NCBI GenBank assembly: GCA_009784615.1
Contig: WRBJ01000005.1
Location: 4,775-68,774, forward strand
DNA length: 64,000 bases
Source of the DNA: Defluviitaleaceae bacterium
Lineage (GTDB): Bacteria > Bacillota > Clostridia > Lachnospirales > WRAX01
Direction of reading: 5' to 3'
Positions 1 through 64,000 of the stretch are shown here, piece after piece. The notes below the pieces were generated by a model. That model was not told where the DNA came from and made no database searches. It saw nothing but the letters and a program-made list of their open reading frames with translations. Each line of letters opens with the position of its first letter. Within the stretch, counting starts at the first letter, position 1. The position numbers and the translations under genes were made by a program.

Positions 1-48
1 ACAACATAAAAACTCTCCAAAATACTATATTATAAGAAGGGTTTCTTT

Positions 49-150
49 ATGAAGAAAACCACACGTTTAAAGCAATTTGTATCTGCGGTATTGGCAGGGG
101 TGATGATGTTTTCTATTTTGTTGCCTGTGCAAGCTACAAACAAAGTATAA
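49..150 (+). CDS. possible 33-aa small ORF, signal-peptide-like (MKKTTRLKQFVSAVLAGVMMFSILLPVQATNKV)
   Basis: ATG at 49 with AAGAAGGG about 7 nt upstream. Basic N-terminus, hydrophobic core and VQA motif. Below the ORF-track size cutoff and no family recognised. Confidence 0.2.
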   Translation: MKKTTRLKQFVSAVLAGVMMFSILLPVQATNKV

Positions 151-221
151 ATGCGTGAAACTACAGTAAAAGAGAGATATGTGCTGTTGCACAAAATTTT
201 TCGCAAAATGTAAAAAAGGGC

Positions 222-250
222 TTGCAATCGTTTTAATATTGTGATATACT
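222..250 (+). promoter_or_regulatory. sigma-A-type promoter of the nusA operon (TTGCAA-17 bp-TATACT with TG extension)
   Basis: TTGCAA at 222-227, 17-bp spacer, TGaTATACT with the -10 at 245-250, about 100 nt upstream of nusA. Confidence 0.55.
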
Positions 251-277
251 TTTTGTGTTCTTATCATATTTTGTGAC

Positions 278-312
278 AAGAGCGGGCATATGTCCGCTCT
301 TTAATTTATAAT
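278..312 (+). terminator. leader hairpin with interrupted U-tract; candidate attenuator upstream of nusA
   Basis: AAGAGCGG (278-285) pairs with CCGCTCTT (294-301), with inner G-U and C-G pairs. It is followed by TAATTTATAATT and lies between the promoter and the nusA RBS. Confidence 0.45.
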
Positions 313-348
313 TAGGAATTAACTTTATAGATATTGGAGGTAGGTAAT

Positions 349-1632
349 ATGCCCGCAAACAGTGAGCTAGTAACCACCATTGGGCTGATTGAAAAGGAAA
401 AAGGCATTGACAAAGAACAGCTTTTTGAAGCAATAGAATTTTCGCTTTTATCAGCTTGCAAAAAGCATTTTGGAACCAGCGAAAATATTCGTGCAACTAT
501 CGACAGAACAACAGGCGAAATTAAGGTTTTGGCACAGAAAACTATTGTTGATGAAGTGGAAAATAAGGTGTTGGAAATTTCTTTGGCAGACGCAAAGGAA
601 TTAAGCCTTGAGTATAATTTAGGTGATATTGTTGATGTGGTGGTAACACCAAAAGAATTTGGGCGTGTTTCTGCCCAAACCGCAAAACAGGTTGTTGTAC
701 AAAAACTGCGTGAAGCTGAGCGTAATATGATTATAGGCGAGTATAAAGACCGTGAGCTAAAGCTGGTCTCGGGCGTGGTAGAGCGTATAGAAAAACGCAA
801 TGTATATATAGCACAAGGCAAAACCGAGCTTATAATGCTACCCGTAGAGCAAATGCCAGGCGAAGATTATTTTCAAGGTCAACGCCTAAAGGTTGTTGTT
901 ATGGATGTGCGTGAAGGCAACCGTGGCGGACCTATGATAAGCGTATCACGTGCGCATCCAGAGCTTGTTGCGAGACTTTTTGAACAAGAAGTACCAGAAA
1001 TTGGCGATGGAACAATTGCAATAAAAGCCGTGGCACGTGAGGCGGGCTTTAGGACGAAAATTGCCGTTAGCTCTACAAATGAAGATGTTGATGCTGTCGG
1101 CTCTTGCGTTGGTGCAAATGGTCAACGTGTAAACACGATTGTAGATGAACTAAATGGAGAAAAAATTGACATTATCAACCATTCTGCCGACCCACGTGAA
1201 TTTATTGCCGCAAGCCTTTCGCCCGCCGCTGTGCTGGCTGTACGAATTGAAGAAAGCGGAAAGATGGCAAAAATTGTAGTACCCGACAGCCAATTATCGC
1301 TTGCTATCGGACGTGAAGGTCAAAATGCACGTCTAGCGGCAAAATTGACGGGTTATCGTATTGATATTAAATCGCAAAATAAAGCCGAAGAAGAAAATTT
1401 TGTAGAGCCACAAGATTATTTGGATTATAAAACAGAAAAAGACGATTCTGTAAGCGTAAGCGAATATGCAGAAGCCGCCGCCGAATTTTACGAATACAGC
1501 AATGAAGACGAATATTACGACGACGAATATGACGATGAAGAATATTACGACGATGAAGAATATTACGACGACGAATATGACGATGAAGAATACGAACAAG
1601 CCGAAAAGCCAGAAGGTGATACCGATAAATAA
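349..1632 (+). CDS. nusA: transcription termination/antitermination factor NusA with an acidic Tyr/Asp/Glu C-terminal tail
   Basis: GGAGGT at 336-341 favours ATG 349. NusA-like S1/KH sequence (GREGQNARLAAKLTGYRIDIK). Canonical nusA-ylxR-ylxQ-infB-rbfA context. Confidence 0.95.
   Translation: MPANSELVTTIGLIEKEKGIDKEQLFEAIEFSLLSACKKHFGTSENIRATIDRTTGEIKVLAQKTIVDEVENKVLEISLADAKELSLEYNLGDIVDVVVTPKEFGRVSAQTAKQVVVQKLREAERNMIIGEYKDRELKLVSGVVERIEKRNVYIAQGKTELIMLPVEQMPGEDYFQGQRLKVVVMDVREGNRGGPMISVSRAHPELVARLFEQEVPEIGDGTIAIKAVAREAGFRTKIAVSSTNEDVDAVGSCVGANGQRVNTIVDELNGEKIDIINHSADPREFIAASLSPAAVLAVRIEESGKMAKIVVPDSQLSLAIGREGQNARLAAKLTGYRIDIKSQNKAEEENFVEPQDYLDYKTEKDDSVSVSEYAEAAAEFYEYSNEDEYYDDEYDDEEYYDDEEYYDDEYDDEEYEQAEKPEGDTDK
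1510..1592 (+). repeat. direct repeat inside the nusA 3' end (identical 35-nt unit at 1510-1544 and 1558-1592, 48-nt period)
   Basis: GAATATTACGACGACGAATATGACGATGAAGAATA occurs twice. It encodes the EYYDDEYDDEEY repeats. Confidence 0.9.
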
Positions 1633-1909
1633 AACAAAAGGCATTGCAGGTTCTAAAAAAGGAAATACAAGCGAAAGACGATGTGTTGGTTGCAGGCAAA
1701 TGGTTGATAAAAGAGAACTTGTGCGTATTGTACGTAACACAGACGGCGATTTCTCTATAGACGAAACAAAAAAAGCCGCCGGACGTGGCGCATATCTTTG
1801 TAAAAACGCCGATTGCGTAGCCGCCGCAATTAAAAATCGTGGCCTAGATAGGTCTTTTAAAGGAAAAGTGCCTTCATATATTTATGACGGGATTGCAGGT
1901 AAAATTTAA
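1583..1909 (+). CDS. ylxR: YlxR/RnpM (DUF448) family RNA-binding protein; start codon uncertain
   Basis: RRCVGCR and GRGAYLC motifs and position between nusA and ylxQ. There is no ATG/GTG/TTG between the nusA stop (1632) and the CVGC motif. The nearest in-frame ATG is 1583, inside nusA. Confidence 0.75.
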   Translation: MKNTNKPKSQKVIPINKTKGIAGSKKGNTSERRCVGCRQMVDKRELVRIVRNTDGDFSIDETKKAAGRGAYLCKNADCVAAAIKNRGLDRSFKGKVPSYIYDGIAGKI

Positions 1910-2250
1910 TGAATAATACAAACGAAAAGCGTATTTTGTCTATGCTTAGCTTGGCAAAAAAGGCAGGTAAAATAATAACGGGTGAAGATGGCTGTGTTAA
2001 AGCTATACAAAAAGATAATGCAAAATTGGTTTTGGTTGCCACAGACGCATCCGACAACACAAAAAAGAAATTTAACGACAAAACCAAATTTTATAATGTG
2101 CCTATACACAGCATATTTACAAAGGAGATGGTATCGGCAAATATAGGTTTGCAAAACCGAGCCACAATCGTAATTACTGACGAAGGCTTCGGTTCAAAAA
2201 TTGAAGATTTGATTGTGAAAGGGTGGACAAATGGCGAAGAAACGCATTAA
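1909..2250 (+). CDS. ylxQ: L7Ae/L30e-family RNA-binding protein YlxQ
   Basis: [16 protein letters not shown] and LVLVATDAS motifs. The ATG overlaps the ylxR stop (TAATG). Conserved position upstream of infB. Confidence 0.85.
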
Positions 2251-5029
2251 CGAAATAGCCAAAGATTTAGGGGTAACATCAAAGGAAATAATAGGCTTTT
2301 TACCCCAAGTAAACATAGAAGGAAAAACAACACATTCTCATAGCCTAGAGGGTGCTGAAATTCAAAAGGTTATGGCGCATTTTGGCGAAAAACCAGAGAA
2401 AATAGAAAAGCCTATGGAAAAAGCTCCAAAGGCTGATATTGTTGTGGAAAAACCAAAAGAGGAAAAACCTCAACAACCTCAACAACCAAAAACAGAACAT
2501 ATTAAAGGTAGCGAGCAACGCCCGCCACGTTTAGACGAAAACGGCAACCCAATACCAAGAAAACCACGCCCACTAGGCGCAGACGGCAAACCATTACCTC
2601 GCCCTGTACGCTACGACGAAAACGGCAATCCAATCCCATGCAAACCACGCCCACTAGGTGCTGATGGCAAGCCTTTGCCACGCTTGGATGCAAATGGCAA
2701 ACCATTGCCAAGAAAACCACGCCCACTAGGCGCAGACGGCAAACCATTACCTCGCCAAGACAGACCGCAGGGTGATAGACCCCGTGGCGACCGTCCGCAA
2801 TACGGCGACAGACCACGCCAACAAGGCGACAGACCACAAGGGCAACGTGACAGACAGTTTGGCGACCGCCCACCACGCCCGCAGGGTGATAGACCACCAC
2901 GCCCACAAGGCGACCGTCCGCAATACGGCGACAGACCAAGACCACAAGGCGACAGACCACAATACGGAAACAACCGTCCACAAGGACAAGGTGGACAACG
3001 TCAAGACTGGGGCAAAAAAGACGGCGGCAACCGCTCGCAAGGCGGCGGATTTAAACAGGATATTCCTGCTGTAGGCGGCGGACGCTCTGGCGGCACTTTC
3101 GGCAAAGGCAAAACCAACGACAAAAAAACAGAGCAGCCACCAGATAAACACGGCAGAAGGCAAAAATTGGAAGCAGGCAAAAAAGACCGCCGACACGACC
3201 CAAGAACCGACGACCGTGAAAAGGCTTTAGAACTACAAAGAAAAACCAAACAACAACAGGCTTCTAACGAGCCAAAGGTTATACAAATTCCTACCACGCT
3301 TACGCTTAAAGAGCTAGCGGAAGTAATGAACAAACAAGGTGCAGAGCTTGTTAAAAACCTATTTAAAAAAGGCGAAATGATAACGCTAACGCAAGAGATT
3401 TCTTTTGAAAAAGCTGAAGAAATTGCCATCGAATATAATATTTTGGCGGAACTAAAGGTTGAAGTTGACATTTTAGAAGAAGTTTTTGCAGAAGAAGACG
3501 AAAGCGAAGAAATGCTTCAAGAACGCCCGCCGGTTGTGGTTGTTATGGGACACGTTGACCACGGCAAAACATCGCTTTTGGATGCTATACGCAAAACAGA
3601 TGTGGTAGAAGGCGAAGCAGGCGGCATAACACAACACATAGGTGCATACACCGTTACAATAAACGACCGCCCAATCACTTTCCTAGACACACCAGGACAC
3701 GAGGCGTTTACAGCTATGCGTATGCGTGGCGCACAGGTTACAGATATTGCCATACTGGTAGTAGCCGCAGACGATGGCGTAATGCCGCAAACCATAGAAG
3801 CCATAAGCCATGCCAAAGCCGCAGGTGTCGAAATAATCGTTGCCATCAACAAAATAGACAAACCAGCCGCAGACCCATCACGTGTTATGCAAGAGCTTAC
3901 AGAATACGAGCTTGTCGCAGAAGAATACGGCGGGCAAACCATTTGCGCCCCTGTTTCTGCCAAAACACGTGATGGATTGGAAAATCTGCTAGAAATGGTC
4001 TTGCTTGTAACCGATATGAAGGAATATAAAGCAAACCCCAACAAAAACGCACGTGGCACGGTTATTGAAGCCCAGCTTGATAAAGGCAGAGGACCAGTTG
4101 CGACAGTTTTGGTAAAATCTGGCACACTTGAAATTGGGCAACCAATCGTGGCTGGCACAGCCCACGGTCGTGTACGTGCTATGCTCAATGATAAAGGACA
4201 AAAGGTAACAAGCGCAGGACCTTCCGTACCTGTAGAAATCCTTGGTTTAACAAGCGTTCCTTCTGTCGGTGACTTGTTCTTTGCCGCTAAAAGCGAAAAA
4301 GAAGCACGATACGTTGCCGAAAATATAATAAGCAAACAACGTGTCAAAATGCTTGAGGAAACACCGCAAAAGGTGTCGCTTGACGACCTGTTTAACCAAA
4401 TCCAGGCGGGCAAGGTTAAAGAGCTTAATCTTATCATCAAAGCAGACGTTGGCGGCTCTGTTGAAGCGGTTAAAGCCAGTCTTGAAAAACTTTCCAATAA
4501 CGAAGTGCGCATACGCACAATTTTGGGCGGTGTTGGTGCTGTTACAGAAAGTGACGTAATGCTTGCGTCTGCTTCAAATGCGATTATAATAGGCTTTAAC
4601 GTGCGACCAGAACCTGCGGCAAAAGCCATAGCAGAAGAACAATTGGTTGACATACGCCTATATCGTGTAATCTATAATGCAATTGATGACGTAAAAGCAG
4701 CGATGATTGGTATGCTAGACCCAATTTTTGAAGAAAAAATTATAGGGCATGCCACAATACGCCAAATTTTCAAAGCGTCAGGCATTGGCACTATCGGTGG
4801 CGCATATGTTACCGACGGCAAAATAACACGCTCAGCACAGGTGCGCATATTGCGTGATAATATTGTTGTTTACGAAGGAACACTTGACACACTTCGCCGC
4901 TTCAAAGACGATGTGCGAGAGGTGTTGACCAACTACGAATGTGGTTTGGTGATAAGCAAATTTAACGACATCAAAGAAGGCGATGTGGTTGAAGCTTTTG
5001 TAATGGAAGAAATAAAGCGTACATCATAG
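2231..5029 (+). CDS. infB: translation initiation factor IF-2
   Basis: G-domain motifs [24 protein letters not shown]. 932 aa with a Pro/Arg/Gly-rich repetitive N-terminal region. Confidence 0.97.
2520..2990 (+). repeat. in-frame low-complexity repeats in the infB N-terminal region ([21 protein letters not shown] units, then [10 protein letters not shown] units)
   Basis: Repeated peptide units are visible in the translation. The same DNA generates spurious long ORFs on the opposite strand and in the other frames. Confidence 0.85.
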
Positions 5030-5042
5030 GAGGTACTAAAAA

Positions 5043-5399
5043 ATGCGTGACAGAAGATTAATAAGAGTAAATGAAGAAATTCAAAACGAACTTAATGTAA
5101 TTTTGCGTGCAGGCATCCAAGACCCACGTTTCCAAGCAATGACGAGCTGTGTGCGTGTCGAAACCACGACAGATTTGAGCTTCGCAAAGGCTTTTATCAG
5201 CGTAATGGGTGATGACGAGCAAAAGCAAAAAACAATGGAAGCATTAGAATCTGCAAAAGGGCATATCCGCAGTACAATAGCTTCTGCAATTAACTTGCGA
5301 CAAACGCCCGAATTTACGTTTATTTTGGACGACAGCCTTGACCACAGCTTCCGTATTAACGAAGCCTTGGATAGTCTTACAAAAGAGGGCGACGAGTAA
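5043..5399 (+). CDS. rbfA: ribosome-binding factor A
   Basis: 118 aa, RbfA-like sequence (RVNEEIQNELNVIL), directly downstream of infB. Confidence 0.9.
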   Translation: MRDRRLIRVNEEIQNELNVILRAGIQDPRFQAMTSCVRVETTTDLSFAKAFISVMGDDEQKQKTMEALESAKGHIRSTIASAINLRQTPEFTFILDDSLDHSFRINEALDSLTKEGDE

Positions 5400-6358
5400 T
5401 GCATACCTCGCCTGCTAAAATTTGGCACGAGCTAACCAAAAACGGCGAAAATATAATAATAGCCGCCCACCACGGACCAGACGGCGATGCGGTGGGGGCT
5501 TGTTTTGCTTTGGCTTTAGCACTTGACAAGCAAGGCTTATCGCCAAAAGTAATGCTTGACAAATACAATGCAAAATTAGATATTGTGCGTGGCAAAGAAT
5601 ATATTTATGACGGCGACAAAACCGCATTAGTTGCCGATGTTTTGGTTGTGGTGGATTGTGGCGATTTTAGCCGCATCAGTGGTGTAGAAGATATTTTTGA
5701 ACGTGCCGAGGTTACAGTTAATATCGACCATCATATAAGCAATAACGGTTTTTCGCAACATAATTATGTGGATGCGGCAGTGGGTTCAACTTGCGAATTA
5801 GTTTATGATATTTTACAACCAAATATCGAGATTTGCAAGGATATTGCAGGTGCATTATATATGGGAATAGTCAGCGATACAGGCATTTTTCGTTATTCTG
5901 CCACGACATCTAAAACAATGCGCATTGTTGCCGATTTAATGCAGACAGATATAAATTTTGGCGCAATACAGCAATCTGTTATGCATAGCCGTACAAAGGC
6001 AGAAAATGCCATTTTTACACGTGCATTACAAAAAATAACTTATATTGACAATATAACATACACTATCATCACGCAAAAAGACTTGCAAGAAACAGGGGCG
6101 GCATATGCTGATTTAGACGGCATTGTCGAATATCTGCTTAATATAGAAGGTACAAAGGCGGCAGTGTTTTTTACCGAACGCACAAATGGGCGAATTAAAG
6201 CTAGTTTTCGTGGTCGTGATGTGGATGTAAATGTGGTTGCAACGGCTTTTGGCGGCGGCGGGCATAAATTTGCAGCAGCAGCAAGTTTTGAAAGCAGTTT
6301 GGATAAAGGTGTTGCGGCGGTTTTGGTGCACTTGCAAAAGGTTGTGGGTAATGTATAA
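5399..6358 (+). CDS. nrnA: DHH/DHHA1 phosphoesterase, NrnA-like oligoribonuclease/pAp phosphatase
   Basis: DHH motif (NIDHHISN) and DHHA1 GGGH motif (FGGGGHKFAAA). The start overlaps the rbfA stop. Confidence 0.8.
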   Translation: MHTSPAKIWHELTKNGENIIIAAHHGPDGDAVGACFALALALDKQGLSPKVMLDKYNAKLDIVRGKEYIYDGDKTALVADVLVVVDCGDFSRISGVEDIFERAEVTVNIDHHISNNGFSQHNYVDAAVGSTCELVYDILQPNIEICKDIAGALYMGIVSDTGIFRYSATTSKTMRIVADLMQTDINFGAIQQSVMHSRTKAENAIFTRALQKITYIDNITYTIITQKDLQETGAAYADLDGIVEYLLNIEGTKAAVFFTERTNGRIKASFRGRDVDVNVVATAFGGGGHKFAAAASFESSLDKGVAAVLVHLQKVVGNV

Positions 6359-7244
6359 CGGTATAATAAATATATACAAACAACGTGGTTTTACATCAAA
6401 TGATGTTGTACAAGTTGTGAAAAAATTAACAAAATCTAAAGCAGGACATACAGGCACATTAGACCCGCAAGCAACAGGCGTTTTGCCTATTTGTTTGGGC
6501 AAGGCGACAAAAATTGCGGATTACATTATGGGTGCGGACAAGCAGTATATCGCAAAGGTCGTTTTGGGGTCATCTACTGATACACAAGATGCCCACGGCG
6601 TGGCTACCTTGCAGTCTAGCAAGCGTGTAGCGCAGGGCGATATTGAGGCGGTTTTGACCCACTTTTTTGGAGAAATTTTACAGTTACCTCCAATGTATTC
6701 CGCAATAAAAGTTGATGGAAAACGGCTCTACGAGCAAGCTAGAGCCGGTATTGATGTAGAGCGCAAGCCACGGCAGATTTTTATCCATAATTTAGAAGTT
6801 TTACGGTGGAATTTAGACGATTTTCCGCAATCTTTTGTATTGCGTGTGGACTGCTCTAAAGGTACATATATCCGTACTTTGTGCAATGATTTGGGCGAAC
6901 AGCTTGGGTGTTTTGCGCATATGGGCGATTTGTTGCGTACAAAAAGCGGTAATTTTGGTATAAATAATGCGATAACACTTGATAAATTACGTAAAATTAT
7001 GGATAATGGCAATTTAGACAGATATTTGCTTCCGATGGAAGATGCACTTTCGCATTTGCCGATGGTTAATATGACTGAAGAAGCACAGAAATATATAGAA
7101 AACGGCAATAAACTTGAGAAAAAGTGGTCGATAAATAATTTTAACGATGGAACTTACTTAATTATCGACTATAAAGGTGATTTGGTGGGGATTTATCGTT
7201 GTGAAGACGACATTTTGAAACCAATTACAATGCTAAGGATTTGA
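6351..7244 (+). CDS. truB: tRNA pseudouridine-55 synthase TruB
   Basis: MYNGIINIYKQRGFTSNDVV start and GHTGTLDP catalytic-Asp motif. The track ORF starting at 6231 is an upstream extension into nrnA. Confidence 0.93.
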   Translation: MYNGIINIYKQRGFTSNDVVQVVKKLTKSKAGHTGTLDPQATGVLPICLGKATKIADYIMGADKQYIAKVVLGSSTDTQDAHGVATLQSSKRVAQGDIEAVLTHFFGEILQLPPMYSAIKVDGKRLYEQARAGIDVERKPRQIFIHNLEVLRWNLDDFPQSFVLRVDCSKGTYIRTLCNDLGEQLGCFAHMGDLLRTKSGNFGINNAITLDKLRKIMDNGNLDRYLLPMEDALSHLPMVNMTEEAQKYIENGNKLEKKWSINNFNDGTYLIIDYKGDLVGIYRCEDDILKPITMLRI

Positions 7245-7257
7245 GGTGCGGGTTTTA

Positions 7258-8172
7258 ATGCAAATTTTCACTGATAAAAACGTGGATATTACCGCCGCTA
7301 CGGCGGTTTCTATAGGCAAATTTGACGGTGTGCATCGTGGTCATATTGCCCTGCTTGACGAACTAAAGCACGTTGCCTCCAAAAAAGGCTTAAAGACGCT
7401 TGTTTTGACGTTTTCGCCGCATCCTATGGCATTTTTTACTGGCAAACATTTTCCGACCATATTGGAACCCGCCGAAAAGTTAGAAATTATCCGCAATTTG
7501 GGCATTGATTACTATGTGGAATATACATTTGACGCAAAATTTGCACAAACCGAACCAGAGGCATTTTTGCGCAATATTTTGCACGATAAGCTAAAAGGTC
7601 AAGCTATGGTCATTGCGCAGGATTATCGTTTTGGCAAGATGGGCAAGGGTAATGCGGACTTGGCTCGAAAAGTTGGCGACGAACTTGGTATTGCGGTTTC
7701 TGCTATACCGCATATTTTGCACGACGGGCATAAAATTGGGTCTGAATATTTGCGCAAGCTAATAACCGAGAAGAATTTTACACTTATTAGCGAACTTTGT
7801 GGGCGTGATTTTTGTGTTTCGGGCATTGTTGGCAGTGGTGCGCAAAATGGACGCAAAATGGGCTTTCCTACCGCAAATATTAAACCGCACCCTGATAAAA
7901 TATTGCCGCCAAACAGCGTTTATGCCACCACGACGATAATTGACAAAATTGCGTATAAATCTATAACAAATATTGGTTTTCGTCCAACGGTGGATTTGAC
8001 AAATGATGTTGCTACATTAGAAACGCATATTTTGGGGCTTGATGACAATTTATACGGCAAAAAGATTTCTGTTATTTTTGATAAATGGATGAGAGACGAG
8101 CGTAAATTTGCTAGTTTTGACGAATTATCAGCAGAGCTTGCCCGCAATTGCACGCAAAGGGAAATTATGTAA
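7258..8172 (+). CDS. ribF: bifunctional riboflavin kinase / FMN adenylyltransferase
   Basis: GKFDGVHRGH and GFPTANI motifs. GAGGTG lies 9 nt upstream of ATG 7258. GTG 7246 is the alternative start. Confidence 0.93.
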   Translation: MQIFTDKNVDITAATAVSIGKFDGVHRGHIALLDELKHVASKKGLKTLVLTFSPHPMAFFTGKHFPTILEPAEKLEIIRNLGIDYYVEYTFDAKFAQTEPEAFLRNILHDKLKGQAMVIAQDYRFGKMGKGNADLARKVGDELGIAVSAIPHILHDGHKIGSEYLRKLITEKNFTLISELCGRDFCVSGIVGSGAQNGRKMGFPTANIKPHPDKILPPNSVYATTTIIDKIAYKSITNIGFRPTVDLTNDVATLETHILGLDDNLYGKKISVIFDKWMRDERKFASFDELSAELARNCTQREIM

Positions 8173-8261
8173 TGAAAACAATTGTCGTGCCGATATTTCT
8201 TGGCTGGATTGTTTCGGGCTTGGCGTGCATTGGCTTAGGTAGGTGGCAGCCCTCGCAATGA
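8172..8261 (+). CDS. possible 29-aa hydrophobic small ORF translationally coupled to ribF (MKTIVVPIFLGWIVSGLACIGLGRWQPSQ)
   Basis: The ATG overlaps the ribF stop as TAATG. One predicted transmembrane-like segment. Below the ORF-track cutoff. Confidence 0.25.
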   Translation: MKTIVVPIFLGWIVSGLACIGLGRWQPSQ

Positions 8262-8287
8262 CGGGCAGTGCGGATGGGGGATGAAGA

Positions 8288-8893
8288 ATGAAATTGGTGT
8301 TTGGTACTACAAATGCTGGTAAAATTGAATTTATTAAGAGGCGGGTTGAAGGTTTGGGCGTTGAAATTTTGTGCCTTAATGATGTTAATGCGCCAAAATT
8401 ACATATTGAAGAATGTGGAAATAGTCCGCTTGAAAACGCCAAAATTAAGACATTGGCGTATTATGATGTTTTGCGTGTGCCGTTATTTTCGGCTGATAGC
8501 GGGCTTTATATTGATGGGCTGGACAACGCACGCCAACCTGGCATTAATGTGCGTGGCGAAGGCGACTGGATGGATGACGAACAGACTATTGCACATTATT
8601 CTGCATTAGCGGCGGAGCTTGGCGGGAAGATGAAGGCGCAATATAAAAACGCCATTTGCTTGATTGACAAAGATGGCGTAATGCACGAATATATGGGGGA
8701 TGATATTGCGTCTGAACCCTTTTATTTGGTGGAAAAACCGCATACTATACGGCGTAAGGGTTTTCCGCTTGATAGTCTTTCTGTGGATATTGCCAGCGGG
8801 ATGTATTATGATGATTTAGAGGATAATTCCAAATATTATATGGGTATGGCGGATGGTTTTGCTGAATTTTTTAAACGTGTGCTAGGCTTATAA
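8288..8893 (+). CDS. RdgB/HAM1-family non-canonical purine NTP pyrophosphatase-like protein
   Basis: FGTTNAGKIEF and SADSGL motifs typical of the Ham1/ITPase fold. GGGGGA RBS 6 nt upstream. Confidence 0.65.
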   Translation: MKLVFGTTNAGKIEFIKRRVEGLGVEILCLNDVNAPKLHIEECGNSPLENAKIKTLAYYDVLRVPLFSADSGLYIDGLDNARQPGINVRGEGDWMDDEQTIAHYSALAAELGGKMKAQYKNAICLIDKDGVMHEYMGDDIASEPFYLVEKPHTIRRKGFPLDSLSVDIASGMYYDDLEDNSKYYMGMADGFAEFFKRVLGL

Positions 8894-8899
8894 TAAGAG

Positions 8900-9076
8900 T
8901 TATAAAAGACGGCTTGCTAGGTTTGCACGCTGTTTTTCTTTTTCGGCTTCTAAAAAAATATCGTCTAATGAGATTATAATGCAGTTTTCGCACATACCCA
9001 ACGAATTTATTTCTATAGTGCTAAAACAGCATTGGTAGTGCGTGTTGTAGACGCAAAATGCATTTTCGCATTGCAT
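8900..9076 (-). CDS. 58-aa Cys-rich small protein (MQCENAFCVYNTHYQCCFSTIEINSLGMCENC...), DUF1540-like Cys spacing
   Basis: ATG at 9076 is preceded by GAAAGGTGG plus 10 nt. C-x4-C-x7-CC-x11-C-x2-C pattern. The track ORF 8900-9220 is an upstream extension through the leader. Confidence 0.55.
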   Translation of the reverse strand: MQCENAFCVYNTHYQCCFSTIEINSLGMCENCIIISLDDIFLEAEKEKQRANLASRLL

Positions 9077-9262
9077 AAAAAAATACCACCTTTCAGGTCT
9101 TTTTAAATGTTGAAAGATTTGCTTGACAAATAAGACCTGATGTGATAATATACACTCAAGCCTCCTTTGGGCTGAAGATGCGCTTGTTTGGGTTCTGACT
9201 CTGCAAATAGTGTGACCCAAACAAGCGTTTTTCTTATGACTTCAGCCTTTGAACACCCCTCG
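9077..9262 (-). ncRNA. copy 1 of a conserved structured leader of about 190 nt (unclassified cis-regulatory RNA candidate)
   Basis: Homologous to 29995-30190. On the minus strand, P1 is GGCTGAAG/CTTCAGCC (9240-9247 with 9170-9177). P2 is a 13-bp stem (9181-9193 with 9215-9227). Alternative stems involve 9132-9140. Confidence 0.6.
9123..9151 (+). promoter_or_regulatory. consensus promoter antisense to leader copy 1 (TTGACA-17 bp-TAATAT, TG-extended)
   Basis: TTGACA at 9123-9128, 17-bp spacer, TGaTAATAT with the -10 at 9146-9151. The same element is conserved in copy 2 on the opposite strand. Confidence 0.5.
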
Positions 9263-9268
9263 ACACTG

Positions 9269-9297
9269 ATTATATCTTATTGGTTGGTGTTTGTCAA
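9269..9297 (-). promoter_or_regulatory. consensus sigma-A-type promoter of leader copy 1 (TTGACA-17 bp-TATAAT) with upstream A-tract
   Basis: The minus strand reads AAAAAAATCCCTTGACA-17-TATAAT (plus coordinates: -35 at 9292-9297, -10 at 9269-9274). Confidence 0.65.
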
Positions 9298-9339
9298 GGG
9301 ATTTTTTTGGTTTGGTGGAGTTTTTTGTCAAATTGGCAG

Positions 9340-9367
9340 GTAGGGACACAATATATTGTGTCCCTAC
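9340..9367. repeat. perfect 28-bp palindrome (GTAGGGACACAATATATTGTGTCCCTAC)
   Basis: An 11-bp stem plus a self-complementary ATATAT centre, lying between the dacB-like stop (9376) and module copy 1. No adjacent U-tract on either strand. Confidence 0.8.
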
Positions 9368-9375
9368 GGTTATAT

Positions 9376-10809
9376 TTAGCGGTATTTGTACGATTTTGAC
9401 ATACGGGATTTGCGGTAGATGTTGCGGCGGTTTTTTCTGCGGCGGGTGAAGCGTAGAAATTTTATTATGGCGGCGGTTATTAGCAGTGATGTGGCTATTG
9501 CGATAATGTAAAGGAAAGGGCCTGGGGTTGTTAGCCAGTTTGGCAATGGGATTGGGTCGTTGGTGTTGTAGATGATGTTTGCGATGTTTTGTTGGATGTG
9601 GGTGGTGGAAAGGCTTGTTAGGTCGTTTTGGTTTAGGGCGTTGCCTTCTCTGGCGGTGCGTAGTTCTGTTTCGTGTATTATGCGGTCGCCCAAGGTTAGG
9701 CTAATTCTGCCGACAATGGTATTTTCTGCTATTGGGGCTGTTAGTCTGTTTGGTAGGGTGTAGTTTATTTGGATTTCTTGCGGGTCTATTGTGTTTGGCA
9801 ATGGCAAGATGGCGTTATTTGCGGCATAGACTGGCATATGGTCGATTATTATTGTGCCTTGGTCGGAGCGTTGCACCAAATCTACGAAAAACGAAAAGTC
9901 GCTTGCGGTGTAAAAATTGTGGGTTTCAAATTGCGAAAAGCCATAATTCATTAGACGTATTGTGTCGGCAAAGATTATTTCACGTCTGGGAGCCGACATT
10001 ACAACGGAAATTAGCTCTATACCATCACGCTTGCCGTAGGTTACCAATGTGTGTCCTGCGGGGGTTGTCCAGCCTGTTTTACCGCCGACGATTATTGGTG
10101 AAAATTGGGGCATTGTTGGGCGTACCAGCAGGTTTGTGTTGTCTATTATGCGTGGCTCTGGCTGTAGTTCTGTTGGGTGGATTATGAAGCGTGGCGTGTT
10201 TATTACTTCTACAAATACATCGTGGCGGATGGCTTCACGCATTATTAGGTGCATATCGTATAGGGTTGTTACGTGGTTTGGGTCGTGCAAGCCGTGGGCG
10301 TTTGTGAAATTGGTGTTTACGGCACCTAGTTCGTGCGCACGGTTGGTCATCATCTGTGCAAATGTTTCCATATCGCCTGCTACAAATTCTGCAATGGCGT
10401 TTGAAACGTCGTTTGCGCTGGGTAACATAATGGCGTATAGAGCTTGTAAGACGGTTAAGGTTTCGCTTGGGCTCATATAAATATGGCTGGAATTGCGAGG
10501 GATGCTAAAGACGGCATCACGTGAATGGAAAATTCTGTCGGTTAGGTCTGCGCCGCTTTCGATTAGAAGTAGGGCAGTCATTACCTTTGTCATACTGGCG
10601 GGATAAGTTGGGGCGTTAATGTCGCCGTTTTCGTGCAAAATAACGCCTGTTGCGGCGCATACTATTATGCCGAAAGGGGCTTCTAAATTTAGTAGCGGTG
10701 GAGCGGCGGCTTCTTCGTTATCGTCGGCAAAAATTGTAAAGGGCGCGAAAATGCCGCTTGCAATGGCTATTATCAAAAAATATATTAAAATTTTGCTTAT
10801 TTTTCGCAT
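9376..10809 (-). CDS. D-alanyl-D-alanine carboxypeptidase (peptidase S11, low-molecular-weight PBP) with a C-terminal membrane anchor
   Basis: SMTK (SxxK), SAN (SxN) and KTG motifs, an N-terminal signal/TM segment and a basic C-terminal tail. Confidence 0.88.
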   Translation of the reverse strand: MRKISKILIYFLIIAIASGIFAPFTIFADDNEEAAAPPLLNLEAPFGIIVCAATGVILHENGDINAPTYPASMTKVMTALLLIESGADLTDRIFHSRDAVFSIPRNSSHIYMSPSETLTVLQALYAIMLPSANDVSNAIAEFVAGDMETFAQMMTNRAHELGAVNTNFTNAHGLHDPNHVTTLYDMHLIMREAIRHDVFVEVINTPRFIIHPTELQPEPRIIDNTNLLVRPTMPQFSPIIVGGKTGWTTPAGHTLVTYGKRDGIELISVVMSAPRREIIFADTIRLMNYGFSQFETHNFYTASDFSFFVDLVQRSDQGTIIIDHMPVYAANNAILPLPNTIDPQEIQINYTLPNRLTAPIAENTIVGRISLTLGDRIIHETELRTAREGNALNQNDLTSLSTTHIQQNIANIIYNTNDPIPLPNWLTTPGPFLYIIAIATSLLITAAIIKFLRFTRRRKNRRNIYRKSRMSKSYKYR

Positions 10810-10891
10810 AGGTCTTTCCTTTCATCGCAAAGTCTGCTATAATAGAATATTATCATTTTAATTAAAATTTAAACATTGCTGGAGGTTGAAT

Positions 10892-11251
10892 ATGAACGAG
10901 ATTTTAACAAATGGCGGTATTGGGCAAATACGCATATCTGACGAGGTTTTGGCTATTATTGCGGGTACGGCGGCACTTGAGATTGAGGGTGTTGCGGCGC
11001 ACGGAGGCAAAAACTTTGCAAGAGGCGTAAAAGTGAGCATTGATGAGGCTGGCGTTACTGTTGCTATATCTATTATGGTGAAATTTGGGAATAAAATTCA
11101 TAAAGTTTCTGAAGAAGTGCAAAAGCGCATTGCGACTGCGCTTGAAACTATGGTCGGGATGAAGGTTGTGGAGGTTAATGTTACTGTGGCGGGCTTGCGC
11201 CTAGAAAAACCACAGCGCAGCCTGCCAAGCGTAAGAAGGAGAGGCAAATAA
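10892..11251 (+). CDS. Asp23/Gls24-family alkaline shock protein
   Basis: ISDEVLAIIAGTAALEIEGV motif. GGAGG lies 6 nt upstream of ATG 10892. Conserved position before nusB. Confidence 0.85.
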   Translation: MNEILTNGGIGQIRISDEVLAIIAGTAALEIEGVAAHGGKNFARGVKVSIDEAGVTVAISIMVKFGNKIHKVSEEVQKRIATALETMVGMKVVEVNVTVAGLRLEKPQRSLPSVRRRGK

Positions 11252-11694
11252 TGAGCCGCAAAAACGACAGAAAACACGCATTATGCTTGGTTTTTACGCT
11301 AGACTTTAACGTAGAAAATGAGCTTGATTATTATGCCGAAAAATTTGCAAAAGACGCAGTTGAAACGGGTATTAGCGAACTTGGTTATGTGCAGACGATT
11401 GTAGATGGTGTTAAGGCAAATATGAATAAAATTGACAATCTTATTGATGAAGCCGCTGAAGGATGGGAGTTTAAGCGTCTTTCTAAGATTGACAAGGCAA
11501 TAATGCGGGTTTGTGTTTATGAAATTATATATATGGACAGTGTTTCGGCGGCGATTGCGATAAATGAGGCGGTGGAGCTTGCAAAGGAGTATTCTACAGA
11601 TGAAGCACCTAAGTTTATTAATGGCATTGTTAGCCGTATAAACCGCAATTTGAGCGATTTGGAGCAGATGGAGCAAGGCGATAATGCAAATTAA
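11251..11694 (+). CDS. nusB: transcription antitermination factor NusB
   Basis: 147 aa, NusB-like (AIMRVCVYEI, INEAVELAKEY, KFINGIV). Confidence 0.92.
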   Translation: MSRKNDRKHALCLVFTLDFNVENELDYYAEKFAKDAVETGISELGYVQTIVDGVKANMNKIDNLIDEAAEGWEFKRLSKIDKAIMRVCVYEIIYMDSVSAAIAINEAVELAKEYSTDEAPKFINGIVSRINRNLSDLEQMEQGDNAN

Positions 11695-12796
11695 ATCATA
11701 TCCAGTATCAAAAATAGTTGAATATATGCAAAACCTGCTTGAAGATGATATGCTTTTGAATAGTCTTTGGATAGATGGCGAAATTTCGGGTATTTCTCGC
11801 CCATCCAGCGGGCATATTTTCTTTGACCTTAAAGATGAGTATGCCGTGTTGAAGTCTGTGGTGTTTAAAGCAAATGCGGATGAGATTGTTTTTGCGCCGA
11901 AAAATGGGGATTTTGTGCGTATTTATGGGCGTATATCGCTTTATAAAAAGACGGGCGATGTTCGGTTTATTGGCGAGTTTATGGATTTGGTAGGGCAGGG
12001 TGTTATCAAGCAGGATTTGGACGCATTGAAGGAAAAATTGCTTGCTGAAGGTGTGTTTGAAAATAGACGGGCATTGCCAAAATATCCTGAGAAAATCGCA
12101 ATTGTAACGTCGCCTACGGGTGCTGTTATCCAAGATATGTTGAAGGTTATACGCAAGCGCAATTCTGCTGTTAAAATTGTGCTTGTTCCTGTTGTTGTGC
12201 AAGGCGAAAATGCTGTAGATGAGATTGCGGCGGGCGTTGCGCTTGCTAATGCAAAAAGCGGTGCTGATGTGATTATTATTGGGCGTGGCGGCGGTAGCGC
12301 AGAGGATTTGGCGGCGTTTAACAGCGAAGTTGTGGCACGTGCAGTATTTAATTCTAAAATACCCATTGTGTCTGCCGTGGGACACGAAACCAATTTTTCG
12401 TTATGCGATTTGGCGGCGGATTTGCGTTGCGCTACACCTACAGAAGCGGCTGTGGTTGTAACGCCCGATTATGCCGAAATGATAGGCTTTTTGCGTGGGT
12501 CAATAGAAGATATGCAATATGTATTTAAAAAACGCCTTGACAATGCTAATAATTTGCTTAAAAGTCGTAAAGACACGCTAAATTATTGTATTAATGGACG
12601 GCTGGATAATGCAAAACGTAACTTGATTGTAAAAAGTGAAATTTTGGAAAAAATATCACCAATGGCGGTTTTGCGGCGTGGGTTTGTGGTTGTTGAGGAT
12701 GAAAGTGGCGTTGTAAAGCAAGGAGCAACACTAAATAGCGGGCAGAAAATTGCATTGAATTTTAGTGATACAAAAAGGGATGCGGTGATTGTATGA
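11684..12796 (+). CDS. xseA: exodeoxyribonuclease VII large subunit
   Basis: OB-fold N-terminus and the conserved IITSPTGA-like/GRGGGS core (VTSPTGAVIQD, IIGRGGGSAEDL). Confidence 0.93.
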   Translation: MQIKSYPVSKIVEYMQNLLEDDMLLNSLWIDGEISGISRPSSGHIFFDLKDEYAVLKSVVFKANADEIVFAPKNGDFVRIYGRISLYKKTGDVRFIGEFMDLVGQGVIKQDLDALKEKLLAEGVFENRRALPKYPEKIAIVTSPTGAVIQDMLKVIRKRNSAVKIVLVPVVVQGENAVDEIAAGVALANAKSGADVIIIGRGGGSAEDLAAFNSEVVARAVFNSKIPIVSAVGHETNFSLCDLAADLRCATPTEAAVVVTPDYAEMIGFLRGSIEDMQYVFKKRLDNANNLLKSRKDTLNYCINGRLDNAKRNLIVKSEILEKISPMAVLRRGFVVVEDESGVVKQGATLNSGQKIALNFSDTKRDAVIV

Positions 12797-12984
12797 AAGA
12801 TTTTGAGAAAAAATTGCAACGATTGGATGAAATTATTGCACAAATTGAAAGCAATGAAACACTGGCAGATGCTTTAGAACTATACAAAGAAGGAATAGCT
12901 TTGGCGGCGGAAGCAGGCAATGCTTTAAATATGATAGATAAAGAAATTCAAGTTTTGGAAAAGGGGGATGAAAATGAGCTTTAA
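12793..12984 (+). CDS. xseB: exodeoxyribonuclease VII small subunit
   Basis: 63 aa with FEKKLQRLDEIIAQIE and LYKEG motifs. Overlaps the xseA stop. Confidence 0.9.
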   Translation: MKDFEKKLQRLDEIIAQIESNETLADALELYKEGIALAAEAGNALNMIDKEIQVLEKGDENEL

Positions 12985-13786
12985 TGTGGAAATGAACGAA
13001 AAAATACAAAAAATAGAAAATGAATTGAAGAAATATATAGACGAGCTAAATTGCCCTGCACAGCTAAAAGAAGCTATGGAGTACAGCCTTTTTACGGGCG
13101 GCAAGCGGCTTCGCCCAGTTATATTGCTTGCTGTGTGCGAGATGCTGGGTGGCGAGGACGAGGCGGCATTGCCTTTTGCTGCTGCTCTTGAAATGATACA
13201 TACATATTCGCTTATACACGACGATTTGCCTGCTATGGATGATGACGATATGCGCCGTGGCAAACCTACAAATCATAAGGTTTTTGGTGAAGGAATTGCT
13301 ATACTTTCTGGCGATGCTTTGCTTAATTACGCCTACGAAATAATGGCAGATTTCTGCCTTTTGCACGAAGAAGCAAATATGCTTGAAGCAATGAGCAAAA
13401 TCGCACGTTATGCGGGTGCCAGCGGTATGATTGGTGGGCAAGTGATGGATATAGACTTATCAAACCCGACACGTGAACAACTTGCGTATATTGATGCCAA
13501 TAAGACCGCAAAGCTCTTTATGGCGGCGTTTGCGGCGGGTGCTTTATGTGCTTTTCGTGATGAAGATACGGTTGCTAAAATGGAAAATATAGGGCGCAAT
13601 TTTGGGCTTGCCTTCCAATTGTTGGATGATATTACCGATAATTCGCCAAGCCTTTCTGTTTGGGGTAAGGAAAATGCCGAAAAAGCTCTTATTAGTTTGA
13701 TTTGGGAAGTTACGGCTAACCTTAAAGAAATCGAAGGCAGTGATTTTTTAATCGACTTAGTAAGCTATGTTGCGGCAAAACAATAG
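12968..13786 (+). CDS. ispA: polyprenyl (farnesyl/geranylgeranyl) diphosphate synthase
   Basis: First DDxxD-type motif IHDDLPAMDDDDMRRG and second motif LLDDITD. Confidence 0.9.
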   Translation: MKMSFNVEMNEKIQKIENELKKYIDELNCPAQLKEAMEYSLFTGGKRLRPVILLAVCEMLGGEDEAALPFAAALEMIHTYSLIHDDLPAMDDDDMRRGKPTNHKVFGEGIAILSGDALLNYAYEIMADFCLLHEEANMLEAMSKIARYAGASGMIGGQVMDIDLSNPTREQLAYIDANKTAKLFMAAFAAGALCAFRDEDTVAKMENIGRNFGLAFQLLDDITDNSPSLSVWGKENAEKALISLIWEVTANLKEIEGSDFLIDLVSYVAAKQ

Positions 13787-13795
13787 GAGGAGAGA

Positions 13796-14347
13796 ATGTC
13801 AAATATATACGAAAAATGCCCCATTTTAGAAACTGAAAATTTTATATTTAGGCTTGTAGAAATTGGCGATGCTGAAGATTTGCTTGCGTGCTACAGCGAC
13901 CCAAAAGCGCAAGAGCTATTTAATATTGATAATTTTCCAAGCGATTGTTGTCTTTATACTGTTGAAGAAATGATGAAGCAAATTGAATTTTGGCTAATGG
14001 AATATGCCAGCCAAGCATACATAAGGTTTGCGGTGATTGATAAATTGACAAACAAGGCAATTGGCACTATTGAAATGTTTGGAATGGTTGGTGCATATAA
14101 AACCGAGATTGGGTTATTGCGCATAGATTTGGCTTCGCCCTATGAAAACGTAGTGATTTTGAGGGAAATAATAATTATGTGTATTAAAAATTTTTATGAT
14201 ATATTTGAGGTTGCTACTATTGCAACAAAAGCGATGCCTAAAGCTATAGAGCGTATTAAAGTTTTGATAGAAGTGGGATTTTGTGAAGAAGATTTTAAAG
14301 GTAGACGAAATTATTTCTTACGTAAGAAAAAAGGGGTGTTGGTATGA
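13796..14347 (+). CDS. GNAT-family N-acetyltransferase (RimJ/RimL-like)
   Basis: N-terminal LETENFIFRLVEIGDAEDL pattern typical of RimJ-type GNATs. 183 aa. Confidence 0.55.
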   Translation: MSNIYEKCPILETENFIFRLVEIGDAEDLLACYSDPKAQELFNIDNFPSDCCLYTVEEMMKQIEFWLMEYASQAYIRFAVIDKLTNKAIGTIEMFGMVGAYKTEIGLLRIDLASPYENVVILREIIIMCIKNFYDIFEVATIATKAMPKAIERIKVLIEVGFCEEDFKGRRNYFLRKKKGVLV

Positions 14348-14910
14348 GAAAGATAATTATATCGTTTACAATTTTGTTGGCATTGGTCGCTTTGGCGGCT
14401 TGTGGTAATCGCAACCAAATTCACGAATTGTATTTTAATTATGTATCCAATCAGCTTTTCAATTATGCAACGCATACATCCGATATGGTGTCTAGTTCAC
14501 GAGAGATGACTGCGTCGGAGATTGACAGTCTTTTTGGCGATGTTCCAATTGATATTGTGCAAAGTTTTGTCATATTTGGGCACGAGCAAAATGCGTTTTT
14601 GGCTATGCTTATTGGACGCGAGATGATAAGAGTCGTTGTTAGCGATGATATGCCGCAACATCCAGCCTATGACGACGCTACGACGACATATGTGCACGGC
14701 ATACAAACCAAATCATTTGTTAATGCGCATATAAGCTGGGGACAAGGTTATAACGGCGCATATACCGTAATTTCGACATTTTGGATGGACGGATATTCGT
14801 ATTTTGTCGAAGCGGAAACATTTTACCCAGATGAGGCAAAACAGTTGATAACGAAGGTTGTCAACAGCCTAATACTAAACCCCGTGGATTTAAGAGGCAT
14901 TGAAGATTAA
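14344..14910 (+). CDS. hypothetical lipoprotein
   Basis: Signal peptide with the lipobox LAAC. No family recognised. Confidence 0.5.
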   Translation: MRKIIISFTILLALVALAACGNRNQIHELYFNYVSNQLFNYATHTSDMVSSSREMTASEIDSLFGDVPIDIVQSFVIFGHEQNAFLAMLIGREMIRVVVSDDMPQHPAYDDATTTYVHGIQTKSFVNAHISWGQGYNGAYTVISTFWMDGYSYFVEAETFYPDEAKQLITKVVNSLILNPVDLRGIED

Positions 14911-14958
14911 AACTGAGATTGCGGGTTGTAAGCTCGCAATGACTGGTGAGGTTGAGTT

Positions 14959-16830
14959 ATGAGATATTTGGACAAGGCGGATAGCCCGCAGGATTTAAAA
15001 CGGTTTACGGTGCGGCAGCTTTCGGGACTTGCGACAGAAATGCGTGATTTTTTGGTGCAGTCGGTGGCAAAAACGGGCGGACATTTGGGTAGTAATCTAG
15101 GTGTTGTAGAGCTTGCCATTGCGTTGCATTATTGTATGGATTCGCCTGTGGACAAGTTGATTTGGGACGTTGGACATCAATGCTATCCTCATAAAATTTT
15201 AACTGGACGTAGAGAGCAGTTTGATACTTTGCGCCAATTTGGTGGGATGAGCGGCTTTATAAAATCCAGCGAAAGCCCGCACGATGTGTTTGATGTTGGG
15301 CATAGCTCTACTTCGTTGTCTGTGGCGCATGGAATAGCGGTTTCGCGGGATTTAAAAGGCGAAAATTATCGGGTTGCCGCAGTGATTGGTGATGGTGCGT
15401 TAACAAGCGGGCTTGCGCTTGAAGGACTTAATAATCTTGGACAATCAAAATCTAATGTTTTGGTTGTATTAAATGACAATCAAATGTCTATATCCGAGAA
15501 TGTTGGGGCGATGAGCAAATATCTTAATAATATGCGTACTGCACCCAGTTATATCAATGTAAAAAATGATGTTCGCCGTTTATTAGAGCGTTTTCCTAAA
15601 GGCGGGCAAATTACACAAAATGTGCTTGGCAAAACCCGCACAAGATTAAAATATACTTTGCTACAAGGAGTATTATTTGAGGAATTGGGCTTTAAATATT
15701 ATGGACCAATTGATGGGCATAATTTAGGTCATTTGGTGGATGTTTTGGGCAGATTGCAGGATGTTAAAGGGCCGGTACTGCTACACGTAATGACGCAAAA
15801 AGGTAAAGGATATGCGCCTGCAGAGCGTCAAGCAATGAAATTCCACGGCATAGAACCCTTTGACCCAAGAACGGGTGAAACTTTAAATAAAGAAAAAAAG
15901 ACAACATATACAGATGTTTTTTCAATGAAAATGGTTGATTTGGGGCGGCATAATGAGGATATAGCGACAGTTACAGCGGCTATGCCATCTGGCACTGGGC
16001 TTACAGAATTTAAAAAACATTACCCTAAGCGGTTTTTTGATGTAGGTATTGCAGAAAGCCACGCTGTAACCTTTGCAGCGGCTATGGCAAAAAATGGATT
16101 AAGACCTATTGTGGCAATTTATTCTACATTTTTGCAGCGTGCATATGACCAGTTGCTACACGATATTTGTATTCAAAATTTACCCGTTGTTTTTGCACTT
16201 GATAGAAGCGGCATAGTGGCGGCTGATGGTGAAACACATCAGGGGATTTTTGATTTGTCGTATTTGGCGCATATGCCTAATATGACGGTGCTTGCGCCCC
16301 GTAATGCGGTGGAACTTGAGGCTATGATGGATTTTGCGGTGGAGCATAGCGGACCTGTTGCGATACGATATGCCAAAGACGAGGTATGTAAAGCCTATAA
16401 AGACAAGTTTTCGCCAATTGAGTATGGAGAATGGGAAGTTTTGGAATTTAATGAAGCTAATAAAATTGCGATTTTGGCGGTTGGGTCGATGGTAGGCAAA
16501 GCGGCGAAAGTCAGAGAGAAAATGATTGAGGCGGGATATAATGTAAGCCTTATAAACCCACGTTTTGTTTCGCCTATTTTACCGCAATCGGTTAAATCTT
16601 TATGTGGTTATGAACATATTTTGGTAATGGAAGAAAATGTAATTAGCGGAGGCTTTGGGCAACACATTATATCAGAGCTTTCGGCGGCAAAAATTAATGA
16701 ACCAAAAGTGCATATTTTTGGGGTTGACGGGGTTTTTCCGCCGCAAGGCACTAGGGATGAAATTTTTGCATATCTAAAATTGGATGTGCAATCTATGTAT
16801 GAAAAAATTGTGGGGATTATTAATGGATAA
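14959..16830 (+). CDS. dxs: 1-deoxy-D-xylulose-5-phosphate synthase
   Basis: GHSSTS and GDGALTSG (TPP-binding) motifs. 623 aa. Confidence 0.96.
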   Translation: MRYLDKADSPQDLKRFTVRQLSGLATEMRDFLVQSVAKTGGHLGSNLGVVELAIALHYCMDSPVDKLIWDVGHQCYPHKILTGRREQFDTLRQFGGMSGFIKSSESPHDVFDVGHSSTSLSVAHGIAVSRDLKGENYRVAAVIGDGALTSGLALEGLNNLGQSKSNVLVVLNDNQMSISENVGAMSKYLNNMRTAPSYINVKNDVRRLLERFPKGGQITQNVLGKTRTRLKYTLLQGVLFEELGFKYYGPIDGHNLGHLVDVLGRLQDVKGPVLLHVMTQKGKGYAPAERQAMKFHGIEPFDPRTGETLNKEKKTTYTDVFSMKMVDLGRHNEDIATVTAAMPSGTGLTEFKKHYPKRFFDVGIAESHAVTFAAAMAKNGLRPIVAIYSTFLQRAYDQLLHDICIQNLPVVFALDRSGIVAADGETHQGIFDLSYLAHMPNMTVLAPRNAVELEAMMDFAVEHSGPVAIRYAKDEVCKAYKDKFSPIEYGEWEVLEFNEANKIAILAVGSMVGKAAKVREKMIEAGYNVSLINPRFVSPILPQSVKSLCGYEHILVMEENVISGGFGQHIISELSAAKINEPKVHIFGVDGVFPPQGTRDEIFAYLKLDVQSMYEKIVGIING

Positions 16831-17548
16831 GCGGTTGGATGTGCTTGTTTGTGAGATTTTGGGCGTATCTAGGGAATACGCCAAGGAAATTATTTTGGCA
16901 GGAAAATGCGAAGTAAGCGGCAAGGTTATAAAGAAATGTGGGGCGAAATTCTCAAAAGATACAAATATTATTGTTAATGCAAAATTGCCACGGTTTGTTT
17001 CACGTGGCGGCGAAAAGTTAGCGAAGGCAATTATAGTTTTTGACTTACATTTGCAAGGTTTGCGCTGTATGGACATTGGCGCATCAACTGGCGGATTTAC
17101 CGATTGTATATTGCAAAATGGCGCAGATAATGTTATCGCTATCGAAAATGGCAAAGAACAATTGCATCCAAAACTACTATCGGATGAGCGTGTTATATCT
17201 TGGGAAAATGTTGATATTCGAGAAGTTTATAAGGATAAATTGCCTTTTATACCACAATTTATAGCCACTGATTTGTCATTTATATCCATAAAACATATCC
17301 TTCCCAAAGTCTTTGAAGTTCTTGTTGAAGGCGGACAAGCCGTTTTGTTAGTAAAGCCTCAATTTGAGGTGGGTCGTGGCAAGGTTAATAAAAGAGGGGT
17401 TGTTACTGATGAAAAAGCCAGAATTATGGCTTTAGAGGGTATTTGTACAGCCGCAAAAGAAATTGGATTAAAGGCTATGGGGACAGAAACTTCGCCAATT
17501 AAAGGGCAAAATGGAAATGTAGAATATTTGCTTTTGGTCGAAAAATGA
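16823..17548 (+). CDS. tlyA: TlyA-family rRNA 2'-O-methyltransferase (hemolysin A-like)
   Basis: S4-like N-terminus (MDKRLDVLV), SRGGEKL and DIGASTGGFTD SAM motifs. ATG 16823 overlaps the dxs end by 8 nt. Confidence 0.9.
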   Translation: MDKRLDVLVCEILGVSREYAKEIILAGKCEVSGKVIKKCGAKFSKDTNIIVNAKLPRFVSRGGEKLAKAIIVFDLHLQGLRCMDIGASTGGFTDCILQNGADNVIAIENGKEQLHPKLLSDERVISWENVDIREVYKDKLPFIPQFIATDLSFISIKHILPKVFEVLVEGGQAVLLVKPQFEVGRGKVNKRGVVTDEKARIMALEGICTAAKEIGLKAMGTETSPIKGQNGNVEYLLLVEK

Positions 17549-17558
17549 GGGGGAGCTG

Positions 17559-18350
17559 ATGAAAAAGATTAGTTTTTATATCTATAATCAAGAATATGCA
17601 CAAAAAAGTTATGCGAAAGATTTGGCTGGCTACTCGGCTTCTTTAGGATTTGAAGTGGAAGAATTTGGTGCAGATGTAGATTGTACGGTGGTTTTGGGCG
17701 GTGATGGCACAATGCTTGCCGCCGCTAGAGAAGTTGCGCAAAAAAGCACGCCGATTTTGGGCATAAATATGGGAAAAGTTGGGTATTTGACGGATGTTGA
17801 AGCAGAGTTTGGGCATAACGCATTGCAAAAACTAAAATTGAATGACTATAAAATAGAAACAAGGATGATGTTATCAACTGAAATTATTTACGAAAAAACA
17901 TCATTAGTTTGTTTAAACGATATTGCAATACATCGTGGGCAAAACCCACGTCCAATTCATTTGCGGCTTGATATTAACGGAGAATATGTTGACAAATTTA
18001 CGGCAGATGGTGTGGTTATTGCGACACCGACAGGCTCGACGGCATACAATCTCTCGGCGGGCGGACCATTGCTTGCGCCTGATGCAAAGATGATTGCAAT
18101 AACCCCAATTTGCCCGCAATCTTTAACCGCTCGCCCTACTGTTGTAGCTTGCGATGAAGTCATAACCATAACAGTGAAAAATTTGCCTCAAACAATGATT
18201 TCTTGTGATGGTGAAGCAATTTTTATTGACCAACAAAATGATGAGATTCAAATAGTGGTGCGGCGTTCGCCATTGGTTACAAATATTGTTAAAACACATA
18301 ATCTCAGCTTTTATGAAGTTTTCCGTGAAAAAGTCAAGAAATTGATATAA
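17559..18350 (+). CDS. nadK: NAD kinase
   Basis: GGDGT motif (VLGGDGTMLAAA) and TPTGSTAYNLSAGGP. Confidence 0.93.
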   Translation: MKKISFYIYNQEYAQKSYAKDLAGYSASLGFEVEEFGADVDCTVVLGGDGTMLAAAREVAQKSTPILGINMGKVGYLTDVEAEFGHNALQKLKLNDYKIETRMMLSTEIIYEKTSLVCLNDIAIHRGQNPRPIHLRLDINGEYVDKFTADGVVIATPTGSTAYNLSAGGPLLAPDAKMIAITPICPQSLTARPTVVACDEVITITVKNLPQTMISCDGEAIFIDQQNDEIQIVVRRSPLVTNIVKTHNLSFYEVFREKVKKLI

Positions 18351-18388
18351 TACAAATCCCATTTTAAAACCTGTTATCGCGAGCGGTT

Positions 18389-18417
18389 GCCCAAAACGCG
18401 AAACAAGCGTTTTGGGC
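18389..18417 (+). terminator. strong hairpin after nadK (11-bp GC-rich stem, weak U-tract), nested within a longer stem spanning 18363-18450
   Basis: GCCCAAAACGC-GAAACAA-GCGTTTTGGGC followed by TGTTT. Outer arms TTTAAAACCTGTTATCGC and GCGAAAACAGGATTTTAAA. Confidence 0.5.
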
Positions 18418-18481
18418 TGTTTAGCCGAGAAGCGAAAACAGGATTTTAAATGAGGATTAGTATAATGTATGGGTGATACTT

Positions 18482-20146
18482 ATGTTAGAACATTTAAGAG
18501 TGCAAAATGTTGCTTTGATTGAGGAAGTCGGTGTGCAATTTGGCACAGGGCTTAATATTTTAACAGGCGAAACAGGTGCGGGAAAATCGATTTTGATTGA
18601 TTCTATCAATTTTGTTCTTGGTGGACGTGTTGACCGTGAATTTGTGCGCAAAGGGACTGAAACTGCTGTTGTTGAGGCTTTTTTTGTTACCGATAATGCC
18701 GAAATTGTCGCCGCTGTAAATGATTTGGGTGTTAAAATTGATGACGATGGTGCGGTTTTGATGGCCCGTATGCATAATTCCACAGGCAAAACCACTTGCA
18801 AAATTAACGGAAAAACTGTTACAATTAGTATGATGCGTGAGGTTGCTTCTCTTTTGATTGACGTACACGGACAGCACGAACATCAGTCTTTGTTTGATTC
18901 TGCCAAACACTTACCGCTTCTTGATAGATTTTGCCAACAAAATTTAGAACAATTAAAGGTAAATTTAGCAGAGCATATTGCTCAATATAAAACTTTGCAA
19001 AAGTCTATAAATACGCTGTCTGGGCTAGATGGCGGCAGCGAAGAACAATTGCAGTTTTATCGCTTTCAAATGGAAGAAATTTCGGCAGCAAAACTTATGA
19101 TAGGCGAAGAAGAAGGATTAATAGAGCGTAAAAAGATACTTTTGTCAAGTGAAAAAATAAATTCTGTATCGCAAGGATTGCTTAATTCTCTGCGATTGGA
19201 TGATATTATAAAGGCGATTGACTATGCTAATCAAATGGTGGAATTGGATGGTTCGCAAGCGTCATTTGCGGAAGAATTATCGGATGTTTATGCACGGCTT
19301 GAAGAATTGACACGTGGCTTTGCCCGCTATGCCGAGAATATTTCGCACAACGAGGAAGAATTGGATGCAGTAGAATCCCGACTTGATGTGATTTACAGGT
19401 TGAAACAAAAGTATAAAAAAGATTTGCCATCCATTCTACAATATTGTAACGAATTACAAACAAAGTTTGATACAATAGAAAATTCTCAAACAGAATTGGC
19501 TCGTCTTGCGGACGAAAAAAAGGCTTTAGAGAAAGAAATTGGGCGTACTTGCCTGCAAATGTCCAAAATTCGCCGTGATGCGGCAGATGTATTATCTGCT
19601 CAAATTGAGGAAATTTTACAAGATTTGGGTATGGAAGGTGCGAAATTTAGTATAGCTATTGAGCGGCGTAAAGAGTTTGGCAAAGATGGCTTTGACCGTG
19701 TGCAGTTTTTAATTTCCGCCAACAAAGGTGAAGAACTCGCACCGCTTGACCGCATTGCATCTGGCGGTGAGATGTCTCGTACTATGCTTGCGCTAAAAAC
19801 GGCACTTTCTAGTTTTGACAATATTCCTACATTTATTTTTGATGAAATTGACACAGGCATTAGCGGTCGTACCGCACAACAGGTGGCTGAAAAACTAGCA
19901 ACCATTGCGAAATCTCACCAAATATTATGCATTACGCACCTACCGCAGATTGCCGCAATGGGCGATGTAAATTTTTTGATTGAAAAAATAGTGCAAAACG
20001 AACGAAATATTACCAATATACAGAATTTGGACGAAAATGGAGTTATTAATGAAATTGCCCGTTTGACGGGTGGTGCTGAAATAACAGCAACAACGACAAA
20101 AGCAGCCAAAGAAATGAGGAAATTGGCGGTAAAGTCTAAAAAATAG
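18482..20146 (+). CDS. recN: DNA repair protein RecN
   Basis: MLEHLRVQNVALIEE start, Walker A GETGAGKS, SMC-like coiled coil, C-terminal SGGE signature. Confidence 0.95.
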   Translation: MLEHLRVQNVALIEEVGVQFGTGLNILTGETGAGKSILIDSINFVLGGRVDREFVRKGTETAVVEAFFVTDNAEIVAAVNDLGVKIDDDGAVLMARMHNSTGKTTCKINGKTVTISMMREVASLLIDVHGQHEHQSLFDSAKHLPLLDRFCQQNLEQLKVNLAEHIAQYKTLQKSINTLSGLDGGSEEQLQFYRFQMEEISAAKLMIGEEEGLIERKKILLSSEKINSVSQGLLNSLRLDDIIKAIDYANQMVELDGSQASFAEELSDVYARLEELTRGFARYAENISHNEEELDAVESRLDVIYRLKQKYKKDLPSILQYCNELQTKFDTIENSQTELARLADEKKALEKEIGRTCLQMSKIRRDAADVLSAQIEEILQDLGMEGAKFSIAIERRKEFGKDGFDRVQFLISANKGEELAPLDRIASGGEMSRTMLALKTALSSFDNIPTFIFDEIDTGISGRTAQQVAEKLATIAKSHQILCITHLPQIAAMGDVNFLIEKIVQNERNITNIQNLDENGVINEIARLTGGAEITATTTKAAKEMRKLAVKSKK

Positions 20147-20157
20147 GAGGATGAAAT

Positions 20158-21594
20158 ATGGGGAAGATTAAAAAATGGTTTGCAACAGGTAAGGTATGGA
20201 AGATACCGCTGATAGCCGTTGTTTTCTTGATTATTGTGCTAATGGTAGCGGCGTTTGTATTTTGGAATATGTCGGGCAGACCCAGTTTTCACAGGGCTGA
20301 TGAGGCACAAATGCGCACAATGGATTTTTCGGGTGTATCATTTGAGCCACATAGTTTTGCGACGGATGCACTTTATTTGGTGCAGCTGGTAGAGCGCACC
20401 CACCCGATTTTCGTTGTGGATGGCTGGTTGCCCGACAATTACGAACAAATGCGGGATGAGTTTTTGACCTATACCCAAAACCCAGACATTACAAGGCTTG
20501 AGTTTGCCTTTGCAACGGCACGGTATTTTACAACATTGCGTGATGGTCATATGAGCGGATGGAATGGGCTTATAGAACGTGATGACGATAATATGTGGTC
20601 GCTGGCAATATTTGGGGATATACTTGATATTGTCACAGTAATGCACAATGGCAGAATGTTTTTGCGTGAAGATGATACCGACACTCAGTTTGAAGTTATT
20701 GAGATAGGCGGTGTTGCCATATCGCAGATTTTTGATATAATAGACCGATATTATTATGGAGAGAACGAAGTTGACCGTCAAAATAATTACCGTATGTTTT
20801 CCCGCTTTGGTGATGTTATTGAAAGAGCAGGCGGAACTATTGCAACAAACGGCGTAAATCTGACTATTAATACTAATGGCGAGATAAGTACAATGCAAGT
20901 GGGGTGGATGGATTTAAGCGTCAGCGGTGCAGAGCTTGACTATATCATACGTTATGAAATTATGGATGACATTTTCTACATAGACCTTCGTACTTTTGTT
21001 GATGGTGAGCATATTACAGAAGTCGTGCGCTCTATTGAAAACGCTGTGCGTAATGATATTCGTAATTTTATTGTTGATTTGCGTGGTAATGGCGGTGGAA
21101 ATTCGATGGCGGGACACAGATTGCTTGAAGCAATGGGTATCACCGTGCCGGATTGGGGAGCAGTTAGACGCATCAGTCCTTTGTTGTTTGAAAATCACAG
21201 TTTTTTATGGTACTTGCGTCCTTTTCAATGGGTTGGTTTTGATTATATGTACGTATCGCCAAATATACCTGAAAACAACAATCCGAATGATGTTTTTGTT
21301 TCGGTTTTGACAGATGCTAGCTCGTTTAGCTCTGCTACAATGATGGCGGCGTGGGTGCAAGACGGTGGTTTTGGTAATATTATTGGCGGGCAAAGCCGCA
21401 ATTCTCCAAATAGTTTTGGTGATATTTTAAGATTTCAACTGCCATATTCGGGTTTTGTTGGGGTTGTTTCATATACGCAATGGCTTCGTCCTGATGTAAA
21501 CGCCGACCCGATAAATTTACTGCCTGATATTTTGGTAGACCCTAGCGAAGCATTGGATGTGGCTATTGAATTTTTGCGCAATCTTGACAGATAG
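20158..21594 (+). CDS. membrane-anchored S41-family (Tsp/Ctp-like) peptidase-domain protein
   Basis: N-terminal TM helix. DLRGNGGGNS and DASSFSSATMMA motifs resemble the S41 catalytic core. Confidence 0.5.
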   Translation: MGKIKKWFATGKVWKIPLIAVVFLIIVLMVAAFVFWNMSGRPSFHRADEAQMRTMDFSGVSFEPHSFATDALYLVQLVERTHPIFVVDGWLPDNYEQMRDEFLTYTQNPDITRLEFAFATARYFTTLRDGHMSGWNGLIERDDDNMWSLAIFGDILDIVTVMHNGRMFLREDDTDTQFEVIEIGGVAISQIFDIIDRYYYGENEVDRQNNYRMFSRFGDVIERAGGTIATNGVNLTINTNGEISTMQVGWMDLSVSGAELDYIIRYEIMDDIFYIDLRTFVDGEHITEVVRSIENAVRNDIRNFIVDLRGNGGGNSMAGHRLLEAMGITVPDWGAVRRISPLLFENHSFLWYLRPFQWVGFDYMYVSPNIPENNNPNDVFVSVLTDASSFSSATMMAAWVQDGGFGNIIGGQSRNSPNSFGDILRFQLPYSGFVGVVSYTQWLRPDVNADPINLLPDILVDPSEALDVAIEFLRNLDR

Positions 21595-21642
21595 GGTTTG
21601 GTTTGGTACTATATATGTAAAACAATTAACGGAGGAATAGAT

Positions 21643-22944
21643 ATGGGATTGATAAGAGCGGCAATTGGTGCGGCAACAGGAACAATGGCAGACCAGTGGT
21701 TAGAGTTTTTTTACGCAGATGCTATGCCTAATAATGTGTTGGTTACACGCGGCATACGACAAACATCCGGTCGTGGGCAAAACCGTGGTAATGATAATAT
21801 TATTTCTAACGGTAGCGGCATCGCCGTTGCGGACGGGCAATGTATGATGATAGTTCAGGATGGGCGTATTTTGGATGTTTGTGCCGAACCGGGGCGGTAT
21901 ACTTTTGAACAAGGAAGCTCGCCAAGCCTTTTCTCGGGTTCTTTGGGCGAAAATATTATGGGTACTTTTAAAACAATGGCAAGCAGATTTGCCCACGCAG
22001 GCGAAACTGGAAAAGACCAGCGTGTATATTATTTTAATATACGTGAACTTGTTGGGAATAAATTCGGCACAGCAACGCCTGTACCTTTTAGAATCGTTGA
22101 CACAAATATAGGTCTTGATTTGGATACCGCCGTACGTTGCAATGGTATGTATTCTTTTAGAATGACCGACCCATTATTGTTCTATACAAATATATCAGGT
22201 AATGTGACACAAGATTATACGATAGAACAAATTGACCAGCAAATGAAAAGCGAGTTTTTATCGGCTTTGCAACCTGCTTTCGCACGTCTTTCTGCTATGG
22301 GTATGCGTCCATCGCAAATTCCTGCACATACGCAAGAATTATCGCAGTTTCTTAACGAAGCGTTAAGTGAAAAATGGGGCGGCTTGCGTGGTATGTCCGT
22401 TATTTCTGTGGCAATAAATTCTGTATCTTTGCCGCCAGAAGATGACGATATGATTAAGCAATTGCAACGCAAGGCTGTTATGCGTGACCCGGGTATGGCT
22501 GGTGCGGCCATTGTGGCGGCACAAGCGGATGCTATGCGAGGTGCGGCAGAAAACCCAAATGGTGCTATGATGGGCTTTATGGGGCTTAATATGGCACAAC
22601 AAGCGGGCGGAATGAATGCGCAAGAGCTGTTAATGCAGGGTCAACAACAGCAACAGCAAAGAGCGGCAGAAGCGGCACAGGCAGCCGCTATATCACCATC
22701 AGTTGATGTAGCTGGCGGCTGGGCTTGTGCGTGCGGTGCAACAAACACAGGTCGTTTTTGTGCTGATTGCGGCACGGCAAAGCCTGTTGTCGAAAATTGG
22801 ACTTGCACCTGCGGTACAACCAATGCGGGACGTTTTTGTGGCGAATGTGGTTCGCAACGTCCAGAAAACACCGATTGGACTTGCAATTGCGGAGCAGTCA
22901 ACACGGGGCGTTTTTGCGGAGAATGCGGGATGGCTCGCAACTAG
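21643..22944 (+). CDS. SPFH-domain protein (YdjI/COG4260-like) with a Q-rich linker and three C-terminal zinc-ribbon repeats
   Basis: MGLIRAAIGAATGTMADQWLEFF N-terminus typical of YdjI-like SPFH proteins. GGAGG lies 7 nt upstream of ATG 21643. Three repeats of W-x-C-x-CG-x2-N-xGRFC-x2-CG. Confidence 0.7.
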   Translation: MGLIRAAIGAATGTMADQWLEFFYADAMPNNVLVTRGIRQTSGRGQNRGNDNIISNGSGIAVADGQCMMIVQDGRILDVCAEPGRYTFEQGSSPSLFSGSLGENIMGTFKTMASRFAHAGETGKDQRVYYFNIRELVGNKFGTATPVPFRIVDTNIGLDLDTAVRCNGMYSFRMTDPLLFYTNISGNVTQDYTIEQIDQQMKSEFLSALQPAFARLSAMGMRPSQIPAHTQELSQFLNEALSEKWGGLRGMSVISVAINSVSLPPEDDDMIKQLQRKAVMRDPGMAGAAIVAAQADAMRGAAENPNGAMMGFMGLNMAQQAGGMNAQELLMQGQQQQQQRAAEAAQAAAISPSVDVAGGWACACGATNTGRFCADCGTAKPVVENWTCTCGTTNAGRFCGECGSQRPENTDWTCNCGAVNTGRFCGECGMARN

Positions 22945-22967
22945 AGATTAGGAAAGAGGAATTATAA

Positions 22968-24053
22968 ATGGCTCTTAAAGAATATAAATGTTTAAATTGT
23001 GACGGTGCAATAAATTTTGATACATCTTTGCAACAGATGAAATGCCCGTTTTGCGATTCTACCTTCGAGGTAGAGGCGTTTTTGGAAATGCAAAACGACG
23101 AAGCGAGCGAAGAAAATGCAGAGATAGATTGGGCAGAACATAAAGACCGGCCTTGGGGTGAAGGCGAGCAAGAGGGAATGAGGGTGTATTCTTGCAATTC
23201 TTGCGCTGGCGAAATTGTAACCGATGCGACAACAGCCGCTACAAAATGCCCGTTTTGCGGTAATCCCATTGTGATGAAAGGGCAATTATCGGGGGCGGCA
23301 AAACCCGATTTAATCATCCCTTTCCAATTGGATAAAGAAGCCGCAAAGCAGGCGTTAATCAACCATTTAAGCAATAAAAAACTGTTGCCAAAATGCTTTA
23401 AATCCAAAAAAACATTGGATGACATCAGCGGGCTTTATGTGCCGTTCTGGCTGTTTGACGCTGATGTTAAGGCAAATATGCGCTTTAGGGCAACCACAAC
23501 AAGGGTTTGGATGGACAGCCGCTTTACATACACCGAAACCCGCCACTTTAACGTAATTCGCCAAGGAAATATGGCTTTTGACGCTGTTCCTGTTGATGCT
23601 TCTAAAAAAATGCCTGACGATTTGATGGAGTCTATAGAGCCTTTTGACATATCAAAGGCACAACCTTTTAAAGCGGGCTATTTGGCGGGATATATGGCTG
23701 ATAAATTTGATTATGAATCTGAAGAATGTGTAAACCGAGCTAATCAGCGTATACGAAGCAGTACGGAAGTTGCCTTTCGCCGTACCGTAACAGGCTATAC
23801 GGCTGTTATCCCGCAGTACCAAGGCGTATACCTGCAACAAAGCAATGTTCAATACGCTTTGTTGCCTGTTTGGGCAATGACTGCCACTTGGCGCGGCGAA
23901 ACATATCTTTTTGCAATGAATGGGCAAACGGGTAAATTTGTGGGCAATTTACCGACAGACTGGGGTATTTTTTGGAAATGGTTTGCTATTTTTGCCGTGG
24001 TCATAACGGCGGTGTTGTTTTTAGTAGCTTGGATTGCGGGGGTGAGTTTATAA
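22968..24053 (+). CDS. double zinc-ribbon membrane protein (YdjG-like)
   Basis: Two CxxC...CPFC ribbons (CLNCDG...CPFCDS; CNSCAG...CPFCGN) and a C-terminal TM helix. Confidence 0.55.
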   Translation: MALKEYKCLNCDGAINFDTSLQQMKCPFCDSTFEVEAFLEMQNDEASEENAEIDWAEHKDRPWGEGEQEGMRVYSCNSCAGEIVTDATTAATKCPFCGNPIVMKGQLSGAAKPDLIIPFQLDKEAAKQALINHLSNKKLLPKCFKSKKTLDDISGLYVPFWLFDADVKANMRFRATTTRVWMDSRFTYTETRHFNVIRQGNMAFDAVPVDASKKMPDDLMESIEPFDISKAQPFKAGYLAGYMADKFDYESEECVNRANQRIRSSTEVAFRRTVTGYTAVIPQYQGVYLQQSNVQYALLPVWAMTATWRGETYLFAMNGQTGKFVGNLPTDWGIFWKWFAIFAVVITAVLFLVAWIAGVSL

Positions 24054-24271
24054 TGTTTTTGACGTTTTTGGCTTGTTTGGGTGTTGCTTTGGTAATTTCT
24101 GCCATTGTTATGTTTTCTATTCGCTCTAAATTAAAATCTGTGCGATTTGCTCGTACTGCTTGTAATTACGAACGTGCGGGCAGTTTTGGTGTTACAAAAT
24201 CTGCCGATACATTTTTATACAGAAATGTTGTACGCATACCTCGCCCGCAAAATACAGGACGCAGAAGGTAG
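24053..24271 (+). CDS. 72-aa single-pass membrane protein
   Basis: The ATG overlaps the upstream stop (TAATG). N-terminal TM helix and a basic tail ending in RRR. Confidence 0.45.
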   Translation: MFLTFLACLGVALVISAIVMFSIRSKLKSVRFARTACNYERAGSFGVTKSADTFLYRNVVRIPRPQNTGRRR

Positions 24272-24280
24272 GAGGATAAG

Positions 24281-24685
24281 ATGATTACATTTAATAATTC
24301 GCTGATAACGGGCATTAAAGAAGTTGATGAACAACATATGGAATTGGTTGAAAGAATTAACCATTTATTTACCTTTGTTGACGGCAAAGTTACGGCGCAA
24401 GAATTAGAGGATACCTTTACATTTTTGGTTCAATATGTTGCGGTGCATTTTGAAACCGAAGATAGAATTATGCAGGAAATAAATTACCCCGATATGGACA
24501 AGCATATAGAACAACACGAGCTGCTTATAAATAAAGCGGTGAATTTAAGAGAACAGCTTGATACACACGGATATGAGCTTCATTCGATAATAGAACTGCG
24601 TGGATTTTTGTTAAAATGGATTGTTGACCATATAAAAGGTAGCGACTTAGCTTTTGCAGAGCATTATCATAAAGTCAAAGGATGA
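24281..24685 (+). CDS. bacteriohemerythrin (hemerythrin-like metal-binding protein), paralog 1
   Basis: VDEQH, HFETED, H-x3-H (HIEQHE) and WIVDHIKGSD motifs. Confidence 0.88.
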   Translation: MITFNNSLITGIKEVDEQHMELVERINHLFTFVDGKVTAQELEDTFTFLVQYVAVHFETEDRIMQEINYPDMDKHIEQHELLINKAVNLREQLDTHGYELHSIIELRGFLLKWIVDHIKGSDLAFAEHYHKVKG

Positions 24686-24701
24686 AGGTGGGGAATGAAA
24701 G

Positions 24702-25115
24702 TTGCTTGAAATCGATGATTCTATGTTAACTGGTATTATAGGTGTGGATGAACAACATATGGCTTTAGTAGAAAAAGTGAACCATTTGTTTACTTTGGCG
24801 GCTGATAAGGCTATGGAACAAGAATTAAAAGATACATTTGAATTTTTAGTTCAATATATAATAACGCATTTTGACACAGAAGAAAAGTTGATGAAAATGA
24901 TTGGCTACCCCAATTATCAAGAGCATTTGCAACAGCATCAAGAGCTAATTGAAAAGGCGATGGCTTTAAAAGTTTATTTGGACGAAAAACAATATGAATA
25001 TCAGTCGATTTTAGAAATACGTGATTTTTTAGTAGATTGGGTTAAAAATCATATAAAAGGTAGCGATATGGATATAGGTAAATATTACCATAAAATTAAA
25101 AAGCAAGTATTATAA
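24702..25115 (+). CDS. bacteriohemerythrin, paralog 2 (TTG start)
   Basis: VDEQH, HFDTEE, HLQQHQ and WVKNHIKGSD motifs. GGTGGGG RBS upstream. Confidence 0.85.
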   Translation: MLEIDDSMLTGIIGVDEQHMALVEKVNHLFTLAADKAMEQELKDTFEFLVQYIITHFDTEEKLMKMIGYPNYQEHLQQHQELIEKAMALKVYLDEKQYEYQSILEIRDFLVDWVKNHIKGSDMDIGKYYHKIKKQVL

Positions 25116-25251
25116 AGAAAGGAAGAAGTGTTTATAAACATAGTTGCGTGCGTTTTTGATGGAATGGATTGTAAGACCACATCAAAGGTAAAGACTTGGT
25201 CTTTGCTAGGTGCTATCGTTCGATTGAAAAATGAAGGGAAGGGGGGATATT

Positions 25252-25659
25252 ATGCAAGAAATTTTAAACAATTTGATAACAGGTATTGATATTGTTGATG
25301 AGCAACATAAAATGCTTTTTGTTAGATTGGATGAGCTTATAAATTTGGGTTGTGGCAACGAAAATATTGCCGCTTTAAAGAGTGCGTTAGAATTTTTAGA
25401 AAAATATGCTATGATGCATTTTGAAACAGAAGAATGTTTAATGCGTCAAGCCTGCTACCCAAAATTTGAAGCCCATAAGGAATTGCATAGGACGTTTATT
25501 GATAAAAAGAATGAATTAAAAAAGCTATTAGTTGATGATGGCTATAAAAACAAGTTGTTGATTGAGCTTCGTTCGTTTTTAGTATCTTGGCTAATAAACC
25601 ATATTAAAAATGAAGATATGGTGTTTGGAGAGTTTTGGAAAGAACAAAATGAAAAATAA
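25252..25659 (+). CDS. bacteriohemerythrin, paralog 3
   Basis: VDEQH, HFETEE, HKELH and WLINHIKNED motifs. A GGGGGG-rich RBS precedes ATG 25252. Confidence 0.85.
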   Translation: MQEILNNLITGIDIVDEQHKMLFVRLDELINLGCGNENIAALKSALEFLEKYAMMHFETEECLMRQACYPKFEAHKELHRTFIDKKNELKKLLVDDGYKNKLLIELRSFLVSWLINHIKNEDMVFGEFWKEQNEK

Positions 25660-25663
25660 GTTT

Positions 25664-25691
25664 AAAACGGCAAAGTTATTGCCGTTTTTTT
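25664..25691 (+). terminator. intrinsic terminator after the hemerythrin triplet
   Basis: AAAACGGCAA-AGTTA-TTGCCGTTTT followed by a T-run. Confidence 0.8.
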
Positions 25692-25754
25692 GTTGGCATA
25701 GCAAATTTGGCTTTGGTAAGAATATAAACAAGCTGAAAACATAAGGAGGAGGTT

Positions 25755-26900
25755 ATGGAAAAAATTAACAAAATAACAAGAGAGCAAAAGATGTCTACAG
25801 CTAGAAAATTTTTGTTAATAGGATTTTTGGTGCTTATTGTATCTATTTTGCTCTATTGGGGTTTTGCTATGTACAATATAAATTATGCGGCATATCCCCA
25901 TAGTGACATTTTTACGCAAGATTCGGTAACTGCTACAACGGTTGCCAGCAAAGACGCACAGTCTACAGAAACCGCACGTAAAGCCGTAGTACCTGTTGGA
26001 ATTACGGCAGGCGTGCGGTTTTACACGCAAGGCATAATGGTTTTGGGTATTGGTGATGTAATAATGGCTGACGGTGGTAGGGTTTCGCCTAGTTCTGGCA
26101 AACTGGCGGCTGGGGATATTGTAACAAAGGTAGACGGCAACACAGTGGAAAATATTGAACAAATGACATATGCCATCAATGCCGCAAACTTTGCCGTAAC
26201 TCTTGAGGTAATGCGGAATGGACAAAGCAAGGACGTAAAAATAACCCCTGCAAAAGCTGATGACGGAACGGCAAAAATTGGTTGTTGGGTGCGAGATTCC
26301 ACACAAGGCATAGGTACAATAACCTATTATTGTCCACATACAAAATGTTTTGGAGCATTAGGGCACGGTATAATGGATGTTGACACAGGCAAATTGCTTA
26401 GTGTGCGTTGTGGACATATGCTTAAATCCAATATAATAAACATTAGAAGGGGTGAAAAGGGCGAGCCAGGCGAGCTTATAGGTGAGATAAACGAAAAATC
26501 TATCCTAGGCGACATAACAAAAAACACGCCGCTTGGGTTGTATGGCTCGATAAACCAGAATCACCCCGACCTGCCACGTGCGACATTTACCATTGCTAAC
26601 CATAACGAAATAACTCGTGGTCCTGCTAAAATCTTTTCCAATATCGAGGGTGGCGGCATACAATCTTATGATGTTTTTATAGAAAGTATTAACCAAGACC
26701 CTGCCGCTGATAAGGGTATGGTGGTGCGTATAACCGACCAAGCCTTAATAAAACGCACAGGCGGCATAGTGCAGGGTATGAGCGGTAGCCCGATAACGCA
26801 GGGCGATAAAATTATTGGTGCAATAACCCACGTTTTTGTGCAAAATCCTTTGCGTGGTTATGCTATACACATAGAAAAAATGCTGGCGCAGCATAAGTGA
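25755..26900 (+). CDS. spoIVB: SpoIVB peptidase (S55), stage IV sporulation signalling protease
   Basis: N-terminal TM helix, PDZ-like region, catalytic-Ser motif GMSGSPI, and HVF near the C-terminus. Confidence 0.9.
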   Translation: MEKINKITREQKMSTARKFLLIGFLVLIVSILLYWGFAMYNINYAAYPHSDIFTQDSVTATTVASKDAQSTETARKAVVPVGITAGVRFYTQGIMVLGIGDVIMADGGRVSPSSGKLAAGDIVTKVDGNTVENIEQMTYAINAANFAVTLEVMRNGQSKDVKITPAKADDGTAKIGCWVRDSTQGIGTITYYCPHTKCFGALGHGIMDVDTGKLLSVRCGHMLKSNIINIRRGEKGEPGELIGEINEKSILGDITKNTPLGLYGSINQNHPDLPRATFTIANHNEITRGPAKIFSNIEGGGIQSYDVFIESINQDPAADKGMVVRITDQALIKRTGGIVQGMSGSPITQGDKIIGAITHVFVQNPLRGYAIHIEKMLAQHK

Positions 26901-26930
26901 AGTTATTAGAGTTTATTTGGAGGCGAAAAT

Positions 26931-27236
26931 ATGGATATGAATACAAATGGCAATAATTTTAGTTTATCGGCTTTGCCGAAAATGGCGATGGAAATACCGA
27001 CGGTTAATGATAGTGCCGCTTATATTACTGCTCTTGTAAAAGATGAGGGCAGGGTAACGGGCTATCAATTGTCAAATGGGCAAGTGCTTGATAAAGACAC
27101 GGCTGTTGCAATGGCAAGGCAGGGTGGTATAATGGGTGTTGGTATTTCGGAAAGGGATGGAAGCGAGTATCTAAAGTCTATACCCGATGGAACAGAAGGT
27201 AATAACTTAGGTAATTTGCCGTCTATAGCAACTTAA
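26931..27236 (+). CDS. DUF3892-domain protein
   Basis: ITALVKDEGRVTGYQLSNGQVLDKDTAV...EYLKSIPDGTEGNNLGNLP pattern remembered from the DUF3892 family. Confidence 0.6.
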   Translation: MDMNTNGNNFSLSALPKMAMEIPTVNDSAAYITALVKDEGRVTGYQLSNGQVLDKDTAVAMARQGGIMGVGISERDGSEYLKSIPDGTEGNNLGNLPSIAT

Positions 27237-27328
27237 CCTTCTGTAGTCCCCCCGACTGCGTCAAACACGCCGTTGGAACCCGTCGTGTTTAACTTGCGGC
27301 GGGACAACAGAAGCTAAAGTTGCTCTAT
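27225..27328. repeat. long imperfect inverted repeat / extended hairpin (about 104 nt) overlapping the stop codon of the DUF3892 gene
   Basis: Paired blocks are CAACTT/AAGTTG, CTTCTGT/ACAGAAG (27238-27244 with 27307-27313), GTCCC/GGGAC, and AAACACG/CGTGTTT (27263-27269 with 27284-27290). Confidence 0.6.
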
Positions 27329-27359
27329 TTCTCCAAATAGTTTTAGTTAAGAAATTAGC

Positions 27360-27394
27360 AAAGGCGTAACGCAAGTTAATGCGATACGCCTTTT
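27360..27394. terminator. bidirectional hairpin terminator between convergent genes
   Basis: AAAGGCGTA...TACGCCTTT with the inner stem CGCA/TGCG, followed by TTTTGGTTT on the plus strand. Confidence 0.65.
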
Positions 27395-27401
27395 GGTTTA
27401 A

Positions 27402-28592
27402 TTAATTTATAATAAGAGGTGCGTTGGATGTGGCTAGTTCCATATCCACTTTTTTTAATGCGGCTTCGTAGTTTGAAGATTTTGCTTCTACAAAAGAGCT
27501 GTCGTTACGGGTGTAATTCATACTTACCAAGCCCAATTTTACATTATCCAATGCGGCGTGGGCTTTTATATTGTAGCCTATTGTAGTGTAGGTTGGTAAA
27601 ACAACGGACATTTTGCCGTTTGATGTTTCTACATTCCATTTATAACTATCGTGGGCGGATAGGTTTGCTATTTGCATATCAATACCGCCGTTAAAGGTGT
27701 TGGTTTTTAATGTGCCAATGTCTACCTTGTTAATATTAATTGCGCCGTTAAAGTTTTCGATATTGGCGGTGGTTGCTGTTGTGTCTTTTATCGCAAGGTT
27801 GCCGTTATTAGATTCTACTGTCAAATTAACGGCAGAAACCCCGACAATTTCTGTTTGCCCATTCATATTTTCCGCATATACATATTGAGAGCTTACTGTC
27901 GAAAGGCTTAAATCGCCGTTTATTGTGGACACCTTTATATTATTAAACATTGTTTCGGGTACGAAAGCGTCTATACATACACGCTCGAAATCGTTTTCGT
28001 CAAACGACAAATAATATTTGTTGCCCAATGTGGCAAGCTGTGCTTTTGCACCCGCACGTTTTGCGATTGTGAAAATTTTTGCGGATATTTTGTCGCCGTT
28101 ATAGCCTTTTACAAGCACTTGACCATTTAAGCCTGCTAGGTTAAGCTCTGCGCCGCTTTCGGTTACTTTTATTTCTATAACTTCTTCAACGCCGCCTGTT
28201 CCCGTTGCTGGTGCGGCGGCACGTGGTGGCACAGCACCAGACTGCCCGCCTATCCCTGTTGGTGGCGCATAACTGCTTTTTGGTGCGCCGTGGCTTGAAA
28301 GGCTTTTTGAAATACTTTCGGCGGCAGAAGCCGTTTTGCTTACAACCACTTCGGTTGCTTTTTTAATTTTTGGCTCTACGGTTTTTGCAAATTCGCTTAA
28401 TTTGCGCCCCATAGAATCTACAGCAGATTCTGGATGTGGCGGCGCATTTGGGCGTGGAGCATCCGTTACACGTGGCGCAGACATTGGCGTAGCAGAGCCG
28501 CTTTCGGCACCTGCCAAAAGACGAGCCGCCTCGTCAGCATTAATTTTACCGTCTTGCAACATTTTTAATATCATCATTTTTTCTGATTGCAT
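27402..28592 (-). CDS. YvlB/LiaX-like envelope-stress protein (N-terminal helical ILKMLQDGKINADEAARLL motif plus a DUF4097 beta-helix)
   Basis: The N-terminal motif and the repetitive NG-rich C-terminal beta-strand repeats match my memory of the YvlB/LiaX architecture. Confidence 0.6.
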   Translation of the reverse strand: MQSEKMMILKMLQDGKINADEAARLLAGAESGSATPMSAPRVTDAPRPNAPPHPESAVDSMGRKLSEFAKTVEPKIKKATEVVVSKTASAAESISKSLSSHGAPKSSYAPPTGIGGQSGAVPPRAAAPATGTGGVEEVIEIKVTESGAELNLAGLNGQVLVKGYNGDKISAKIFTIAKRAGAKAQLATLGNKYYLSFDENDFERVCIDAFVPETMFNNIKVSTINGDLSLSTVSSQYVYAENMNGQTEIVGVSAVNLTVESNNGNLAIKDTTATTANIENFNGAININKVDIGTLKTNTFNGGIDMQIANLSAHDSYKWNVETSNGKMSVVLPTYTTIGYNIKAHAALDNVKLGLVSMNYTRNDSSFVEAKSSNYEAALKKVDMELATSNAPLIIN

Positions 28593-28688
28593 AATTTATC
28601 CTCCCGTTAATCACAAACCTCTTTTTAGTATATACGTAAGATTGCATAATAAGTTTATAACATTTTTGAAAAAAATGCAATAATGTCT

Positions 28689-28717
28689 TTGCAAAATTGT
28701 GCGGGATATGATAGAAT
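28689..28717 (+). promoter_or_regulatory. sigma-A-type promoter (TTGCAA-17 bp-TAGAAT)
   Basis: TTGCAA at 28689-28694, 17-bp spacer, TAGAAT at 28712-28717. About 35 nt upstream of ATG 28751. Confidence 0.45.
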
Positions 28718-28750
28718 TAAAACAACGATTTTATCAAAGGGGTGTTTATT

Positions 28751-29227
28751 ATGGCTAATGCGGCAAAAGTGCAAGAACGGCGTAATGCTATTGTTATTAT
28801 TATATTAATGTTAATTTTGATAGCCGCCGGTATATTTGTTGGCACAAGGTTTATTGTGGCGCAGGCAGATACACGTATGGTTGCTATCCCACCTGTGCAT
28901 ACATCTTTGCGTGGCGCAGACGGCTCGCAGACGGTTTTTGGCGCAAGGGTTGTGCTGGAAGTAGACAGCGGCACGGGCAATATTGACACACAACGGATGT
29001 ATACGGAAATAAGGTCGGCAATTGATGCATTGTCAATTGAAGAAGTGTCGGGTTTTGACGGCACAAATATTATGCGCAATGCTGTGCGAGAGCGTATCGC
29101 AGACCATTTTGGCGAAGGCGAGCTTGTTGGTGTATTATTTACCGACATCGTCAGCGACATACCAATGCGCAGGGACGAGCCGCAACGTAACAATACAATA
29201 TTTGATGCAATATTTGGCCCAAGATAA
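28751..29227 (+). CDS. membrane-anchored hypothetical protein with FliL-like architecture
   Basis: AAGGGG RBS, one N-terminal TM helix, then a soluble domain of about 120 aa. The similarity to FliL concerns layout only. Confidence 0.35.
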   Translation: MANAAKVQERRNAIVIIILMLILIAAGIFVGTRFIVAQADTRMVAIPPVHTSLRGADGSQTVFGARVVLEVDSGTGNIDTQRMYTEIRSAIDALSIEEVSGFDGTNIMRNAVRERIADHFGEGELVGVLFTDIVSDIPMRRDEPQRNNTIFDAIFGPR

Positions 29228-29228
29228 A

Positions 29229-29260
29229 ATAAGGCGACCACCATCGGTCGCCTTATTTTT
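29229..29260. terminator. bidirectional intrinsic terminator
   Basis: ATAAGGCGACC-ACCAT-GGTCGCCTTAT with 11 bp of pairing, flanked by an A-run and a T-run. Confidence 0.8.
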
Positions 29261-29844
29261 TACGAACCAAAATCTTCCAAAGCCCGCAACAATTCGTCAT
29301 TGCCCGTTACACGTATACCTTCTATTAGGCGTTGTTGTTCTTCTTGCGCTAATGCAGATATTGGGCGGTTTGTCAGCTCTTTTATATCGCCTGTTTCGTC
29401 GTCATAAAAAACCGCAATAAAACCTTCGTGTATAGATATAATGTATTGGCGGTGAAAAAGGGCAGTGTCTTGACGCAAATGCACTTGTTCGGATGTAAAA
29501 GACAATATTTCCCAATCGGCAAAAACAGCCACAAGCTCATCTTTGGCTAACCCTAGCAAAAACGGCGAAGGATGTTCCGACACGCTATCAAACCCGCCAG
29601 TTTCACGCTGATAATAATCAAATGTCATAACAGTGGACGGCGATATTCTGTCAATGCCATCAGTGTGTAATACAATTTCGGGCAGGTCTTCATTTTGGAC
29701 ATCATCCACAACCTCGCCATCATACACAACGGGCGTTACAGGCACATCCGTCCTATCCGCCATCAACGAAAACACCATAATACCGCCCAAAGACATCATC
29801 GCAACCATCATCAGCACTACCAAAATATACATAACTCTTTTCAT
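29260..29844 (-). CDS. membrane-anchored protein with a BofC C-terminal-domain-like region
   Basis: N-terminal TM helix. The C-terminal GFIAVFYDDETGDIKELTNRPISALAQEEQQRLIEGIRV pattern resembles the BofC_C domain. Confidence 0.35.
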   Translation of the reverse strand: MKRVMYILVVLMMVAMMSLGGIMVFSLMADRTDVPVTPVVYDGEVVDDVQNEDLPEIVLHTDGIDRISPSTVMTFDYYQRETGGFDSVSEHPSPFLLGLAKDELVAVFADWEILSFTSEQVHLRQDTALFHRQYIISIHEGFIAVFYDDETGDIKELTNRPISALAQEEQQRLIEGIRVTGNDELLRALEDFGS

Positions 29845-29959
29845 AACAACCGCTTCCTTAATGGGTTTGACCCCTTTTTATAAGGAAGTATTTACATTTT
29901 ATGGTACTTTTATACATTAATCAGTTTGACAAGATTATACAAAAAATAAAAAAAAGCCC

Positions 29960-29988
29960 TTGACAAGAGCCAAACAATAGTATACAAT
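29960..29988 (+). promoter_or_regulatory. sigma-A-type promoter of leader copy 2 (TTGACA-17 bp-TACAAT) with upstream A-tract
   Basis: AAAAAAAAGCCCTTGACA at 29960-29965, 17-bp spacer, TACAAT at 29983-29988. Confidence 0.65.
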
Positions 29989-29994
29989 CAATAT

Positions 29995-30190
29995 CGGGAG
30001 TATTTCAAAGGACTTGGTGCATAAGCAATATGCTTGTTGGGTGAAACACAACGTCAAAGTACCCACCCAACAAGCAACCACTAAGTCCTCAGACCTAAGG
30101 TGATATTATCACATTTAGGTCTACTTGTCAAGCACATCTTTAGCGATGTGCCAAAAACAAAAATCTGACCTGAAAGGTGGTATTTTTTTA
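29995..30190 (+). ncRNA. copy 2 of the conserved structured leader (unclassified cis-regulatory RNA candidate)
   Basis: P1 pairs 30010-30019 with 30079-30088. P2 pairs 30032-30043 with 30064-30075. Alternative stems are 30091-30098/30115-30122 and 30114-30121/30167-30174. The SD lies at 30173-30180. Confidence 0.6.
30103..30131 (-). promoter_or_regulatory. consensus promoter antisense to leader copy 2 (TTGACA-17 bp-TAATAT)
   Basis: The minus strand reads TTGACA (30131-30126), a 17-bp spacer, then TGaTAATAT (-10 at 30108-30103). Same architecture as 9123-9151. Confidence 0.5.
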
Positions 30191-30532
30191 ATGAACAGGG
30201 ATTTTAGGTACATGCAAGATGTTGGCACAAGGACAATTTGCAAACAAAACATGATGTTTTTGCCGCAAGATTTAACCGACCATTTGCGGCTGGTAGAAGG
30301 CTCTTTGTTTTCTTTATTACCTATGGGTAGCATAGTGATATTGCGGTTGTTAAAGGAAGATGACGACAAACATCAACATTATTTTACAACATCTATGGAT
30401 TTGTTAGGCAGAATTGAAATACCCAAAGTATTAAGAGAAGCTATGGGTTGGGATTGTAAGGAAAGATATGACATATCTGTTTATTATGTTGATGACGAGA
30501 TGGTTATTTTACAAAAATATGTTAATAAATAA
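30191..30532 (+). CDS. 113-aa protein with a C-terminal SpoVT/AbrB-type swapped-hairpin domain and a possible second degenerate copy at the N-terminus
   Basis: LGRIEIPKVLREAMGWDCKERYDISVYYVDDEMVILQK matches the AbrB/MazE/SpoVT pattern. ATG 30191 is preceded by GAAAGGTGG. The track ORF from 30125 runs through the leader. Confidence 0.6.
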   Translation: MNRDFRYMQDVGTRTICKQNMMFLPQDLTDHLRLVEGSLFSLLPMGSIVILRLLKEDDDKHQHYFTTSMDLLGRIEIPKVLREAMGWDCKERYDISVYYVDDEMVILQKYVNK

Positions 30533-30535
30533 AAC

Positions 30536-30562
30536 AAGGGCGACCAAAACACGGTCGCCCTT
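30536..30562. terminator. bidirectional intrinsic terminator
   Basis: AAGGGCGACC-AAAACAC-GGTCGCCCTT followed by TCCTTTAT. Confidence 0.75.
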
Positions 30563-30573
30563 TCCTTTATATA

Positions 30574-32649
30574 TCAATTGTTTTTTATTGCGTTTGTATG
30601 GCAGGCGGTTATACATTTGCCGCAGGAAGCACAGTCGGCTTCTGGCGGCGGCGGGTATTTTACCAAAGACACCCTTGTGTCAAGGCTTTTGCCTGCTAGG
30701 GCTGGCGTGTTTATGCCAAGAGCTTCACGGCAAGCACGCACGCATAACCCGCAAAACACGCATTTTGTTTGGTCAAGATTAATTGTTTTATTAATCTCTA
30801 TAGGCGGCTCGGTTAAAGCGGCGGCTTTTATGGCTTTTGCGGCTTTTTGTTCTTGGGCTTCTACCACCCTTTGTATTGGGTCGTATCTTTTTGGTGCAAT
30901 GTCGTATCTTGCGGCGTATTCTAGCAATTTGCATCTGTGATAGTCTTTGCAACCGCATTTTAAACAACGCTTTGCTTCTGCTTTTACGGCATTTTCTGGC
31001 AATGGCAGGTTTACTGGTGCAAAGTCTTTGTTGCGTTCGCTTCCATCACGGCGTGGTATCGCAATACGTGGGTCTTTAGAAACAGGCCCCTTTGGTTCGT
31101 CTTTTAATGCAAAGTCGTAACCGCCAGAATATGTACGACAACCTTCTGGCGATAGCAAACATCTGTCCATAGTTTGCACAACCTTGCTTGCGTCGGATAT
31201 AGATTCTATCGCAATGCCTGCGCCACGGTCGGCTACGTCGCCTATGGCAAACACGCCAGGTATGTTTGTTGCAAAGGTTTCGTCAATATCCACATTTTGC
31301 CCACGGTTTAGTTTCAACGCTTCAAAGCCGTCCATAACAGCCCATTGACCAATGGCGACTATAACCGCATCAACATCCAAAAGCTCTGTTTTGCCTTCAA
31401 CGGCAACGGGGCGACGACGACCTTGGTTGTCGGGTTCGCCTAATTCCATAATTTGCAAATTTATTGCAGAAACTTTGCCGTCTTTGCCAATAATTTCTAA
31501 AGGATTGGTTAGGTATCTAAAAATTACGCCTTCTTCATCGGCTTCTTCAATTTCAATTTCGCAGGCGGGCATTTCGTCCCGTGTACGGCGATAGATGTTG
31601 TAAACCTGTGCCGCACCAAGGCGTGTTGCCGTACGGCAAGCGTCCATTGCGGTGTTGCCGCCGCCAACAACGGCTATTTTTTTGCCTGCAAAATTGGGTG
31701 CATTGTCTGTTATTACATCACGCAAAAAGTCAATGCCGCCATAAACACCTTGCAAATCTTCGCCTTTGCAGCCAAGCGGGGCGGCTTTCCACGCACCAAC
31801 CGCTACAACCACGGCATCATAGCCTTTTTGCAAGTCTTGCAGGGTTTTGTCCTTACCTATCTTTATATTGTTATGAAAAGCAACGCCCATTCCTTTAATC
31901 GCCGCAATTTCTGCATCTAAAATATTTTTAGGCAAGCGATATTCGGGTATGCCATAGCGCAACATACCGCCCATTTGCGGCATTGCTTCAAAGATAACCG
32001 CACCGTGTCCTAAACGGCGCAAAAAGTAAGCCACGGCAAGCCCGCCGGGCCCGCCGCCAATTATGGCGACGGTTTTGCCCGTTGGTTTGCCCACGTCGGG
32101 TACATATATCTTGCCGCTTTCCATATCCAAATTTGCGACAAATTCTTTTATAGTGCCGATAGAAATAGGTGCGCCACGGCGGCGGCAAGCACTTTCGCAA
32201 GGGCGGGGACAAACACGCCCAATGCTTGCGGGTAGCGGTATTTTTTCTTTAGCTGTCTTTAAAGCCAACGCATAGTCGCCGTTTGCCGCCATTCTTACGT
32301 ATCTTTGGCAGTCTGTGTATGCAGGGCAAGCCATTTGGCAAGGCGGGCGGCAATTTATGCGATGTTCGCTTAACATTAAATTTAATATAGCACGGCAGTT
32401 TTCGTGAACCCGTCGATTATTTGTATAAATTACCATTCCGTCGGCAATTTCTGTAGAGCAAGCCCGCACAAGTTTATCATTGCCTTTAACCTCTACGGCG
32501 CAAATGCCGCAGGATGTGTATGTACAAACAAGGTCGCTGTGGCATAGTTTTGGAATTTCTATGCCGTTTTCGTGTGCTACATCATAAATCATCTGACCCA
32601 GCGAGCCTTCTACGTATATGCCATCAATATGAAGTTTAACCGTATCCAA
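30574..32649 (-). CDS. multi-cluster iron-sulfur flavoprotein: N-terminal 2Fe-2S/NuoG-like domain, GltD-like NAD(P)H:FAD oxidoreductase, C-terminal 4Fe-4S ferredoxin domain
   Basis: N-terminal Cys-rich 2Fe-2S pattern, GGGPGGLAVAYFL dinucleotide fold, GltD-like RYGIPEYRLPK, and C-terminal CxxCxxCxxxC motifs. Confidence 0.75.
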   Translation of the reverse strand: MDTVKLHIDGIYVEGSLGQMIYDVAHENGIEIPKLCHSDLVCTYTSCGICAVEVKGNDKLVRACSTEIADGMVIYTNNRRVHENCRAILNLMLSEHRINCRPPCQMACPAYTDCQRYVRMAANGDYALALKTAKEKIPLPASIGRVCPRPCESACRRRGAPISIGTIKEFVANLDMESGKIYVPDVGKPTGKTVAIIGGGPGGLAVAYFLRRLGHGAVIFEAMPQMGGMLRYGIPEYRLPKNILDAEIAAIKGMGVAFHNNIKIGKDKTLQDLQKGYDAVVVAVGAWKAAPLGCKGEDLQGVYGGIDFLRDVITDNAPNFAGKKIAVVGGGNTAMDACRTATRLGAAQVYNIYRRTRDEMPACEIEIEEADEEGVIFRYLTNPLEIIGKDGKVSAINLQIMELGEPDNQGRRRPVAVEGKTELLDVDAVIVAIGQWAVMDGFEALKLNRGQNVDIDETFATNIPGVFAIGDVADRGAGIAIESISDASKVVQTMDRCLLSPEGCRTYSGGYDFALKDEPKGPVSKDPRIAIPRRDGSERNKDFAPVNLPLPENAVKAEAKRCLKCGCKDYHRCKLLEYAARYDIAPKRYDPIQRVVEAQEQKAAKAIKAAALTEPPIEINKTINLDQTKCVFCGLCVRACREALGINTPALAGKSLDTRVSLVKYPPPPEADCASCGKCITACHTNAIKNN

Positions 32650-32754
32650 ACATTTTCCTCCTTAGACGAACTTCTAATGACATAATTGTACTACATCAAG
32701 CAACAAAAATCAATATTATAAGATATGTTATGTTTTTAACCTATATTGTTAAAT

Positions 32755-34734
32755 TTAGTGTAATTGTGAAGGATGTAATGTAAATATGGCATTGGGTTCG
32801 CCTACAAAGGCTATTCTGCCGCCGTGGGGCAGGACTATTGTGTTTCTTGGCTGTCTTTCTAACGAGGTTGCTATGGGGTTCATTCTGTCGTCATATACAA
32901 ACCACGAGCCATTAGCGGGTGTTGTTATTTGGAAGGTTTGCCCAGCATATTCGTCATCAATATCCACCCAAATGGCATTGTCTGTTATTGCAACTTGACC
33001 ATTAAGCTCGGAGAATCTTTTTGCAAATGCCGCATCCATAAAAACTCTATCACCGTGGTTAAGTTCTATAAATTTTACACCATCTTGCACAAATATTCTT
33101 ATATCCACACCATCACGACCGCCCATTGTAGGAATTGTTGAAAATGCTTGGGCATTATTTTCGTCTATAATCCGAACAGATGAAGGTCTGACATTGGCGG
33201 TTTGTATGTTACTTGCTGTTACAAAACCTGATATTAAACTATGTGTTTGCACCGCAAATACGTGAGATGAAATATATGACAACGAGCTATGTCTTTCGTT
33301 TACCAATAAAAATTCCCTATTACTTCGTATATCCCACGCAGATTGCGCACTTTGCGTAGCGGTATTTGGCTCTAGTCTTTGTGCAAATGGTGCGGATGTA
33401 GCGATTATTCCCAAACCAGGTAAGTCGCTGTATGTTTGTACCAAAATATAATTATCATAGAAAGTTATTAACGATGTAGCATATGCATCTTGATTAAGCC
33501 TACCCGCTATAACGGCAAGGCTATTGCCATCTATTGACACAAAAACGCCATCAGTGTTGTGTAAAAATTCTAGCGGTCGGTCGGTAAAACCCGCTATGGG
33601 ATGCATTAGCATAGTATAATCTGTAAAATCAATTCTAAATAGCTCGTTTGAAACACCTGTGTCATAAATGCTTCCTGCCTTGGTTTTGATGTTGCTTGGT
33701 ATTAGGGCGGGTTCAAGATTAAGTTCTGGCATATTGATTGTGGTGTCGGATGGTATCAAGCCTTCTTCCATCAATATTTCAAGTATAATTGCGTGTACAA
33801 TTGGGTTAACCTCAACATCACTGCCAGAAGCCGAAATTGCTACGGCAAGATTAAATTCGGGTATAACGGTTAAATCTGTAGAAAACCCATTTGTTCTACC
33901 GCCTTTACTTAATGCTTGTATGCCTAATGTATTAAATGGATATAAATCCACAACATCCCAACCCAAACCGTAGCGGAACACAGTGTTTGCGTTTGGCAAC
34001 AAATCCATTTTATGTTGTATACTATTCATTTCATTAACAGATTTTGGAGAAAGAATTATACCATCGGCGTTGTCCATAAAAATTTGACCAAATCGAGCTA
34101 AATCCTCCATTGTGGCATATAACCCGCCGCTACCAATAACACCCAGGGATTCTGGCAATAAGCGTGAGCCGTTTAAATATACAGGTGCCATTCTATCACG
34201 GTCAAAATCGCTTTGCGGTGAAACAAAGTTTGCTATACCCAGCGGCTCAAAAAGCTCTTGTTTTATAAAATTTGTGAAACTAATACCACTAACACGCTCT
34301 ATCAAAATTTCTGCCACAGTAAAGCCGTCGTTGTTGTAAATGGAGCGTTCGCCGGGGTGGTGTATAAGCCGCTGATTGCTTAATATACCCAAAAAATTAT
34401 CAATATAATATGTGCTACTATCACCTGCAAGCATTGCATTGCCCCATACCGTACCCATAAAGCCTGCCGAGTGGTTAAGAAGCATACGTGGTGTGATATA
34501 AACATATCGTGGGTCGTTCATTGTAAAATCTGGCATATAGGTTGATATGGGTTCGTCTAAATCGACCATACCCATATCAACCAGCCTCATCACGGCGGCG
34601 GATGTAACCAATTTGCTTGTAGAGCCTATTCCGTACAACATTCTTCCATCATCTTTTGTATTGCTTGCTTGAACCACAGTTGCAGGAATGGCTAATATAA
34701 ACAAGCCCAACAAAAATAACAATATCCTTTTCAT
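32755..34734 (-). CDS. secreted beta-lactamase-fold serine hydrolase (class C / PBP4*-like) with a large C-terminal extension
   Basis: Signal peptide, STSK (SxxK) and YNNDGF (YxN) motifs. 659 aa. It starts 10 nt after the ABC permease stop. Confidence 0.75.
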   Translation of the reverse strand: MKRILLFLLGLFILAIPATVVQASNTKDDGRMLYGIGSTSKLVTSAAVMRLVDMGMVDLDEPISTYMPDFTMNDPRYVYITPRMLLNHSAGFMGTVWGNAMLAGDSSTYYIDNFLGILSNQRLIHHPGERSIYNNDGFTVAEILIERVSGISFTNFIKQELFEPLGIANFVSPQSDFDRDRMAPVYLNGSRLLPESLGVIGSGGLYATMEDLARFGQIFMDNADGIILSPKSVNEMNSIQHKMDLLPNANTVFRYGLGWDVVDLYPFNTLGIQALSKGGRTNGFSTDLTVIPEFNLAVAISASGSDVEVNPIVHAIILEILMEEGLIPSDTTINMPELNLEPALIPSNIKTKAGSIYDTGVSNELFRIDFTDYTMLMHPIAGFTDRPLEFLHNTDGVFVSIDGNSLAVIAGRLNQDAYATSLITFYDNYILVQTYSDLPGLGIIATSAPFAQRLEPNTATQSAQSAWDIRSNREFLLVNERHSSLSYISSHVFAVQTHSLISGFVTASNIQTANVRPSSVRIIDENNAQAFSTIPTMGGRDGVDIRIFVQDGVKFIELNHGDRVFMDAAFAKRFSELNGQVAITDNAIWVDIDDEYAGQTFQITTPANGSWFVYDDRMNPIATSLERQPRNTIVLPHGGRIAFVGEPNAIFTLHPSQLH

Positions 34735-34744
34735 ACAAATCCTC

Positions 34745-37255
34745 CTAATCGGTTAATAGCTCGTAAACGGTGATTTTTTTAATTCGCATTGCTGATAGAT
34801 GTGCAACAAGATAGGTGATTGTCAATATAGCTACACCAATAGTTGCGACGATAATAGGGCTTATGGTGACTGAGAAATTTAAAGCACCCATCGCCGCCGT
34901 AGCGACACCCATCATAGGTCCAAATAATATTGCGCCAACAATACACCCTGCCGCAACACCAATTGCTGTCATAGGTAAAAAGCTGACAGCCATTTGTTTT
35001 ACAAGCTGGCGTGTTGTATAGCCGCTGGATTTTAATATGCCCAGCTCTCTACGGCGTTTGGCTACAATAGAGCGTATGGTCATTGACAAAACGATTGAAA
35101 CGATAATCAATGATATTGCAAATATCATCTGTGCAAGCGTTGTTATTGCCCCCGCTAGGTTTTGAACCGTTGCCATACCTTGCTCATAGTTATTTGTTAT
35201 TCTTTCAATTTGAAAATCTGCCGATGTGCCGCTTATTACTATCTCGCCGTCTAGCATTACTGCAAAATCTATGCTATCAACATTAAAATGCTCAAGATAA
35301 AACGCTATGCGCTCCTCGGCTCTGGCTCTGGATGCGGCAAAACCTTCACCTTCCACTTCACGAAACACATTTAAAACACCAAATTGCCTAGCTACTTTTT
35401 CGGAAAAATCTTCAAAGGCTACACCCTCGTTTAAATACACATTTATGGTGCTTCTTGCAAAATCGGGGTTTAGTCTGTGCATACCTTCAAGAGTTATAGC
35501 AGAGCTATTTGTTAGCTCTATAGTGGAAAAATATCCCGTTAGGATAAACTCTTGCGTTATGCCCGCCGCCGTTACCATAACGCCGTCGCCTATTTCTACA
35601 CCCAATTGGCGAGCAAAGATACGTGGCATAGCTATTTCGTTGCTATATATAGGCATACGGCCTATTTGTGCTACAAAGGTTTCTAGCTGTGAATAATCAT
35701 CTGAAACACGATTCATTATCGCATCAATACCATTGATTTTATAGTTAATAAAATCTAACATTGATGTCATACGCACCTCTGGCATTTGCTCTAATTGCTC
35801 GGCAAGTGCAAAAGCGTCGGTATGTCTGGTTACGGTTATCGTTACTTCATTTGTTTCAAAACCAGCTATCCCTGCAATGCCAGAAGGGTCTACTACTAGG
35901 TTTTGATATAGAGCCGTTATAAATATAATAGCAAATGTTGCACTGGCTATTACGACACCTATCATCGCATACAATTTGAAATATGCAAACATATTTTTAA
36001 AACCCAACCTAATATGCACACTGCCTTTAAACCTATTAAGTGGGAAGAAATTGCGGCGGAAATTGTTTGTAGCTATGCCACCACGCAAGGCTGTAACGGG
36101 CGTAAGATGCTTTATTCTACGTGCGGAAATTATTACAATCAATAGTATAATGGCAATAATTGCTAGGGCACCAATTATACCACCAATAATATTCACATTT
36201 AGCAAAATAGGCATACTGGTCATTTCAAACAGCATTTGGTTAATTATACCAAACAAAGGAGATATTGCTACTATGCCCAAAAATGCTGCAGGAATTGTTA
36301 CTGCACCGTATTCTAATATATAACAACTTATAATTTGGCGGCTGGTATAACCTTGCGCTTTTAAAACGCCTATTTCGTGCATTGTGTTTTCTATACTGTT
36401 TTGTATCCTAAAACGGATAACAAGAACAGAAATTATTGTAAGTATAAATGCAAATAGCAAAATAATTGCAACAAATATCGATAATGCCGCCATAGCGTCA
36501 AGTATATCTTGTATGCTAAGCATAAATGCACCGCCGCCCGATGCAAACACAGATATGTCTATATCAATTTGGTCTGAAAAATCTTGATTAAACTGCCTAG
36601 AATCTTCTAAATTATGGAGCATAGTCGTCATCCAAACAGCGCGGCTAAAATATCTGGTTAGACGTTCATAACTTTCTGCGGTAGCGTAGAATTTCGCAGT
36701 TCCAAATTCTGGATTTGACAAAATCGCTGTTTCAAAAAAGCCTGCAACTATAAAATCTACTTCCCTGTTTCTATGTTCGATTACAAATGGACTGCCAATT
36801 TCATAACCAACAGTTTTCCAAATTATAGGTAAATATATTGAAATGTTGCTTGGTATGCTTATATCTTCTTCGACAACTATCGGTACAGATATTGTCGCAG
36901 ATGCGCCAATATAGCCTATAACCGCATTAATTTCACGCGATGTTACATATTCCACATTTGCCCCATTGGCAATCAAAACGTCTGTTTGTTCAAATAAAGC
37001 TACACGGCTGTCATTTTCAATAATTTCGGCAAAAGATGAATGATAGTCCGACCTAGAGATAATGAAAAGGCTGTGCGCGCTATTTGTTCGCTCTATAGTT
37101 TCCAATATACTATCTTCAGAATTAATTAACAAAGTTAGTGATATGGTCGTCAAGGCAGATATAATAAGGATAATAACAAACAACGCCACAGCCGCACCTT
37201 TGTTGCGCAAAACATTTGCCTTTGCTATGTGCGATATCTTTTTCACATCTACCAC
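34745..37255 (-). CDS. ABC transporter permease with two FtsX/MacB-type modules (836 aa)
   Basis: Two blocks of four TM helices, each preceded by a large extracytoplasmic domain. It overlaps the ATPase gene by 7 nt. Confidence 0.85.
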   Translation of the reverse strand: MVDVKKISHIAKANVLRNKGAAVALFVIILIISALTTISLTLLINSEDSILETIERTNSAHSLFIISRSDYHSSFAEIIENDSRVALFEQTDVLIANGANVEYVTSREINAVIGYIGASATISVPIVVEEDISIPSNISIYLPIIWKTVGYEIGSPFVIEHRNREVDFIVAGFFETAILSNPEFGTAKFYATAESYERLTRYFSRAVWMTTMLHNLEDSRQFNQDFSDQIDIDISVFASGGGAFMLSIQDILDAMAALSIFVAIILLFAFILTIISVLVIRFRIQNSIENTMHEIGVLKAQGYTSRQIISCYILEYGAVTIPAAFLGIVAISPLFGIINQMLFEMTSMPILLNVNIIGGIIGALAIIAIILLIVIISARRIKHLTPVTALRGGIATNNFRRNFFPLNRFKGSVHIRLGFKNMFAYFKLYAMIGVVIASATFAIIFITALYQNLVVDPSGIAGIAGFETNEVTITVTRHTDAFALAEQLEQMPEVRMTSMLDFINYKINGIDAIMNRVSDDYSQLETFVAQIGRMPIYSNEIAMPRIFARQLGVEIGDGVMVTAAGITQEFILTGYFSTIELTNSSAITLEGMHRLNPDFARSTINVYLNEGVAFEDFSEKVARQFGVLNVFREVEGEGFAASRARAEERIAFYLEHFNVDSIDFAVMLDGEIVISGTSADFQIERITNNYEQGMATVQNLAGAITTLAQMIFAISLIIVSIVLSMTIRSIVAKRRRELGILKSSGYTTRQLVKQMAVSFLPMTAIGVAAGCIVGAILFGPMMGVATAAMGALNFSVTISPIIVATIGVAILTITYLVAHLSAMRIKKITVYELLTD

Positions 37256-38007
37256 CCCATCTCATCTAGGAATTTTTGCAATTTTTCCATACGTTTTGCT
37301 GTGTCGTCGCCTATATATGGCGGCAAGGCTAGCTCGCCATACACCGCACCATCACGCAGATATATTATTTTGTTGCCACGCACCGCTGTTTTTAGGTCGT
37401 GGGTTACCATCACTATGCTCTGACCGCTTGTGTGTACTTCGCTCATAATATCCAATACCTTTATGCTGGATGATGAATTTAATGCGCCTGTTGGCTCGTC
37501 AGCAAAAAGCAGGGTGGGGTTGTTTATTAATGCACGCACTATGCCTACACGTTGCGCTTCGCCACCCGATAGCTGGCTGGGAAATTTGCCCCATAGCTCT
37601 TTTTTAAGCCCAACACGTTCAAACAAAGTTATGGCATATTTTTCAATCTCTTTTTTATCGCTAGATAATAAATACGCACCTGTAAGCACATTGTCCATAA
37701 CGCTCATATTATCCATCAGATGTATTTGCTGAAAAACAAAACCGCAGTTTTTGCGGCGAAATATCGCAAGTTGGTCGTTTGTATAGGTCGCAATATTTTC
37801 TTCATTAAACCAAACATCGCCCAATGTTGGCTTGTCCATACCAGATATAGAATACAACAGTGTGCTTTTACCGCTACCCGATGCTCCCATTATTACGGTA
37901 AAAGCACCTTTTTCTATCTGCAAATCTAGGTTTTTAATGATGTGTATCTGCGTACCGCCTGTGCTAAAAGACTTGCATAATTTTTTTGTGTTTATTACAA
38001 ATTCCAT
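37249..38007 (-). CDS. ABC transporter ATP-binding protein (MacB/LolD/BceA-like)
   Basis: Walker [10 protein letters not shown], signature LSGGEAQR, Walker B LLFADEPT. Confidence 0.93.
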
Positions 38008-38095
38008 ACTTTATTCCTCCCGTTTCGTATGTTATAATAAAAGTGATGATGTCAGTATACTATAAACTGTAATAGGTTTGCTTTAATAATTAGCT

Positions 38096-38117
38096 ATTAA
38101 TTTCTTATTAATTTCTT
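38096..38117. promoter_or_regulatory. perfect tandem 11-bp direct repeat (ATTAATTTCTT x2); candidate OmpR-family response-regulator binding site
   Basis: The units lie at 38096-38106 and 38107-38117, in the divergent region between the ABC operon and the regulator gene. Confidence 0.45.
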
Positions 38118-38137
38118 AACATTTTTCTACGAGAGGT

Positions 38138-38842
38138 GTGATTTTTATACTTGATTGTTTGATAATTGACGATGATGCAAATATAGCAGAAACAATATGC
38201 GAGTATTTCTCGCTTTTTGACCTTAGTTGCGACTATGCAACTGATTTTGATAAAGGCATTAAAATGGCGCAAGAAAACAAGCCTTCTCTTATAATTTTAG
38301 ACATAAATTTAGGAGATGAATCTGGCTTTGTTTTATGTAAAAAATTAAGAGAAACATCCGATATGCCTATTATTTTTATAAGCGCAAGAAGTACGGATGA
38401 TGATATTTTGGTGGCTCTTGGCATTGGTGGTGATGATTATGTGGCAAAGCCATTTTCAATGTCGGTGTTGCTTGCTAGGGCAAAGGCTATATTAAGGCGC
38501 AGTGTGCAAACGCCAAAAACAGACAATGCCGTGCGTGATATTATACAATTTGGCAATGTTGAAATAGATAGGGGCAACGACCGTGTAACCCGAAATGGGG
38601 AAATTGTAAAGTTAAAACCTTTGGAGTTAAAGCTGCTTTTGTATTTAATTGATAATAGTGATAAAAGGGTAACCAAGGATGAGCTGTTGGATAAAGTGTG
38701 GGGTGACAGCTTTATAGGCGAGGGGACGTTAAGTGTTCACATACGCCATTTGCGTGAAAAATTGGAAGATAACCCAAGCTCGCCACAATATATAAAAACG
38801 ATTTGGGGAAGCGGTTATATGTTTGAAAGGTCGGCAGAATGA
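38138..38842 (+). CDS. OmpR/PhoB-family response regulator; start codon uncertain
   Basis: Receiver domain (IIDDD, ILDINLGDESG, PIIFISA) and winged-helix output domain (RHLREKLE, IKTIWGSGY). GTG 38138 sits only 1 nt after GAGAGG, so the true start may be downstream. Confidence 0.88.
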   Translation: MIFILDCLIIDDDANIAETICEYFSLFDLSCDYATDFDKGIKMAQENKPSLIILDINLGDESGFVLCKKLRETSDMPIIFISARSTDDDILVALGIGGDDYVAKPFSMSVLLARAKAILRRSVQTPKTDNAVRDIIQFGNVEIDRGNDRVTRNGEIVKLKPLELKLLLYLIDNSDKRVTKDELLDKVWGDSFIGEGTLSVHIRHLREKLEDNPSSPQYIKTIWGSGYMFERSAE

Positions 38843-40101
38843 AAAAATATATTATTATTTATACAATAATAACGATTGCTATTTTAGCAGGCTTTTTTAT
38901 TTTGTTTATGTCGGATAATACTGCAACAACCCAAATGGTTGACACGGTAGAAATTAACCATATTATACAACAGATTACTTTGAATTGGGAAAATATAGAA
39001 CTTTTAGAGCAAATTGCTTTTTCGTACCCATTCTTCATTATAGACGATTATGGTCAAGCTGTATATTCATCTATAAAAGACTTACCAACCAATATACATA
39101 CCGCTATAGCCCAAGGTTTTTTGCCGATGAATATTGATATAAATGGTCGCAATATGGGTACAGTTTTAATTGAAACCATCCGACCAAATAAAGGTATATA
39201 TGTTAGATTTTATATTGTAATCATAACTTTTGCGCTATTGCTTTTAACTGTCGCAATATTTCTTATATTTATATATAAGTCGATAATCTTGCCGTTTAAG
39301 CGCATCCAACATTTTGCCCATAAAATATCCATCGGTATATTGGACGAACAGCTGCCGATTAGCAAAAATAACCCTTTTGGGCTTTTTACGCAAAGTTTTG
39401 ATATTATGCGAGCCTCATTGCTAGAAGCTCGCCAAAAACAAATAATAGCAGAACGTGCAAAAAAGGAACTAATTGCGTCGTTAAGCCACGATATTAAAAC
39501 ACCTATAACATCAATTAAACTAACTATAGAGCTTTTGCAGATAAAAAACAATGACCCCGCCACCGCTGAAAAATTAAAAATAATAGAAACAAAAGCAAAT
39601 CAGATAAACGCATTAATGAACGATATTTTACACAGTACATTGGAAGAATTGGGAGAATTACAAATAAGTCTTTCAAGTGAAGACAGCAGTATTTTAAGCG
39701 ACCTATTTAAAAATTCTGACCATCTATCCAAAACTAAACTAAGCCCGATACCTTCTTGTCTTATTGAAATTGATAAAGTAAGAATGGAGCAGGTAATTGG
39801 CAATATCATAGCTAATTCATACAAATACGCAGATACAAATATTGATGTTAATTTCAATATTCAAGGAAAGGGTCTGCAAATTGACATCATTGATTATGGA
39901 GATGGGATAGAGTCAGATGAAATAGAGCTTGTTGCCACAAAATTCTATCGTGGAAAAAACGCAAAAATTTTGCAAAAAGAAGGCGAAGGCTTAGGTCTGT
40001 ATATAGCTAAATTATTGATAGAAAAAATGGGTGGCGCCTTAGAAGTTCTTAATCACAACAATGGTTTCGCCATTAGAATATGGATAAATCTTTCGTTTTG
40101 A
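38839..40101 (+). CDS. sensor histidine kinase
   Basis: Two TM helices flank a loop of about 100 aa. H-box SLSHDIKTP, N-box NSYKY, G-box GEGLGLYIAK. Overlaps the regulator stop. Confidence 0.9.
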   Translation: MKKYIIIYTIITIAILAGFFILFMSDNTATTQMVDTVEINHIIQQITLNWENIELLEQIAFSYPFFIIDDYGQAVYSSIKDLPTNIHTAIAQGFLPMNIDINGRNMGTVLIETIRPNKGIYVRFYIVIITFALLLLTVAIFLIFIYKSIILPFKRIQHFAHKISIGILDEQLPISKNNPFGLFTQSFDIMRASLLEARQKQIIAERAKKELIASLSHDIKTPITSIKLTIELLQIKNNDPATAEKLKIIETKANQINALMNDILHSTLEELGELQISLSSEDSSILSDLFKNSDHLSKTKLSPIPSCLIEIDKVRMEQVIGNIIANSYKYADTNIDVNFNIQGKGLQIDIIDYGDGIESDEIELVATKFYRGKNAKILQKEGEGLGLYIAKLLIEKMGGALEVLNHNNGFAIRIWINLSF

Positions 40102-40127
40102 GGTATCAAGTTTTATTTTGACAAAAT

Positions 40128-40153
40128 AAAACAGTGCATAGTGCTACTGTTTT
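40128..40153 (+). terminator. intrinsic terminator after the histidine kinase
   Basis: AAAACAGT...ACTGTTTT with the inner stem GCA/TGC, followed by TTTTAAAA. Confidence 0.6.
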
Positions 40154-40480
40154 AAAATAACACAACTGTTTTATTATCAATTTCAAATTTGCATACATTC
40201 TTGGGTTTTCTGTATTTCTTGACAATGTGATGTCCTTTACATCTTCAACACGCATCTCGCAATGATTTTGTATGCCGTCGCCATCTTGACCAACGTGCCG
40301 ATTTTAGCTTTTGCCTGATATTCTGTAAAAAATAATTCGCTGTTAATATCTAATTGGATAATAAAATCTAACTACATAACACATATCAAGCTAAAATGCA
40401 TAAAAATCCTTTCCTTGTCAAATAATAGCTTTGAATAACTTTTCGTGACTTTTACTTCCAAAATACAAGGAGGAATTATT

Positions 40481-41026
40481 TTGAAGGCAACAGGTATAGT
40501 TAGGCGCATAGACGACCTTGGAAGGGTGGTGATTCCAAAAGAAATCCGCCGCACTTTGCGTATACGTGAAGGCGACCCTTTAGAGATTTTTACTGACCGA
40601 GAAGGCGAGATAATATTGAAAAAATATTCACCAATTGGCGAACTTGGCAATTTTGCTAAAGAGTATACCGAAAGTTTGGCATCAAGTAGCGGTCATATCA
40701 CTTGTATTGTGGATAAAGACCAAATTATTGCCGTGTCGGGTGGAGCTAAAAAAGAGCTGTTTGAAAAGCACATCAGCCCACAGCTGGAAAAAGCAATAAA
40801 TTCACGTAGCACGCAGACGGCGGCACGTGGCGAATCCAATTTTGTGCCGATTTTAGAGGACGACCCCGAAGAATTATATGAAAACCAAATGATAACGCCG
40901 ATAATGGCTGAAGGTGACGTATTGGGCGCAATATTGTTTTTGTCTCCTGATAAAAAAATGGGCGAATTAGAAACAAAATTGGCACAAACCGCCGCAGGTT
41001 TTATTGGCAAGCAAATGGAGCAATAA
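40481..41026 (+). CDS. spoVT: stage V sporulation protein T (AbrB-family N-terminal domain plus GAF-like domain), TTG start
   Basis: (M)KATGIVRRIDDLGRVVIPKEIRRTLRIREGDPLEIF is the canonical SpoVT N-terminus. AAGGAGG lies 7 nt upstream of TTG 40481. Confidence 0.92.
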   Translation: MKATGIVRRIDDLGRVVIPKEIRRTLRIREGDPLEIFTDREGEIILKKYSPIGELGNFAKEYTESLASSSGHITCIVDKDQIIAVSGGAKKELFEKHISPQLEKAINSRSTQTAARGESNFVPILEDDPEELYENQMITPIMAEGDVLGAILFLSPDKKMGELETKLAQTAAGFIGKQMEQ

Positions 41027-41050
41027 TAATCACGAACGATGAATTAAGTA

Positions 41051-41081
41051 AAAGCGGCTAATTTGGATGTAGCCGCTTTTT
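41051..41081 (+). terminator. intrinsic terminator after spoVT
   Basis: AAAGCGGCTA-ATTTGGATG-TAGCCGCTTT followed by TT. Confidence 0.8.
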
Positions 41082-41106
41082 GTGTGGTGATACGTTTTCT
41101 ACAATA

Positions 41107-41137
41107 AAAAGCCAATGGTGTTATGCCATTGGCTTTT
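41107..41137 (-). terminator. intrinsic terminator after the FMN-binding lipoprotein gene (hairpin usable on both strands)
   Basis: AAAAGCCAATGG-TGTTATG-CCATTGGCTTTT. Confidence 0.8.
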
Positions 41138-41155
41138 TATGATGTATAAATTTAA

Positions 41156-42370
41156 CTATCTTCTTGCAGCAGTAATTGCTTGGTTTACAGCGTCAATGAT
41201 ACCACGAGATGTGTAAGTCGCACCACTAACAGTGTTAATACCAGCTGTACTATCTCTGCCTACAAATTGAGCAGAAAGTCTGCCCCATGCTTGGCTCCAA
41301 TAATCGCTACTTTCGCCTTGGCTTACTACAGAAACAGCAGTGATTGCATTGCTATCAAAGGTAACAGTTAAAACGATATTTGCAGGTGAAAGACCACCTT
41401 CGTTGTTAGGGTTGTTAGCATAGCTTTGTGTAGATGTAGCTGTTTGTGAACCTGGGTTGAAGATACCTGCGGCAACAGTAGGAGCGGTAGTAGTTGGCTC
41501 TGTTCCGCCCGCAACAGTTGTAGTGTCTTCAGCAGGTGCTTCAGTTGGGTCTTCATCATCCGGCTCAGTAACATCACCATCATCCGGCTCGGTTACATCT
41601 TCAGCAGGTGGTACAAAACCAATTCTATCCAAAACAGTGTTTACAGCAGCAATAACTGCTTCTGTAGTGCCTGTTGCGCCTGTCCAAACTTCAATACCTT
41701 CTGTGCCTTGGTTAGCAACGATTTGGTCAACAATCATAGGGTGCATCATATTTACGAAAGAAGCAGACTCGTAATTAAAGTTTACAAGAATTTCTTCAAT
41801 AACAGTGTTGTCATCGTTCATTACAACATAAACGTATACATTTTCGTTACCTGGACCAAAACCGCTTGTTCTAGCACCGCCGTCCATTTGCCAGCCGATA
41901 GCACTTGCAGAGAATTGGCTTGTACGGTCAAATTCAGGACGCAATGGGTTTTCAACAGGCTCTAGGTCTACAGCTTCGCCAGCTTCAAAACTAACATATT
42001 CAAATATCATTTCAACAGCCGAAACCAAAGCGTTTGCGGTAGTGGTAGAACCTGTGTTGGTATGGATGCCTTCAAGGGTTTGGTGATATACAATTAAGTC
42101 ACGAATATCACGCACGGCAGGCATAAAGTCTGCGGTTTCGCCAGCAAAATCAGATTCGATAGAAATTAATTCTGAATAGTCTGGGCTGAATTGAACATAT
42201 ACCCAAAAAGTATTAGTGCCGCTGCTACCCCAGCCGTTAACTTCTACACGGTATGTGTTGTTGCCCATTTCTTCTACATCGCTGTCAACTGGGTCAACAG
42301 GGCGTGAACAAGCCGCAAACACAACGATTGCCAAAACAATGGCAAACAAGCCTAAAAATTTCTTTTTCAT
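41156..42370 (-). CDS. surface lipoprotein with three FMN_bind-type domains (PplA-like extracellular flavoprotein)
   Basis: Lipobox VFAAC. C-terminal canonical VSGATYTSRGIIDAVNQA, plus two degenerate copies (NTGSTTTANALVSAV and WTGATGTTEAVIAAV). Acidic Pro/Thr linker. Confidence 0.7.
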   Translation of the reverse strand: MKKKFLGLFAIVLAIVVFAACSRPVDPVDSDVEEMGNNTYRVEVNGWGSSGTNTFWVYVQFSPDYSELISIESDFAGETADFMPAVRDIRDLIVYHQTLEGIHTNTGSTTTANALVSAVEMIFEYVSFEAGEAVDLEPVENPLRPEFDRTSQFSASAIGWQMDGGARTSGFGPGNENVYVYVVMNDDNTVIEEILVNFNYESASFVNMMHPMIVDQIVANQGTEGIEVWTGATGTTEAVIAAVNTVLDRIGFVPPAEDVTEPDDGDVTEPDDEDPTEAPAEDTTTVAGGTEPTTTAPTVAAGIFNPGSQTATSTQSYANNPNNEGGLSPANIVLTVTFDSNAITAVSVVSQGESSDYWSQAWGRLSAQFVGRDSTAGINTVSGATYTSRGIIDAVNQAITAARR

Positions 42371-42620
42371 TTTTGTTTCTCTCCTTTTCGTTTTGTGAAG
42401 CCATTATATTATTTTCGGCTTCTACACTTATTTTATTCTAAATCTAAGCGGCTAAACCGCTATTAGCACGACAAATATTTAACAATCGATGCCAAAATTT
42501 CCTCCAAAGTTTGAAGCCGCCAGATTTAATTTGGGTGCAAAATATGTACCCATTCGCAAAACTTACAACATTCTAACATAGTTATTGAAAAATGTAAAGG
42601 CTTTTTTAGCAGAAACTTCA

Positions 42621-43313
42621 TTAAATTTTTTTTAACAATGCCAAAATCGCTAAATGGGCAGGATAAAATGCGTAAAATGCGTATTTTGCAAGTATGTGAT
42701 TAAAGCCTAGTTTTCCGCTATGCAATGCTATCAAAACGGCAGGAACAAGACAAAACAATATAAAAATTTGGTGGTCAAGATAGTTAAAAATTGCCCAAAG
42801 CATAATAATAACAACCATACGCCATTTGATGGCAGGATTTGCAAGATATAGCAAAAATATGAAGATAACGCCAAAAGCTCCGTAATCGCTGGAGATTAAC
42901 TCGGCAACCATTGCAAAAGGTGCCACAACTAAAGCCGCCACAATCTCCCAATTTGGACGTAAAAGTAGCCTATAAACAGCAATGGCCGCTACCGCCAAAG
43001 CTAATGCAAAGAAAATATTTGTGTCAGCTAAAAAATTAACTTCACCCGTCAAAGCAAGGTCATAAAAAAGCTCTGAAATAAGGGCAAAAATAACAAGACG
43101 CAAAGCATATTTGCCTATATTTTTTGTATACAAGCACCCTTGCGCAATTAAAAATGCAAATATTGGAAAAGCAATACGTCCCAAACCACGCAAAATTATA
43201 TACGACCAATAATTTTCGTCTGTAAATGGCACAAAAACCGCCGTAGAATGGTCGATTAACATAGAAATTATAGCAATAGTCTTTAATATAAAAACGCTCA
43301 TAATTTTTTTCAA
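42621..43313 (-). CDS. TraX-family membrane protein
   Basis: LKTIAIISMLIDHSTAVF N-terminus and polytopic membrane profile typical of TraX. Confidence 0.75.
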   Translation of the reverse strand: MKKIMSVFILKTIAIISMLIDHSTAVFVPFTDENYWSYIILRGLGRIAFPIFAFLIAQGCLYTKNIGKYALRLVIFALISELFYDLALTGEVNFLADTNIFFALALAVAAIAVYRLLLRPNWEIVAALVVAPFAMVAELISSDYGAFGVIFIFLLYLANPAIKWRMVVIIMLWAIFNYLDHQIFILFCLVPAVLIALHSGKLGFNHILAKYAFYAFYPAHLAILALLKKI

Positions 43314-43840
43314 ACTCCTATATTTAGGAAGGTAAATAGCATAGGTGCAATAAAAGTCTCATAAAAAGTAGCGATAACAACCGCAACCGCTCCAAAAACA
43401 ACCGCCCTCATCATCTTTTTGCGTTGTCGTTCAAAAATAATGCAAATAGTATACATTGCAACAAAAATAACAAGCGAGTTTTGCGGCAGAACCAAAACAA
43501 TAGCTGTCAAAACGCCGCCGCCGCCGAAAGCCCAAATCATCATAGCCGCAGAAAAAGCAGCCGTCATAGCCCGCAAATAAAGCAATAAATATGTAACTGC
43601 AAAAAACTTTGGCAAAAATGAGCAAGCCCATATCAAAATAAAAATATAACAGTGCCGAAAAAGGCTGGATAATAAACTGCCTGCGTCAACTTCATTAGCA
43701 TTGAAAAAAACCGAAAAATTGTTTAAATTAACCAAAAGTTCATCCATTGCTTCTGCGGGCAAAAAAGACGGTCGCAAAGCCCCAAACAAAACACCCGCCA
43801 AAACAGTACAAAACACCCAAAATTTTGGTTTTTTAAGCAA
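43310..43840 (-). CDS. spoIIM: stage II sporulation protein M-like membrane protein (TTG start)
   Basis: Polytopic, with the LPQN motif (VLVLPQNSLVIF). GGAGG lies 7 nt upstream of the TTG. Adjacent to the nudix gene, as in other Firmicutes. Confidence 0.55.
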   Translation of the reverse strand: MLKKPKFWVFCTVLAGVLFGALRPSFLPAEAMDELLVNLNNFSVFFNANEVDAGSLLSSLFRHCYIFILIWACSFLPKFFAVTYLLLYLRAMTAAFSAAMMIWAFGGGGVLTAIVLVLPQNSLVIFVAMYTICIIFERQRKKMMRAVVFGAVAVVIATFYETFIAPMLFTFLNIGV

Positions 43841-43897
43841 TTCTTTTCCTCCTTTGCAAAGCCCACATACAAGCCTATTCGCAAAGGTGAGTTTAAA

Positions 43898-44422
43898 TTA
43901 CTTTAATGCTTTATAAGCAAAAATTGCTAAAATCGTTTTACCATCAACAATATCACCATTTTGTATCATTTTTTCACACTCATCAACCGTGTATTTCTCG
44001 ATTGTAAGAAATTCATCAGGGTCAAGATTTTGCATACCTTGCGTAAAATCTTCTGCGATGAACAAATGCATCATTCCGCTACATATACCAATAGAGCCGT
44101 GATAGGCGCAGACTTTCGTCAGAACATTGGCTTTTAATCCAATTTCTTCTTCAAGCTCTCGCAAAGCGCATTGTTCGGGGGTTTCATTGCCATCAAAAAC
44201 CCCCGCAGGCACCTCAAGCACCAAACGCCGCACGCTATGCCTATATTGCCGCACCAAAAAGATACCGCCGTCATCATCAATGGGCAAAACAACGGCGGCA
44301 TCACGGTTATGCACGGTTTCTCGCACGCTCATCTTGCCATTTGGTAACAAAATTTCATCAACAGTAACCCGCATAACACGTCCATTGAAGACTTCCTGCG
44401 AGCTTATTGTCTTATAATCCAT
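43898..44422 (-). CDS. nudF: NUDIX hydrolase, ADP-ribose pyrophosphatase-like
   Basis: Nudix box GVFDGNETPEQCALRELEEEIGL. MDYKTISSQEVFNGRV start. Confidence 0.85.
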   Translation of the reverse strand: MDYKTISSQEVFNGRVMRVTVDEILLPNGKMSVRETVHNRDAAVVLPIDDDGGIFLVRQYRHSVRRLVLEVPAGVFDGNETPEQCALRELEEEIGLKANVLTKVCAYHGSIGICSGMMHLFIAEDFTQGMQNLDPDEFLTIEKYTVDECEKMIQNGDIVDGKTILAIFAYKALK

Positions 44423-44423
44423 A

Positions 44424-45761
44424 TTAAAACTCCGCATTATTAGGCGTACGAGGGAAGGGGATAACATCCCTAATATTCGTCATACCCGTAATATACATAA
44501 TAAAACGCTCGAAGCCAAGTCCAAATCCGCTATGCTTTGCCCCGCCGAAACGGCGCAAATCTAAATACCATTGCAAGCCTTCTTGGTGAATGTTATTATC
44601 TTCCATAGCCTTAATAAGCTCGTCGATACGTTCTTCACGCTGGCTACCACCAACAATTTCACCAATACCAGGCGCAAGCAAATCGCAAGCCGCCACAGTT
44701 TTTCCGTCATCATTGCGGCGCATATAAAATGCCTTAATATCCTTTGGATAATCCGTTACAAATACAGGCTTTTTAAATAATTCTTCGCTAATATAACGCT
44801 CGTGCTCTGATTGTAAATCACTACCCCATTTAACGGGGTAATCAAATTTTTTGCCGCTGTTTTGCAAGGCTTCAATAGCTTCTGTGTAAGTGATGCGACC
44901 GAAGTCAGACTCTATCACATTTTTCAAACGGTCAATAAGCCCCGGCTCGATAAATTTATCAAAAAACGCCACATCTTCGGGTGCTTGCTCCATACAAAAT
45001 TTTGTTACAAACTTTATCATATCCTCGACCAATTCCATCATATCGCCAAGCTCTGCAAAAGCCATTTCCGGCTCTAACATCCAAAATTCTGCCAAGTGGC
45101 GTGATGTGTTAGAGTTCTCTGCTCTAAAAGTAGGACCAAATGTATAAACATCGCCAAAAGCCAGCGCATAGGCTTCTGCATTTAATTGCCCCGTAACCGT
45201 AAGGCTTGCGGGCTTGCCAAAAAATTCCTTATTCTCAAGTGCAAACATTTCGCCTGCACCTTCGGCATCAAGCGCAGTTATCAAAGGCGAATGTACATAT
45301 ATAAAACCACGCTCGTTAAAAAACTTATGCAAACCAAATGCCGCAAGCGACCTCATTCTAAAAACAGCCGAAAATGTGTTTGTGCGTGGGCGCAAATGGG
45401 CAATTTCACGCAAATATTCAAAACCGTGACGCTTTTTTTGCAGTGGATATTCTGGCGGAGCAATACCTTCAAGTATTATAGAATTTGCTTTAATTTCAAC
45501 ACTTTGCCCCTTGCCTTGGCTCTCTATTAATGTGCCGACAACGGTAATTGCAGAACCCACGCCAAATTTTGCAACTTCTGCAAAATTCTCTATTTCCTCC
45601 GTAAACACAATTTGTATCGATTTAAAATAACTACCATCGTTAAGCTCGATAAACCCAAAATGATTATTATCACGCAAAGTACGTACCCAGCCGCTTACCT
45701 TAACATCCTTGCCCAAAAAATCCTGCGAATCCGCAAAAATCTGCGCAATTTTTGTTCTCAT
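44424..45761 (-). CDS. asnS: asparagine--tRNA ligase
   Basis: Class II motifs FRAENS and [11 protein letters not shown]-fold N-terminus ([11 protein letters not shown]). AGGAG RBS upstream of ATG 45761. Confidence 0.93.
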
Positions 45762-45884
45762 CAAATCACTCCTCGTTTGTTTTCGTTCCATTATACTCCA
45801 TCTTGTACAATTTTTCAATAATTATTTACGCCGTGCGAAAAATATGCTATAATCGAAAAAACACGAACTTAAAGGGGAAAAATA

Positions 45885-46583
45885 ATGATATTAAATTACA
45901 ACAGTTTTCTGGATGTTTTGCTTGATGCAGGATTTTCAATGGGTGGCGGCAATGATGACGGCATATATGCAATTATAAATTGGGGATGGAACGAAGCCGC
46001 ACCATATAAAACGCCCATTGTTTGGCATTGCGGCGACCCAGATATTGACCCGTGGGAATGGCGTATGCGTGTATTGCACGAGCATAACGACATAGCCTAT
46101 GCCAAGCTATTTTTCAAAAAAAGCGGTTTTATAACCCGCAAATGGTATCCATATTTTCTGGCGGTTCGTCGGCCATTGGGCTTAGATTTTGACGAAGCCT
46201 ATGAAAGCGGCATAATAAGCCACGCCGCAAAGCGCATTTATACCGAAGTTGCAACAAACGGTATGATGCCAACGCACGAAATGAAAAAAGCGGCAGGTTT
46301 TGGAAGCGACGAAAAATCCATCTTCGACAAAGCATTAACAGAATTGCAAATGGGAATGTTTTTAACAATGTGCGGCAAAGCCTATAAATCTACAAAACAA
46401 ATGGACAACAACAACGCTTGGGCTTCTACCGTGCTTTGCACCACCGAAACCTTCTTCCCCGAAGCCTTCGCAGAAGCCGAAAAAATAGACAAAGCAACCG
46501 CAATAGAAACCATAAAATCACAAATATTAACCTTAAATCCAAATGCTACTGACAAAAAAATCCAAAAATTTATTACAGGATGA
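45885..46583 (+). CDS. hypothetical protein, possibly AlkZ-related (winged-helix DNA-binding/glycosylase-like)
   Basis: CGDPDIDPWEWRMRVL and IAYAKLFFKKSGFITRKWYPYF resemble my memory of proteins annotated as AlkZ-related. Weak evidence. Confidence 0.3.
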   Translation: MILNYNSFLDVLLDAGFSMGGGNDDGIYAIINWGWNEAAPYKTPIVWHCGDPDIDPWEWRMRVLHEHNDIAYAKLFFKKSGFITRKWYPYFLAVRRPLGLDFDEAYESGIISHAAKRIYTEVATNGMMPTHEMKKAAGFGSDEKSIFDKALTELQMGMFLTMCGKAYKSTKQMDNNNAWASTVLCTTETFFPEAFAEAEKIDKATAIETIKSQILTLNPNATDKKIQKFITG

Positions 46584-46587
46584 TAAT

Positions 46588-47475
46588 ATGGAGTTTCCCA
46601 CAATCCCTGCAAAATCAATTGTTTATAAGACAAAAGCCGCAGACCAATGGTTTGGGCTTGATTATAATATGAACATTTACCGTGGCTGCTCTCACGGCTG
46701 TATTTATTGCGACAGCCGAAGCGATTGTTACCAAAACCCTGATTTTGACACGGTTTATGTTAAAGAAAACACTCTGCAAATAATCCGTAACGACCTACGC
46801 CGCAAAGCAAAAAAGGGCGTTATAGGCTCGGGAGCAATGAGTGACCCTTACAACCCAATAGAAGCCAAGCTAAGCCTAACCCGCAATGCGCTGGAACTAA
46901 TAAACGCATTCGGCTTTGGCGTGTCGCTAACAACAAAATCTGCTCTAATCGCCCGTGATACCGACGTTTTGGCAGATGTTGCCGACCATTCGCCTGTTAT
47001 CGCAAAATTCTCAATAACCGCCGCTGATGATAAACTATGTAAAATTATAGAACCAAATGTTTCGCCGACATCAAAACGCCTAGAAGCCCTGCAAACCCTA
47101 GCAAACGCAGGTATTTTCTGTGGAGTGCTAATTGTACCCGTTCTACCATTTATAACCGACAACGAAGAAAATATAATACAAATCCTGCGTCGAGCAAAAG
47201 AAGTGGGCGCAAAATTTGCATACAGCTATATGGGTATGACTTTGCGAAATGGAAACAGAGAATATTTTTACGACAAACTTGACAAATCTCTGCCAGGTAT
47301 AAGTGAAAAATACACAAAACGCTATGGCTACCGTTACAATATCCCATCGCCAAATTACAAACGACTTTGGACAATTTACGAGCAAGAATGTAACCGCCTA
47401 GGTCTTTTGCACGATATGAAGGCGATAATATACAATTATAAAGCGGGATACAACAAACAACAAACACTGTTTTAG
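46588..47475 (+). CDS. radical SAM protein of the SplB / DNA-repair-photolyase-like group (COG1533)
   Basis: CSHGCIYC (CxxxCxxC) motif near the N-terminus. About 295 aa. ATG 46588 lies 5 nt after the upstream stop. Confidence 0.7.
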   Translation: MEFPTIPAKSIVYKTKAADQWFGLDYNMNIYRGCSHGCIYCDSRSDCYQNPDFDTVYVKENTLQIIRNDLRRKAKKGVIGSGAMSDPYNPIEAKLSLTRNALELINAFGFGVSLTTKSALIARDTDVLADVADHSPVIAKFSITAADDKLCKIIEPNVSPTSKRLEALQTLANAGIFCGVLIVPVLPFITDNEENIIQILRRAKEVGAKFAYSYMGMTLRNGNREYFYDKLDKSLPGISEKYTKRYGYRYNIPSPNYKRLWTIYEQECNRLGLLHDMKAIIYNYKAGYNKQQTLF

Positions 47476-47492
47476 CTAATATTATGCTGTGC

Positions 47493-47522
47493 TTGACACA
47501 ATATCTCTTAATATGGTATAAT
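47493..47522 (+). promoter_or_regulatory. sigma-A-type promoter (TTGACA-18 bp-TATAAT)
   Basis: TTGACA at 47493-47498 and TATAAT at 47517-47522, followed by AAAGGAGGAGG and TTG 47551. Confidence 0.6.
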
Positions 47523-47550
47523 ACTTAGTTAGCAAAGGAGGAGGATATTT

Positions 47551-48828
47551 TTGAATAAAAAAGCCGATAATCTTGGCATTTTCTGCGATACAGCTTTGGA
47601 TAGGTATATGAATCGTTTTGGGCTTAATACAAGCGTTTTGGGTGTTATGAACATCATTTTTGCCGCATTTATTGTGGGCTTATCTTTTTTGGGCTTCGGT
47701 GTTATACAGCCAGCTTTACCCAGTTTTACAGACGGCAATCAGCTTGTTGATGGTATATACTTTTTTGTGATTTTTATGGCGGTTGCGGCGTTTTTTATCG
47801 CTTTTTTTTCAATGGCGTCATCAGCAGGCGTAATTGCCGCCAATGCCGCCCCAGAAGGGACGGGATTGGCAAAAACGCTAAGGGCAATATTGCGCAGAAC
47901 TCTTGGCATATTAAGCCTTACCATTGCACAATCGTTTGCATATCTCTTGTTTTTTGCAGTTTTAATAGCAATTGCGGTGATAAATTTTACTAGCATACTT
48001 ACCTTGCTTCCCTATTTATTGGCAATTTCTTTATTAATAATTATATTATTGCGTACCTTTACGTTTTTCTCAGTTAATCTTGTGGTATTAGAAAAAAAAT
48101 ATTTTTTCAGCGCAATTTTTGCAAGTGCAAAACTCGTTTTCAAGCGTGGATTTACCAGAATTTTCATTATCTCGACATTTATAACAATAATACAAGTCGT
48201 CGCTTTTTTTGGTATTTTTTTACTACTACACCATATCTTTTCACCTTGGGCATTAATACATCAAATGAATCTTGTAGACCCGCTATTTTACGTACTTCTA
48301 GGCATTTCGTACATAATTATGTCATTTTTTGCGCCACGTCTAAATCTTGTCGCCCTTAGTTTCCATTATCCGACAAAACACAGCTCAAAAACTGCAGGGC
48401 TGGGTAGCCGAACTCTTGCCATTTTTTTAGACCTAACTATCCCAATTGCTGTTTCGTTGCTAATTTACCTAATTTTTGCCATTATAACAGGACAAACTTT
48501 TGGTGCAGATTATGTTAATTTCGGCGTAATAATCATTTTCGCAACAGCGTTTTTCGTAGTATTTTGCGCATATAATATTTACTTTGAAGTGTTTGAAAAT
48601 GGTCAAACCCTAGGAAAACGCCTTATGTCTTTGCGTGTGGTAAACGAAAATGACGAACCTATAACATTGCTAAAATCTACGTTAAGAAATTTGCTACGTA
48701 TCGTAGATGTTGTTAGTTTTATTTTGATACTAATAAATAAAAAGCATCACCGTCTAGGCGACGTTTTATCTGTTACAAAGGTTATTAGAGTGGATGATAA
48801 TAAAAATGAGGATGATACAGATGTATAA
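47551..48828 (+). CDS. polytopic membrane protein with a C-terminal RDD domain
   Basis: Multiple TM helices. The C-terminal GQTLGKRLMSLRVV...LRNLLRIVD matches the RDD family. Confidence 0.65.
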   Translation: MNKKADNLGIFCDTALDRYMNRFGLNTSVLGVMNIIFAAFIVGLSFLGFGVIQPALPSFTDGNQLVDGIYFFVIFMAVAAFFIAFFSMASSAGVIAANAAPEGTGLAKTLRAILRRTLGILSLTIAQSFAYLLFFAVLIAIAVINFTSILTLLPYLLAISLLIIILLRTFTFFSVNLVVLEKKYFFSAIFASAKLVFKRGFTRIFIISTFITIIQVVAFFGIFLLLHHIFSPWALIHQMNLVDPLFYVLLGISYIIMSFFAPRLNLVALSFHYPTKHSSKTAGLGSRTLAIFLDLTIPIAVSLLIYLIFAIITGQTFGADYVNFGVIIIFATAFFVVFCAYNIYFEVFENGQTLGKRLMSLRVVNENDEPITLLKSTLRNLLRIVDVVSFILILINKKHHRLGDVLSVTKVIRVDDNKNEDDTDV

Positions 48829-50581
48829 TGATGAAATATTATTGAGGGTGGATAAGCCCGCCCGCTATGTCGGCAACGAAATTAATATGATGCGTAAAGA
48901 GTTAAACGGTTCGCAAGCCCGCTTTGCTTTCGCCTTTCCTGATGTTTACGAAGTAGGAATGAGCCATAACGGACTGCAAATCTTATATGGACTATTTAAC
49001 CGCCGTGATGATGTATATTGCGAGCGGGTTTTTGCACCTTGGACAGATATGGAAGCAATAATGCGTGACAAAAAATTACCACTTTGTACGCTAGAAACAT
49101 ACACACCCTTATCAAATTTTAACTTCATAGGGTTTACATTGCAATACGAAATGACATATACAAACATCCTTAATATGCTAGATTTAGCAGGTATTCCGCT
49201 ACATTCTGCTAACCGTAGTGACAGTCATCCAATAATTTGCGCAGGCGGTCCTTGTGCAGTTAATCCAGAACCTTTGGCAGAATTTATCGACTTTTTCTTC
49301 ATTGGTGAAGCAGAAGAACAATTTGACAATGTTTTTGATATTTATAACCAAATGAAAGGCGAAAACTTCAACAAACAAGCATTTTTGGAGCGTATCGCAA
49401 CACTAGATGGCATTTATGTCCCAAGTTTTTACGATGTTATATATAACGAAAACGGAACTATTGCTGATTTTAAGCCAAATAATCCCGTTGCGCCCGCAAA
49501 AATAAAAAAAGTAATCGTAAAAAATATGGATAATGTATATTATCCAGAAAAAACGCTTGTTCCACTAATTGACGTTGTTCACAACCGTGTTGCGCTTGAA
49601 ATCTTCCGTGGTTGCATACGTGGTTGCCGCTTTTGTCAAGCAGGCTTTATTTACCGCCCACATCGCATAAAAACCGTCGAAACCCTGTATAACCAAGCCA
49701 AATGTCTAATACAAGCCACAGGACACGACGATATTTCGTTGCTTTCTCTTGCTACAAACGATTACCCTCATTTAGAAGAGCTTGTGGATAAGTTGAACAA
49801 CAGCTTCGCAGATGATAATGTCAACATTTCCTTGCCATCACTACGCATTGATGCCGCTAATCAACGCATACTCGAAAAAGTACAAAAGGTCCGTAAATCC
49901 AGCCTCACCTTCGCACCAGAAGGCGGAAGCCAGCGTATGCGTGATATCATCAACAAAAATATAAGCGAACAAGACATCTTCGACGGCGCAAGATTAGCTT
50001 TCCAAGGTGGTTGGGACAGGCTAAAACTCTATTTCATAATAGGCTTACCACACGAAATAGATGAAGATTTAACGGCAATCGGCAAACTAGCCAGCGATAT
50101 TGTAGAAATTTATTACAGCCTGCCAAAGGAAAACCGACGCAGGCCGCCCGGTATCACGGTTTCCACGTCTTGTTTCATCCCAAAACCACATACGCCCTTC
50201 CAATGGCACCCACAACACAATGCGCAAGACTTTATGGACAAACAACGCCTCGTCAAATCAAATATGAAATCAAAACGAGCAAGCTATAAATACCACGATG
50301 CAGACACTTCCGTAATCGAAGGCACACTAAGCCGTGGCGACAGGCGCATTGGCTCATTAATCGAACAAGCGTGGCGGCTAGGTGCACGTTTTGATAGCTG
50401 GAGCGAGCATTTCAACTGGCAAATCTGGCAACAAGCCTTTGAAAATACAGGTCTAACCCTAGATTTTTACAATTACCGCAACCGTTCATATGACGAAATT
50501 TTGCCATGGGATTTTGTCGACGTGTATGTTTCAAAAGACTATCTAATTAAGGAGAGCGAAAATGCTAGACCCAAAAACTAA
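48821..50581 (+). CDS. B12-binding-domain radical SAM protein (TIGR03960-like, function unknown)
   Basis: MYNDEILLRVDKPARYVGNE start and CIRGCRFCQAG motif. Overlaps the RDD gene by 8 nt. Confidence 0.8.
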   Translation: MYNDEILLRVDKPARYVGNEINMMRKELNGSQARFAFAFPDVYEVGMSHNGLQILYGLFNRRDDVYCERVFAPWTDMEAIMRDKKLPLCTLETYTPLSNFNFIGFTLQYEMTYTNILNMLDLAGIPLHSANRSDSHPIICAGGPCAVNPEPLAEFIDFFFIGEAEEQFDNVFDIYNQMKGENFNKQAFLERIATLDGIYVPSFYDVIYNENGTIADFKPNNPVAPAKIKKVIVKNMDNVYYPEKTLVPLIDVVHNRVALEIFRGCIRGCRFCQAGFIYRPHRIKTVETLYNQAKCLIQATGHDDISLLSLATNDYPHLEELVDKLNNSFADDNVNISLPSLRIDAANQRILEKVQKVRKSSLTFAPEGGSQRMRDIINKNISEQDIFDGARLAFQGGWDRLKLYFIIGLPHEIDEDLTAIGKLASDIVEIYYSLPKENRRRPPGITVSTSCFIPKPHTPFQWHPQHNAQDFMDKQRLVKSNMKSKRASYKYHDADTSVIEGTLSRGDRRIGSLIEQAWRLGARFDSWSEHFNWQIWQQAFENTGLTLDFYNYRNRSYDEILPWDFVDVYVSKDYLIKESENARPKN

Positions 50582-51167
50582 TTACTATAGATACAGAATT
50601 TTTTACAGCAAAACAGGCTCATCACGCTTTATAGGACATCTTGATTTGCAGAGCTTTTTTAACAAGGCTTTCAAGCGTGCAAATCTGCCCGTAGCGTATT
50701 CTCAAGGTTTTAATCCACACCAGCTACTATCCATAGCCTTGCCGCTTTCAATGGGAATGTCAGGAAAAAACGAGATTGCCGAGATATATCTAACATTAGA
50801 AATTGATACTAAAATCTTAGTAGAAAAACTAAATAAACAAATGCCGCAAGGTATGGAAATTTTAAACGCAGAACTTGTGCCTTCGGTGGGCAAATCCGCT
50901 GCAGGATTGGTTAATGCCGCAAAATACCTAATTCGCTTCCCATCAACCAAATTCGACGAAAATATAATAAAATCATTAGAAACTACCGATTTTGCCGACA
51001 AAATTATCAAAATTCAAATACAAGATGATATAATTGCCGCCACATTATACGCAGGAAGTGCAAAAAATTTAAAACCACAAGTATTAGCGCAATATATAAT
51101 AGACAGCCTAAACCTTGACATAGAGCCAAAAGATATAGGTTACGAAAGGACACAAATTTTAATATGA
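50562..51167 (+). CDS. radical SAM-associated protein (TIGR03936/DUF2344-like)
   Basis: YRIFYSKTGSSRFIGHLDL and QGFNPH motifs. Overlaps both neighbouring genes. Confidence 0.75.
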   Translation: MLDPKTNYYRYRIFYSKTGSSRFIGHLDLQSFFNKAFKRANLPVAYSQGFNPHQLLSIALPLSMGMSGKNEIAEIYLTLEIDTKILVEKLNKQMPQGMEILNAELVPSVGKSAAGLVNAAKYLIRFPSTKFDENIIKSLETTDFADKIIKIQIQDDIIAATLYAGSAKNLKPQVLAQYIIDSLNLDIEPKDIGYERTQILI

Positions 51168-52324
51168 AAAAAATTTTAATATCAAAGTCAAGCCAAGGCA
51201 CAACTGCTGTTTTAATAGAAAATGGAAAATTGCTAGAATTATTGCAGGACACAAGCGAGGCTTCTTTGGCAGGTAATATCTATTTAGGCGTAGTAAAAAA
51301 ATTAACAGGTGGCTTTATTTTTCTCGACATAGGCGAGGACAAACAAGCATTTTTAGATATGCGCGACGGCAGAGAACGCCGCCATTTTCCTCAAGGTGCG
51401 CCACCACCAATGCTCGGCACAACTATGCTCGTGCAAGTCTTAAAAGATGCTGTAGGTACGAAAGGCCCCAATGTAACATCGTCGGTAAATTATGCAGGTC
51501 GTTATATTATGATACACGAATCCCTTGATGCAGATAGAATAAATTGTAGCAAAAAAATAGTAGACTATGACGAGATTAAGCGATTAAAAAGAGCTGCAAA
51601 TAACGCTTTGCCGCCTGCATTTTCCGCTATTGTACGCACCTCTGCAGAGGGCAAATCTGAAGATATAATTGTAAATGAAATAAAGCAACTTCTAGCTCGT
51701 TGGGAAGCAGATAATGAAAAGCAAAAAAACCGAGCTCCAGCAACGCTTTGGGCGCAATCCACCACCACTAAAACCATAATGGAAATGATACGTGAAGACA
51801 TCGACCAAATAATTGTAGATTCTCTTGAAGTTTTCAATGTGATAAAATCCGAATTTATCCCGCTTTACCCTGATTTTTCCGACAAAATCATCCTTTATAC
51901 AGACGAAGAATCCATCTTTGCCGCAAATTTCATCAAAACCCAAATCGAAAAACTCCACGAAAAGCGTGTATGGCTACGCTCTGGCGGTTTCATTGTTATA
52001 GAACAAACCGAAGCGTGCGTTGTTGTAGATGCAAACACTGGCAAACAAAAATCCAAGGGAGGTGAGGCGGCAAAACTAGCCTTAAATATGGAAGCCGCCG
52101 CAGAAATCGCTTATCAACTACGCCTTCGCAACCTATCAGGCATAATTATAATAGACTTTTTGCGCCTGCAATCCAAAGCAGAAATGCATAAACTGCTAGA
52201 ATTTTTTGAGCTAGAACTCCACAAAGACCGTATTCCCGCACTTTTGGTTGGTACAACTACGTTGGGCTTAGTCGAAATAACCCGCAAACGTGTACGTAAG
52301 CCATTACAGCCCACGAAATTCTAA
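51164..52324 (+). CDS. rng: RNase E/G-family ribonuclease (short form, 386 aa)
   Basis: S1-like GNIYLGVVKKLTGGFIFLDIG, catalytic-region VVVDANTGK and IIIDFL, and C-terminal GLVEITRKR. Confidence 0.85.
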   Translation: MKKILISKSSQGTTAVLIENGKLLELLQDTSEASLAGNIYLGVVKKLTGGFIFLDIGEDKQAFLDMRDGRERRHFPQGAPPPMLGTTMLVQVLKDAVGTKGPNVTSSVNYAGRYIMIHESLDADRINCSKKIVDYDEIKRLKRAANNALPPAFSAIVRTSAEGKSEDIIVNEIKQLLARWEADNEKQKNRAPATLWAQSTTTKTIMEMIREDIDQIIVDSLEVFNVIKSEFIPLYPDFSDKIILYTDEESIFAANFIKTQIEKLHEKRVWLRSGGFIVIEQTEACVVVDANTGKQKSKGGEAAKLALNMEAAAEIAYQLRLRNLSGIIIIDFLRLQSKAEMHKLLEFFELELHKDRIPALLVGTTTLGLVEITRKRVRKPLQPTKF

Positions 52325-52335
52325 AGGAGCATAAA

Positions 52336-53031
52336 ATGTACGACATTGCCTTGAATTATTTGGAACAAAACAAATTGTTGCATATGGATATGATTGTGCC
52401 AATAAAAAGAAATACCGCACAAATTATACTTGCTTCTGCTGAGGGTGTTTGTCTAAAAGATATACAAAGCGGAGCATACTTTCATTCCGCCGCAAATCAC
52501 AAAACAGGCAAAACAATGCTTGAAAATCTTCCGCAAAACGGACTATTTTCGTTCCATCAATCCTTTATGTTAGAAGATTTTGTATCAAAAGTGCATCATA
52601 AGACTATGATGAAAAACCATCAAGCGGTATATTTTTCAAAGAAGCCTTTTGAAATTTGCAGTAATTTGTCAATAAAACCTATGCAAATGAAGGACTTTGA
52701 CACCTTAATGGCTAATTATGATTTTGACCTTGGTAGAGAGTATCTGATAGGGCGAATTAATGCGGGCGAAGTTTTTGGAGGATATATAAATGGTGATTTA
52801 ATAGGTTTTGCGGGTATACACGAAGAAGGCAGTGTCGGATTGTTAAAAGTATTAGAACAATTTCGCTCTAAAGGATATGCAATAGCACTTGCGAGCTATG
52901 TGGCAAATCACCAGCTTTCGCAAGGCATTACGCCGTTTATACAAATAAGCATAGAAAACAAACCATCTCAAGCTCTTGCGAAAAAACTAGGCTTCACAAT
53001 TTCAAAAGAACACATATATTGGTTATTTTAA
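52336..53031 (+). CDS. GNAT-family acetyltransferase
   Basis: The C-terminal half has the GNAT core (GLLKVLEQFRSKGYAIALAS...ALAKKLGF). Confidence 0.55.
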   Translation: MYDIALNYLEQNKLLHMDMIVPIKRNTAQIILASAEGVCLKDIQSGAYFHSAANHKTGKTMLENLPQNGLFSFHQSFMLEDFVSKVHHKTMMKNHQAVYFSKKPFEICSNLSIKPMQMKDFDTLMANYDFDLGREYLIGRINAGEVFGGYINGDLIGFAGIHEEGSVGLLKVLEQFRSKGYAIALASYVANHQLSQGITPFIQISIENKPSQALAKKLGFTISKEHIYWLF

Positions 53032-53799
53032 TGCATCATTTAGTATTTCTTTATTCCGCCAAATCCAGTAAAGACTTCGGGTTCGCCAAGCAAAGCCCCA
53101 TAAATTACCTTCAGAGCCAAATGTAAGCGGGTCAGATTGATGGTCGGGTGCAATGGCTTCGTGCGCCGTTTCGCAAATCACAACCTCAATAATTTGTTCG
53201 ATTAATTTGCTACGCTTTGCGGCGGATAATCCATAACCATCAGCAATAATGCGGACTTGCTCTGCTCTTTTTTTCGCAGATGGCAAATTGTGCAACACTT
53301 GCAAATCATCATCTACTAATTGTGGGAAAAGCCAGCAAACACGTGCTAGTTCCACAAAAGGGTCAAGCAACCCTGCGTATTCCCAATCCAACAATGTTTT
53401 CGGTTTGACCCCTTCAGTAATAATATTCCAAGGCGCAATATCACCGTGGCAAACAATACGCTCACCTATGCCAATTTTCCGCAAACCCCACCTTTGCCAG
53501 ATGTCATCACTACACGGCACGAAGTTCCTTGACGAATTATGCAAATCTGCAACAAGCCGTCCGATTTCAAACAACGCATCATCTGACCATTTTTTTGGAT
53601 GGACAATCTCACCTTCAACAAACCTTGATATTTCAAGGTTTTCATCAACAGAAATGATATGCTCTACGGGCAGACCATCTCTTTCCAAATGCCGCAAAAA
53701 TCGCATAACCGACTTCGACCAAGGTTTTGTAGCACGCTCTACAGCATCACCAACACGCCAAACTTCTCTATTTCCAGCTAATAAAATCCTTTCATCCAT
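53023..53799 (-). CDS. APH/ChoK-family phosphotransferase (aminoglycoside-kinase fold)
   Basis: Brenner motif HGDIAPWN and DWEYAG. Its 3' end overlaps the convergent GNAT gene by 9 nt. Confidence 0.75.
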   Translation of the reverse strand: MDERILLAGNREVWRVGDAVERATKPWSKSVMRFLRHLERDGLPVEHIISVDENLEISRFVEGEIVHPKKWSDDALFEIGRLVADLHNSSRNFVPCSDDIWQRWGLRKIGIGERIVCHGDIAPWNIITEGVKPKTLLDWEYAGLLDPFVELARVCWLFPQLVDDDLQVLHNLPSAKKRAEQVRIIADGYGLSAAKRSKLIEQIIEVVICETAHEAIAPDHQSDPLTFGSEGNLWGFAWRTRSLYWIWRNKEILNDALK

Positions 53800-53809
53800 A
53801 ATAATCTCC

Positions 53810-55111
53810 TTAATTTATGCGGTTTTTAAGCCGACCGTTTAAAACCTTCCCAAACCCCAGCGGAAATCCCTCCACGCAGAATAGATTATAACCGTCTTTT
53901 GCATCAATTTCAAAAGTTTCATTGCGCAAAAACCGCTGTATATCGGAATGTTCAAGCGGCAAGTCAATGGCCTGTGCAAAATTATCTTTACGCAAAGCCA
54001 TAGCAAGCGCATAAGATGGCTCAAAACGGTTTTTCTTCAATATTCCAAGCGACAAACCAACACGTATAACCCGCAAACCCGCTATATCAGGGCAATATTG
54101 TGGGGCAATATACAGCCTGTCTTTATGTTGTGAAATAGGCAAGTTTGGCAAAACAACCCCATATTTTTCGCTAAATGCGATAAAATCGGCATTTTTTGAT
54201 ACATCAGAATGTTTGTAATTTGGATTGTCATCGTGGTTTTGACTTTCAATTTCATACCTTTGATTGCGGCGCAAAACCGCCACAAAATGCCCTTCTCCCC
54301 GCTGTAAATGAGGGAAAATCCTCTTAATTTCAATCAGCTTAAAATCAGGATTTTGTTGCAAAAAATCATCAATAATACCTTCGTTTTCTATACGATTGAA
54401 TGTACAAGTAGAATATACGATAAACCCGCCACTTGTAAGCATTTTTGACGCTTCACGCAAAATGCCTTTTTGTATCACGGCTAACCGTGCAGGCTTGCTA
54501 ACATCCCACGCCAAGCGGGCTGTGGGGTCTTTGCGAAACATCCCTTCACCGCTACACGGTGCGTCTACTAAAATCTTATCAAAATAGCCTGTAAAGCGGG
54601 TTGCAAGCCTTTCGGGGGTTTCGCAGGTTATTATGGAATTAGTAATACCTGCCATTTCTATATTCCGCACCAATTGCGGTATACGCCCCATATTTGCGTC
54701 GTTTGACAGCAAAAAGCCCGTACCATCAAGTTTTGCGGCAATTTGTGTAGACTTACCACCGGGCGAAGCGCATAAATCCAGCACTTTATCACCTTTTTGC
54801 ACATTTAGCATTGCGGCGGCAGACATTGCGCTTGGCTCTTGAATATAGTACAAACCCGCATTGTATAAGGGATTTTTGCCTAGTGGAGATGTTGCTTGTT
54901 TATCATAATAAAAACCTGTGTCGCACCAATCAATTTTTTCCAAATTTGGGAAAAATTTTCGTAAAAAGTCTATCTCAACCTTCAGGGTGTTGACACGTAA
55001 ACCATACTCTCTCTTACCATCAAGTGCCTGAAAGAAATCGTCAACTGACCCATAATTGGAACTTGCAAAAAAATCCTTCATACTTTGTGAAAATTCTGAT
55101 GGAAATTTCAT
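53810..55111 (-). CDS. NOL1/NOP2/Sun-family rRNA (cytosine-C5)-methyltransferase (RsmF/RsmB-like)
   Basis: DLCASPGGKS, DAPCSGEGMFRK and YSTCT motifs. Confidence 0.88.
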   Translation of the reverse strand: MKFPSEFSQSMKDFFASSNYGSVDDFFQALDGKREYGLRVNTLKVEIDFLRKFFPNLEKIDWCDTGFYYDKQATSPLGKNPLYNAGLYYIQEPSAMSAAAMLNVQKGDKVLDLCASPGGKSTQIAAKLDGTGFLLSNDANMGRIPQLVRNIEMAGITNSIITCETPERLATRFTGYFDKILVDAPCSGEGMFRKDPTARLAWDVSKPARLAVIQKGILREASKMLTSGGFIVYSTCTFNRIENEGIIDDFLQQNPDFKLIEIKRIFPHLQRGEGHFVAVLRRNQRYEIESQNHDDNPNYKHSDVSKNADFIAFSEKYGVVLPNLPISQHKDRLYIAPQYCPDIAGLRVIRVGLSLGILKKNRFEPSYALAMALRKDNFAQAIDLPLEHSDIQRFLRNETFEIDAKDGYNLFCVEGFPLGFGKVLNGRLKNRIN

Positions 55112-55806
55112 CCAATTTCACCTCGCAAAATTTTCACCTCGGTGTCGGTTAGATGCCGCCAAGCACCTGCCGCTAAATCGCCAAGCTCGACTTTCCCCAT
55201 TGCGACCCGCTTTAGCGACACAATCTCATTGTTCTGCGCTGCAAACATCTTGCGGATTTGACGGTTGCGTCCTTCAAAAAGGCGTATTTTAGCCTGCCGT
55301 CCACTTTTGTCCAAAATCTCTATTTCTGCTGGTCTGGTTTTATAACCGTCAATGTACATTCCATCTTGAAAATCCTTGACATTTTCGGGCTTTATCGGAT
55401 GTGCTACACGTGCTATATAGGTTTTATCCACGTGGTTTCGTGGGTGCATTAGATGATGCGCCAATTCTCCGTCGTTTGTTAGCAAAATTAACCCTGTCGA
55501 GTGAAAATCCAGCCTGCCGACGGGGTATAAGCGGGTATCGGTTTGTACTAAGTCAAGCACGGTTTGTCGTCCGAATTGGTCGGCGGCAGACGATATAACG
55601 CCGGCGGGCTTGCTAAGTATTATATATACAGGCTTTTCGGTGGTTTTAACTGCTACGCCGTCAACCAGCACAATGTCGCTATCTTCGACTTTATCACCAA
55701 TTACAGCGATTTGCCCATTTATGGAAACCCGCCCTGCGGCAATGATTTCTTCGGCTTTTCGGCGGCTTGCAATGCCTGCTTCTGCTAGATATTTTTGTAA
55801 TCTCAT
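55108..55806 (-). CDS. RsuA/RluB-family pseudouridine synthase with an S4 domain
   Basis: S4 N-terminus (RLQKYLAEAGIASRR) and catalytic GRLDFHSTG. Confidence 0.9.
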   Translation of the reverse strand: MRLQKYLAEAGIASRRKAEEIIAAGRVSINGQIAVIGDKVEDSDIVLVDGVAVKTTEKPVYIILSKPAGVISSAADQFGRQTVLDLVQTDTRLYPVGRLDFHSTGLILLTNDGELAHHLMHPRNHVDKTYIARVAHPIKPENVKDFQDGMYIDGYKTRPAEIEILDKSGRQAKIRLFEGRNRQIRKMFAAQNNEIVSLKRVAMGKVELGDLAAGAWRHLTDTEVKILRGEIG

Positions 55807-55895
55807 TTTATGTCAGCTCCAATCACAAGTATTATAACAAGAATGTAGATTTTTTGCAAGTTATGTGCTATAATGTACAAAATGGAGGGATTATT

Positions 55896-56366
55896 GTGGA
55901 ATATATTTACAATTCGCCAATGGGTGAGCTTTTGATTGTTTATGATGATAGTCATATTTTGGGGCTTTATTTTAATAAGTGTCAGACGAAAGAGTATCAA
56001 AAAAATAATATTATTGATGAATGTGTTGGGCAGTTGGATGCTTATTTTGCGGGCAAATTACGGGAGTTTGATTTGCCTCTTAATCCTATTGGTACGGAAT
56101 TTAGGCGTGTTGTTTGGACGGCATTGCAGACTATACCATATGGCGAAACGCTGTCATACGGCGGTTTGGCGGCGAAAATTGGAAAGCCTAGCGCAAGCCG
56201 TGCTGTTGGTGGGGCGAATAATAAAAACCCCATATCTATTATTATTCCGTGTCATCGTGTGATTGGTGCAGATGGCGCAATGGTAGGGTATGGCGGCGGC
56301 TTGGAGAATAAAATTTGGCTTTTAGAACACGAGAAAAGACATTATGATGAAACGAAAATGTCATAA
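55896..56366 (+). CDS. ogt: methylated-DNA--protein-cysteine methyltransferase
   Basis: PCHRV active site and NxxxIIIPCHRVIG context. GGAGGG lies 6 nt upstream of GTG 55896. The track ORF from 55767 is an extension. Confidence 0.9.
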   Translation: MEYIYNSPMGELLIVYDDSHILGLYFNKCQTKEYQKNNIIDECVGQLDAYFAGKLREFDLPLNPIGTEFRRVVWTALQTIPYGETLSYGGLAAKIGKPSASRAVGGANNKNPISIIIPCHRVIGADGAMVGYGGGLENKIWLLEHEKRHYDETKMS

Positions 56367-56374
56367 AGATGAGA

Positions 56375-56403
56375 TTGTTTGTTAGTCGCAGATGTGGTAT
56401 AAT
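56375..56403 (+). promoter_or_regulatory. sigma-A-type promoter (TTGTTT-17 bp-TGgTATAAT)
   Basis: TTGTTT at 56375-56380 and extended -10 TGGTATAAT with TATAAT at 56398-56403. Upstream of the 56430 ORF. Confidence 0.5.
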
Positions 56404-56429
56404 GGGTTATAACTTATGAGGAGGACAAT

Positions 56430-56900
56430 ATGAAGAAAAACAGGAAATTTTTGTATATAGTAGGATTATGCGGGACTATGGTTGTTGGGGCGTTTTTGTC
56501 GCCTTTTGGACTTTCTGGGTCGGCTAATCCTGGAAATGCTTCTGACCCGCTTGTAACGCAAAGCTATGTGCATTTGGCTATACATCAGGCTTTGGCGGGG
56601 ATTGAACAGGGCTCTGCTGCAAGTAATCAAACGCCTATGTTTGCGCCTGTGCAGGTTTTGGCAGGACAAGTTATTTTGGGTGGTGAGGGGGCTGTTTTAA
56701 TTTTGCGCTCGGGCGTTGCTGTGGCTAATGTTCCTGCTACTGATGGGATTGTGAATACCACGTCGGGGGCGGATTTGTTTAACGACCACGTTGTAGAGCT
56801 TAACCATTATTTGATTATACCTAGGGCTGATGGCCGTGGGGTTAGGGCTTTGACGGATACTTGGTTTTTGGTGAAAGGCGAGTATCAAATTACGCAATAA
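56430..56900 (+). CDS. secreted hypothetical protein (156 aa)
   Basis: GAGGAGG RBS and an N-terminal signal/TM segment. No family recognised. Confidence 0.5.
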   Translation: MKKNRKFLYIVGLCGTMVVGAFLSPFGLSGSANPGNASDPLVTQSYVHLAIHQALAGIEQGSAASNQTPMFAPVQVLAGQVILGGEGAVLILRSGVAVANVPATDGIVNTTSGADLFNDHVVELNHYLIIPRADGRGVRALTDTWFLVKGEYQITQ

Positions 56901-56914
56901 TTAGGGGGATTTTT

Positions 56915-59512
56915 ATGAAACGGTTTTTAAGGGGCGGCGTTGCTTTGGTTTTGGCGGCGATGATGATTTCTGCGCCAGTTTTGCAGGCACAGCCGATAAC
57001 TTTTTTTGAGGAAAGACAGGCGACGAGATTATCAAATAATACATATTTAATTGAAACTACAAGAATTACTAATGCAGGTTTGATGGATATAAATGTGTTA
57101 CAAATTCCGCTTGATGACCCTTATTTGCGTGTTGGTGTTTTTAATTCGACACAAGAATTTGGATTGAAGCAATCTGTTACATCGCTTTTGAACCAACATA
57201 ATGCATTTGCGGGGGTTAATGGTGATTTTTTTGGTTTGGCGGGGCGTTTTTCTTCGCCTTTAGGGCTTGAAATTATTGACGGGGAAATATCTGCACAAGA
57301 TGGGGTAAACGCTGCAAATAATGCGTCTGCTAGTTTTTTGATGGGCAATGATGGTGTTTTTATGGAATATGTTCGCCCGCAGATTGATTTTTTGCTTGAC
57401 GGCGAGCGGATTTTTCACGTTGGGCTTGTTAATATGGTGTCTATGCTTGGTTTTCCGTCATTTTTGACGCACGGATATATTGCCAATACCGCTGATATTG
57501 ATAATCGTGTTGGACGGGCTTATAAACTGGTAGTGGAAAATGGTGTGATTACGTCTATTACTGCTGATACTGTGGATGTGCCGCAGAATGGGTTTATTGT
57601 GATAATGGATTCTGACACGTTTTGGAGCAATGGCGATTTATTTTATATTGGGCAACGTGCAGAAATGGAAATAATTAGTAATGTAGATTTGGAGGCTATA
57701 CATACGGCATTGTCTGGCGAACATCGGATTTTGTATGATGGTGAGATTGCTGATATTCCCGCCATGCGGGCTAATGGGCGTATGCCGAGGACGATTTTGG
57801 GGCTTAATGAAGCACAGAATGGGCTTATCTTGATGACTATTGATGGTCGTGGAGATTCTGTTGGGGCGACGTTTTTAGAAGCGGCGCATTTTATGCGGGA
57901 ATTTGGGGCGTATAATGCTATTGCGCTTGATGGTGGCGGCTCTACGACTATGGCGGCAAGGTTACCTGCACAGAATTTGGCGGTGGTTAATACGCCGTCT
58001 GAGGGGTGGCAACGCAATGTTATAAATGCTTTTGGAGTGGCTAATCACGCACCTTTGGGGGAATTAGCAGAATTGCAGATTTTGGGTAATGAGCGGATTG
58101 CGGTTGGCTTGCCTGCTACTTTAAGTTTGGTTGGTTTTGATACATATATGAGTGTTGTGGATTTTCCAATAGAAGCGGTTGAATGGGTGGCTAGTAATGC
58201 CACAATTGCTGATGATTGGCGAATTATTGCACATTCGGCAGGTGATGTTTTGGTTACGGCTAGGATTGGTGAAATTGTTACTGTGGCGAGTTTTGAAGCG
58301 TTGGAGATTGCGGAGATTGTGCCGTCTGTGGCGGAAATTAGAGCGGGGAGTAATGTTGCGCTTACTTTTACTGGAATTGATAATTATGGTCGGTCTGTAC
58401 CGCTTTTGATAGATGATTTGCATTTTCAAGTGCATCCGCCACATTTAGGCGAAATGGTGCAAAATCTCTTTGTTTCTGTAGAAGCTGGTAATGGATGGTT
58501 GGGGATAGCGGCGCATAATGCTAGAAAATACATACCGATTGTAGATGTTTTAACAGAAACTGTGAGTGTTGAATTTGGGTGGGCTAGTTTTGCGGCTTAT
58601 CCTATTAATGTTAGCGGTGGCGTTGGTGTTTATGATAATGGTGTGAGAGAGTTAAACTATGGCTTTGTGCGGGCGGATTTTTCGCAGGCGGCTATGATTG
58701 ATTTTGAGGAGATGTGGCTGAATAATCCATCAAGTATTACGCTGGATGTATATGGAAATAATAGTTATCATTGGTTGCGTGGTGCGTTAGTTGATGAAGA
58801 CGGAAATAGCTTTGTTGTGGACTTTGTAAGGAATGTGGATTTTTATGGCTGGCAGGAGATAACGGTTGATGTGCCAAGCGGTGCTGTTGGGAATTTGCGT
58901 TTGGAGCGGATTTGGGTGGTTTCGCTTGGTGAGGATATTAGTGGGGAATATGTGATGTATTTTAGAAATGTCCGGTATGAGCGGCATTTGGGTGAAAATG
59001 TTACGCTTCCTGCTTCGACGGTTGCTATGGATAGTTTGCGTGTGGATTTTGTGAATGTGCCGAACTTTGGTGGAATTGACGCAGTTTTTGCTGGGCATTA
59101 TGAACCTGTGGAAGAAGTTGCTAATTTGCAAGTGATTTCGCTAAATGCGGCACGTGGCGGGATTGTGGCGAATGATGCTGGGCAATGGGGCTTTTTGGCG
59201 GAAAGTTTGATAAATCCAACTACTGGAAATGTTGTGATACATACGAATTTATCACCGCTTGAATACATTAATCGGCGTGAATTTGAGGTTTTACACGGGC
59301 TTTTGCGTACGCAGGTTGATATGGGGCTAAATGTTTTTGTGGTGTCGCACGGCGGACAAAGTTCTTATGTTCGCTTGATTGATGGTGTACGATATGTGCA
59401 TTTGGCGGCGTTTTATGGTGATGATGGTGAGATTAGTGATAATGCGGCACTTTTGCGGTTGCGGGTTGGTGCAGATGGTTTGCAATATGATGTGGAAAGG
59501 GTTTTGAGTTGA
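56915..59512 (+). CDS. secreted phosphodiester glycosidase (NAGPA/DUF2233) domain protein with a large C-terminal extension
   Basis: Signal peptide MKRFLRGGVALVLAAMMISAPVLQA. GVNGDFF and ALDGGGSTTM motifs of the phosphodiester glycosidase family. Confidence 0.75.
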   Translation: MKRFLRGGVALVLAAMMISAPVLQAQPITFFEERQATRLSNNTYLIETTRITNAGLMDINVLQIPLDDPYLRVGVFNSTQEFGLKQSVTSLLNQHNAFAGVNGDFFGLAGRFSSPLGLEIIDGEISAQDGVNAANNASASFLMGNDGVFMEYVRPQIDFLLDGERIFHVGLVNMVSMLGFPSFLTHGYIANTADIDNRVGRAYKLVVENGVITSITADTVDVPQNGFIVIMDSDTFWSNGDLFYIGQRAEMEIISNVDLEAIHTALSGEHRILYDGEIADIPAMRANGRMPRTILGLNEAQNGLILMTIDGRGDSVGATFLEAAHFMREFGAYNAIALDGGGSTTMAARLPAQNLAVVNTPSEGWQRNVINAFGVANHAPLGELAELQILGNERIAVGLPATLSLVGFDTYMSVVDFPIEAVEWVASNATIADDWRIIAHSAGDVLVTARIGEIVTVASFEALEIAEIVPSVAEIRAGSNVALTFTGIDNYGRSVPLLIDDLHFQVHPPHLGEMVQNLFVSVEAGNGWLGIAAHNARKYIPIVDVLTETVSVEFGWASFAAYPINVSGGVGVYDNGVRELNYGFVRADFSQAAMIDFEEMWLNNPSSITLDVYGNNSYHWLRGALVDEDGNSFVVDFVRNVDFYGWQEITVDVPSGAVGNLRLERIWVVSLGEDISGEYVMYFRNVRYERHLGENVTLPASTVAMDSLRVDFVNVPNFGGIDAVFAGHYEPVEEVANLQVISLNAARGGIVANDAGQWGFLAESLINPTTGNVVIHTNLSPLEYINRREFEVLHGLLRTQVDMGLNVFVVSHGGQSSYVRLIDGVRYVHLAAFYGDDGEISDNAALLRLRVGADGLQYDVERVLS

Positions 59513-61074
59513 TGGAGATTGAAAAATCCCATAATAATGGGGTTAAGACCATATCTGTAGTAATGATTTTGGTATTGTTTGCCAAGGTTAGCGGATTGGT
59601 GCGGGAAATGGTGATTTTGGGAGTTTTGGGGACAGAATCCGCTGAAGCGGCGGCTTTTACATTTGCCGCTGTTATACCTCGACAGTTTTTGGATGCCGCA
59701 TTTGCGGCGGCGATTTCTGCGGGGTTTATTCCCGTTTTTAATAAAATGTTGGAGCGGGGTTCTAGGGAACAATCTTTTGATTTGGCACGCAATTTTATTA
59801 GTTTTGTGATGGTTTTGACAATGGTTGCATCTGTTGTTGGCGTGGTTTTGGCTGGATTTGCGGCTAATTTGTATTTTAATGCCGAAGATTATGAGGCTGC
59901 TGTTTTGGGAGCGCAGTTGCTACGAATTACGATTTTTACTGTGTTTTTGACATCTACGGCTTTTGCATTGACGGGGGTTTTGCAGTCTTTGGGCGGGTTT
60001 TATATACCTGCGGTTATGTCACTAGTGTCCAATGGGTTGATTTTGGCATATGCGGCGTTGTTTTGGCGTAGCGGCGGCGTTTTTGGGCTTGCGGCGGCGT
60101 TTTTGATTGGTAATTTGGCACAAGTGTTAATTTTTATTGTACCGCTTCGCAGGCGTGGATTTAGGTTTAAATGGAGGTTAAGTCTTAAAGATGAGGGGCT
60201 TAGGCAGATTTTACGCTTGACCCCGCTTGTTATGATTTCGTCGTGGTTATTTCCTATCAATGGGTTGATAAACGGGGCGATTGCGGCTAATCAAAATAGG
60301 GCTTATTTGGCGGAACTTAATGCGGCGAATACGATTTTTATTGTGCTTAGTGGGATGTTTATCTTGTCGGTTACTAATGTAATTTTCCCTAAAATGTCCC
60401 GTGAAGCCGCTCGTGGAGCGGATAATGGGGAATTTAGTGCTACCATTAGGCAGTCTGTTGGCGGTACAACCTTCATTTTGTTACCTATGGCGATTGGTAT
60501 TTTTATTTTGCGTACTCCTATTGTGCGCTTGATGTTTGAGAGAGGCGAATTTTCGGCAGAAGCGACGGAAAGAGCGGCTTTTGCTCTTGGAATTTTGGCG
60601 ATTGGGATTGTGGGCTATGGTTTGGTTAGTATTTTGAGCCGTGCTTTTTTTGCGGAGCATAATGGCAAAACACCGGCAATAATTACGATTGTGGCGATTG
60701 GGGTTAATGTGATTGCGGCGTTTTTGTTTGTGGGGTGGCTTGGGATTGGTGGCCCTGCACTTGCGGCGAGTATTTCTATTAATATTGCGGGTTTTGGGAT
60801 GTATTTTGCTATGGCTTGCAAATGTAAAATTTTTGATAGGTCGCAGGCTGTGAATTTTTTAAAGATGGCTTTGGCGGGGGGGATAATGCTTGCTGTAATA
60901 TACTTTGTTCAACTGTATGTTGTAGATATGCACGATATATTTGAGGTTGGGATTATCACCTTTATTGGTGTTTTAGTATATATTTTATTTGCAACATTAT
61001 TTAGGATTGAAGAAGCCGAGGTGGCGAAAACTGCGATTTTGAACCGTTTGAGGAGGAAATCTGCCAATGAGTGA
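59512..61074 (+). CDS. murJ: lipid II flippase MurJ
   Basis: About 520 aa and 14-TM-like, with the MurJ/MviN N-terminal pattern (SRVLG-like SGLVREMV, FAAVIPRQF). The ATG overlaps the upstream TGA. Confidence 0.85.
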   Translation: MEIEKSHNNGVKTISVVMILVLFAKVSGLVREMVILGVLGTESAEAAAFTFAAVIPRQFLDAAFAAAISAGFIPVFNKMLERGSREQSFDLARNFISFVMVLTMVASVVGVVLAGFAANLYFNAEDYEAAVLGAQLLRITIFTVFLTSTAFALTGVLQSLGGFYIPAVMSLVSNGLILAYAALFWRSGGVFGLAAAFLIGNLAQVLIFIVPLRRRGFRFKWRLSLKDEGLRQILRLTPLVMISSWLFPINGLINGAIAANQNRAYLAELNAANTIFIVLSGMFILSVTNVIFPKMSREAARGADNGEFSATIRQSVGGTTFILLPMAIGIFILRTPIVRLMFERGEFSAEATERAAFALGILAIGIVGYGLVSILSRAFFAEHNGKTPAIITIVAIGVNVIAAFLFVGWLGIGGPALAASISINIAGFGMYFAMACKCKIFDRSQAVNFLKMALAGGIMLAVIYFVQLYVVDMHDIFEVGIITFIGVLVYILFATLFRIEEAEVAKTAILNRLRRKSANE

Positions 61075-63307
61075 TTTTAGAGGTACAAAAGTATTAATGG
61101 CTTTGATGGGTATGGAGATTGGCGGTGCAGAAACCCATGTGTTGGAGTTATGCAAAGCCTTGAAAAAACAGGGTTTGGACGTATATGTAATGTCAAATGG
61201 CGGTGTGTACGAAAGTGAGCTTTTGGCGGCGGGTATACAGCATTTTAAAGCTCCGTTACACAACAAAAAGTTGCGGAATTTGGTGGCGTCGTATTTGGGA
61301 TTAAAGCGTGTGATTGTTGACCACGATATTAAGCTGGTTCACGCTCACGCTAGGATTCCTGCGTTTTTGTGCGGATTGTTGCAAAAAAAGTTACATTTTA
61401 CTTTTGTAACCACGGCTCACGCTATGTTTAATAATGCTCATATTTATCGTATACTGACAAATTTTGGTGATGCTTCGATTGCTATTGCGGATGATATTAA
61501 GCAAAATTTGTTGGAAAATTATCGTATGCCGTCCGATAAGGTATTTTTGACAGTTAATGGCATTAATACTGAAACTTTTGGCGACAAAGATGTTGATTGT
61601 AGTGGTGTTTTACGTGAATTTGATTTGGAGACTTATCATAAAAAAATCGTGAATGTTAGTAGGATGGACAAGGATATGTCGCATGCTGCACATAGATTGA
61701 TTGAGATTGCGCCTGAAATGTATCAAAAAAATCCAAATAGTCGCATAATCATTGTTGGTGACGGCAACGATTTTGAGGCAGTTAAGGCAAAAGCGGCGGT
61801 GGCGAATACCACTATTGGTACGCAATATATTGTGGTTACGGGAACGAGGACGGATGTGCCTAAGTTTTTGGCGGCGGCGGATGTTTTTGTGGGTGTTAGC
61901 CGTTCTGCATTAGAGGCTATGGCTTGTGGTAAACCTGTGATTTTGTCGGGCGGGCAGGGACATCAAGGTGTTTTTGAACCTGCTACGCTTGCGGCGGCTG
62001 TAGCGAATAATTTTACTTGTCGTGGGACTGCACCTGTTACAATGGAGGGTTTGAAGCGGGATGTTTTTGCTTTGATGGATGCGTCGGATGACAAGCTGGC
62101 GGAATTAGCAAAGTTTGGGAGAAAAATGGTTGCGGACAATTACTCTATAGAAAAGATGGCGACGGATACTTTGGGGCTTTATACAGCTGTAAGGAAGTGC
62201 CCAAGACCGATAAATGCGCTGGTTTCGGGGTATTATGGCTCTAATAACCACGGTGATGATGCGCTTTTAAGGTCGATTGTAGAGGATTTGCGTGAAATTG
62301 AACCAAAAATTAGGATTACGGCGATTTCTAAACGTCCGAAGGAAACACAAGAGATTTATGAGGTTGACACATTGCATCGCTTTAATTTTGTTAAAATTCG
62401 CAAGGCTTTGAAGCGGACGAACACGCTGATAATGGGTGGTGGTAGCCTTATCCAAGATTTGACATCTACAAGAAGTCTTGCTTACTATACTTTTGTGATG
62501 AATCAGGCGCATAAGCGGCGGGCTAAGATAATGTTATATGCCAATGGTATTGGACCGTTGGTTTCGGAAAAAAGTAAGCGTAGAGCGGTTGCGGCTCTTG
62601 AAAATGTTGAAAATATCACGCTTAGGGATACGCAGTCGCTTATGACTTTGCACGAATTGGGATTAAAAAATGATGCTATTAGTGTTACGGCAGATGCCGC
62701 TTTTGGTTTTAGACAAGCGGATTTTGAGGGCGGACGGGCGTTGTTGGATAAAATTCAGTTGACGGGCAAGAAATATTTTTGTGTGTCTATACGGTCGTGG
62801 CGTACATTGAAGGATGATTTTATTGGAGAAATGTCGGTTTTTTGCGATTTTATGGTGGAAAAATATGGATTACATCCGCTTTTTATTCCTATGCAACCAT
62901 CAAATGATGCCGAGATTTCTACCAAAATTCTTGAAAGAGTTAGACAAAAAGGCTATTTTATTGAGGAAGAATTTTCTATCGAGGAGATTTTGGCGATAAT
63001 TAGCGGCGGCGAGTTTTTGATTGGTATGCGCTTACATTCTATCATATATGGCGCAAATGCGGGTGTGCCGCTTATTGGGTTGGTATATGACCCTAAGGTG
63101 GCGGCGATGATGGATGTGCTGGGTCAGAAGCATTATTTGGATTTGGACGAAATATCTGCTATGATGCTTGTTGGGCTTTGTGAACAGGTTATGAAGCGGC
63201 GTGATGAGATTGTGGCGGAGCTGGCGGACAAAACGGAACAATTGGCACAAGAAGCGGCAAAAAATGCGGTTATTGCGCATAATATTATTGATAGGGATTT
63301 GTTTTAA
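61067..63307 (+). CDS. csaB: fusion protein: N-terminal GT4-family glycosyltransferase plus C-terminal CsaB-type polysaccharide pyruvyl transferase
   Basis: The N-terminal half has the GT4 pattern (GGAETHVLEL...EAMACGKPVI). The C-terminal half has the CsaB pattern (SGYYGSNNHGDDALL...GGGSLIQD...RLHSIIY). Confidence 0.75.
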   Translation: MSDFRGTKVLMALMGMEIGGAETHVLELCKALKKQGLDVYVMSNGGVYESELLAAGIQHFKAPLHNKKLRNLVASYLGLKRVIVDHDIKLVHAHARIPAFLCGLLQKKLHFTFVTTAHAMFNNAHIYRILTNFGDASIAIADDIKQNLLENYRMPSDKVFLTVNGINTETFGDKDVDCSGVLREFDLETYHKKIVNVSRMDKDMSHAAHRLIEIAPEMYQKNPNSRIIIVGDGNDFEAVKAKAAVANTTIGTQYIVVTGTRTDVPKFLAAADVFVGVSRSALEAMACGKPVILSGGQGHQGVFEPATLAAAVANNFTCRGTAPVTMEGLKRDVFALMDASDDKLAELAKFGRKMVADNYSIEKMATDTLGLYTAVRKCPRPINALVSGYYGSNNHGDDALLRSIVEDLREIEPKIRITAISKRPKETQEIYEVDTLHRFNFVKIRKALKRTNTLIMGGGSLIQDLTSTRSLAYYTFVMNQAHKRRAKIMLYANGIGPLVSEKSKRRAVAALENVENITLRDTQSLMTLHELGLKNDAISVTADAAFGFRQADFEGGRALLDKIQLTGKKYFCVSIRSWRTLKDDFIGEMSVFCDFMVEKYGLHPLFIPMQPSNDAEISTKILERVRQKGYFIEEEFSIEEILAIISGGEFLIGMRLHSIIYGANAGVPLIGLVYDPKVAAMMDVLGQKHYLDLDEISAMMLVGLCEQVMKRRDEIVAELADKTEQLAQEAAKNAVIAHNIIDRDLF

Positions 63308-64000
63308 TGAAGACGAATATTTTGGGTGTAGAATTTGATAATTTGTTGCCAGAAGCCGCTTGTGAGCGGTTTTTGGGACTTTTGGCGGGTGATGAACCTG
63401 CGGCGGTGTTTACGCCTAACCCCGAGATGGTTATGCTGGCACGCAAGGACGAGGATTTTCGCCGAATTTTGAATGGTGGCAGGCTTGTTGTGCCTGATGG
63501 GGTTGGGATTGTTTACGCTTCACGGTTGACGAAAAATAGGATTGTGAAGCGAGTGCCGGGTATTGAGTTGTGTATGAATGTTTTTGGTACTGATGAGGGC
63601 AAGAAATATAAGTGGTATTTTTTAGGTGGCAAGCCTGGTATTGCTGAGATGGCAAAGAATGTGATGATGGAGCGTTTTGACGGGCTTGAGATTGTTGGCG
63701 TGCGAGATGGATATTTTGACGCAGATGGTGAAGAAGATGTTATTGCGGATATTAAGGCTTCGGGGGCGGATGTGTTGCTTGTTGGGCTTGGTTTCCCACG
63801 GCAAGAGCGGTGGATTGCCGCCAATATGGAGCGTCTTGGCGTGAAGGTTGCAATGGGTGTTGGCGGTAGTTTTGATGTGATGAGCGGCACGCTTAAACGT
63901 GCGCCAAAGTTGTTTCGTAAGGTTGGTTTGGAGTGGCTTTGGCGGCTTTTGCGACAACCTAGCCGTATTTGGCGACAGAGGGTTTTGGTGAAGTTTGCTA
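63307..64000 (+). CDS. tagA: WecG/TagA/CpsF-family glycosyltransferase (N-acetylmannosaminyltransferase-like), truncated by the window end
   Basis: MKTNILGVEFDNL..., TPNPEMV, VPDGVGIV, GFPRQERWI motifs. The ATG overlaps the upstream TAA. No stop before position 64000. Confidence 0.85.
   Translation, partial: MKTNILGVEFDNLLPEAACERFLGLLAGDEPAAVFTPNPEMVMLARKDEDFRRILNGGRLVVPDGVGIVYASRLTKNRIVKRVPGIELCMNVFGTDEGKKYKWYFLGGKPGIAEMAKNVMMERFDGLEIVGVRDGYFDADGEEDVIADIKASGADVLLVGLGFPRQERWIAANMERLGVKVAMGVGGSFDVMSGTLKRAPKLFRKVGLEWLWRLLRQPSRIWRQRVLVKFA

Follow-up and report, generated by a model that had tools for sequence, protein, structure and literature searches.

The question raised by this locus is what a non-coding module of about 260 bp does that occurs twice, in inverted orientation, before two small open reading frames (ORFs) in a 64,000-nt stretch of DNA (hereafter the window) from a Defluviitaleaceae bacterium. 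An earlier note, made from the letters of the sequence, had described the two copies as look-alikes and treated them as leaders only. Global alignment of the reverse complement of 9077-9335 (copy A) with 29921-30190 (copy B) gave 199 identical columns and 83.6% identity over ungapped columns. The alignment score was 99, as compared with -4.9 ± 6.0 for shuffled sequences (maximum 12, n = 300), which bears out the inverted pair. The 150 nt outside either end of the module aligned no better than shuffles, the flanks being unrelated; therefore the similarity is confined to the module, ending at the start codons, and the copies are not part of a larger duplication, a possibility that the note had raised. 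The sequence GACCTGAAAGGTGGTATTTTTTT was found exactly twice in the window, at 9077-9099 (-) and 30167-30189 (+), with 0 occurrences expected by chance, and a 24-nt block 5' of both ATGs is identical between the copies. The module is strongly structured (folding z = -5.4 and -6.3 for the two window copies), and the proposal that it is non-coding and conserved at the nucleic-acid level was supported. The indels are not restricted to the 1-2 nt given in the note, and include gaps of 12 nt and 9 nt. No third copy was present in the 64-kb window. One candidate at 40950-41013, a weak covariance-model match inside an ORF, was rejected as chance. The setting of the modules is chromosomal (nusA/infB/truB/ribF region, PBP, Ham1; a BofC-like and a gltD-like gene around copy B), and neither an integrase nor a transposase was present among the neighbouring genes, which are housekeeping genes.

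Both copies carry the near-consensus sense promoter as the note had stated it (TTGACA-17-TATAAT and TTGACA-17-TACAAT), with an A-tract upstream in each. The leaders predicted from these promoters agree in length with the ~190 nt expected earlier. In copy A the leader folds into a helix P1 enclosing a GC-rich hairpin P2, followed by a hairpin P3, an architecture common to 27/27 members of the family described below. The features read in the sense direction are as follows.

9269..9297, (-) strand: copy A sense promoter, -35 TTGACA at 9297-9292, 17-nt spacer, -10 TATAAT at 9274-9269; 12/12 hexamer matches, predicted transcription start at about 9262
9077..9262, (-) strand: copy A sense leader, about 186 nt, which folds
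9247-9240 with 9177-9170, (-) strand: copy A P1, from the fold
9227-9215 with 9193-9181, (-) strand: copy A P2, from the fold
9163-9133, (-) strand: copy A P3, from the fold
9129-9121, (-) strand: copy A box TTGTCAAGC
9090-9086, (-) strand: copy A SD, GGTGG; U-run at 9083-9077
29960..29988, (+) strand: copy B sense promoter, TTGACA-17-TACAAT; 11/12 hexamer matches, predicted transcription start at about 29995
29995..30190, (+) strand: copy B sense leader, about 196 nt, which folds
30010-30019 with 30079-30088, (+) strand: copy B P1, from the fold
30031-30043 with 30064-30076, (+) strand: copy B P2, from the fold
30091-30122, (+) strand: copy B P3, from the fold
30125-30133, (+) strand: copy B box; U-run at 30183-30189

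The reading of the module as a leader only had missed a second promoter. In a consensus scan, the conserved blocks ATATTATCACAT and TTGTCAAGCA were found to match a sigma-70 promoter of the opposite strand, as its -10 and -35 elements, and this promoter converges with the sense one. The putative antisense features of both copies are given below.

9123..9151, (+) strand: copy A antisense promoter, -35 TTGACA at 9123-9128, 17-nt spacer, -10 TAATAT at 9146-9151; 10/12 hexamer matches plus a TG extended -10
9158..9235, (+) strand: copy A predicted antisense RNA, about 76-78 nt
30103..30131, (-) strand: copy B antisense promoter, -35 TTGACA at 30131-30126, 17-nt spacer, -10 TAATAT at 30108-30103; 10/12 hexamer matches plus TG
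30023..30096, (-) strand: copy B predicted antisense RNA, about 72-74 nt, with UAUUGCUU as its end, 3' of the P2 hairpin

The RNA predicted for copy A has a 5' tail whose complement is found in the P1 3' arm and at the base of the P3 5' arm. On the antisense strand of this copy, the P2 hairpin (9181-9227) is followed by TTTTTCTT (9228-9235), an arrangement that resembles an intrinsic terminator. The corresponding U-tract of copy B, UAUUGCUU, is weak, weaker than that of copy A, and a second terminator-like hairpin with T8 lies at 29971-29955, overlapping the sense -35. Across cassettes, the antisense RNA has a predicted length of 68-77 nt, and the 8 nt after P2 hold a mean of 4.56 T on the antisense strand versus 0.67 on the sense strand. 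Read on the antisense strand, the A-run that lies 5' of the main hairpin would be the U-tract of the predicted terminator. The presence of both an antisense promoter and an antisense terminator therefore points to a pair formed by a sense leader and an antisense RNA, and not to a leader only. The antisense promoter might be the promoter of the upstream gene in copy B only. As a general explanation this was rejected, because the upstream gene is co-oriented with the module in copy A and in most relatives.

The family comprises 27 distinct members, i.e. the two window copies plus 25 from contigs of termite-gut metagenomes; all relatives for which placement was possible belong to the Defluviitaleaceae. 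A sense promoter with at least 10/12 consensus matches was found in 27/27 members, which share descent, so that family counts are not independent events. A convergent antisense promoter with at least 9.5/12 matches, most often TTGACA-18-TATAAT, was likewise found in 27/27, a conservation of -35 and -10 that is partly built in, since most relatives were found by a pattern fixing AGGTCT, TTGTCAAGC and TATTAT; the search did not force the spacing, nor the first T of the -10, nor the members that came from the covariance model. The sense and antisense -10 elements lie 90-151 nt apart in the 27 members. Those found without the box pattern still have a promoter-like site despite sequence change (TTGCAA-17-TATAAT, TTGACA-17-TATTAT, TTGACA-18-TAAGAT), and the function of the antisense promoter appears to survive such change. 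Among the unrelated pattern matches of the metagenome scan, several sit, by eye, at ordinary opposite-strand promoter positions: the match in L010 lies upstream of a tRNA-like sequence, and those in L025, L034 and L044 upstream of an RBS plus ATG.

Searches beyond the termite-gut contigs gave little. A scan of genome contigs for TTGTCAAGC-N20-50-CCTGAAAGGTGG returned only 3 chance matches (Gemmataceae, Bacteroidales and Saprospiraceae), and its anchor was wrong because the RBS block is not conserved in the family; the identical 24-nt block of the window copies, absent from most relatives, is not a family signature. One true match, L065, was obtained in viral contigs. Its neighbours are housekeeping genes, its scores equal those of L012 at both sites, and it looks like the same sequence as L012; the other 40 viral-contig matches were noise. 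By blastn, there were 0 matches against the 72,556 plasmids of PLSDB, and only a 51-nt promoter-like match against phages. The lack of a known RNA family, suspected from the start, was confirmed with Rfam 15: at the gathering threshold there were 0 matches, both for the whole window and for 9 related loci. With permissive settings, the best matches on the window copies were all sub-threshold (PyrR, 23.9 bits vs 54; SpF51, 21.7 vs 50; fstAT, 15.1 vs 72), and that to PyrR aligned only a generic hairpin and U-run as terminator, on the antisense (+) strand of copy A.

The helices differ in the strand on which their conservation is seen. The P1 arms are unrelated between members and complementary within each member. 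Their covariation was assessed by an alignment-free comparison of cognate and non-cognate arms, as MAFFT and the model R1 fail to align them; cognate duplexes had a mean of -12.0 kcal/mol vs -8.2 for non-cognate ones (permutation p = 2e-5). P1 cannot form in the terminated antisense RNA, and therefore the sense leader itself would be under structural selection. In the P3 columns sense G·U pairs are frequent and A·C is nearly absent (AU:12/GU:10, GU:12/AU:10, GU:9/AU:8/GC:5), with a wobble tally of 31 G·U vs 1 C·A; P3 appears to be kept through G·U pairs, which are functional in the sense RNA only. P2 shows compensatory pairs (CG:14/UA:6 and UA:12/CG:5), and its rare mismatches are A·C, i.e. 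G·U on the antisense strand. Termite subfamily 1 has TATTATA in a paired state and subfamily 2 has it in a 15-nt loop, and it is conserved in both. In most members the box pairs, by eye, with a downstream CUUGACA as a further hairpin, P4.

When the P3 5' arm was removed from the fold, an alternative helix (attenuator/anti-SD) was obtained before the start codon of copy A, and a counterpart is present in copy B.

9077..9147, (-) strand: copy A alternative helix, UAUCAC (9147-9142) and UCAGGUCUU (9140-9132) with AAGACCUGA (9101-9093) and GUGGUA (9089-9084)
30102..30189, (+) strand: copy B alternative helix, 30102-30110 and 30114-30121 with 30167-30174 and 30176-30184

In copy A this helix stands directly 5' of U7 (9083-9077), which is followed by the ATG, and reaches -16.5 kcal/mol vs -5.3 ± 2.1 for shuffles (0/200 as good). 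In copy B it runs into the U-run at 30183-30189, covers the SD and reaches -14.0 kcal/mol vs -5.4 ± 2.3 (0/200 as good). In both window copies the alternative helix excludes P3 and vice versa, being formed by the P3 3' strand with the pre-ATG block. By eye, the pre-ATG block of copy B closely resembles the P3 5' arm. The identity of the 24-nt block in the window copies would be explained because this block is the 3' strand of the alternative terminator/anti-SD helix. A similar helix with a U-run was found in L013, L057, L015, L045, L049, L033 and L051_10445, whereas the largest termite subfamily (GGAUAUAGGAAAGGAG type) is without a U-run and its alternative helix is no better than shuffles. 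For the alternative helix, the cognate vs non-cognate comparison gave only p = 0.04. This helix closes a loop of 30-55 nt, atypical of an efficient intrinsic terminator, and the U-run could be a mere AU-rich spacer between SD and ATG. In a model of SD accessibility, blocking the antisense target changed the value from 0.33 to 0.26 (p = 0.07), no clear change, and therefore translational control is not claimed from thermodynamics.

The note's statement that each copy precedes an unrelated ORF holds inside the window, where the two proteins are unrelated to each other, but not across the family, whose usual downstream gene is a small SpoVT/AbrB-type one; copy A is the exception. The regions downstream of the modules are as follows.

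8900..9076, (-) strand: copy A downstream ORF, 58 aa, six Cys
30191..30532, (+) strand: copy B downstream ORF, 113 aa
30536..30562, both strands: bidirectional terminator AAGGGCGACC...GGTCGCCCTT after the copy B ORF

No homologue beyond itself and no Pfam or NCBIfam match was found for the 58-aa protein. The description of the 113-aa protein as AbrB-type is sub-threshold for this protein itself (TIGR01439, E = 4e-4, 19.9 bits vs a cut-off of 28.3; no Pfam match) and is supported through its homologues. A word-indexed search with either downstream protein found only the query, whereas an exhaustive search with the 113-aa protein found 36 distant relatives. Its identity to family members is 28-45%; 6/10 of these match PF04014 (best E = 5e-10) and 2 match MraZ, and the 113-aa protein appears to be a divergent member of a SpoVT/AbrB-like family of ~100-130 aa. 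Many of the downstream SpoVT/AbrB-type proteins carry a CPxCG knuckle. One member has no downstream ORF at all and another precedes a 220-aa secreted protein. A terminator of the GGGCGACC/GGTCGCCC type also lies 3' of the downstream gene in most related cassettes.

Taken together, the module is probably an antisense-RNA-driven attenuation cassette resembling those of pT181, pIP501 and RnaG-icsA, but chromosomal and multi-copy. This reading builds on elements that the sequences and their comparison show, namely the family, both promoters, the strand-asymmetric terminator, the covariation of P1, the sense-only wobbles of P3 and the alternative helix of the window copies; from these we infer production of the antisense RNA, its binding to the leader and a repressive effect. 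The cassette would be self-contained and transcribed from both strands. A strong sigma-70 promoter would yield an mRNA whose ~190-nt leader contains P1 around P2, P3, the short hairpin P4 and the SD. An equally strong antisense promoter, with its -10 in the P3 loop and its -35 in the invariant TTGTCAAGC box, would yield an RNA of ~70-78 nt that starts with a single-stranded 5' tail and terminates itself at the P2 hairpin and its U-tract. P3 would be the antiterminator. Pairing of the antisense RNA with the nascent leader would strip away the P3 5' arm, and the freed 3' strand would pair with the pre-ATG block. In the window copies, the resulting interrupted helix of 15-17 bp would contain the SD, with U7 immediately after it, and would end transcription ahead of the ORF or, if it did not, occlude the ribosome-binding site. 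Direct interference between the promoters may be a further effect of convergent transcription.

The same anatomy might belong to a sense-only cis-regulatory leader, in which P1-P4 would form a sensor for a protein (e.g. the encoded AbrB-type protein) or a small ligand and toggle P3 against the terminator/anti-SD helix, the antisense "promoter" being incidental to an AT-rich loop and to a UUGUCAAGC motif needed by the RNA. The P1 covariation, the maintenance of P3 by sense-only G·U pairs, the strong folding (z = -5.4 and -6.3) and the P4 formed in most members by the box and downstream CUUGACA (by eye) would suit such a leader, and a choice between antiterminator and terminator works with any factor that destabilises P3. 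However, opposite-strand hexamers at the correct spacing and with at least 9.5/12 matches occur in 27/27 members, and TATTATA is kept whether paired or in a loop, which points to a constraint at the DNA level. Moreover, an altered box becomes another -35-like sequence, TTGCAA. For the A-run 5' of P2, no role is evident in the sense RNA, but on the opposite strand it reads as a U-tract. No riboswitch or leader of Rfam was matched. We consider a sense-only leader rather unlikely.

The likeness of the copies could also be due to descent and gene conversion, if they were paralogous gene cassettes, multiplied and relocated within these genomes, or a mobile repeat of the MITE/REP kind with a promoter on it. 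The module is indeed multi-copy (up to 3 in 15 kb in L012 and 2 in 1.4 kb in L015), its presence differs among close relatives (L004 is without cassette A; in L006 a cassette lies between xseA and xseB that L008 and L009 do not have), REP-like palindromes are often near, and conservation extends to the terminator 3' of the downstream gene. Nevertheless, terminal inverted repeats or target-site duplications were not noticed, by eye only, at the module ends, the only internal inverted pair, of 8 nt, being the sense -35 and the antisense box. The module faces an ORF with SD and ATG in register in every copy, apart from one without an ORF; the window copies share the leader only, neither ORF nor flanks, and their neighbours are housekeeping genes without integrase or transposase. 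The compensatory changes in P1 and P2 and the wobble-only change in P3 argue for selection on structure and not for mere recent copying. Mobility, which as the whole explanation is quite improbable, would account for the spread of the cassettes and not for their anatomy, and is compatible with the attenuation model. An addiction module like those of type I toxin-antitoxin systems, with the antisense RNA as an antitoxin that represses a harmful small protein, would share with these cassettes the convergent sense/antisense pair 5' of a very small ORF and the multi-copy, variably present, cassette-like occurrence, and the fold of the downstream proteins is annotated as "MazE antitoxin" (PF04014). 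But these proteins are of the soluble, DNA-binding SpoVT/AbrB type or the Cys-rich 58-mer, not short hydrophobic membrane peptides; one downstream gene encodes the 220-aa secreted protein, one copy is ORF-less, and the sole resemblance in Rfam is to fstAT, at about 15 bits vs a threshold of 72. Such an addiction module is highly improbable.

Attenuation mediated by an antisense RNA, from convergent promoters, is an established mechanism in pT181, pIP501, pAMβ1 and RnaG/icsA (PMC2879508, PMC3753616). In systems of the pT181/pIP501 type, the choice falls on the terminator when the antisense RNA pairs with the upstream portion of the leader during its synthesis (PMC3753616; PMC2879508). As in pT181 RNAI/II-repC, pIP501 RNAIII-repR and pAMβ1, the leader studied here holds a convergent promoter for a short self-terminating antisense RNA (predicted here), and it would likewise fold either as an antiterminator or as a terminator just 5' of the RBS. 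All the pieces, as predicted elements, are present in the window copies in the same order; the mutual exclusion of the helices that characterises pT181 and pIP501 is seen in both window copies and about 7 other members, but not in the main termite subfamily. Unlike those systems, the modules are chromosomal, stand among housekeeping genes without a rep gene, occur in several copies with divergent P1 and tail sequences, and precede a gene for a small AbrB-type protein. They show no sequence or Rfam homology to them and no blastn match in 72,556 plasmids, the terminator helix closes a large loop, and one large subfamily has no U-run. The module would hence work like the pT181/pIP501 systems without being a member of them.

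RnaG of Shigella flexneri controls icsA in two ways, by transcriptional interference and by inducing, as an antisense RNA, an intrinsic terminator within the growing mRNA (PMC2879508). The likeness lies in a strong, convergent antisense promoter inside the leader of a non-replication gene, but RnaG is 450 nt long, single-copy, encoded on a Gram-negative virulence plasmid and without homology to the module, whereas the predicted RNA of the module, of about 75 nt, is one of a chromosomal family with several copies. RNAII of pMV158 (copG-repB) consists of a 5' tail, a terminator hairpin and a U-stretch (PMC4485353). The predicted RNA shares this build, in that the tail is single-stranded and the one hairpin GC-rich, with the U-stretch 3' of it, and its target is likewise an untranslated region forming the mirror-image hairpin. 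The pMV158 circuit also includes a very small DNA-binding repressor gene (PMC4485353); in the module, however, the small DNA-binding protein would be the regulated product and not the co-regulator of a rep gene. RNAII, of 48 nt, acts on repB translation in a plasmid system and has no homology to the module. With Firmicutes leaders (riboswitches, T-boxes, ribosomal-protein leaders, PyrR) the module shares a long, structured leader and, in the window copies, mutually exclusive helices that would act as antiterminator and terminator; unlike them, it reaches no Rfam threshold, has no evident core resembling a ligand pocket and contains a conserved embedded antisense promoter.

What would differ here is the chromosomal, multi-copy use of antisense attenuation, a mechanism already known in kind. 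It is well established in the copy control of plasmids and for a few single genes, and is the basis of engineered RNA regulators of transcription. It is doubtful, although conceivable, that each AbrB-type paralogue has a private antisense RNA, so that the cassettes form a diversified library of mutually orthogonal RNA switches, autonomous, movable and bistable; specificity would then come from the fast-evolving P1 arm, 5' tail and P2 loop, with the promoter and terminator scaffold fixed. Equally conceivable but doubtful is a sense leader that responds to a signal as well, the antisense RNA then being a second input. The work defines, in an uncultured lineage of the termite gut, an RNA family absent from Rfam, and offers a concrete and testable explanation for the identical 24-nt block of the window copies. 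If the proposed mechanism is true, this lineage would possess a chromosomal family with many copies per genome, one scaffold and divergent recognition segments, each guarding a small DNA-binding regulator; attenuation would then be used as a general, reusable gene-control cassette and would be a source of candidate orthogonal parts.

The end-to-end alignment of the reverse complement of 9077-9335 (copy A) with 29921-30190 (copy B) contained 199 identical columns (83.6% of those without gaps) and scored 99, as compared with -4.9 ± 6.0 (maximum 12) for 300 shuffles. This confirms the inverted end-to-end duplication of the module described in the earlier note. As to the larger duplicated segment that the same note had named as a refuting case, the 150 nt outside each module end were no more alike between the copies than shuffled sequence. 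Folding against shuffles gave z = -5.4 and -6.3 for the two copies, and the 23-mer GACCTGAAAGGTGGTATTTTTTT occurred exactly twice in the window (0 expected), each time directly 5' of a start codon. No third copy was found in the window by repeat, pattern and covariance-model searches. The two sense promoters reported before were recovered by the consensus scan (TTGACA-17-TATAAT and TTGACA-17-TACAAT), as were the downstream ORFs, a 58-aa Cys-rich protein after copy A and a 113-aa protein after copy B.

The window is chromosomal, with large ORFs in a nusA/infB/truB/ribF-type arrangement (putative, by arrangement), and the window genes scanned include a D-Ala-D-Ala carboxypeptidase, a Ham1-type gene, Asp23 and a BofC-like protein. 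A perfect palindrome, GTAGGGACACAATATATTGTGTCCCTAC, is located at 9340-9367, upstream of copy A. Short in-frame tandem repeats were observed in two window ORFs: 15-nt units at 1504-1596 (ORF 1466-1909), acidic and D/E/Y-rich-looking when read from the DNA, and 46-80-nt units at 2524-2993, in the N-terminal part of the 932-aa ORF 2231-5029, which is taken to be a putative IF2. Inside ORF 21598-22944, three tandem 78-nt units (22718-22928) seem, from the DNA, to code for repeats that are rich in Cys and resemble zinc ribbons.

Protein searches with the two downstream ORFs returned 'MAG: Defluviitaleaceae bacterium' as the sole database identity, and related Defluviitaleaceae contigs were reached via synteny of the neighbouring carboxypeptidase. 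In the closest relative (L004, carboxypeptidase 66% identical) the carboxypeptidase and Ham1 genes abut without the cassette (L004 2600-2610); hence, the ~480-bp stretch 8894-9375, which comprises the palindrome, copy A and the 58-aa ORF, was either inserted here or deleted in L004. Contig L006 carries a diverged copy 5' of a 60-aa MazE/AbrB-type ORF; this cassette sits between xseA and xseB, at a site that is empty in L008 and L009. The metagenome collection was scanned with the pattern TATTAT-N4-15-AGGTCT-N1-4-TTGTCAAGC, obtained from three copies. Of the 55 loci obtained, about 20 were true members, all of which came from termite-gut samples; several unrelated matches lay, by eye, at ordinary-promoter sites on the other strand, for example ahead of a tRNA-like sequence or ahead of an RBS and ATG. 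The covariance model R1 added more diverged copies within loci already collected, and the family totals 27 distinct members. Cassettes cluster (up to three in 15 kb, two in 1.4 kb) and neighbour housekeeping genes (thiamin pyrophosphokinase, IMPDH, oxidoreductases).

The Rfam check suggested earlier matched no family, either for the window copies or for the relatives. No matches were obtained by blastn against 72,556 plasmids, and against phages nothing beyond one 51-nt promoter-like match. Two family members (9686-9815 and 3370-3494) are present in L065 (IMGVR_UViG_2820537337_000003), from the IMG/VR viral listing, which, given equal scores, is probably the same sequence as L012. Since the scanned L012 neighbours, thiamin pyrophosphokinase and IMPDH, are housekeeping genes, this viral call seems doubtful. 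A REP-like GC-rich palindrome, GTAGGGGCGGGCATTGCCCGTCCC(AGTCCGACAG), adjoins many cassettes in the termite-gut relatives (L006 7743-7960, with a called 71-aa ORF between two inverted palindromes; L011 ~3930; L012 ~2560; L029 ~430; L030 ~1357; L051 ~5236) and is absent in that form from the window.

Most members precede one of two types of protein. Type 1 (~60-75 aa) has a SpoVT/AbrB domain, several above the PF04014 threshold, and a C-terminal CPxCG knuckle; type 2 (~100-130 aa) is AbrB-like. The window 113-aa protein belongs to type 2 (28-45% identical to family members), and an exhaustive search with it yielded 36 relatives. Six of ten members of the type 2 family matched PF04014 and two matched MraZ, so that the AbrB-type label given earlier to the 113-aa protein is supported through its relatives. 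No homologue of the Cys-rich 58-mer was found in database searches, and the other exceptions downstream are a secreted protein of 220 aa, a protein of 59 aa and a single copy that has a terminator but lacks an ORF. A conserved terminator (GGGCGACC, 4-8 nt, GGTCGCCC, T-run) is common to copy B (30536-30562) and termite cassettes, where it follows the ORFs in L006, L011, L030, L046, L051, L053 and L059. In L041 (~1200-1320, minus strand) and L024 (~1750-1870, minus strand) the SD (AAAGGAGAGTGG) and U-run are present with no obvious long ORF, and a hairpin, GCATTTATCA...TGATAAGATGC, stands instead. In L031 (7672-7851, minus strand) a second ORF of 59 aa, with its own SD and no Pfam match, directly follows the AbrB-type ORF.

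Anatomy of the module common to all members, in sense-strand order.
1, A-tract, then the sense promoter (at least 10/12, all members)
2, variable 5' segment (one subfamily has an additional hairpin here)
3, helix P1, its sequence wholly different between lineages
4, 5' internal loop, A-rich
5, helix P2, GC-rich, 10-13 bp stem, typically GTGCTTGCC / GGCAAGCAC, loop ~20 nt
6, P1 3' arm
7, P3 hairpin, TATTATA in the loop
8, box TTGTCAAGC, able to form helix P4 by pairing with a CTTGACA that lies downstream (by eye)
9, SD, then start codon

On the opposite strand, TTGTCAAGCA and ATATTATCACAT become TGCTTGACAA...ATGTGATAATAT, a -35 TTGACA, a 17-nt spacer and TAATAT with TG before it. The consensus scanner placed these promoters convergent with the sense promoters:
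9123-9151, plus strand, antisense promoter of copy A
30131-30103, minus strand, antisense promoter of copy B
That these conserved blocks of the earlier note match a convergent antisense promoter had been overlooked. With the limits that the members share descent and that the search pattern itself prescribed the box, the 3' arm of P3 and some of the -10, the antisense promoter scored at least 9.5/12 in every member, always at the box and P3 loop, TTGACA-18-TATAAT being the commonest form. A changed box is still -35-like (TTGCAA), the -10 variants (TATAAT, TATTAT, TAAGAT, TAATAT) keep T1, A2 and T6 constant, and TATTATA is kept both where paired and where in the loop. In a divergent subtype (L012 2641-2765, minus strand; L029 144-238, plus strand) the box is TTTGCAACA and the antisense -35 TTGCAA; the sense transcript of the L012 copy lacks an ORF, meets a terminator ~45 nt past the box and would be a stand-alone RNA of ~190 nt.

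The two strands carry different marks of selection, read here too from members of common descent and with the 3' arm of P3 preset by the search pattern. The 8 nt after P2 contain on average 4.56 T on the antisense strand versus 0.67 on the sense strand; this T-run, on the antisense strand only, indicates a terminator and a predicted antisense RNA of 68-77 nt. The rare P2 mismatches are A·C in sense, equivalent to G·U in antisense. Because part of P1 is located past the antisense terminator, this helix cannot form in the antisense RNA; its arms covary between members, and cognate duplexes are more stable than non-cognate ones (-12.0 versus -8.2 kcal/mol, permutation p = 2e-5). In P3 nearly all changes are A↔G opposite U or C↔U opposite G, which are sense-only wobble pairs (31 G·U versus 1 C·A; column counts include AU:12/GU:10 and GU:12/AU:10). 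Copy B also has a terminator-like hairpin with T8 (29955-29971, minus strand) overlapping the sense promoter -35, which could serve as back-up for its weak antisense terminator.

The 3' part of each leader was folded without the P3 5' arm, the state expected with antisense RNA bound. In the predicted folds the 3' strand of P3 is paired with the block before the ATG:
copy A, UAUCAC + UCAGGUCUU (9147-9132) with AAGACCUGA + GUGGUA (9101-9084), then U7 (9083-9077) and directly AUG
copy B, 30102-30121 with 30167-30184, then a U-run
The energies were -16.5 (copy A) and -14.0 kcal/mol (copy B), against -5.3 ± 2 for shuffles (0/200 as good), and the SD is inside the helix. By eye, the pre-ATG block is much like the P3 5' arm, as expected of two strands competing for one partner. 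Under this folding model the identical 24-nt block would be explained as a strand of the alternative helix. The same helix and U-run were found in about seven others (L013, L057, L015, L045, L049, L033, L051_10445). In the large termite subfamily with GGAUAUAGGAAAGGAG the U-run is absent and the helix is no better than chance; cognate versus non-cognate helices gave p = 0.04. No clear change was seen with a thermodynamic SD-accessibility model.

A convergently transcribed leader/antisense pair is the best-supported reading, its parts and their conservation being shown at the level of sequence. P3 would act as antiterminator in the sense leader, and pairing of the antisense RNA would strip its 5' arm, so that the alternative helix would lead to termination at U7 or to a masked SD; promoter interference may contribute. 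Antisense transcription and binding to the leader are candidate steps, and repression is the putative outcome. Rival readings are a leader that acts as a sensor on the sense strand alone, ordinary paralogous or mobile cassettes, and a module akin to type I toxin-antitoxin systems. The module would work like the countertranscript attenuators of plasmids pT181, pIP501 and pAMβ1 (PMC3753616, PMC2879508) and RnaG/icsA (PMC2879508), and the predicted antisense RNA has the same 5'-tail, terminator-hairpin and U-stretch build as pMV158 RNAII (PMC4485353).

Judged by homology, the module is outside every known family, and its putative mechanism belongs to a known kind. The novelty lies in the setting, which is chromosomal, multi-copy and cassette-like, varies in presence between close relatives and is paired with small AbrB-type regulators. 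Also new is the apparent divergence of the recognition segments (P1 arm, tail and P2 loop) on a fixed scaffold. In the alignment the window copies differ most in the recognition segment, which suggests that they may be private, non-cross-reacting sense/antisense pairs.

Follow-up and report, generated by a model that had tools for sequence, protein, structure and literature searches.

Two related leaders in this stretch of DNA each carry a promoter-like sequence on the strand opposite to the gene that they precede, which raises the question of whether an antisense RNA is made within them, and what such an RNA would do. The window (the whole stretch of 64 kb that was analysed) comes from the chromosome of an uncultured termite-gut Firmicute of the Defluviitaleaceae, and contains two copies of a cassette of ~290 bp, flanked by chromosomal housekeeping genes, of the infB-rbfA-truB-ribF type, and by sporulation genes. 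One source uses FWE33_02330 as the name of a protein of this MAG. The leader is ~200 bases long in each duplicated copy, and the two leaders share a 23-nt SD block, GACCTGAAAGGTGGTATTTTTTT, which occurs at these two places in the window and nowhere else. We found that both leaders contain a likely sigma-A promoter directed against the sense promoter, and we propose that the RNA made from it would switch the fold of the nascent leader (Table 1).

Table 1. Features of the two cassettes, with positions in the window; the starts and ends of the antisense RNAs are predicted.
Feature	Positions	Strand	Remark
Copy 1 sense promoter, TTGACA-17-TATAAT	9269-9297	-	12/12 consensus
Copy 1 sense leader, up to ATG at 9076	9077-9262	-	P1 and P2 form a long hairpin
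Copy 1 leader region 1	9164-9153	-	sense fold
Copy 1 leader region 2 (anti-SD)	9147-9132	-	sense fold
Copy 1 leader region 3, the SD block, U7 at its end	9099-9077	-	sense fold
Copy 1 cargo, 58-aa Cys-rich protein	8900-9076	-	
Copy 1 antisense -35, TTGACA	9123-9128	+	inside the perfectly conserved sense block TTGTCAAGCA (9129-9120)
Copy 1 antisense TGTG (9141-9144), one spacer base, -10 TAATAT (9146-9151)	9141-9151	+	corresponds to conserved sense block ATATTATCACA
Copy 1 predicted antisense RNA, shortest form, ~78 nt	9158-9235	+	start and end predicted
Copy 1 candidate terminator: P2' hairpin (9180-9227), then TTTTTCTT (9228-9235)	9180-9235	+	resembles an intrinsic terminator
CAAGGGATTTTTTT, complement of sense -35 and A-tract	9295-9308	+	antisense stop proposed earlier; no good hairpin before it
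Perfect 12-bp hairpin, then GGTTATATTT	9340-9367	+	terminator-like; possible distal copy 1 stop
Copy 2 sense promoter, TTGACA-17-TACAAT	29960-29988	+	11/12 consensus
Copy 2 sense leader with P1 and P2	29995-30190	+	
Copy 2 leader region 1	30091-30105	+	
Copy 2 leader region 2	30107-30122	+	
Copy 2 leader region 3, the SD block	30167-30189	+	
Copy 2 cargo, 113-aa protein, ATG at 30191	30191-30532	+	C-terminal AbrB-type domain
Copy 2 antisense -35, TTGACA	30126-30131	-	
Copy 2 antisense TGTG (30113-30110), -10 TAATAT (30108-30103)	30103-30113	-	
Copy 2 predicted antisense RNA, ~150 nt	29948-30096	-	across P1/P2; start and end predicted
Copy 2 GGCTCTTGTCAAGGGCT hairpin (29971-29955) with T8 (29955-29948)	29971-29948	-	first good stop

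We identified both of the promoter sequences that an earlier note on this DNA had reported: TTGACA-17-TGaTAATAT is present on the plus strand of copy 1 at 9123-9151, with TGTG-a at 9141-9145, and the same architecture is present on the minus strand of copy 2 at 30131-30103. Both sites match the consensus at 10 of 12 positions and have the TG extension, with a 17-nt spacer, all six bases of the -35 box, and A2 and T6 in the -10 box, these being sequence features of sigma-A promoters of low-GC Gram-positive bacteria. They additionally carry the TRTG motif at -16 of Gram-positive promoters, as defined in PMC5036317. The antisense sites hold every determinant of a strong sigma-A promoter, and are likely to be active as such. 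The window contains 13 strong promoter-like sites, compared with 3.2 in Markov simulations, and four sites that combine a perfect -35 box with a TG-extended -10 box, compared with 0.32 expected, two of these four being the antisense sites. Within the window, strong promoters that stand face to face were found at the two leaders only, where the facing -10 boxes are separated by 117 and 114 bp. Judged by sequence, the occurrence of the antisense promoter sites is beyond chance.

The sense leaders were predicted to fold more stably than shuffled sequences (z -4.5 for copy 1 and -5.8 for copy 2 over the full leader), into the long hairpin of P1 and P2, followed by P3. Within P1, four pairs show compensatory changes between the copies. 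P3 consists of region 1 paired with region 2, the strand that contains TATCAC...AGGTC, in the full-length minimum-energy fold of both leaders. When region 1 was left out, region 2 was found to pair with the SD block (-18.5 and -26.1 kcal/mol, z -4.3 and -3.9), and in the predicted fold of both copies this hairpin of regions 2 and 3 stops directly at U7-AUG. An intrinsic terminator would not usually have an interior of 40-50 nt, as this hairpin does. When the stretch expected to be covered by the antisense RNA was masked, the modelled probability of an unpaired SD fell from 0.56 to 0.20 for copy 1 and from 0.21 to 0.10 for copy 2, a change that is modest in the latter. According to these models, both leaders have mutually exclusive folds of the kind that defines countertranscript-driven attenuation. 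A leader peptide was considered and rejected: short ORFs start within region 1 in both copies, but their frames differ across the conserved block and they share no SD. We also rejected a pseudoknot or other partner for TTGTCAAGCA within the sense RNA, the sole candidate being an unconvincing 5-nt match to a strand of P2.

The two cassettes are 69% identical in a global alignment, where perfect identity extends furthest in four blocks, the SD block (23 nt), ATATTATCACA (11-12 nt), TTGTCAAGCA (10 nt) and CCCTTGACAA (10 nt), of which the second comprises the antisense -10 box and the TRTG motif, the third the antisense -35 box, and the fourth the sense -35 box. The 10 nt that separate the two antisense blocks have diverged, and their best alignment requires one insertion and one deletion, a compensating pair that leaves the spacer at 17 bp while the register of the stem shifts by 1 nt. 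A spacer kept despite a register shift is what a constraint on a promoter would predict, and not what a constraint on RNA alone would predict, in this single comparison of two diverged copies. Every other contig found with the cassettes is identical to the window; L002-L007, which belong to the same strain and are 100% identical over the copy 2 leader, gave blastn matches of 100% identity to both leaders, and hence provide no information on polymorphism.

It is conceivable, and in our judgement somewhat unlikely, that these blocks are conserved for the sense RNA only, and that their likeness to a promoter is a silent by-product of A+T-rich sequence. TATCAC...AGGTC would then be conserved as the anti-SD strand and ATATTA as the loop of P3, with TTGTCAAGCA/ATCTTT as a site of protein, ligand or tertiary contact, in a cis-regulatory leader, for example a riboswitch or a protein-binding attenuator. 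TATCAC, which is part of the antisense -10 block, does double as the anti-SD strand, pairing with GGUGGUA of the SD block as AGGTC does with GACCUG, and ATCTTT, beside the -35 block, is complementary to AAAGGU of the SD. P3 of copy 1, with its three G-U pairs, is also far less stable on the antisense strand (-6.5 kcal/mol, compared with -16.3 kcal/mol for the sense strand), indicating that the sense fold is under selection. The earlier note had named a full explanation of the conserved blocks by sense RNA structure as one of the findings that would undo the antisense promoter, and for TATCAC such an explanation exists. It does not extend to the invariant loop sequence ATAT, to the CA and AT around TATCAC that complete the TRTG motif, or to the exact TTGACA, for none of which we found an explanation in the sense RNA, and the 17-bp distance kept across the register shift is likewise unexplained by it. 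A chance by-product also sits poorly with the 0.32 occurrences per window expected for a match of this quality. Finally, the leader belongs to no Rfam family by our searches: the whole window gave no match at gathering thresholds, and relaxed searches of both leader regions returned sub-threshold noise only.

Phage genomes provide a further line of evidence against conservation for the sense RNA alone, as the identical motif occurs there in promoter orientation. A search of viral contigs with TATTATCACAT-N10-TTGTCAAG identified 37 matches in phage contigs, 29 of them unique. At 19 of the 29 unique sites, the motif in promoter orientation has downstream of it, no more than 200 nt away (mostly 18-64 nt), an ORF of at least 40 aa with an SD and a start codon; in the opposite orientation, one of the 29 does. 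This bias indicates that sequences of this type serve as promoters in the genomes of low-GC phages.

If the antisense promoters are active, the RNAs made from them, with start sites placed ~7 nt after the -10 box (9158 on the plus strand, 30096 on the minus strand), would be complementary at every position to the first ~100 nt of the sense leader. They are predicted to cover P1/P2 wholly and region 1 in part (~8 of 12 nt in copy 1 and ~5 of 15 nt in copy 2), and to overlap neither the SD nor the start codon. The 5' tail of the copy 1 RNA is complementary to region 1 and to the 3' strand of P1. It had been proposed that these RNAs end at the complement of the A-tract of the sense promoter, and at the level of sequence we found both CAAGGGATTTTTTT and, in copy 2, a hairpin with T8; the copy 1 T-run is not preceded by a convincing hairpin. 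Antisense transcription of copy 1 may stop at the candidate terminator behind P2', with the T-run at 9302-9308 and the hairpin at 9340-9367 as other possible stops, and the copy 2 tail behind P2' makes a poor terminator. The antisense 3' ends are thus built differently in the two copies, and their design is not conserved. The anti-SD string that had been placed at the 5' end of both antisense RNAs lies inside the predicted copy 1 transcript (CCTCCTTT, 9161-9168); in copy 2, the CACCTT of CACCTTAGGTC is upstream of the predicted start.

We additionally considered whether the antisense strand encodes a toxin, and rejected this candidate. Hydrophobic ORFs cross the sense promoter in both copies (9188-9343 on the plus strand and ~30082-29935 on the minus strand), but they share neither a start nor an SD, that of copy 1 lacks an SD, and the codon differences between them mostly change the amino acid. 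Their hydrophobicity reflects the T-richness of the strand.

The explanation that we favour as a whole, from promoter to antisense RNA to concealment of the SD, is antisense-driven switching of the leader, to which sequence and fold models together give about an even chance. In each leader, a sigma-A promoter would face the sense promoter, with ~115 bp between the -10 boxes, and a short cis-antisense RNA would start in the loop of P3, perfectly complementary to the lower half of region 1 and to P1/P2. A leader on its own would pair region 1 with region 2 (P3), leaving the SD block comparatively open. The antisense RNA would pair with the nascent leader, with first contact probably made by the ~20-nt complementary P2 loops and the antisense 5' tail. 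With region 1 occupied, region 2 (TATCAC...AGGTC) would be free to pair with GACCUGAAAGGUGGUA of the SD block. The resulting hairpin at U7-AUG would hide the SD and may also terminate transcription; because its interior is long and the SD is part of it, occlusion of the SD may outweigh termination. The two promoters, transcribing head-on, would in addition interfere with each other. Within this explanation, the activity of the promoter is the likeliest step and attenuation the least certain. The sequence analysis shows the features of the promoters, how they are conserved, the alternative pairings and the complementarity, whereas promoter activity, the ends of the RNAs, how they pair in vivo and in which direction expression would change are inferred.

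The antisense promoters may alternatively act mainly at the level of DNA, either through head-on interference with the sense promoter or, in copy 2, by driving the gene that follows on the minus strand (194 aa, 29844-29260). Near-consensus promoters do face each other with 114-117 bp between their -10 boxes, interference between convergent promoters is documented for PQ and PX of pCF10 (PMC3181467), and copy 2 has a gene ~250 nt downstream in the antisense direction. However, the copy 2 hairpin and T8 precede this 194-aa gene, copy 1 has no plus-strand gene downstream, its next gene being convergent, and interference alone would leave the switch of regions 1, 2 and 3, which is conserved in both copies, without an explanation. 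We therefore regard a role mainly at the DNA level as decidedly unlikely.

The antisense -35 box could also be one of a set of operators. YTTGACAAR occurs 15 times in the window, compared with 4.2 expected, and six of the 15 occurrences are in the two cassettes, three per copy: the sense -35 box, another that lies 34 bp upstream of this one, and, in inverted orientation, the box that we read as the antisense -35. These might be bound by a regulator, perhaps one of the cargo proteins, the copy 2 cargo having an AbrB-type DNA-binding domain, and the upstream box, for which there is no -10 partner, stands at exactly 34 bp in either copy. Yet operators would not explain the conserved TRTG motif and the -10 box at exactly 17 bp, and TTGACAA is near-palindromic for trivial reasons. 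We consider it very improbable that the boxes are operators in place of a promoter; operator function is moreover compatible with a regulated antisense promoter, and is not a true alternative to it.

Returning to antisense-driven switching, we identified a unit of analogous design on two metagenome contigs, where it precedes an integrase gene (L017) and an aminotransferase gene (L025). This unit has an antisense TTGCCA-18-TGgTATAAT (11 of 12 positions plus TG) within the 3' strand of a P3-like hairpin, a canonical antisense terminator ~75 nt downstream of the antisense promoter, the same 22-nt SD block, a hairpin of regions 2 and 3 that ends at U6-AUG, and the same logic of regions 1, 2 and 3. 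Since the SD block was the bait by which these contigs were found, and the remaining similarity to the window is confined to promoter-like elements, we treat the unit as an analogue that supports the design, and not as a proven homologue.

Searches for additional copies of the cassette found limited traces elsewhere. An 18-mer of the SD block gave 28 matches in metagenome sequence, mostly in rhodanese coding sequence, with L017 and L025 as the only leader-like ones; a 20-nt SD block gave one chance match among genome contigs, in a Nitrospirae MAG; and SD-block patterns gave nothing relevant in viral contigs. No match to the leaders was found by blastn in phages and plasmids, and blastn and nhmmer over ~0.8 Mb of fetched loci identified no additional copy of the cassette. 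In the nearest relative found, whose Ham1-like protein is 74% identical, the genes for the Ham1-like protein and PBP5 lie directly side by side, and at L041, the one locus with synteny, the site is empty, indicating that the copy 1 cassette (~480 bp, 8894-9375) is an insertion. Other relatives, reached through the neighbouring Ham1-like gene, mostly lack synteny.

The two cassettes precede unrelated genes. The 58-aa cargo is Cys-rich, charged and soluble, with no hydrophobic stretch, and belongs to a family of ~200 small Cys-rich proteins that are associated with phages; its homologues lie in prophage-like regions, with SSB and regulators of the XRE or RHH type as neighbours. We found plain promoters and short UTRs before the homologues of the 58-aa protein, and no leader of this kind. 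For the 113-aa cargo, SymE_toxin gave no match at E<=10, and a single-sequence AlphaFold model was unusable (pLDDT 34).

Should the antisense promoter be active, the cassettes would provide a case of chromosomal antisense-triggered leader switching attached to small phage-derived genes, and the duplicated leader would be controlled by an RNA encoded within it and not by a metabolite, which would argue against a riboswitch candidate. Should it be silent, the locus would serve as a caution that what looks like a consensus promoter on one strand can stem from an anti-SD strand or an A+T-rich loop on the other. The design is compact, with two promoters, a switch and an SD in ~290 bp, and could be reused as a synthetic part. 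We put forward tentatively, and think it unlikely, that the ~290-bp unit is a portable, self-contained expression cassette (upstream box, sense promoter, P1/P2, the switch of regions 1, 2 and 3 with the antisense promoter, and an invariant SD-U7 block), which bacteria or mobile elements place before unrelated small genes as a chromosomal, modular, antisense-gated and possibly bistable switch. We know of no description of such a class outside the control of plasmid replication and conjugation, and antisense-triggered leader switching has, to our knowledge, been worked out almost only for the control of plasmid copy number and conjugation. The control mechanism would itself be one known from plasmids; the chromosomal and modular setting, as seen in two copies, would be what is unusual.

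The layout had been likened to that of type I toxin-antitoxin loci. Such loci, for example hok/sok and symE/symR, are small, multi-copy and intergenic, with a strong antisense promoter in the 5' part of the mRNA and a structured 5' UTR able to hide the SD, and SymE is an AbrB-fold protein similar in size to the copy 2 cargo. The cargoes here do not resemble such toxins, which are hydrophobic membrane peptides of <60 aa or SymE-family proteins: one is a soluble Cys-rich 58-aa protein and the other an AbrB-type domain protein without a SymE_toxin match, and the antisense RNA would miss the SD and the start codon. Thus, of the antisense RNA reading that the earlier note put forward, the likely promoter and the complementarity are retained and the toxin-antitoxin analogy is not. 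RNA-IN and RNA-OUT of IS10 similarly have face-to-face promoters (pIN and pOUT), with a short, stable hairpin antisense RNA that targets the mRNA at its 5' end. This RNA-OUT extends over the SD and AUG of a transposase gene, whereas we found no transposase and no terminal inverted repeats at the cassettes.

Countertranscript-driven attenuation, as in pT181, pIP501 and pCF10, appears to be a better and the closest analogue, because the antisense RNA would start in the loop of P3 and cover part of region 1 and P1/P2. In Shigella flexneri, RnaG, a cis-antisense RNA from a convergent promoter in the 5' region of icsA, causes premature termination of the sense mRNA (PMC2879508); it differs in its length of 450 nt, its location on a Gram-negative virulence plasmid and the architecture of its leader. 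Anti-Q of pCF10 arises from convergent promoters with a 223-nt overlap and acts by attenuation and mutual interference (PMC3181467). The prgQ/prgX locus of this Enterococcus faecalis plasmid resembles the cassettes in its convergent promoters with ~100-220 nt of transcript overlap, and differs in that the overlap here is ~100 nt, the copy 1 antisense RNA has no repressor gene downstream, and there is no pheromone circuit.

Compared with the pT181 and pIP501 type, the cassettes are chromosomal, their cargo is not a replication initiator, and we found neither sequence homology nor an Rfam match, nor a plasmid replication or conjugation gene with a homologous leader. The terminator-like hairpin here additionally includes the SD and has a long interior, and the predicted antisense RNA leaves some of the preemptor strand uncovered. 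In pT181 and pIP501 themselves, the antisense RNA pairs with the nascent leader and removes the preemptor strand, so that a downstream hairpin with a U-run forms (PMC5703833). The rep genes with RNAI/II of pT181 and RNAIII of pIP501, and those of pAMbeta1, have, as the cassettes probably do, an antisense promoter that is located within the leader and directed against the sense promoter. Their antisense RNA finds its complement in the 5' leader and not in the SD, and there are two exclusive folds, of which the antisense RNA favours the one with a U-run hairpin before the gene (PMC5703833), as would be the case in both leaders of the window.

The entire copy-1 cassette (leader and 58-aa ORF; window 8894-9375) is absent from the closest syntenic relative (L041:1100-1200), in which there is a 4-nt overlap between the Ham1-like gene and the PBP5 gene, and this comparison of sequences thus indicates that the cassette is an insertion between two convergent housekeeping genes.

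We identified an analogous cassette in each of two metagenome contigs, L017 and L025. Both carry a predicted antisense promoter (TTGCCA-18-TGgTATAAT), a canonical antisense terminator, a predicted region 1/2/3 switch in leader pairing, and a 22-nt SD block that is the same as that of the window. The two copies show approximately 90% similarity over the stretch between terminator and ATG, have unrelated sequence on either side of it, and could represent either a reused regulatory unit or the duplication of an att site.

Three YTTGACAAR boxes are present in each window cassette: one upstream, one at the sense -35 and one, in inverted orientation, at the antisense -35. Such boxes occur 15 times in the window against an expectation of 4.2. 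The upstream box (TTTGACAA), identically spaced in both copies, has a -10 partner in neither, and may be an operator or a piece of an UP-like region. We additionally found CTTGACAA-N10-ATGTGATAATA repeatedly, as a predicted promoter, in many low-GC phage contigs (viral loci L049-L085), several of them jumbo-sized and some holding the motif twice, typically with an SD and ATG 18-64 nt downstream.

Coordinates of cassette features, cargo genes and related loci
Feature	Location	Strand	Remark
Analogous cassette	L017:2160-2312		before integrase
Analogous cassette	L025:56-198		before aminotransferase
Third TTTGACAA box, copy 1	9325-9332	minus	exactly 34 bp upstream of sense -35
Third TTTGACAA box, copy 2	29925-29932	plus	exactly 34 bp upstream of sense -35
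Hydrophobic antisense-strand ORF, copy 1	9188-9343	plus	spans sense promoter
Hydrophobic antisense-strand ORF, copy 2	about 30082-29935	minus	spans sense promoter
58-aa Cys-rich cargo	8900-9076	minus	CxxxxxCxYN...C...GMCxxC
Homologues of 58-aa cargo	L090:1357-1605; L092:1191-1382
113-aa cargo	30191-30532	plus	C-terminal AbrB-type domain

The antisense strands of both copies also contain hydrophobic ORFs of 49-51 codons with '...VKGFF...' in common. That of copy 2 has GAGGA-4-GTG, but copy 1 has neither an SD nor a shared start. We consider these ORFs a by-product of a T-rich strand.

For the copy-2 cargo, the AbrB-type assignment is weak but consistent (TIGR01439, E=4e-4; PDB AbrB N-domain, E=3e-4), the N-terminal half is uncharacterised, and a word-based protein search returned only the protein itself. 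Upstream of the copy-2 region, Pfam marks on L002, a contig identical to the window, place three neighbouring hemerythrin-domain genes (24281-25659; products of 134, 137 and 135-142 aa).

Finally, the 58-aa cargo of copy 1 belongs to a family of approximately 200 proteins of 55-80 aa. Its homologues match nothing in Pfam or NCBIfam. The homologous genes are divergent from XRE- or RHH-type regulators, with SSB nearby, a context that, by analogy, resembles that of an early prophage gene.

Follow-up and report, generated by a model that had tools for sequence, protein, structure and literature searches.

Two related leaders in the window

We examined a 64,000-nt stretch of DNA from a Defluviitaleaceae bacterium, referred to here as the window. 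On its plus strand, positions 29995-30190 are the 5' leader of ORF2, a 113-aa reading frame with its ATG at 30191. Another leader (~9300-9077, minus strand) lies upstream of the 58-aa ORF1, which has its ATG at 9076. We call the ORF1 leader copy 1 and the ORF2 leader copy 2. An alignment gives 74% identity between the two across ~240 nt. The similarity extends to the ATG and then ends, and the last 24 nt before the ATG, which contain the Shine-Dalgarno (SD) region, are identical. The features of both loci are as follows.

29960..29988, plus strand: copy 2 sense promoter from a promoter scan, TTGACA-17-TACAAT, 11/12, predicted start site ~29995
30010..30088, plus strand: copy 2 P1/P2 domain, from folding, inverted-repeat search and pair scoring
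30091..30122, plus strand: copy 2 P3 hairpin, AGACCTAAGGTGATA / TATCACATTTAGGTCT, with the antisense -10 and spacer in its loop and 3' arm
30103..30131, minus strand: copy 2 predicted antisense promoter, TTGACA-17-TAATAT with TG (extended -10), predicted antisense start site ~30096
29947..30096, minus strand: copy 2 predicted cis-antisense RNA, ~150 nt
30167..30190, plus strand: copy 2 SD block GACCTGAAAGGTGGTATTTTTTTA, 24 nt identical in copy 1, with the SD core AAAGGTGG at 30173-30180
30191..30532, plus strand: ORF2, 113 aa, C-terminal part an AbrB/SpoVT-type domain
30536-30562: bidirectional terminator after ORF2
9269..9297, minus strand: copy 1 sense promoter from a promoter scan, TTGACA-17-TATAAT, 12/12, predicted start site ~9262
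9170..9247, minus strand: copy 1 P1/P2 domain, from folding, inverted-repeat search and pair scoring
9133..9163, minus strand: copy 1 P3 hairpin, AGGCTTGAGTG...CACATCAGGTCT, two of its sense-strand pairs being G.U
9123..9151, plus strand: copy 1 predicted antisense promoter, TTGACA-17-TAATAT with TG, predicted antisense start site ~9158
9158..9377, plus strand: copy 1 predicted cis-antisense RNA, ~215 nt, ending at a terminator-like hairpin at 9340-9367
9076..9099, minus strand: copy 1 SD block, identical to the 24-nt block of copy 2, abutting the ATG at 9076
8900..9076, minus strand: ORF1, 58 aa, a small Cys-rich family weakly related to DUF1540

A sequence-only reading of this DNA had described two nested stems, P1 and P2, in both leaders, and every helix that it gave is present where it was placed. 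P1 of copy 2 pairs GGACTTGGTG (30010-30019) with CACTAAGTCC (30079-30088) over 10 bp with one G.U, and its P2 pairs GCTTGTTGGGTG (30032-30043) with CACCCAACAAGC (30064-30075) around a 20-nt loop (30044-63). An inverted-repeat search returned the P2 arms as 13 nt with 100% complementarity. The junctions are 12 nt for J1/2 (CATAAGCAATAT, 30020-30031) and 3 nt for J2/1 (AAC, 30076-30078). The corresponding elements of copy 1 are an 8-bp P1 (GGCTGAAG, 9247-9240, with CTTCAGCC, 9177-9170), a 13-bp P2 (CGCTTGTTTGGGT, 9227-9215, with ACCCAAACAAGCG, 9193-9181), a 12-nt J1/2 (TCATAAGAAAAA, 9239-9228), a 3-nt J2/1 (CAT, 9180-9178), and a 21-nt P2 loop (9214-9194). The compensated insertion described for copy 1 P2 is real: one additional T on the 5' side pairs with one additional A on the 3' side. 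Minimum free energy folds of both whole leaders recovered P1 and P2 and added a third hairpin, P3. The fold z-scores are -5.8 and -4.7, and none of 200 shuffles folded as well.

The two genes encode unrelated small proteins. ORF2 matches the AbrB structure PDB 1yfb at E=2.6e-4 and phrog_4681 ("antitoxin") at E=7e-7; its one Pfam match at E<=10 is MraZ (E=0.12). A HMMER search places ORF1 in a family of ~55-75 aa proteins with invariant cysteines and 197 representatives; among 40 aligned members, nine have weak DUF1540 matches (E<=0.01). Word-indexed homolog searches with ORF1 and ORF2 returned the query proteins alone. ORF2 is followed directly by its terminator and then by a convergent oxidoreductase gene.

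Two further copies and the covariation of P1 and P2

Homologs of the neighbouring DacB gene led us to relatives, and we searched ~285 kb around them. A covariance model built from copy 2 alone matched copy 1 at E=7e-17 and found two more leaders, copy 3 in L024 (7627-7502, minus strand, E=2e-6) and copy 4 in L036 (13546-13668, plus strand, E=9e-6). Searches with nhmmer also find homologs, and neither nhmmer nor the covariance model returned any copy beyond these four in the ~285 kb. The hosts of copies 3 and 4 are other uncultured Defluviitaleaceae, giving a total of four sequences from three species, with copies 1 and 2 being close paralogs. The sequence-only reading had called for more homologs, and both that we found preserve P1/P2 pairing at the same place.

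Copy 3 forms P1 from GGGA(UA)CUGU/ACAGUCCC and P2 from GGTGCTTGCC/GGCAAGCACC, given also as GGUGCUUGCC/GGCAAGCACC. In copy 4, P1 is (U)GGGC/GCCC(A), just 4-5 bp, and P2 is GACACGTTCGC/GCGAACGTGTC, given also as GACACGUUCGC/GCGAACGUGUC. Over the four leaders P1 ranges from 4 to 10 bp and P2 from 10 to 13 bp. The P2 loop is 20 nt in copies 3 and 4, so its length stays at 20-21 nt throughout while its sequence varies, as had been said of the first two copies. The P3 hairpins of copies 3 and 4 have similar arms (AGACCUAAGG.. / AGCCUAAGUU..), and their SD regions differ from those of copies 1 and 2. Part of the original description is specific to the paralogs: the identical 12- and 3-nt junctions and the CATAAG motif hold for copies 1 and 2, but the junctions are 4 and 5 nt in copy 3 and 8 and 7 nt in copy 4, both of which lack CATAAG.

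MAFFT, even with N-padding, produced no alignment consistent with the structure, and we therefore used a hand-made structural alignment together with one fitted to the model. The hand alignment has standard pairs in all 108 scored cells (32 pairs, four leaders). Both sides have changed in 19 of its 32 pairs, divided as P1 6/10, P2 12/13, and P3 1/9. None of 2000 column shuffles reached the observed values, and sliding the partners left 25-49% of cells paired. In the model-fitted alignment 95.6% of cells are paired versus 68.7% in shuffles (0/500 as good) and 30-42% with slid partners; both-sided changes occur in 28 of 38 pairs versus 11.9 expected. Both alignments lean towards structure, at a depth of four sequences that is below R-scape grade. 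Four loci with perfect helices in the same place but of unrelated sequence are hard to explain without selection for pairing, and P1/P2 is very probably a selected fold. The earlier claim that the fold is selected, and is more than a leftover of duplication, is borne out by copies 3 and 4, which keep P1/P2 with unrelated stem sequences.

A search of the whole window against Rfam 15 gave no matches at the gathering score. The four leaders searched at E<=1 or E<=10 gave sub-threshold chance matches alone (snoRNA, miRNA, and ctRNA_pND324, the last at 24.7 bits against a cutoff of 45). A metagenome scan with TTCAAAGG-N-CATAAG-N-TATTATCAC gave three chance matches, as did a genome scan with GACCTGAAAGGTGGTATTT in a collection that does not hold the source genome. 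Viral scans returned no matches for either the SD block or the P3 pattern, and blastn of the leader against phages and plasmids found nothing relevant. The nested stems are a real, selected, and undescribed structured RNA, one that is added to the inventory of a poorly known uncultured clostridial family, and the case illustrates that real structure can be spotted from covariation between two paralogs.

The genes that follow the four leaders are unrelated: two encode AbrB-domain proteins, one the small Cys-rich protein, and one is truncated by the end of the L036 contig. The L024 gene encodes a 60-aa MazE/AbrB protein (PF04014, MazE_antitoxin, 30.6 bits, above the cutoff) and is followed by a terminator and then xseB. 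Neither ORF2 nor the L024 gene has an adjacent co-transcribed toxin gene of a type II toxin-antitoxin pair. The cassette is missing from orthologous sites in relatives. In L022, the closest relative, dacB overlaps a Ham1-family gene with nothing between them. The xseA and xseB genes, separated by the copy 3 cassette in L024, abut or overlap in L027, L033, L034, and L036 and are 20 nt apart in L032. At comparable spots relatives carry BrnT toxin modules. None of the four cassettes is flanked by terminal inverted repeats or target duplications. We also considered and rejected a MITE-like element, which should have shared terminal repeats (P1 is an inverted repeat but differs among the copies), and a retron msr-msd, as the downstream 58-113-aa reading frames have no RT domain.

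Predicted facing promoters and the third hairpin

Downstream of P1 lies a conserved block, ATATTATCACAT-N10-TTGTCAAGC, which reads GC-TTGACA-17 nt-(TGa)TAATAT on the opposite strand. This is a sigma-A promoter close to consensus, its -10 being of the extended type, and the sequence-only reading had overlooked it. As a viral search pattern, ATATTATCACAT..TTGTCAAGC matched 13 unrelated contigs, and each match is a promoter before a gene on the other strand, which was a clue to the antisense promoter here. Sense promoters score 12/12 in copy 1 and 11/12 in copies 2, 3, and 4. The antisense promoters score 10/12 with TG in copies 1 and 2, 12/12 in copy 3 (TTGACA-18-TATAAT), and 11/12 in copy 4 (TTGACT-17-TATAAT), with spacers of 17-18 nt. 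In copies 1 and 2 the antisense promoter lies ~100 nt past the sense start. By consensus prediction, all four copies have what cis-encoded antisense control requires, a conserved opposite-strand promoter inside the target transcript. Sense and antisense promoters face each other ~75-105 nt apart in every copy, which would make P1/P2 the overlap of two transcripts, transcribed in both directions. The sequence of the antisense -10 region differs among copies 1/2, copy 3, and copy 4 and yet retains the consensus, which points to selection for promoter function. On these sequence features we consider the antisense promoter probably functional.

P3 carries the antisense -10 in its apical loop, its 3' arm forms the promoter spacer, and the predicted antisense start falls within its 5' arm. 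A scan found terminator-like hairpins in the antisense direction just past the sense promoter in copies 1, 2, and 3, and an 18-nt inverted repeat with a T-run was recognized by eye at this end in copy 4. The predicted copy 2 antisense RNA carries a mirror P1'/P2' hairpin and ends at a terminator-like hairpin (29971-29955) followed by T8. The predicted antisense transcripts of copies 1, 3, and 4 have no gene to express, and that of copy 1 runs into the 3' end of dacB. The copy 2 antisense promoter might simply serve a divergent BofC-like gene (29844-29260, minus strand). A peptide encoded on the antisense RNA was considered and rejected, since the 35-aa hydrophobic reading frame of copy 1 shrinks to 5 aa in copy 2 and has no SD.

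The P3 5' arm mimics the SD block, and the 3' arm can pair with the SD region. The predicted duplex has an energy of -19.7 kcal/mol in copy 1 and -17.2 kcal/mol in copy 2, with none of 500 shuffles as good. It weakens to -13.5 kcal/mol in copy 4 (p ~0.014) and to -11.3 kcal/mol in copy 3, which is not better than shuffles (p = 0.18). When the nucleotides that the antisense RNA would cover are blocked, predicted SD accessibility falls from 0.64 to 0.32 in copy 1 and from 0.46 to 0.20 in copy 2; blocking the overlap in copies 3 and 4 gives no drop. A general SD-occlusion switch was therefore rejected, the accessibility effect being confined to copies 1 and 2. The alternative P3/SD helix in these two would precede a run of seven U residues. 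That U-run is missing in copies 3 and 4, and we also discarded a conserved terminator after P3 for lack of one. The P3 5' arm of copy 4 is also complementary to codons 3-7, so that antisense binding could there even activate. In these folding models a P3/SD switch is plausible, though we rate this specific refolding step as less likely than not. No leader uORF is conserved, and this candidate was dropped.

A proposed antisense-control cassette and its alternatives

We propose that P1/P2 is the structured overlap of a head-to-head pair of mRNA and antisense RNA, a model drawn from the sequence features above and about which our confidence is evenly divided. The cassette would be a self-contained, portable unit of ~230-250 bp, in which a near-consensus sigma-A promoter starts the mRNA. 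The first ~75-105 nt of this mRNA would form a long interrupted hairpin, made of P1, an asymmetric internal loop, and P2 with its apical loop of 20-21 nt, followed by P3. A second promoter, embedded in P3, would fire back to give a cis-antisense RNA of ~150-215 nt whose 5' ~75-105 nt are the exact complement of the P3 base and P1/P2. The complementarity would extend to the 5' end of the mRNA, and the antisense RNA would then cross the sense promoter and end at the terminator-like hairpin. The mirror-image hairpins with their large complementary loops are the likely recognition elements, and helices kept with free sequence are expected of sense/antisense recognition structures. Stem sequences would be free to drift, or to diverge and so avoid cross-reaction between paralogs, provided that the helices persist. 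Known antisense RNAs usually have recognition loops of 5-8 nt, as compared with 20-21 nt here. The cassette probably acts to control the small downstream gene, by promoter collision or occlusion, by duplex formation followed by cleavage, or, at least in copies 1 and 2, by pairing of the antisense RNA with the P3 5' base, so that the freed P3 3' arm would pair with the SD block. We infer that the antisense RNA is made and acts on the mRNA, and likewise the direction of its effect.

A more far-reaching version, which we regard as a long shot, would make the cassette an autonomous, transferable RNA toggle that can be grafted at the start codon of any small regulator gene, with the hairpin as an address label and each copy regulated only by its own antisense RNA; or else a trans-acting factor could dock at the P2 loop, constant at 20-21 nt, and the G-C/G-C base of P1. 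If the toggle is true, such cassettes would form a natural set of orthogonal antisense switches that spread both within genomes and from one to another.

The main competing explanation is a leader that works in the sense RNA only, where P1/P2, with or without P3, binds a protein or ligand or is an RNA thermometer, the SD is controlled via P3, and the antisense promoter is incidental. The strand evidence partly favors it. All four G.U pairs (one in copy 2 P1 and three in P3 of copies 1 and 2) are on the sense strand and no cell is A.C, which is a weak vote for a sense RNA and against DNA palindromes. P3 is possible in the sense RNA only, since the antisense RNA starts inside it, and copy 1 P3 is much more stable there (-11.5 kcal/mol, versus -3.2 for the reverse complement). 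The complementarity of the P3 3' arm to the SD resembles an expression platform, and the P2 loop length is constant. P1/P2, however, is at least as stable when folded on the antisense strand, so folding energy cannot choose the strand, and the consensus antisense promoter in all four copies goes unexplained. The sequence-only reading had suggested a leader responsive to ligand, temperature, or growth phase, and here the data disagree. No junction or loop nucleotide of P1/P2 is common to the four copies: J1/2 reads UCAUAAGAAAAA, CAUAAGCAAUAU, AAAG, and AAAUAAAA, J2/1 reads CAU, AAC, UACAC, and AUCACAG, and no motif recurs at a set position of the P2 loops. Known riboswitch aptamers conserve loop and junction positions, and the lack of a conserved unpaired nucleotide is unlike an aptamer and argues against a riboswitch. 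The downstream small proteins are also unrelated, with no common metabolic theme, and no Rfam family matches. We consider the sense-only leader unlikely.

Quite unlikely, in our estimate, is a type I toxin-antitoxin module of the symE/symR kind, in which a small AbrB-fold or Cys-rich toxin is checked by the cis-antisense RNA. Two of the three complete downstream proteins do have an AbrB/MazE fold, as in SymE, and the cassettes are patchy and lie at insertion-prone sites where relatives have BrnT modules. Against this, neither protein matches SymE_toxin or any toxin family in Pfam at E<=10, no product is a short hydrophobic peptide, and ORF1, in its weakly DUF1540-related Cys-rich family, lacks the AbrB fold. 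The predicted antisense RNA also leaves the SD and AUG uncovered, its predicted start lying ~75-95 nt upstream of the AUG in copies 1 and 2 with transcription running away from it. P1 and P2 might instead serve in RNA processing or stability, whether or not an antisense RNA is made, and a stack of two ~10-bp helices interrupted by an asymmetric internal loop does resemble phage T7-type RNase III sites or a 5' stabilizer hairpin. Helix lengths and the internal loop are kept while the sequence is free, and the copy 4 hairpin begins essentially at the predicted 5' end. That account is nonetheless very unlikely, as ~15-18 unpaired nt precede P1 in copies 1, 2, and 3, so that it is not a 5'-terminal stabilizer, P1 of copy 4 has only 4-5 bp, and the antisense promoter is again left unexplained. 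Selection at the DNA level, with the inverted repeats as operators, cruciform sites, or ends of a small mobile element, bound by a DNA-binding protein of the host or the cassette, is highly improbable. The P3 half-sites keep AG(A/C)CCT(A/G)AG in all four copies, centered on the antisense -10 where a repressor would be well placed, the proteins downstream of copies 2 and 3 are AbrB-type DNA binders, and the cassette behaves like an insertion. But the P1/P2 arms differ fully between copies and are still complementary, whereas a shared protein needs a shared sequence; the G.U pairs in P1 (copy 2) and P3 (copies 1 and 2) would be mismatches in DNA; and there are neither flanking terminal inverted repeats or target-site duplications nor matches in phage, plasmid, and viral collections. 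The P3 half-sites could still double as an operator over the antisense -10.

If the antisense-control model is true, the cassette would be a compact natural module of promoter, leader, and antisense RNA, ~240 bp long and reused before unrelated small regulators, and a clean test case for convergent promoters combined with RNA refolding. Each of four known systems shares part of this design. In symE/symR of E. coli, a small AbrB/MazE-fold protein is restrained by a cis-antisense RNA opposite the 5' end of its mRNA, and the SymR promoter lies inside the symE reading frame (PMC1891008). Two of the cassette genes have that fold. The defining features of the symE/symR locus are nevertheless absent from the cassette, whose antisense promoter is 60-85 nt upstream of the AUG with the SD left uncovered. 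Its proteins are outside the SymE family (one being the Cys-rich, weakly DUF1540-related protein), and no LexA-type control is evident.

The convergent promoters are shared with RnaG/icsA of Shigella flexneri, where RnaG promotes premature termination of icsA mRNA and transcriptional interference is also discussed (PMC2879508). That system belongs to another phylum and has no sequence similarity to the cassette, from which no conserved terminator can be derived and which occurs in several copies, portable among unrelated genes. In prgQ/prgX of the Enterococcus plasmid pCF10, too, the promoters face each other and the 5' transcripts overlap, and regulation is RNA-mediated, reciprocal, and RNase III-dependent (PMC3181467). 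Both pCF10 promoters serve operons, whereas three of the four cassettes have a gene on one side only, and the cassette overlap of ~75-105 nt is dominated by one long interrupted hairpin.

The remaining comparison is with countertranscript-driven attenuation in Gram-positive plasmids, as in the pT181 repC leader (RNAI/RNAII) and the pIP501/pAMbeta1 type (PMC3753616, PMC4878617). Unlike these, the cassette is chromosomal and fronts small regulator-like genes rather than a replication initiator, has no sequence or Rfam similarity to them, and has loops of 20-21 nt. Its inhibitory helix would sequester the SD, the U-run is missing in copies 3 and 4, and the switching hairpin has the antisense -10 in its apical loop. 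The shared logic is that a promoter in the leader fires backwards, yielding an antisense RNA whose sequence complements the 5' part of the mRNA, and that stem-loops on both RNAs are the recognition elements. Pairing of the antisense RNA frees a downstream segment to form an inhibitory helix before the start codon, as we propose for the cassette; in copies 1 and 2 this helix would be followed by the seven-U run in the fashion of a terminator. If the model is true, these cassettes would be a ready natural set of orthogonal antisense regulators, a design goal of engineered pT181-type attenuators. By sequence the cassette is a member of none of the four systems; by analogy, in its proposed working, it resembles pT181, RnaG/icsA, symE/symR, and prgQ/prgX.

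Antisense strand of the two leader copies

Each leader contains a predicted sigma-A promoter that faces the sense promoter. In copy 2, the leader of ORF2, this antisense promoter is directed towards a neighboring gene:

29260-29844, minus strand: BofC-like gene (weak PF08955 match), divergent to ORF2

Therefore, the predicted antisense transcript might, in copy 2 only, double as the BofC-like mRNA, if transcription continues past the weak 29971-29955 terminator. Copy 1, the leader of ORF1, carries on its antisense strand a hydrophobic ORF of 35 amino acids (MTSAFEHPSTLIISYWLVFVKGFFWFGGVFCQIGR; window 9236-9343, plus strand). Its start codon is the ATG within CTTATG, the reverse complement of the CATAAG motif conserved in the 5' junction of the leader hairpin; the equivalent antisense ATG of copy 2 opens a frame of only 5 amino acids. 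The 35-residue ORF is probably non-coding, as it has no Shine-Dalgarno sequence.

Inverted repeats and accessory modules in relatives

Inverted repeats were seen 5' of the leader copies in two loci from relatives. Directly upstream of copy c3, locus L024 has a perfect 32-nt inverted repeat (7750-7781 / 7884-7915) with 102 nt between its arms, for which Rfam gave no match. A 71-aa ORF was called over it in L024 and none in L025, where the sequence is identical. This repeat probably represents an independent element, structured or mobile. In the intergenic region 5' of copy c4, locus L036 has a 19-nt inverted repeat (13317-13335 / 13402-13420; 84% complementary) that encloses an inner hairpin, and Rfam returned nothing significant for it.

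In relatives, the conserved nusB-xseA / infB-rbfA gene rows are also interrupted by inserted BrnT-toxin modules, each with a small partner gene:

L034, 9089-9581: BrnT-toxin module and small partner gene
L035, 6126-6618: BrnT-toxin module and small partner gene
L036, 8569-8991: BrnT-toxin module and small partner gene

This neighborhood seems to be a collecting place for small accessory modules.

Repeat-containing ORFs and the ORF1 family

Nested tandem repeats with units of ~80, 54, and 46 nt occupy window positions 2524-2993 within a 932-aa ORF (2231-5029) and likely form the repetitive N-terminal part of a large protein. Within ORF 21598-22944, a 55-nt repeat occurs three times at 78-nt spacing (22718-22928) and codes for a repeated Cys-containing motif.

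The protein downstream of leader copy 1 is encoded as follows:

8900-9076, minus strand: ORF1

A word-indexed search with ORF1 found no relatives, leaving it orphan-like; full HMMER recovered 197 representatives. Family members are ~55-75 aa long and share the pattern M.C....C.Y.....C..........G.C..C, and 9 of the 40 aligned members weakly match Pfam DUF1540.
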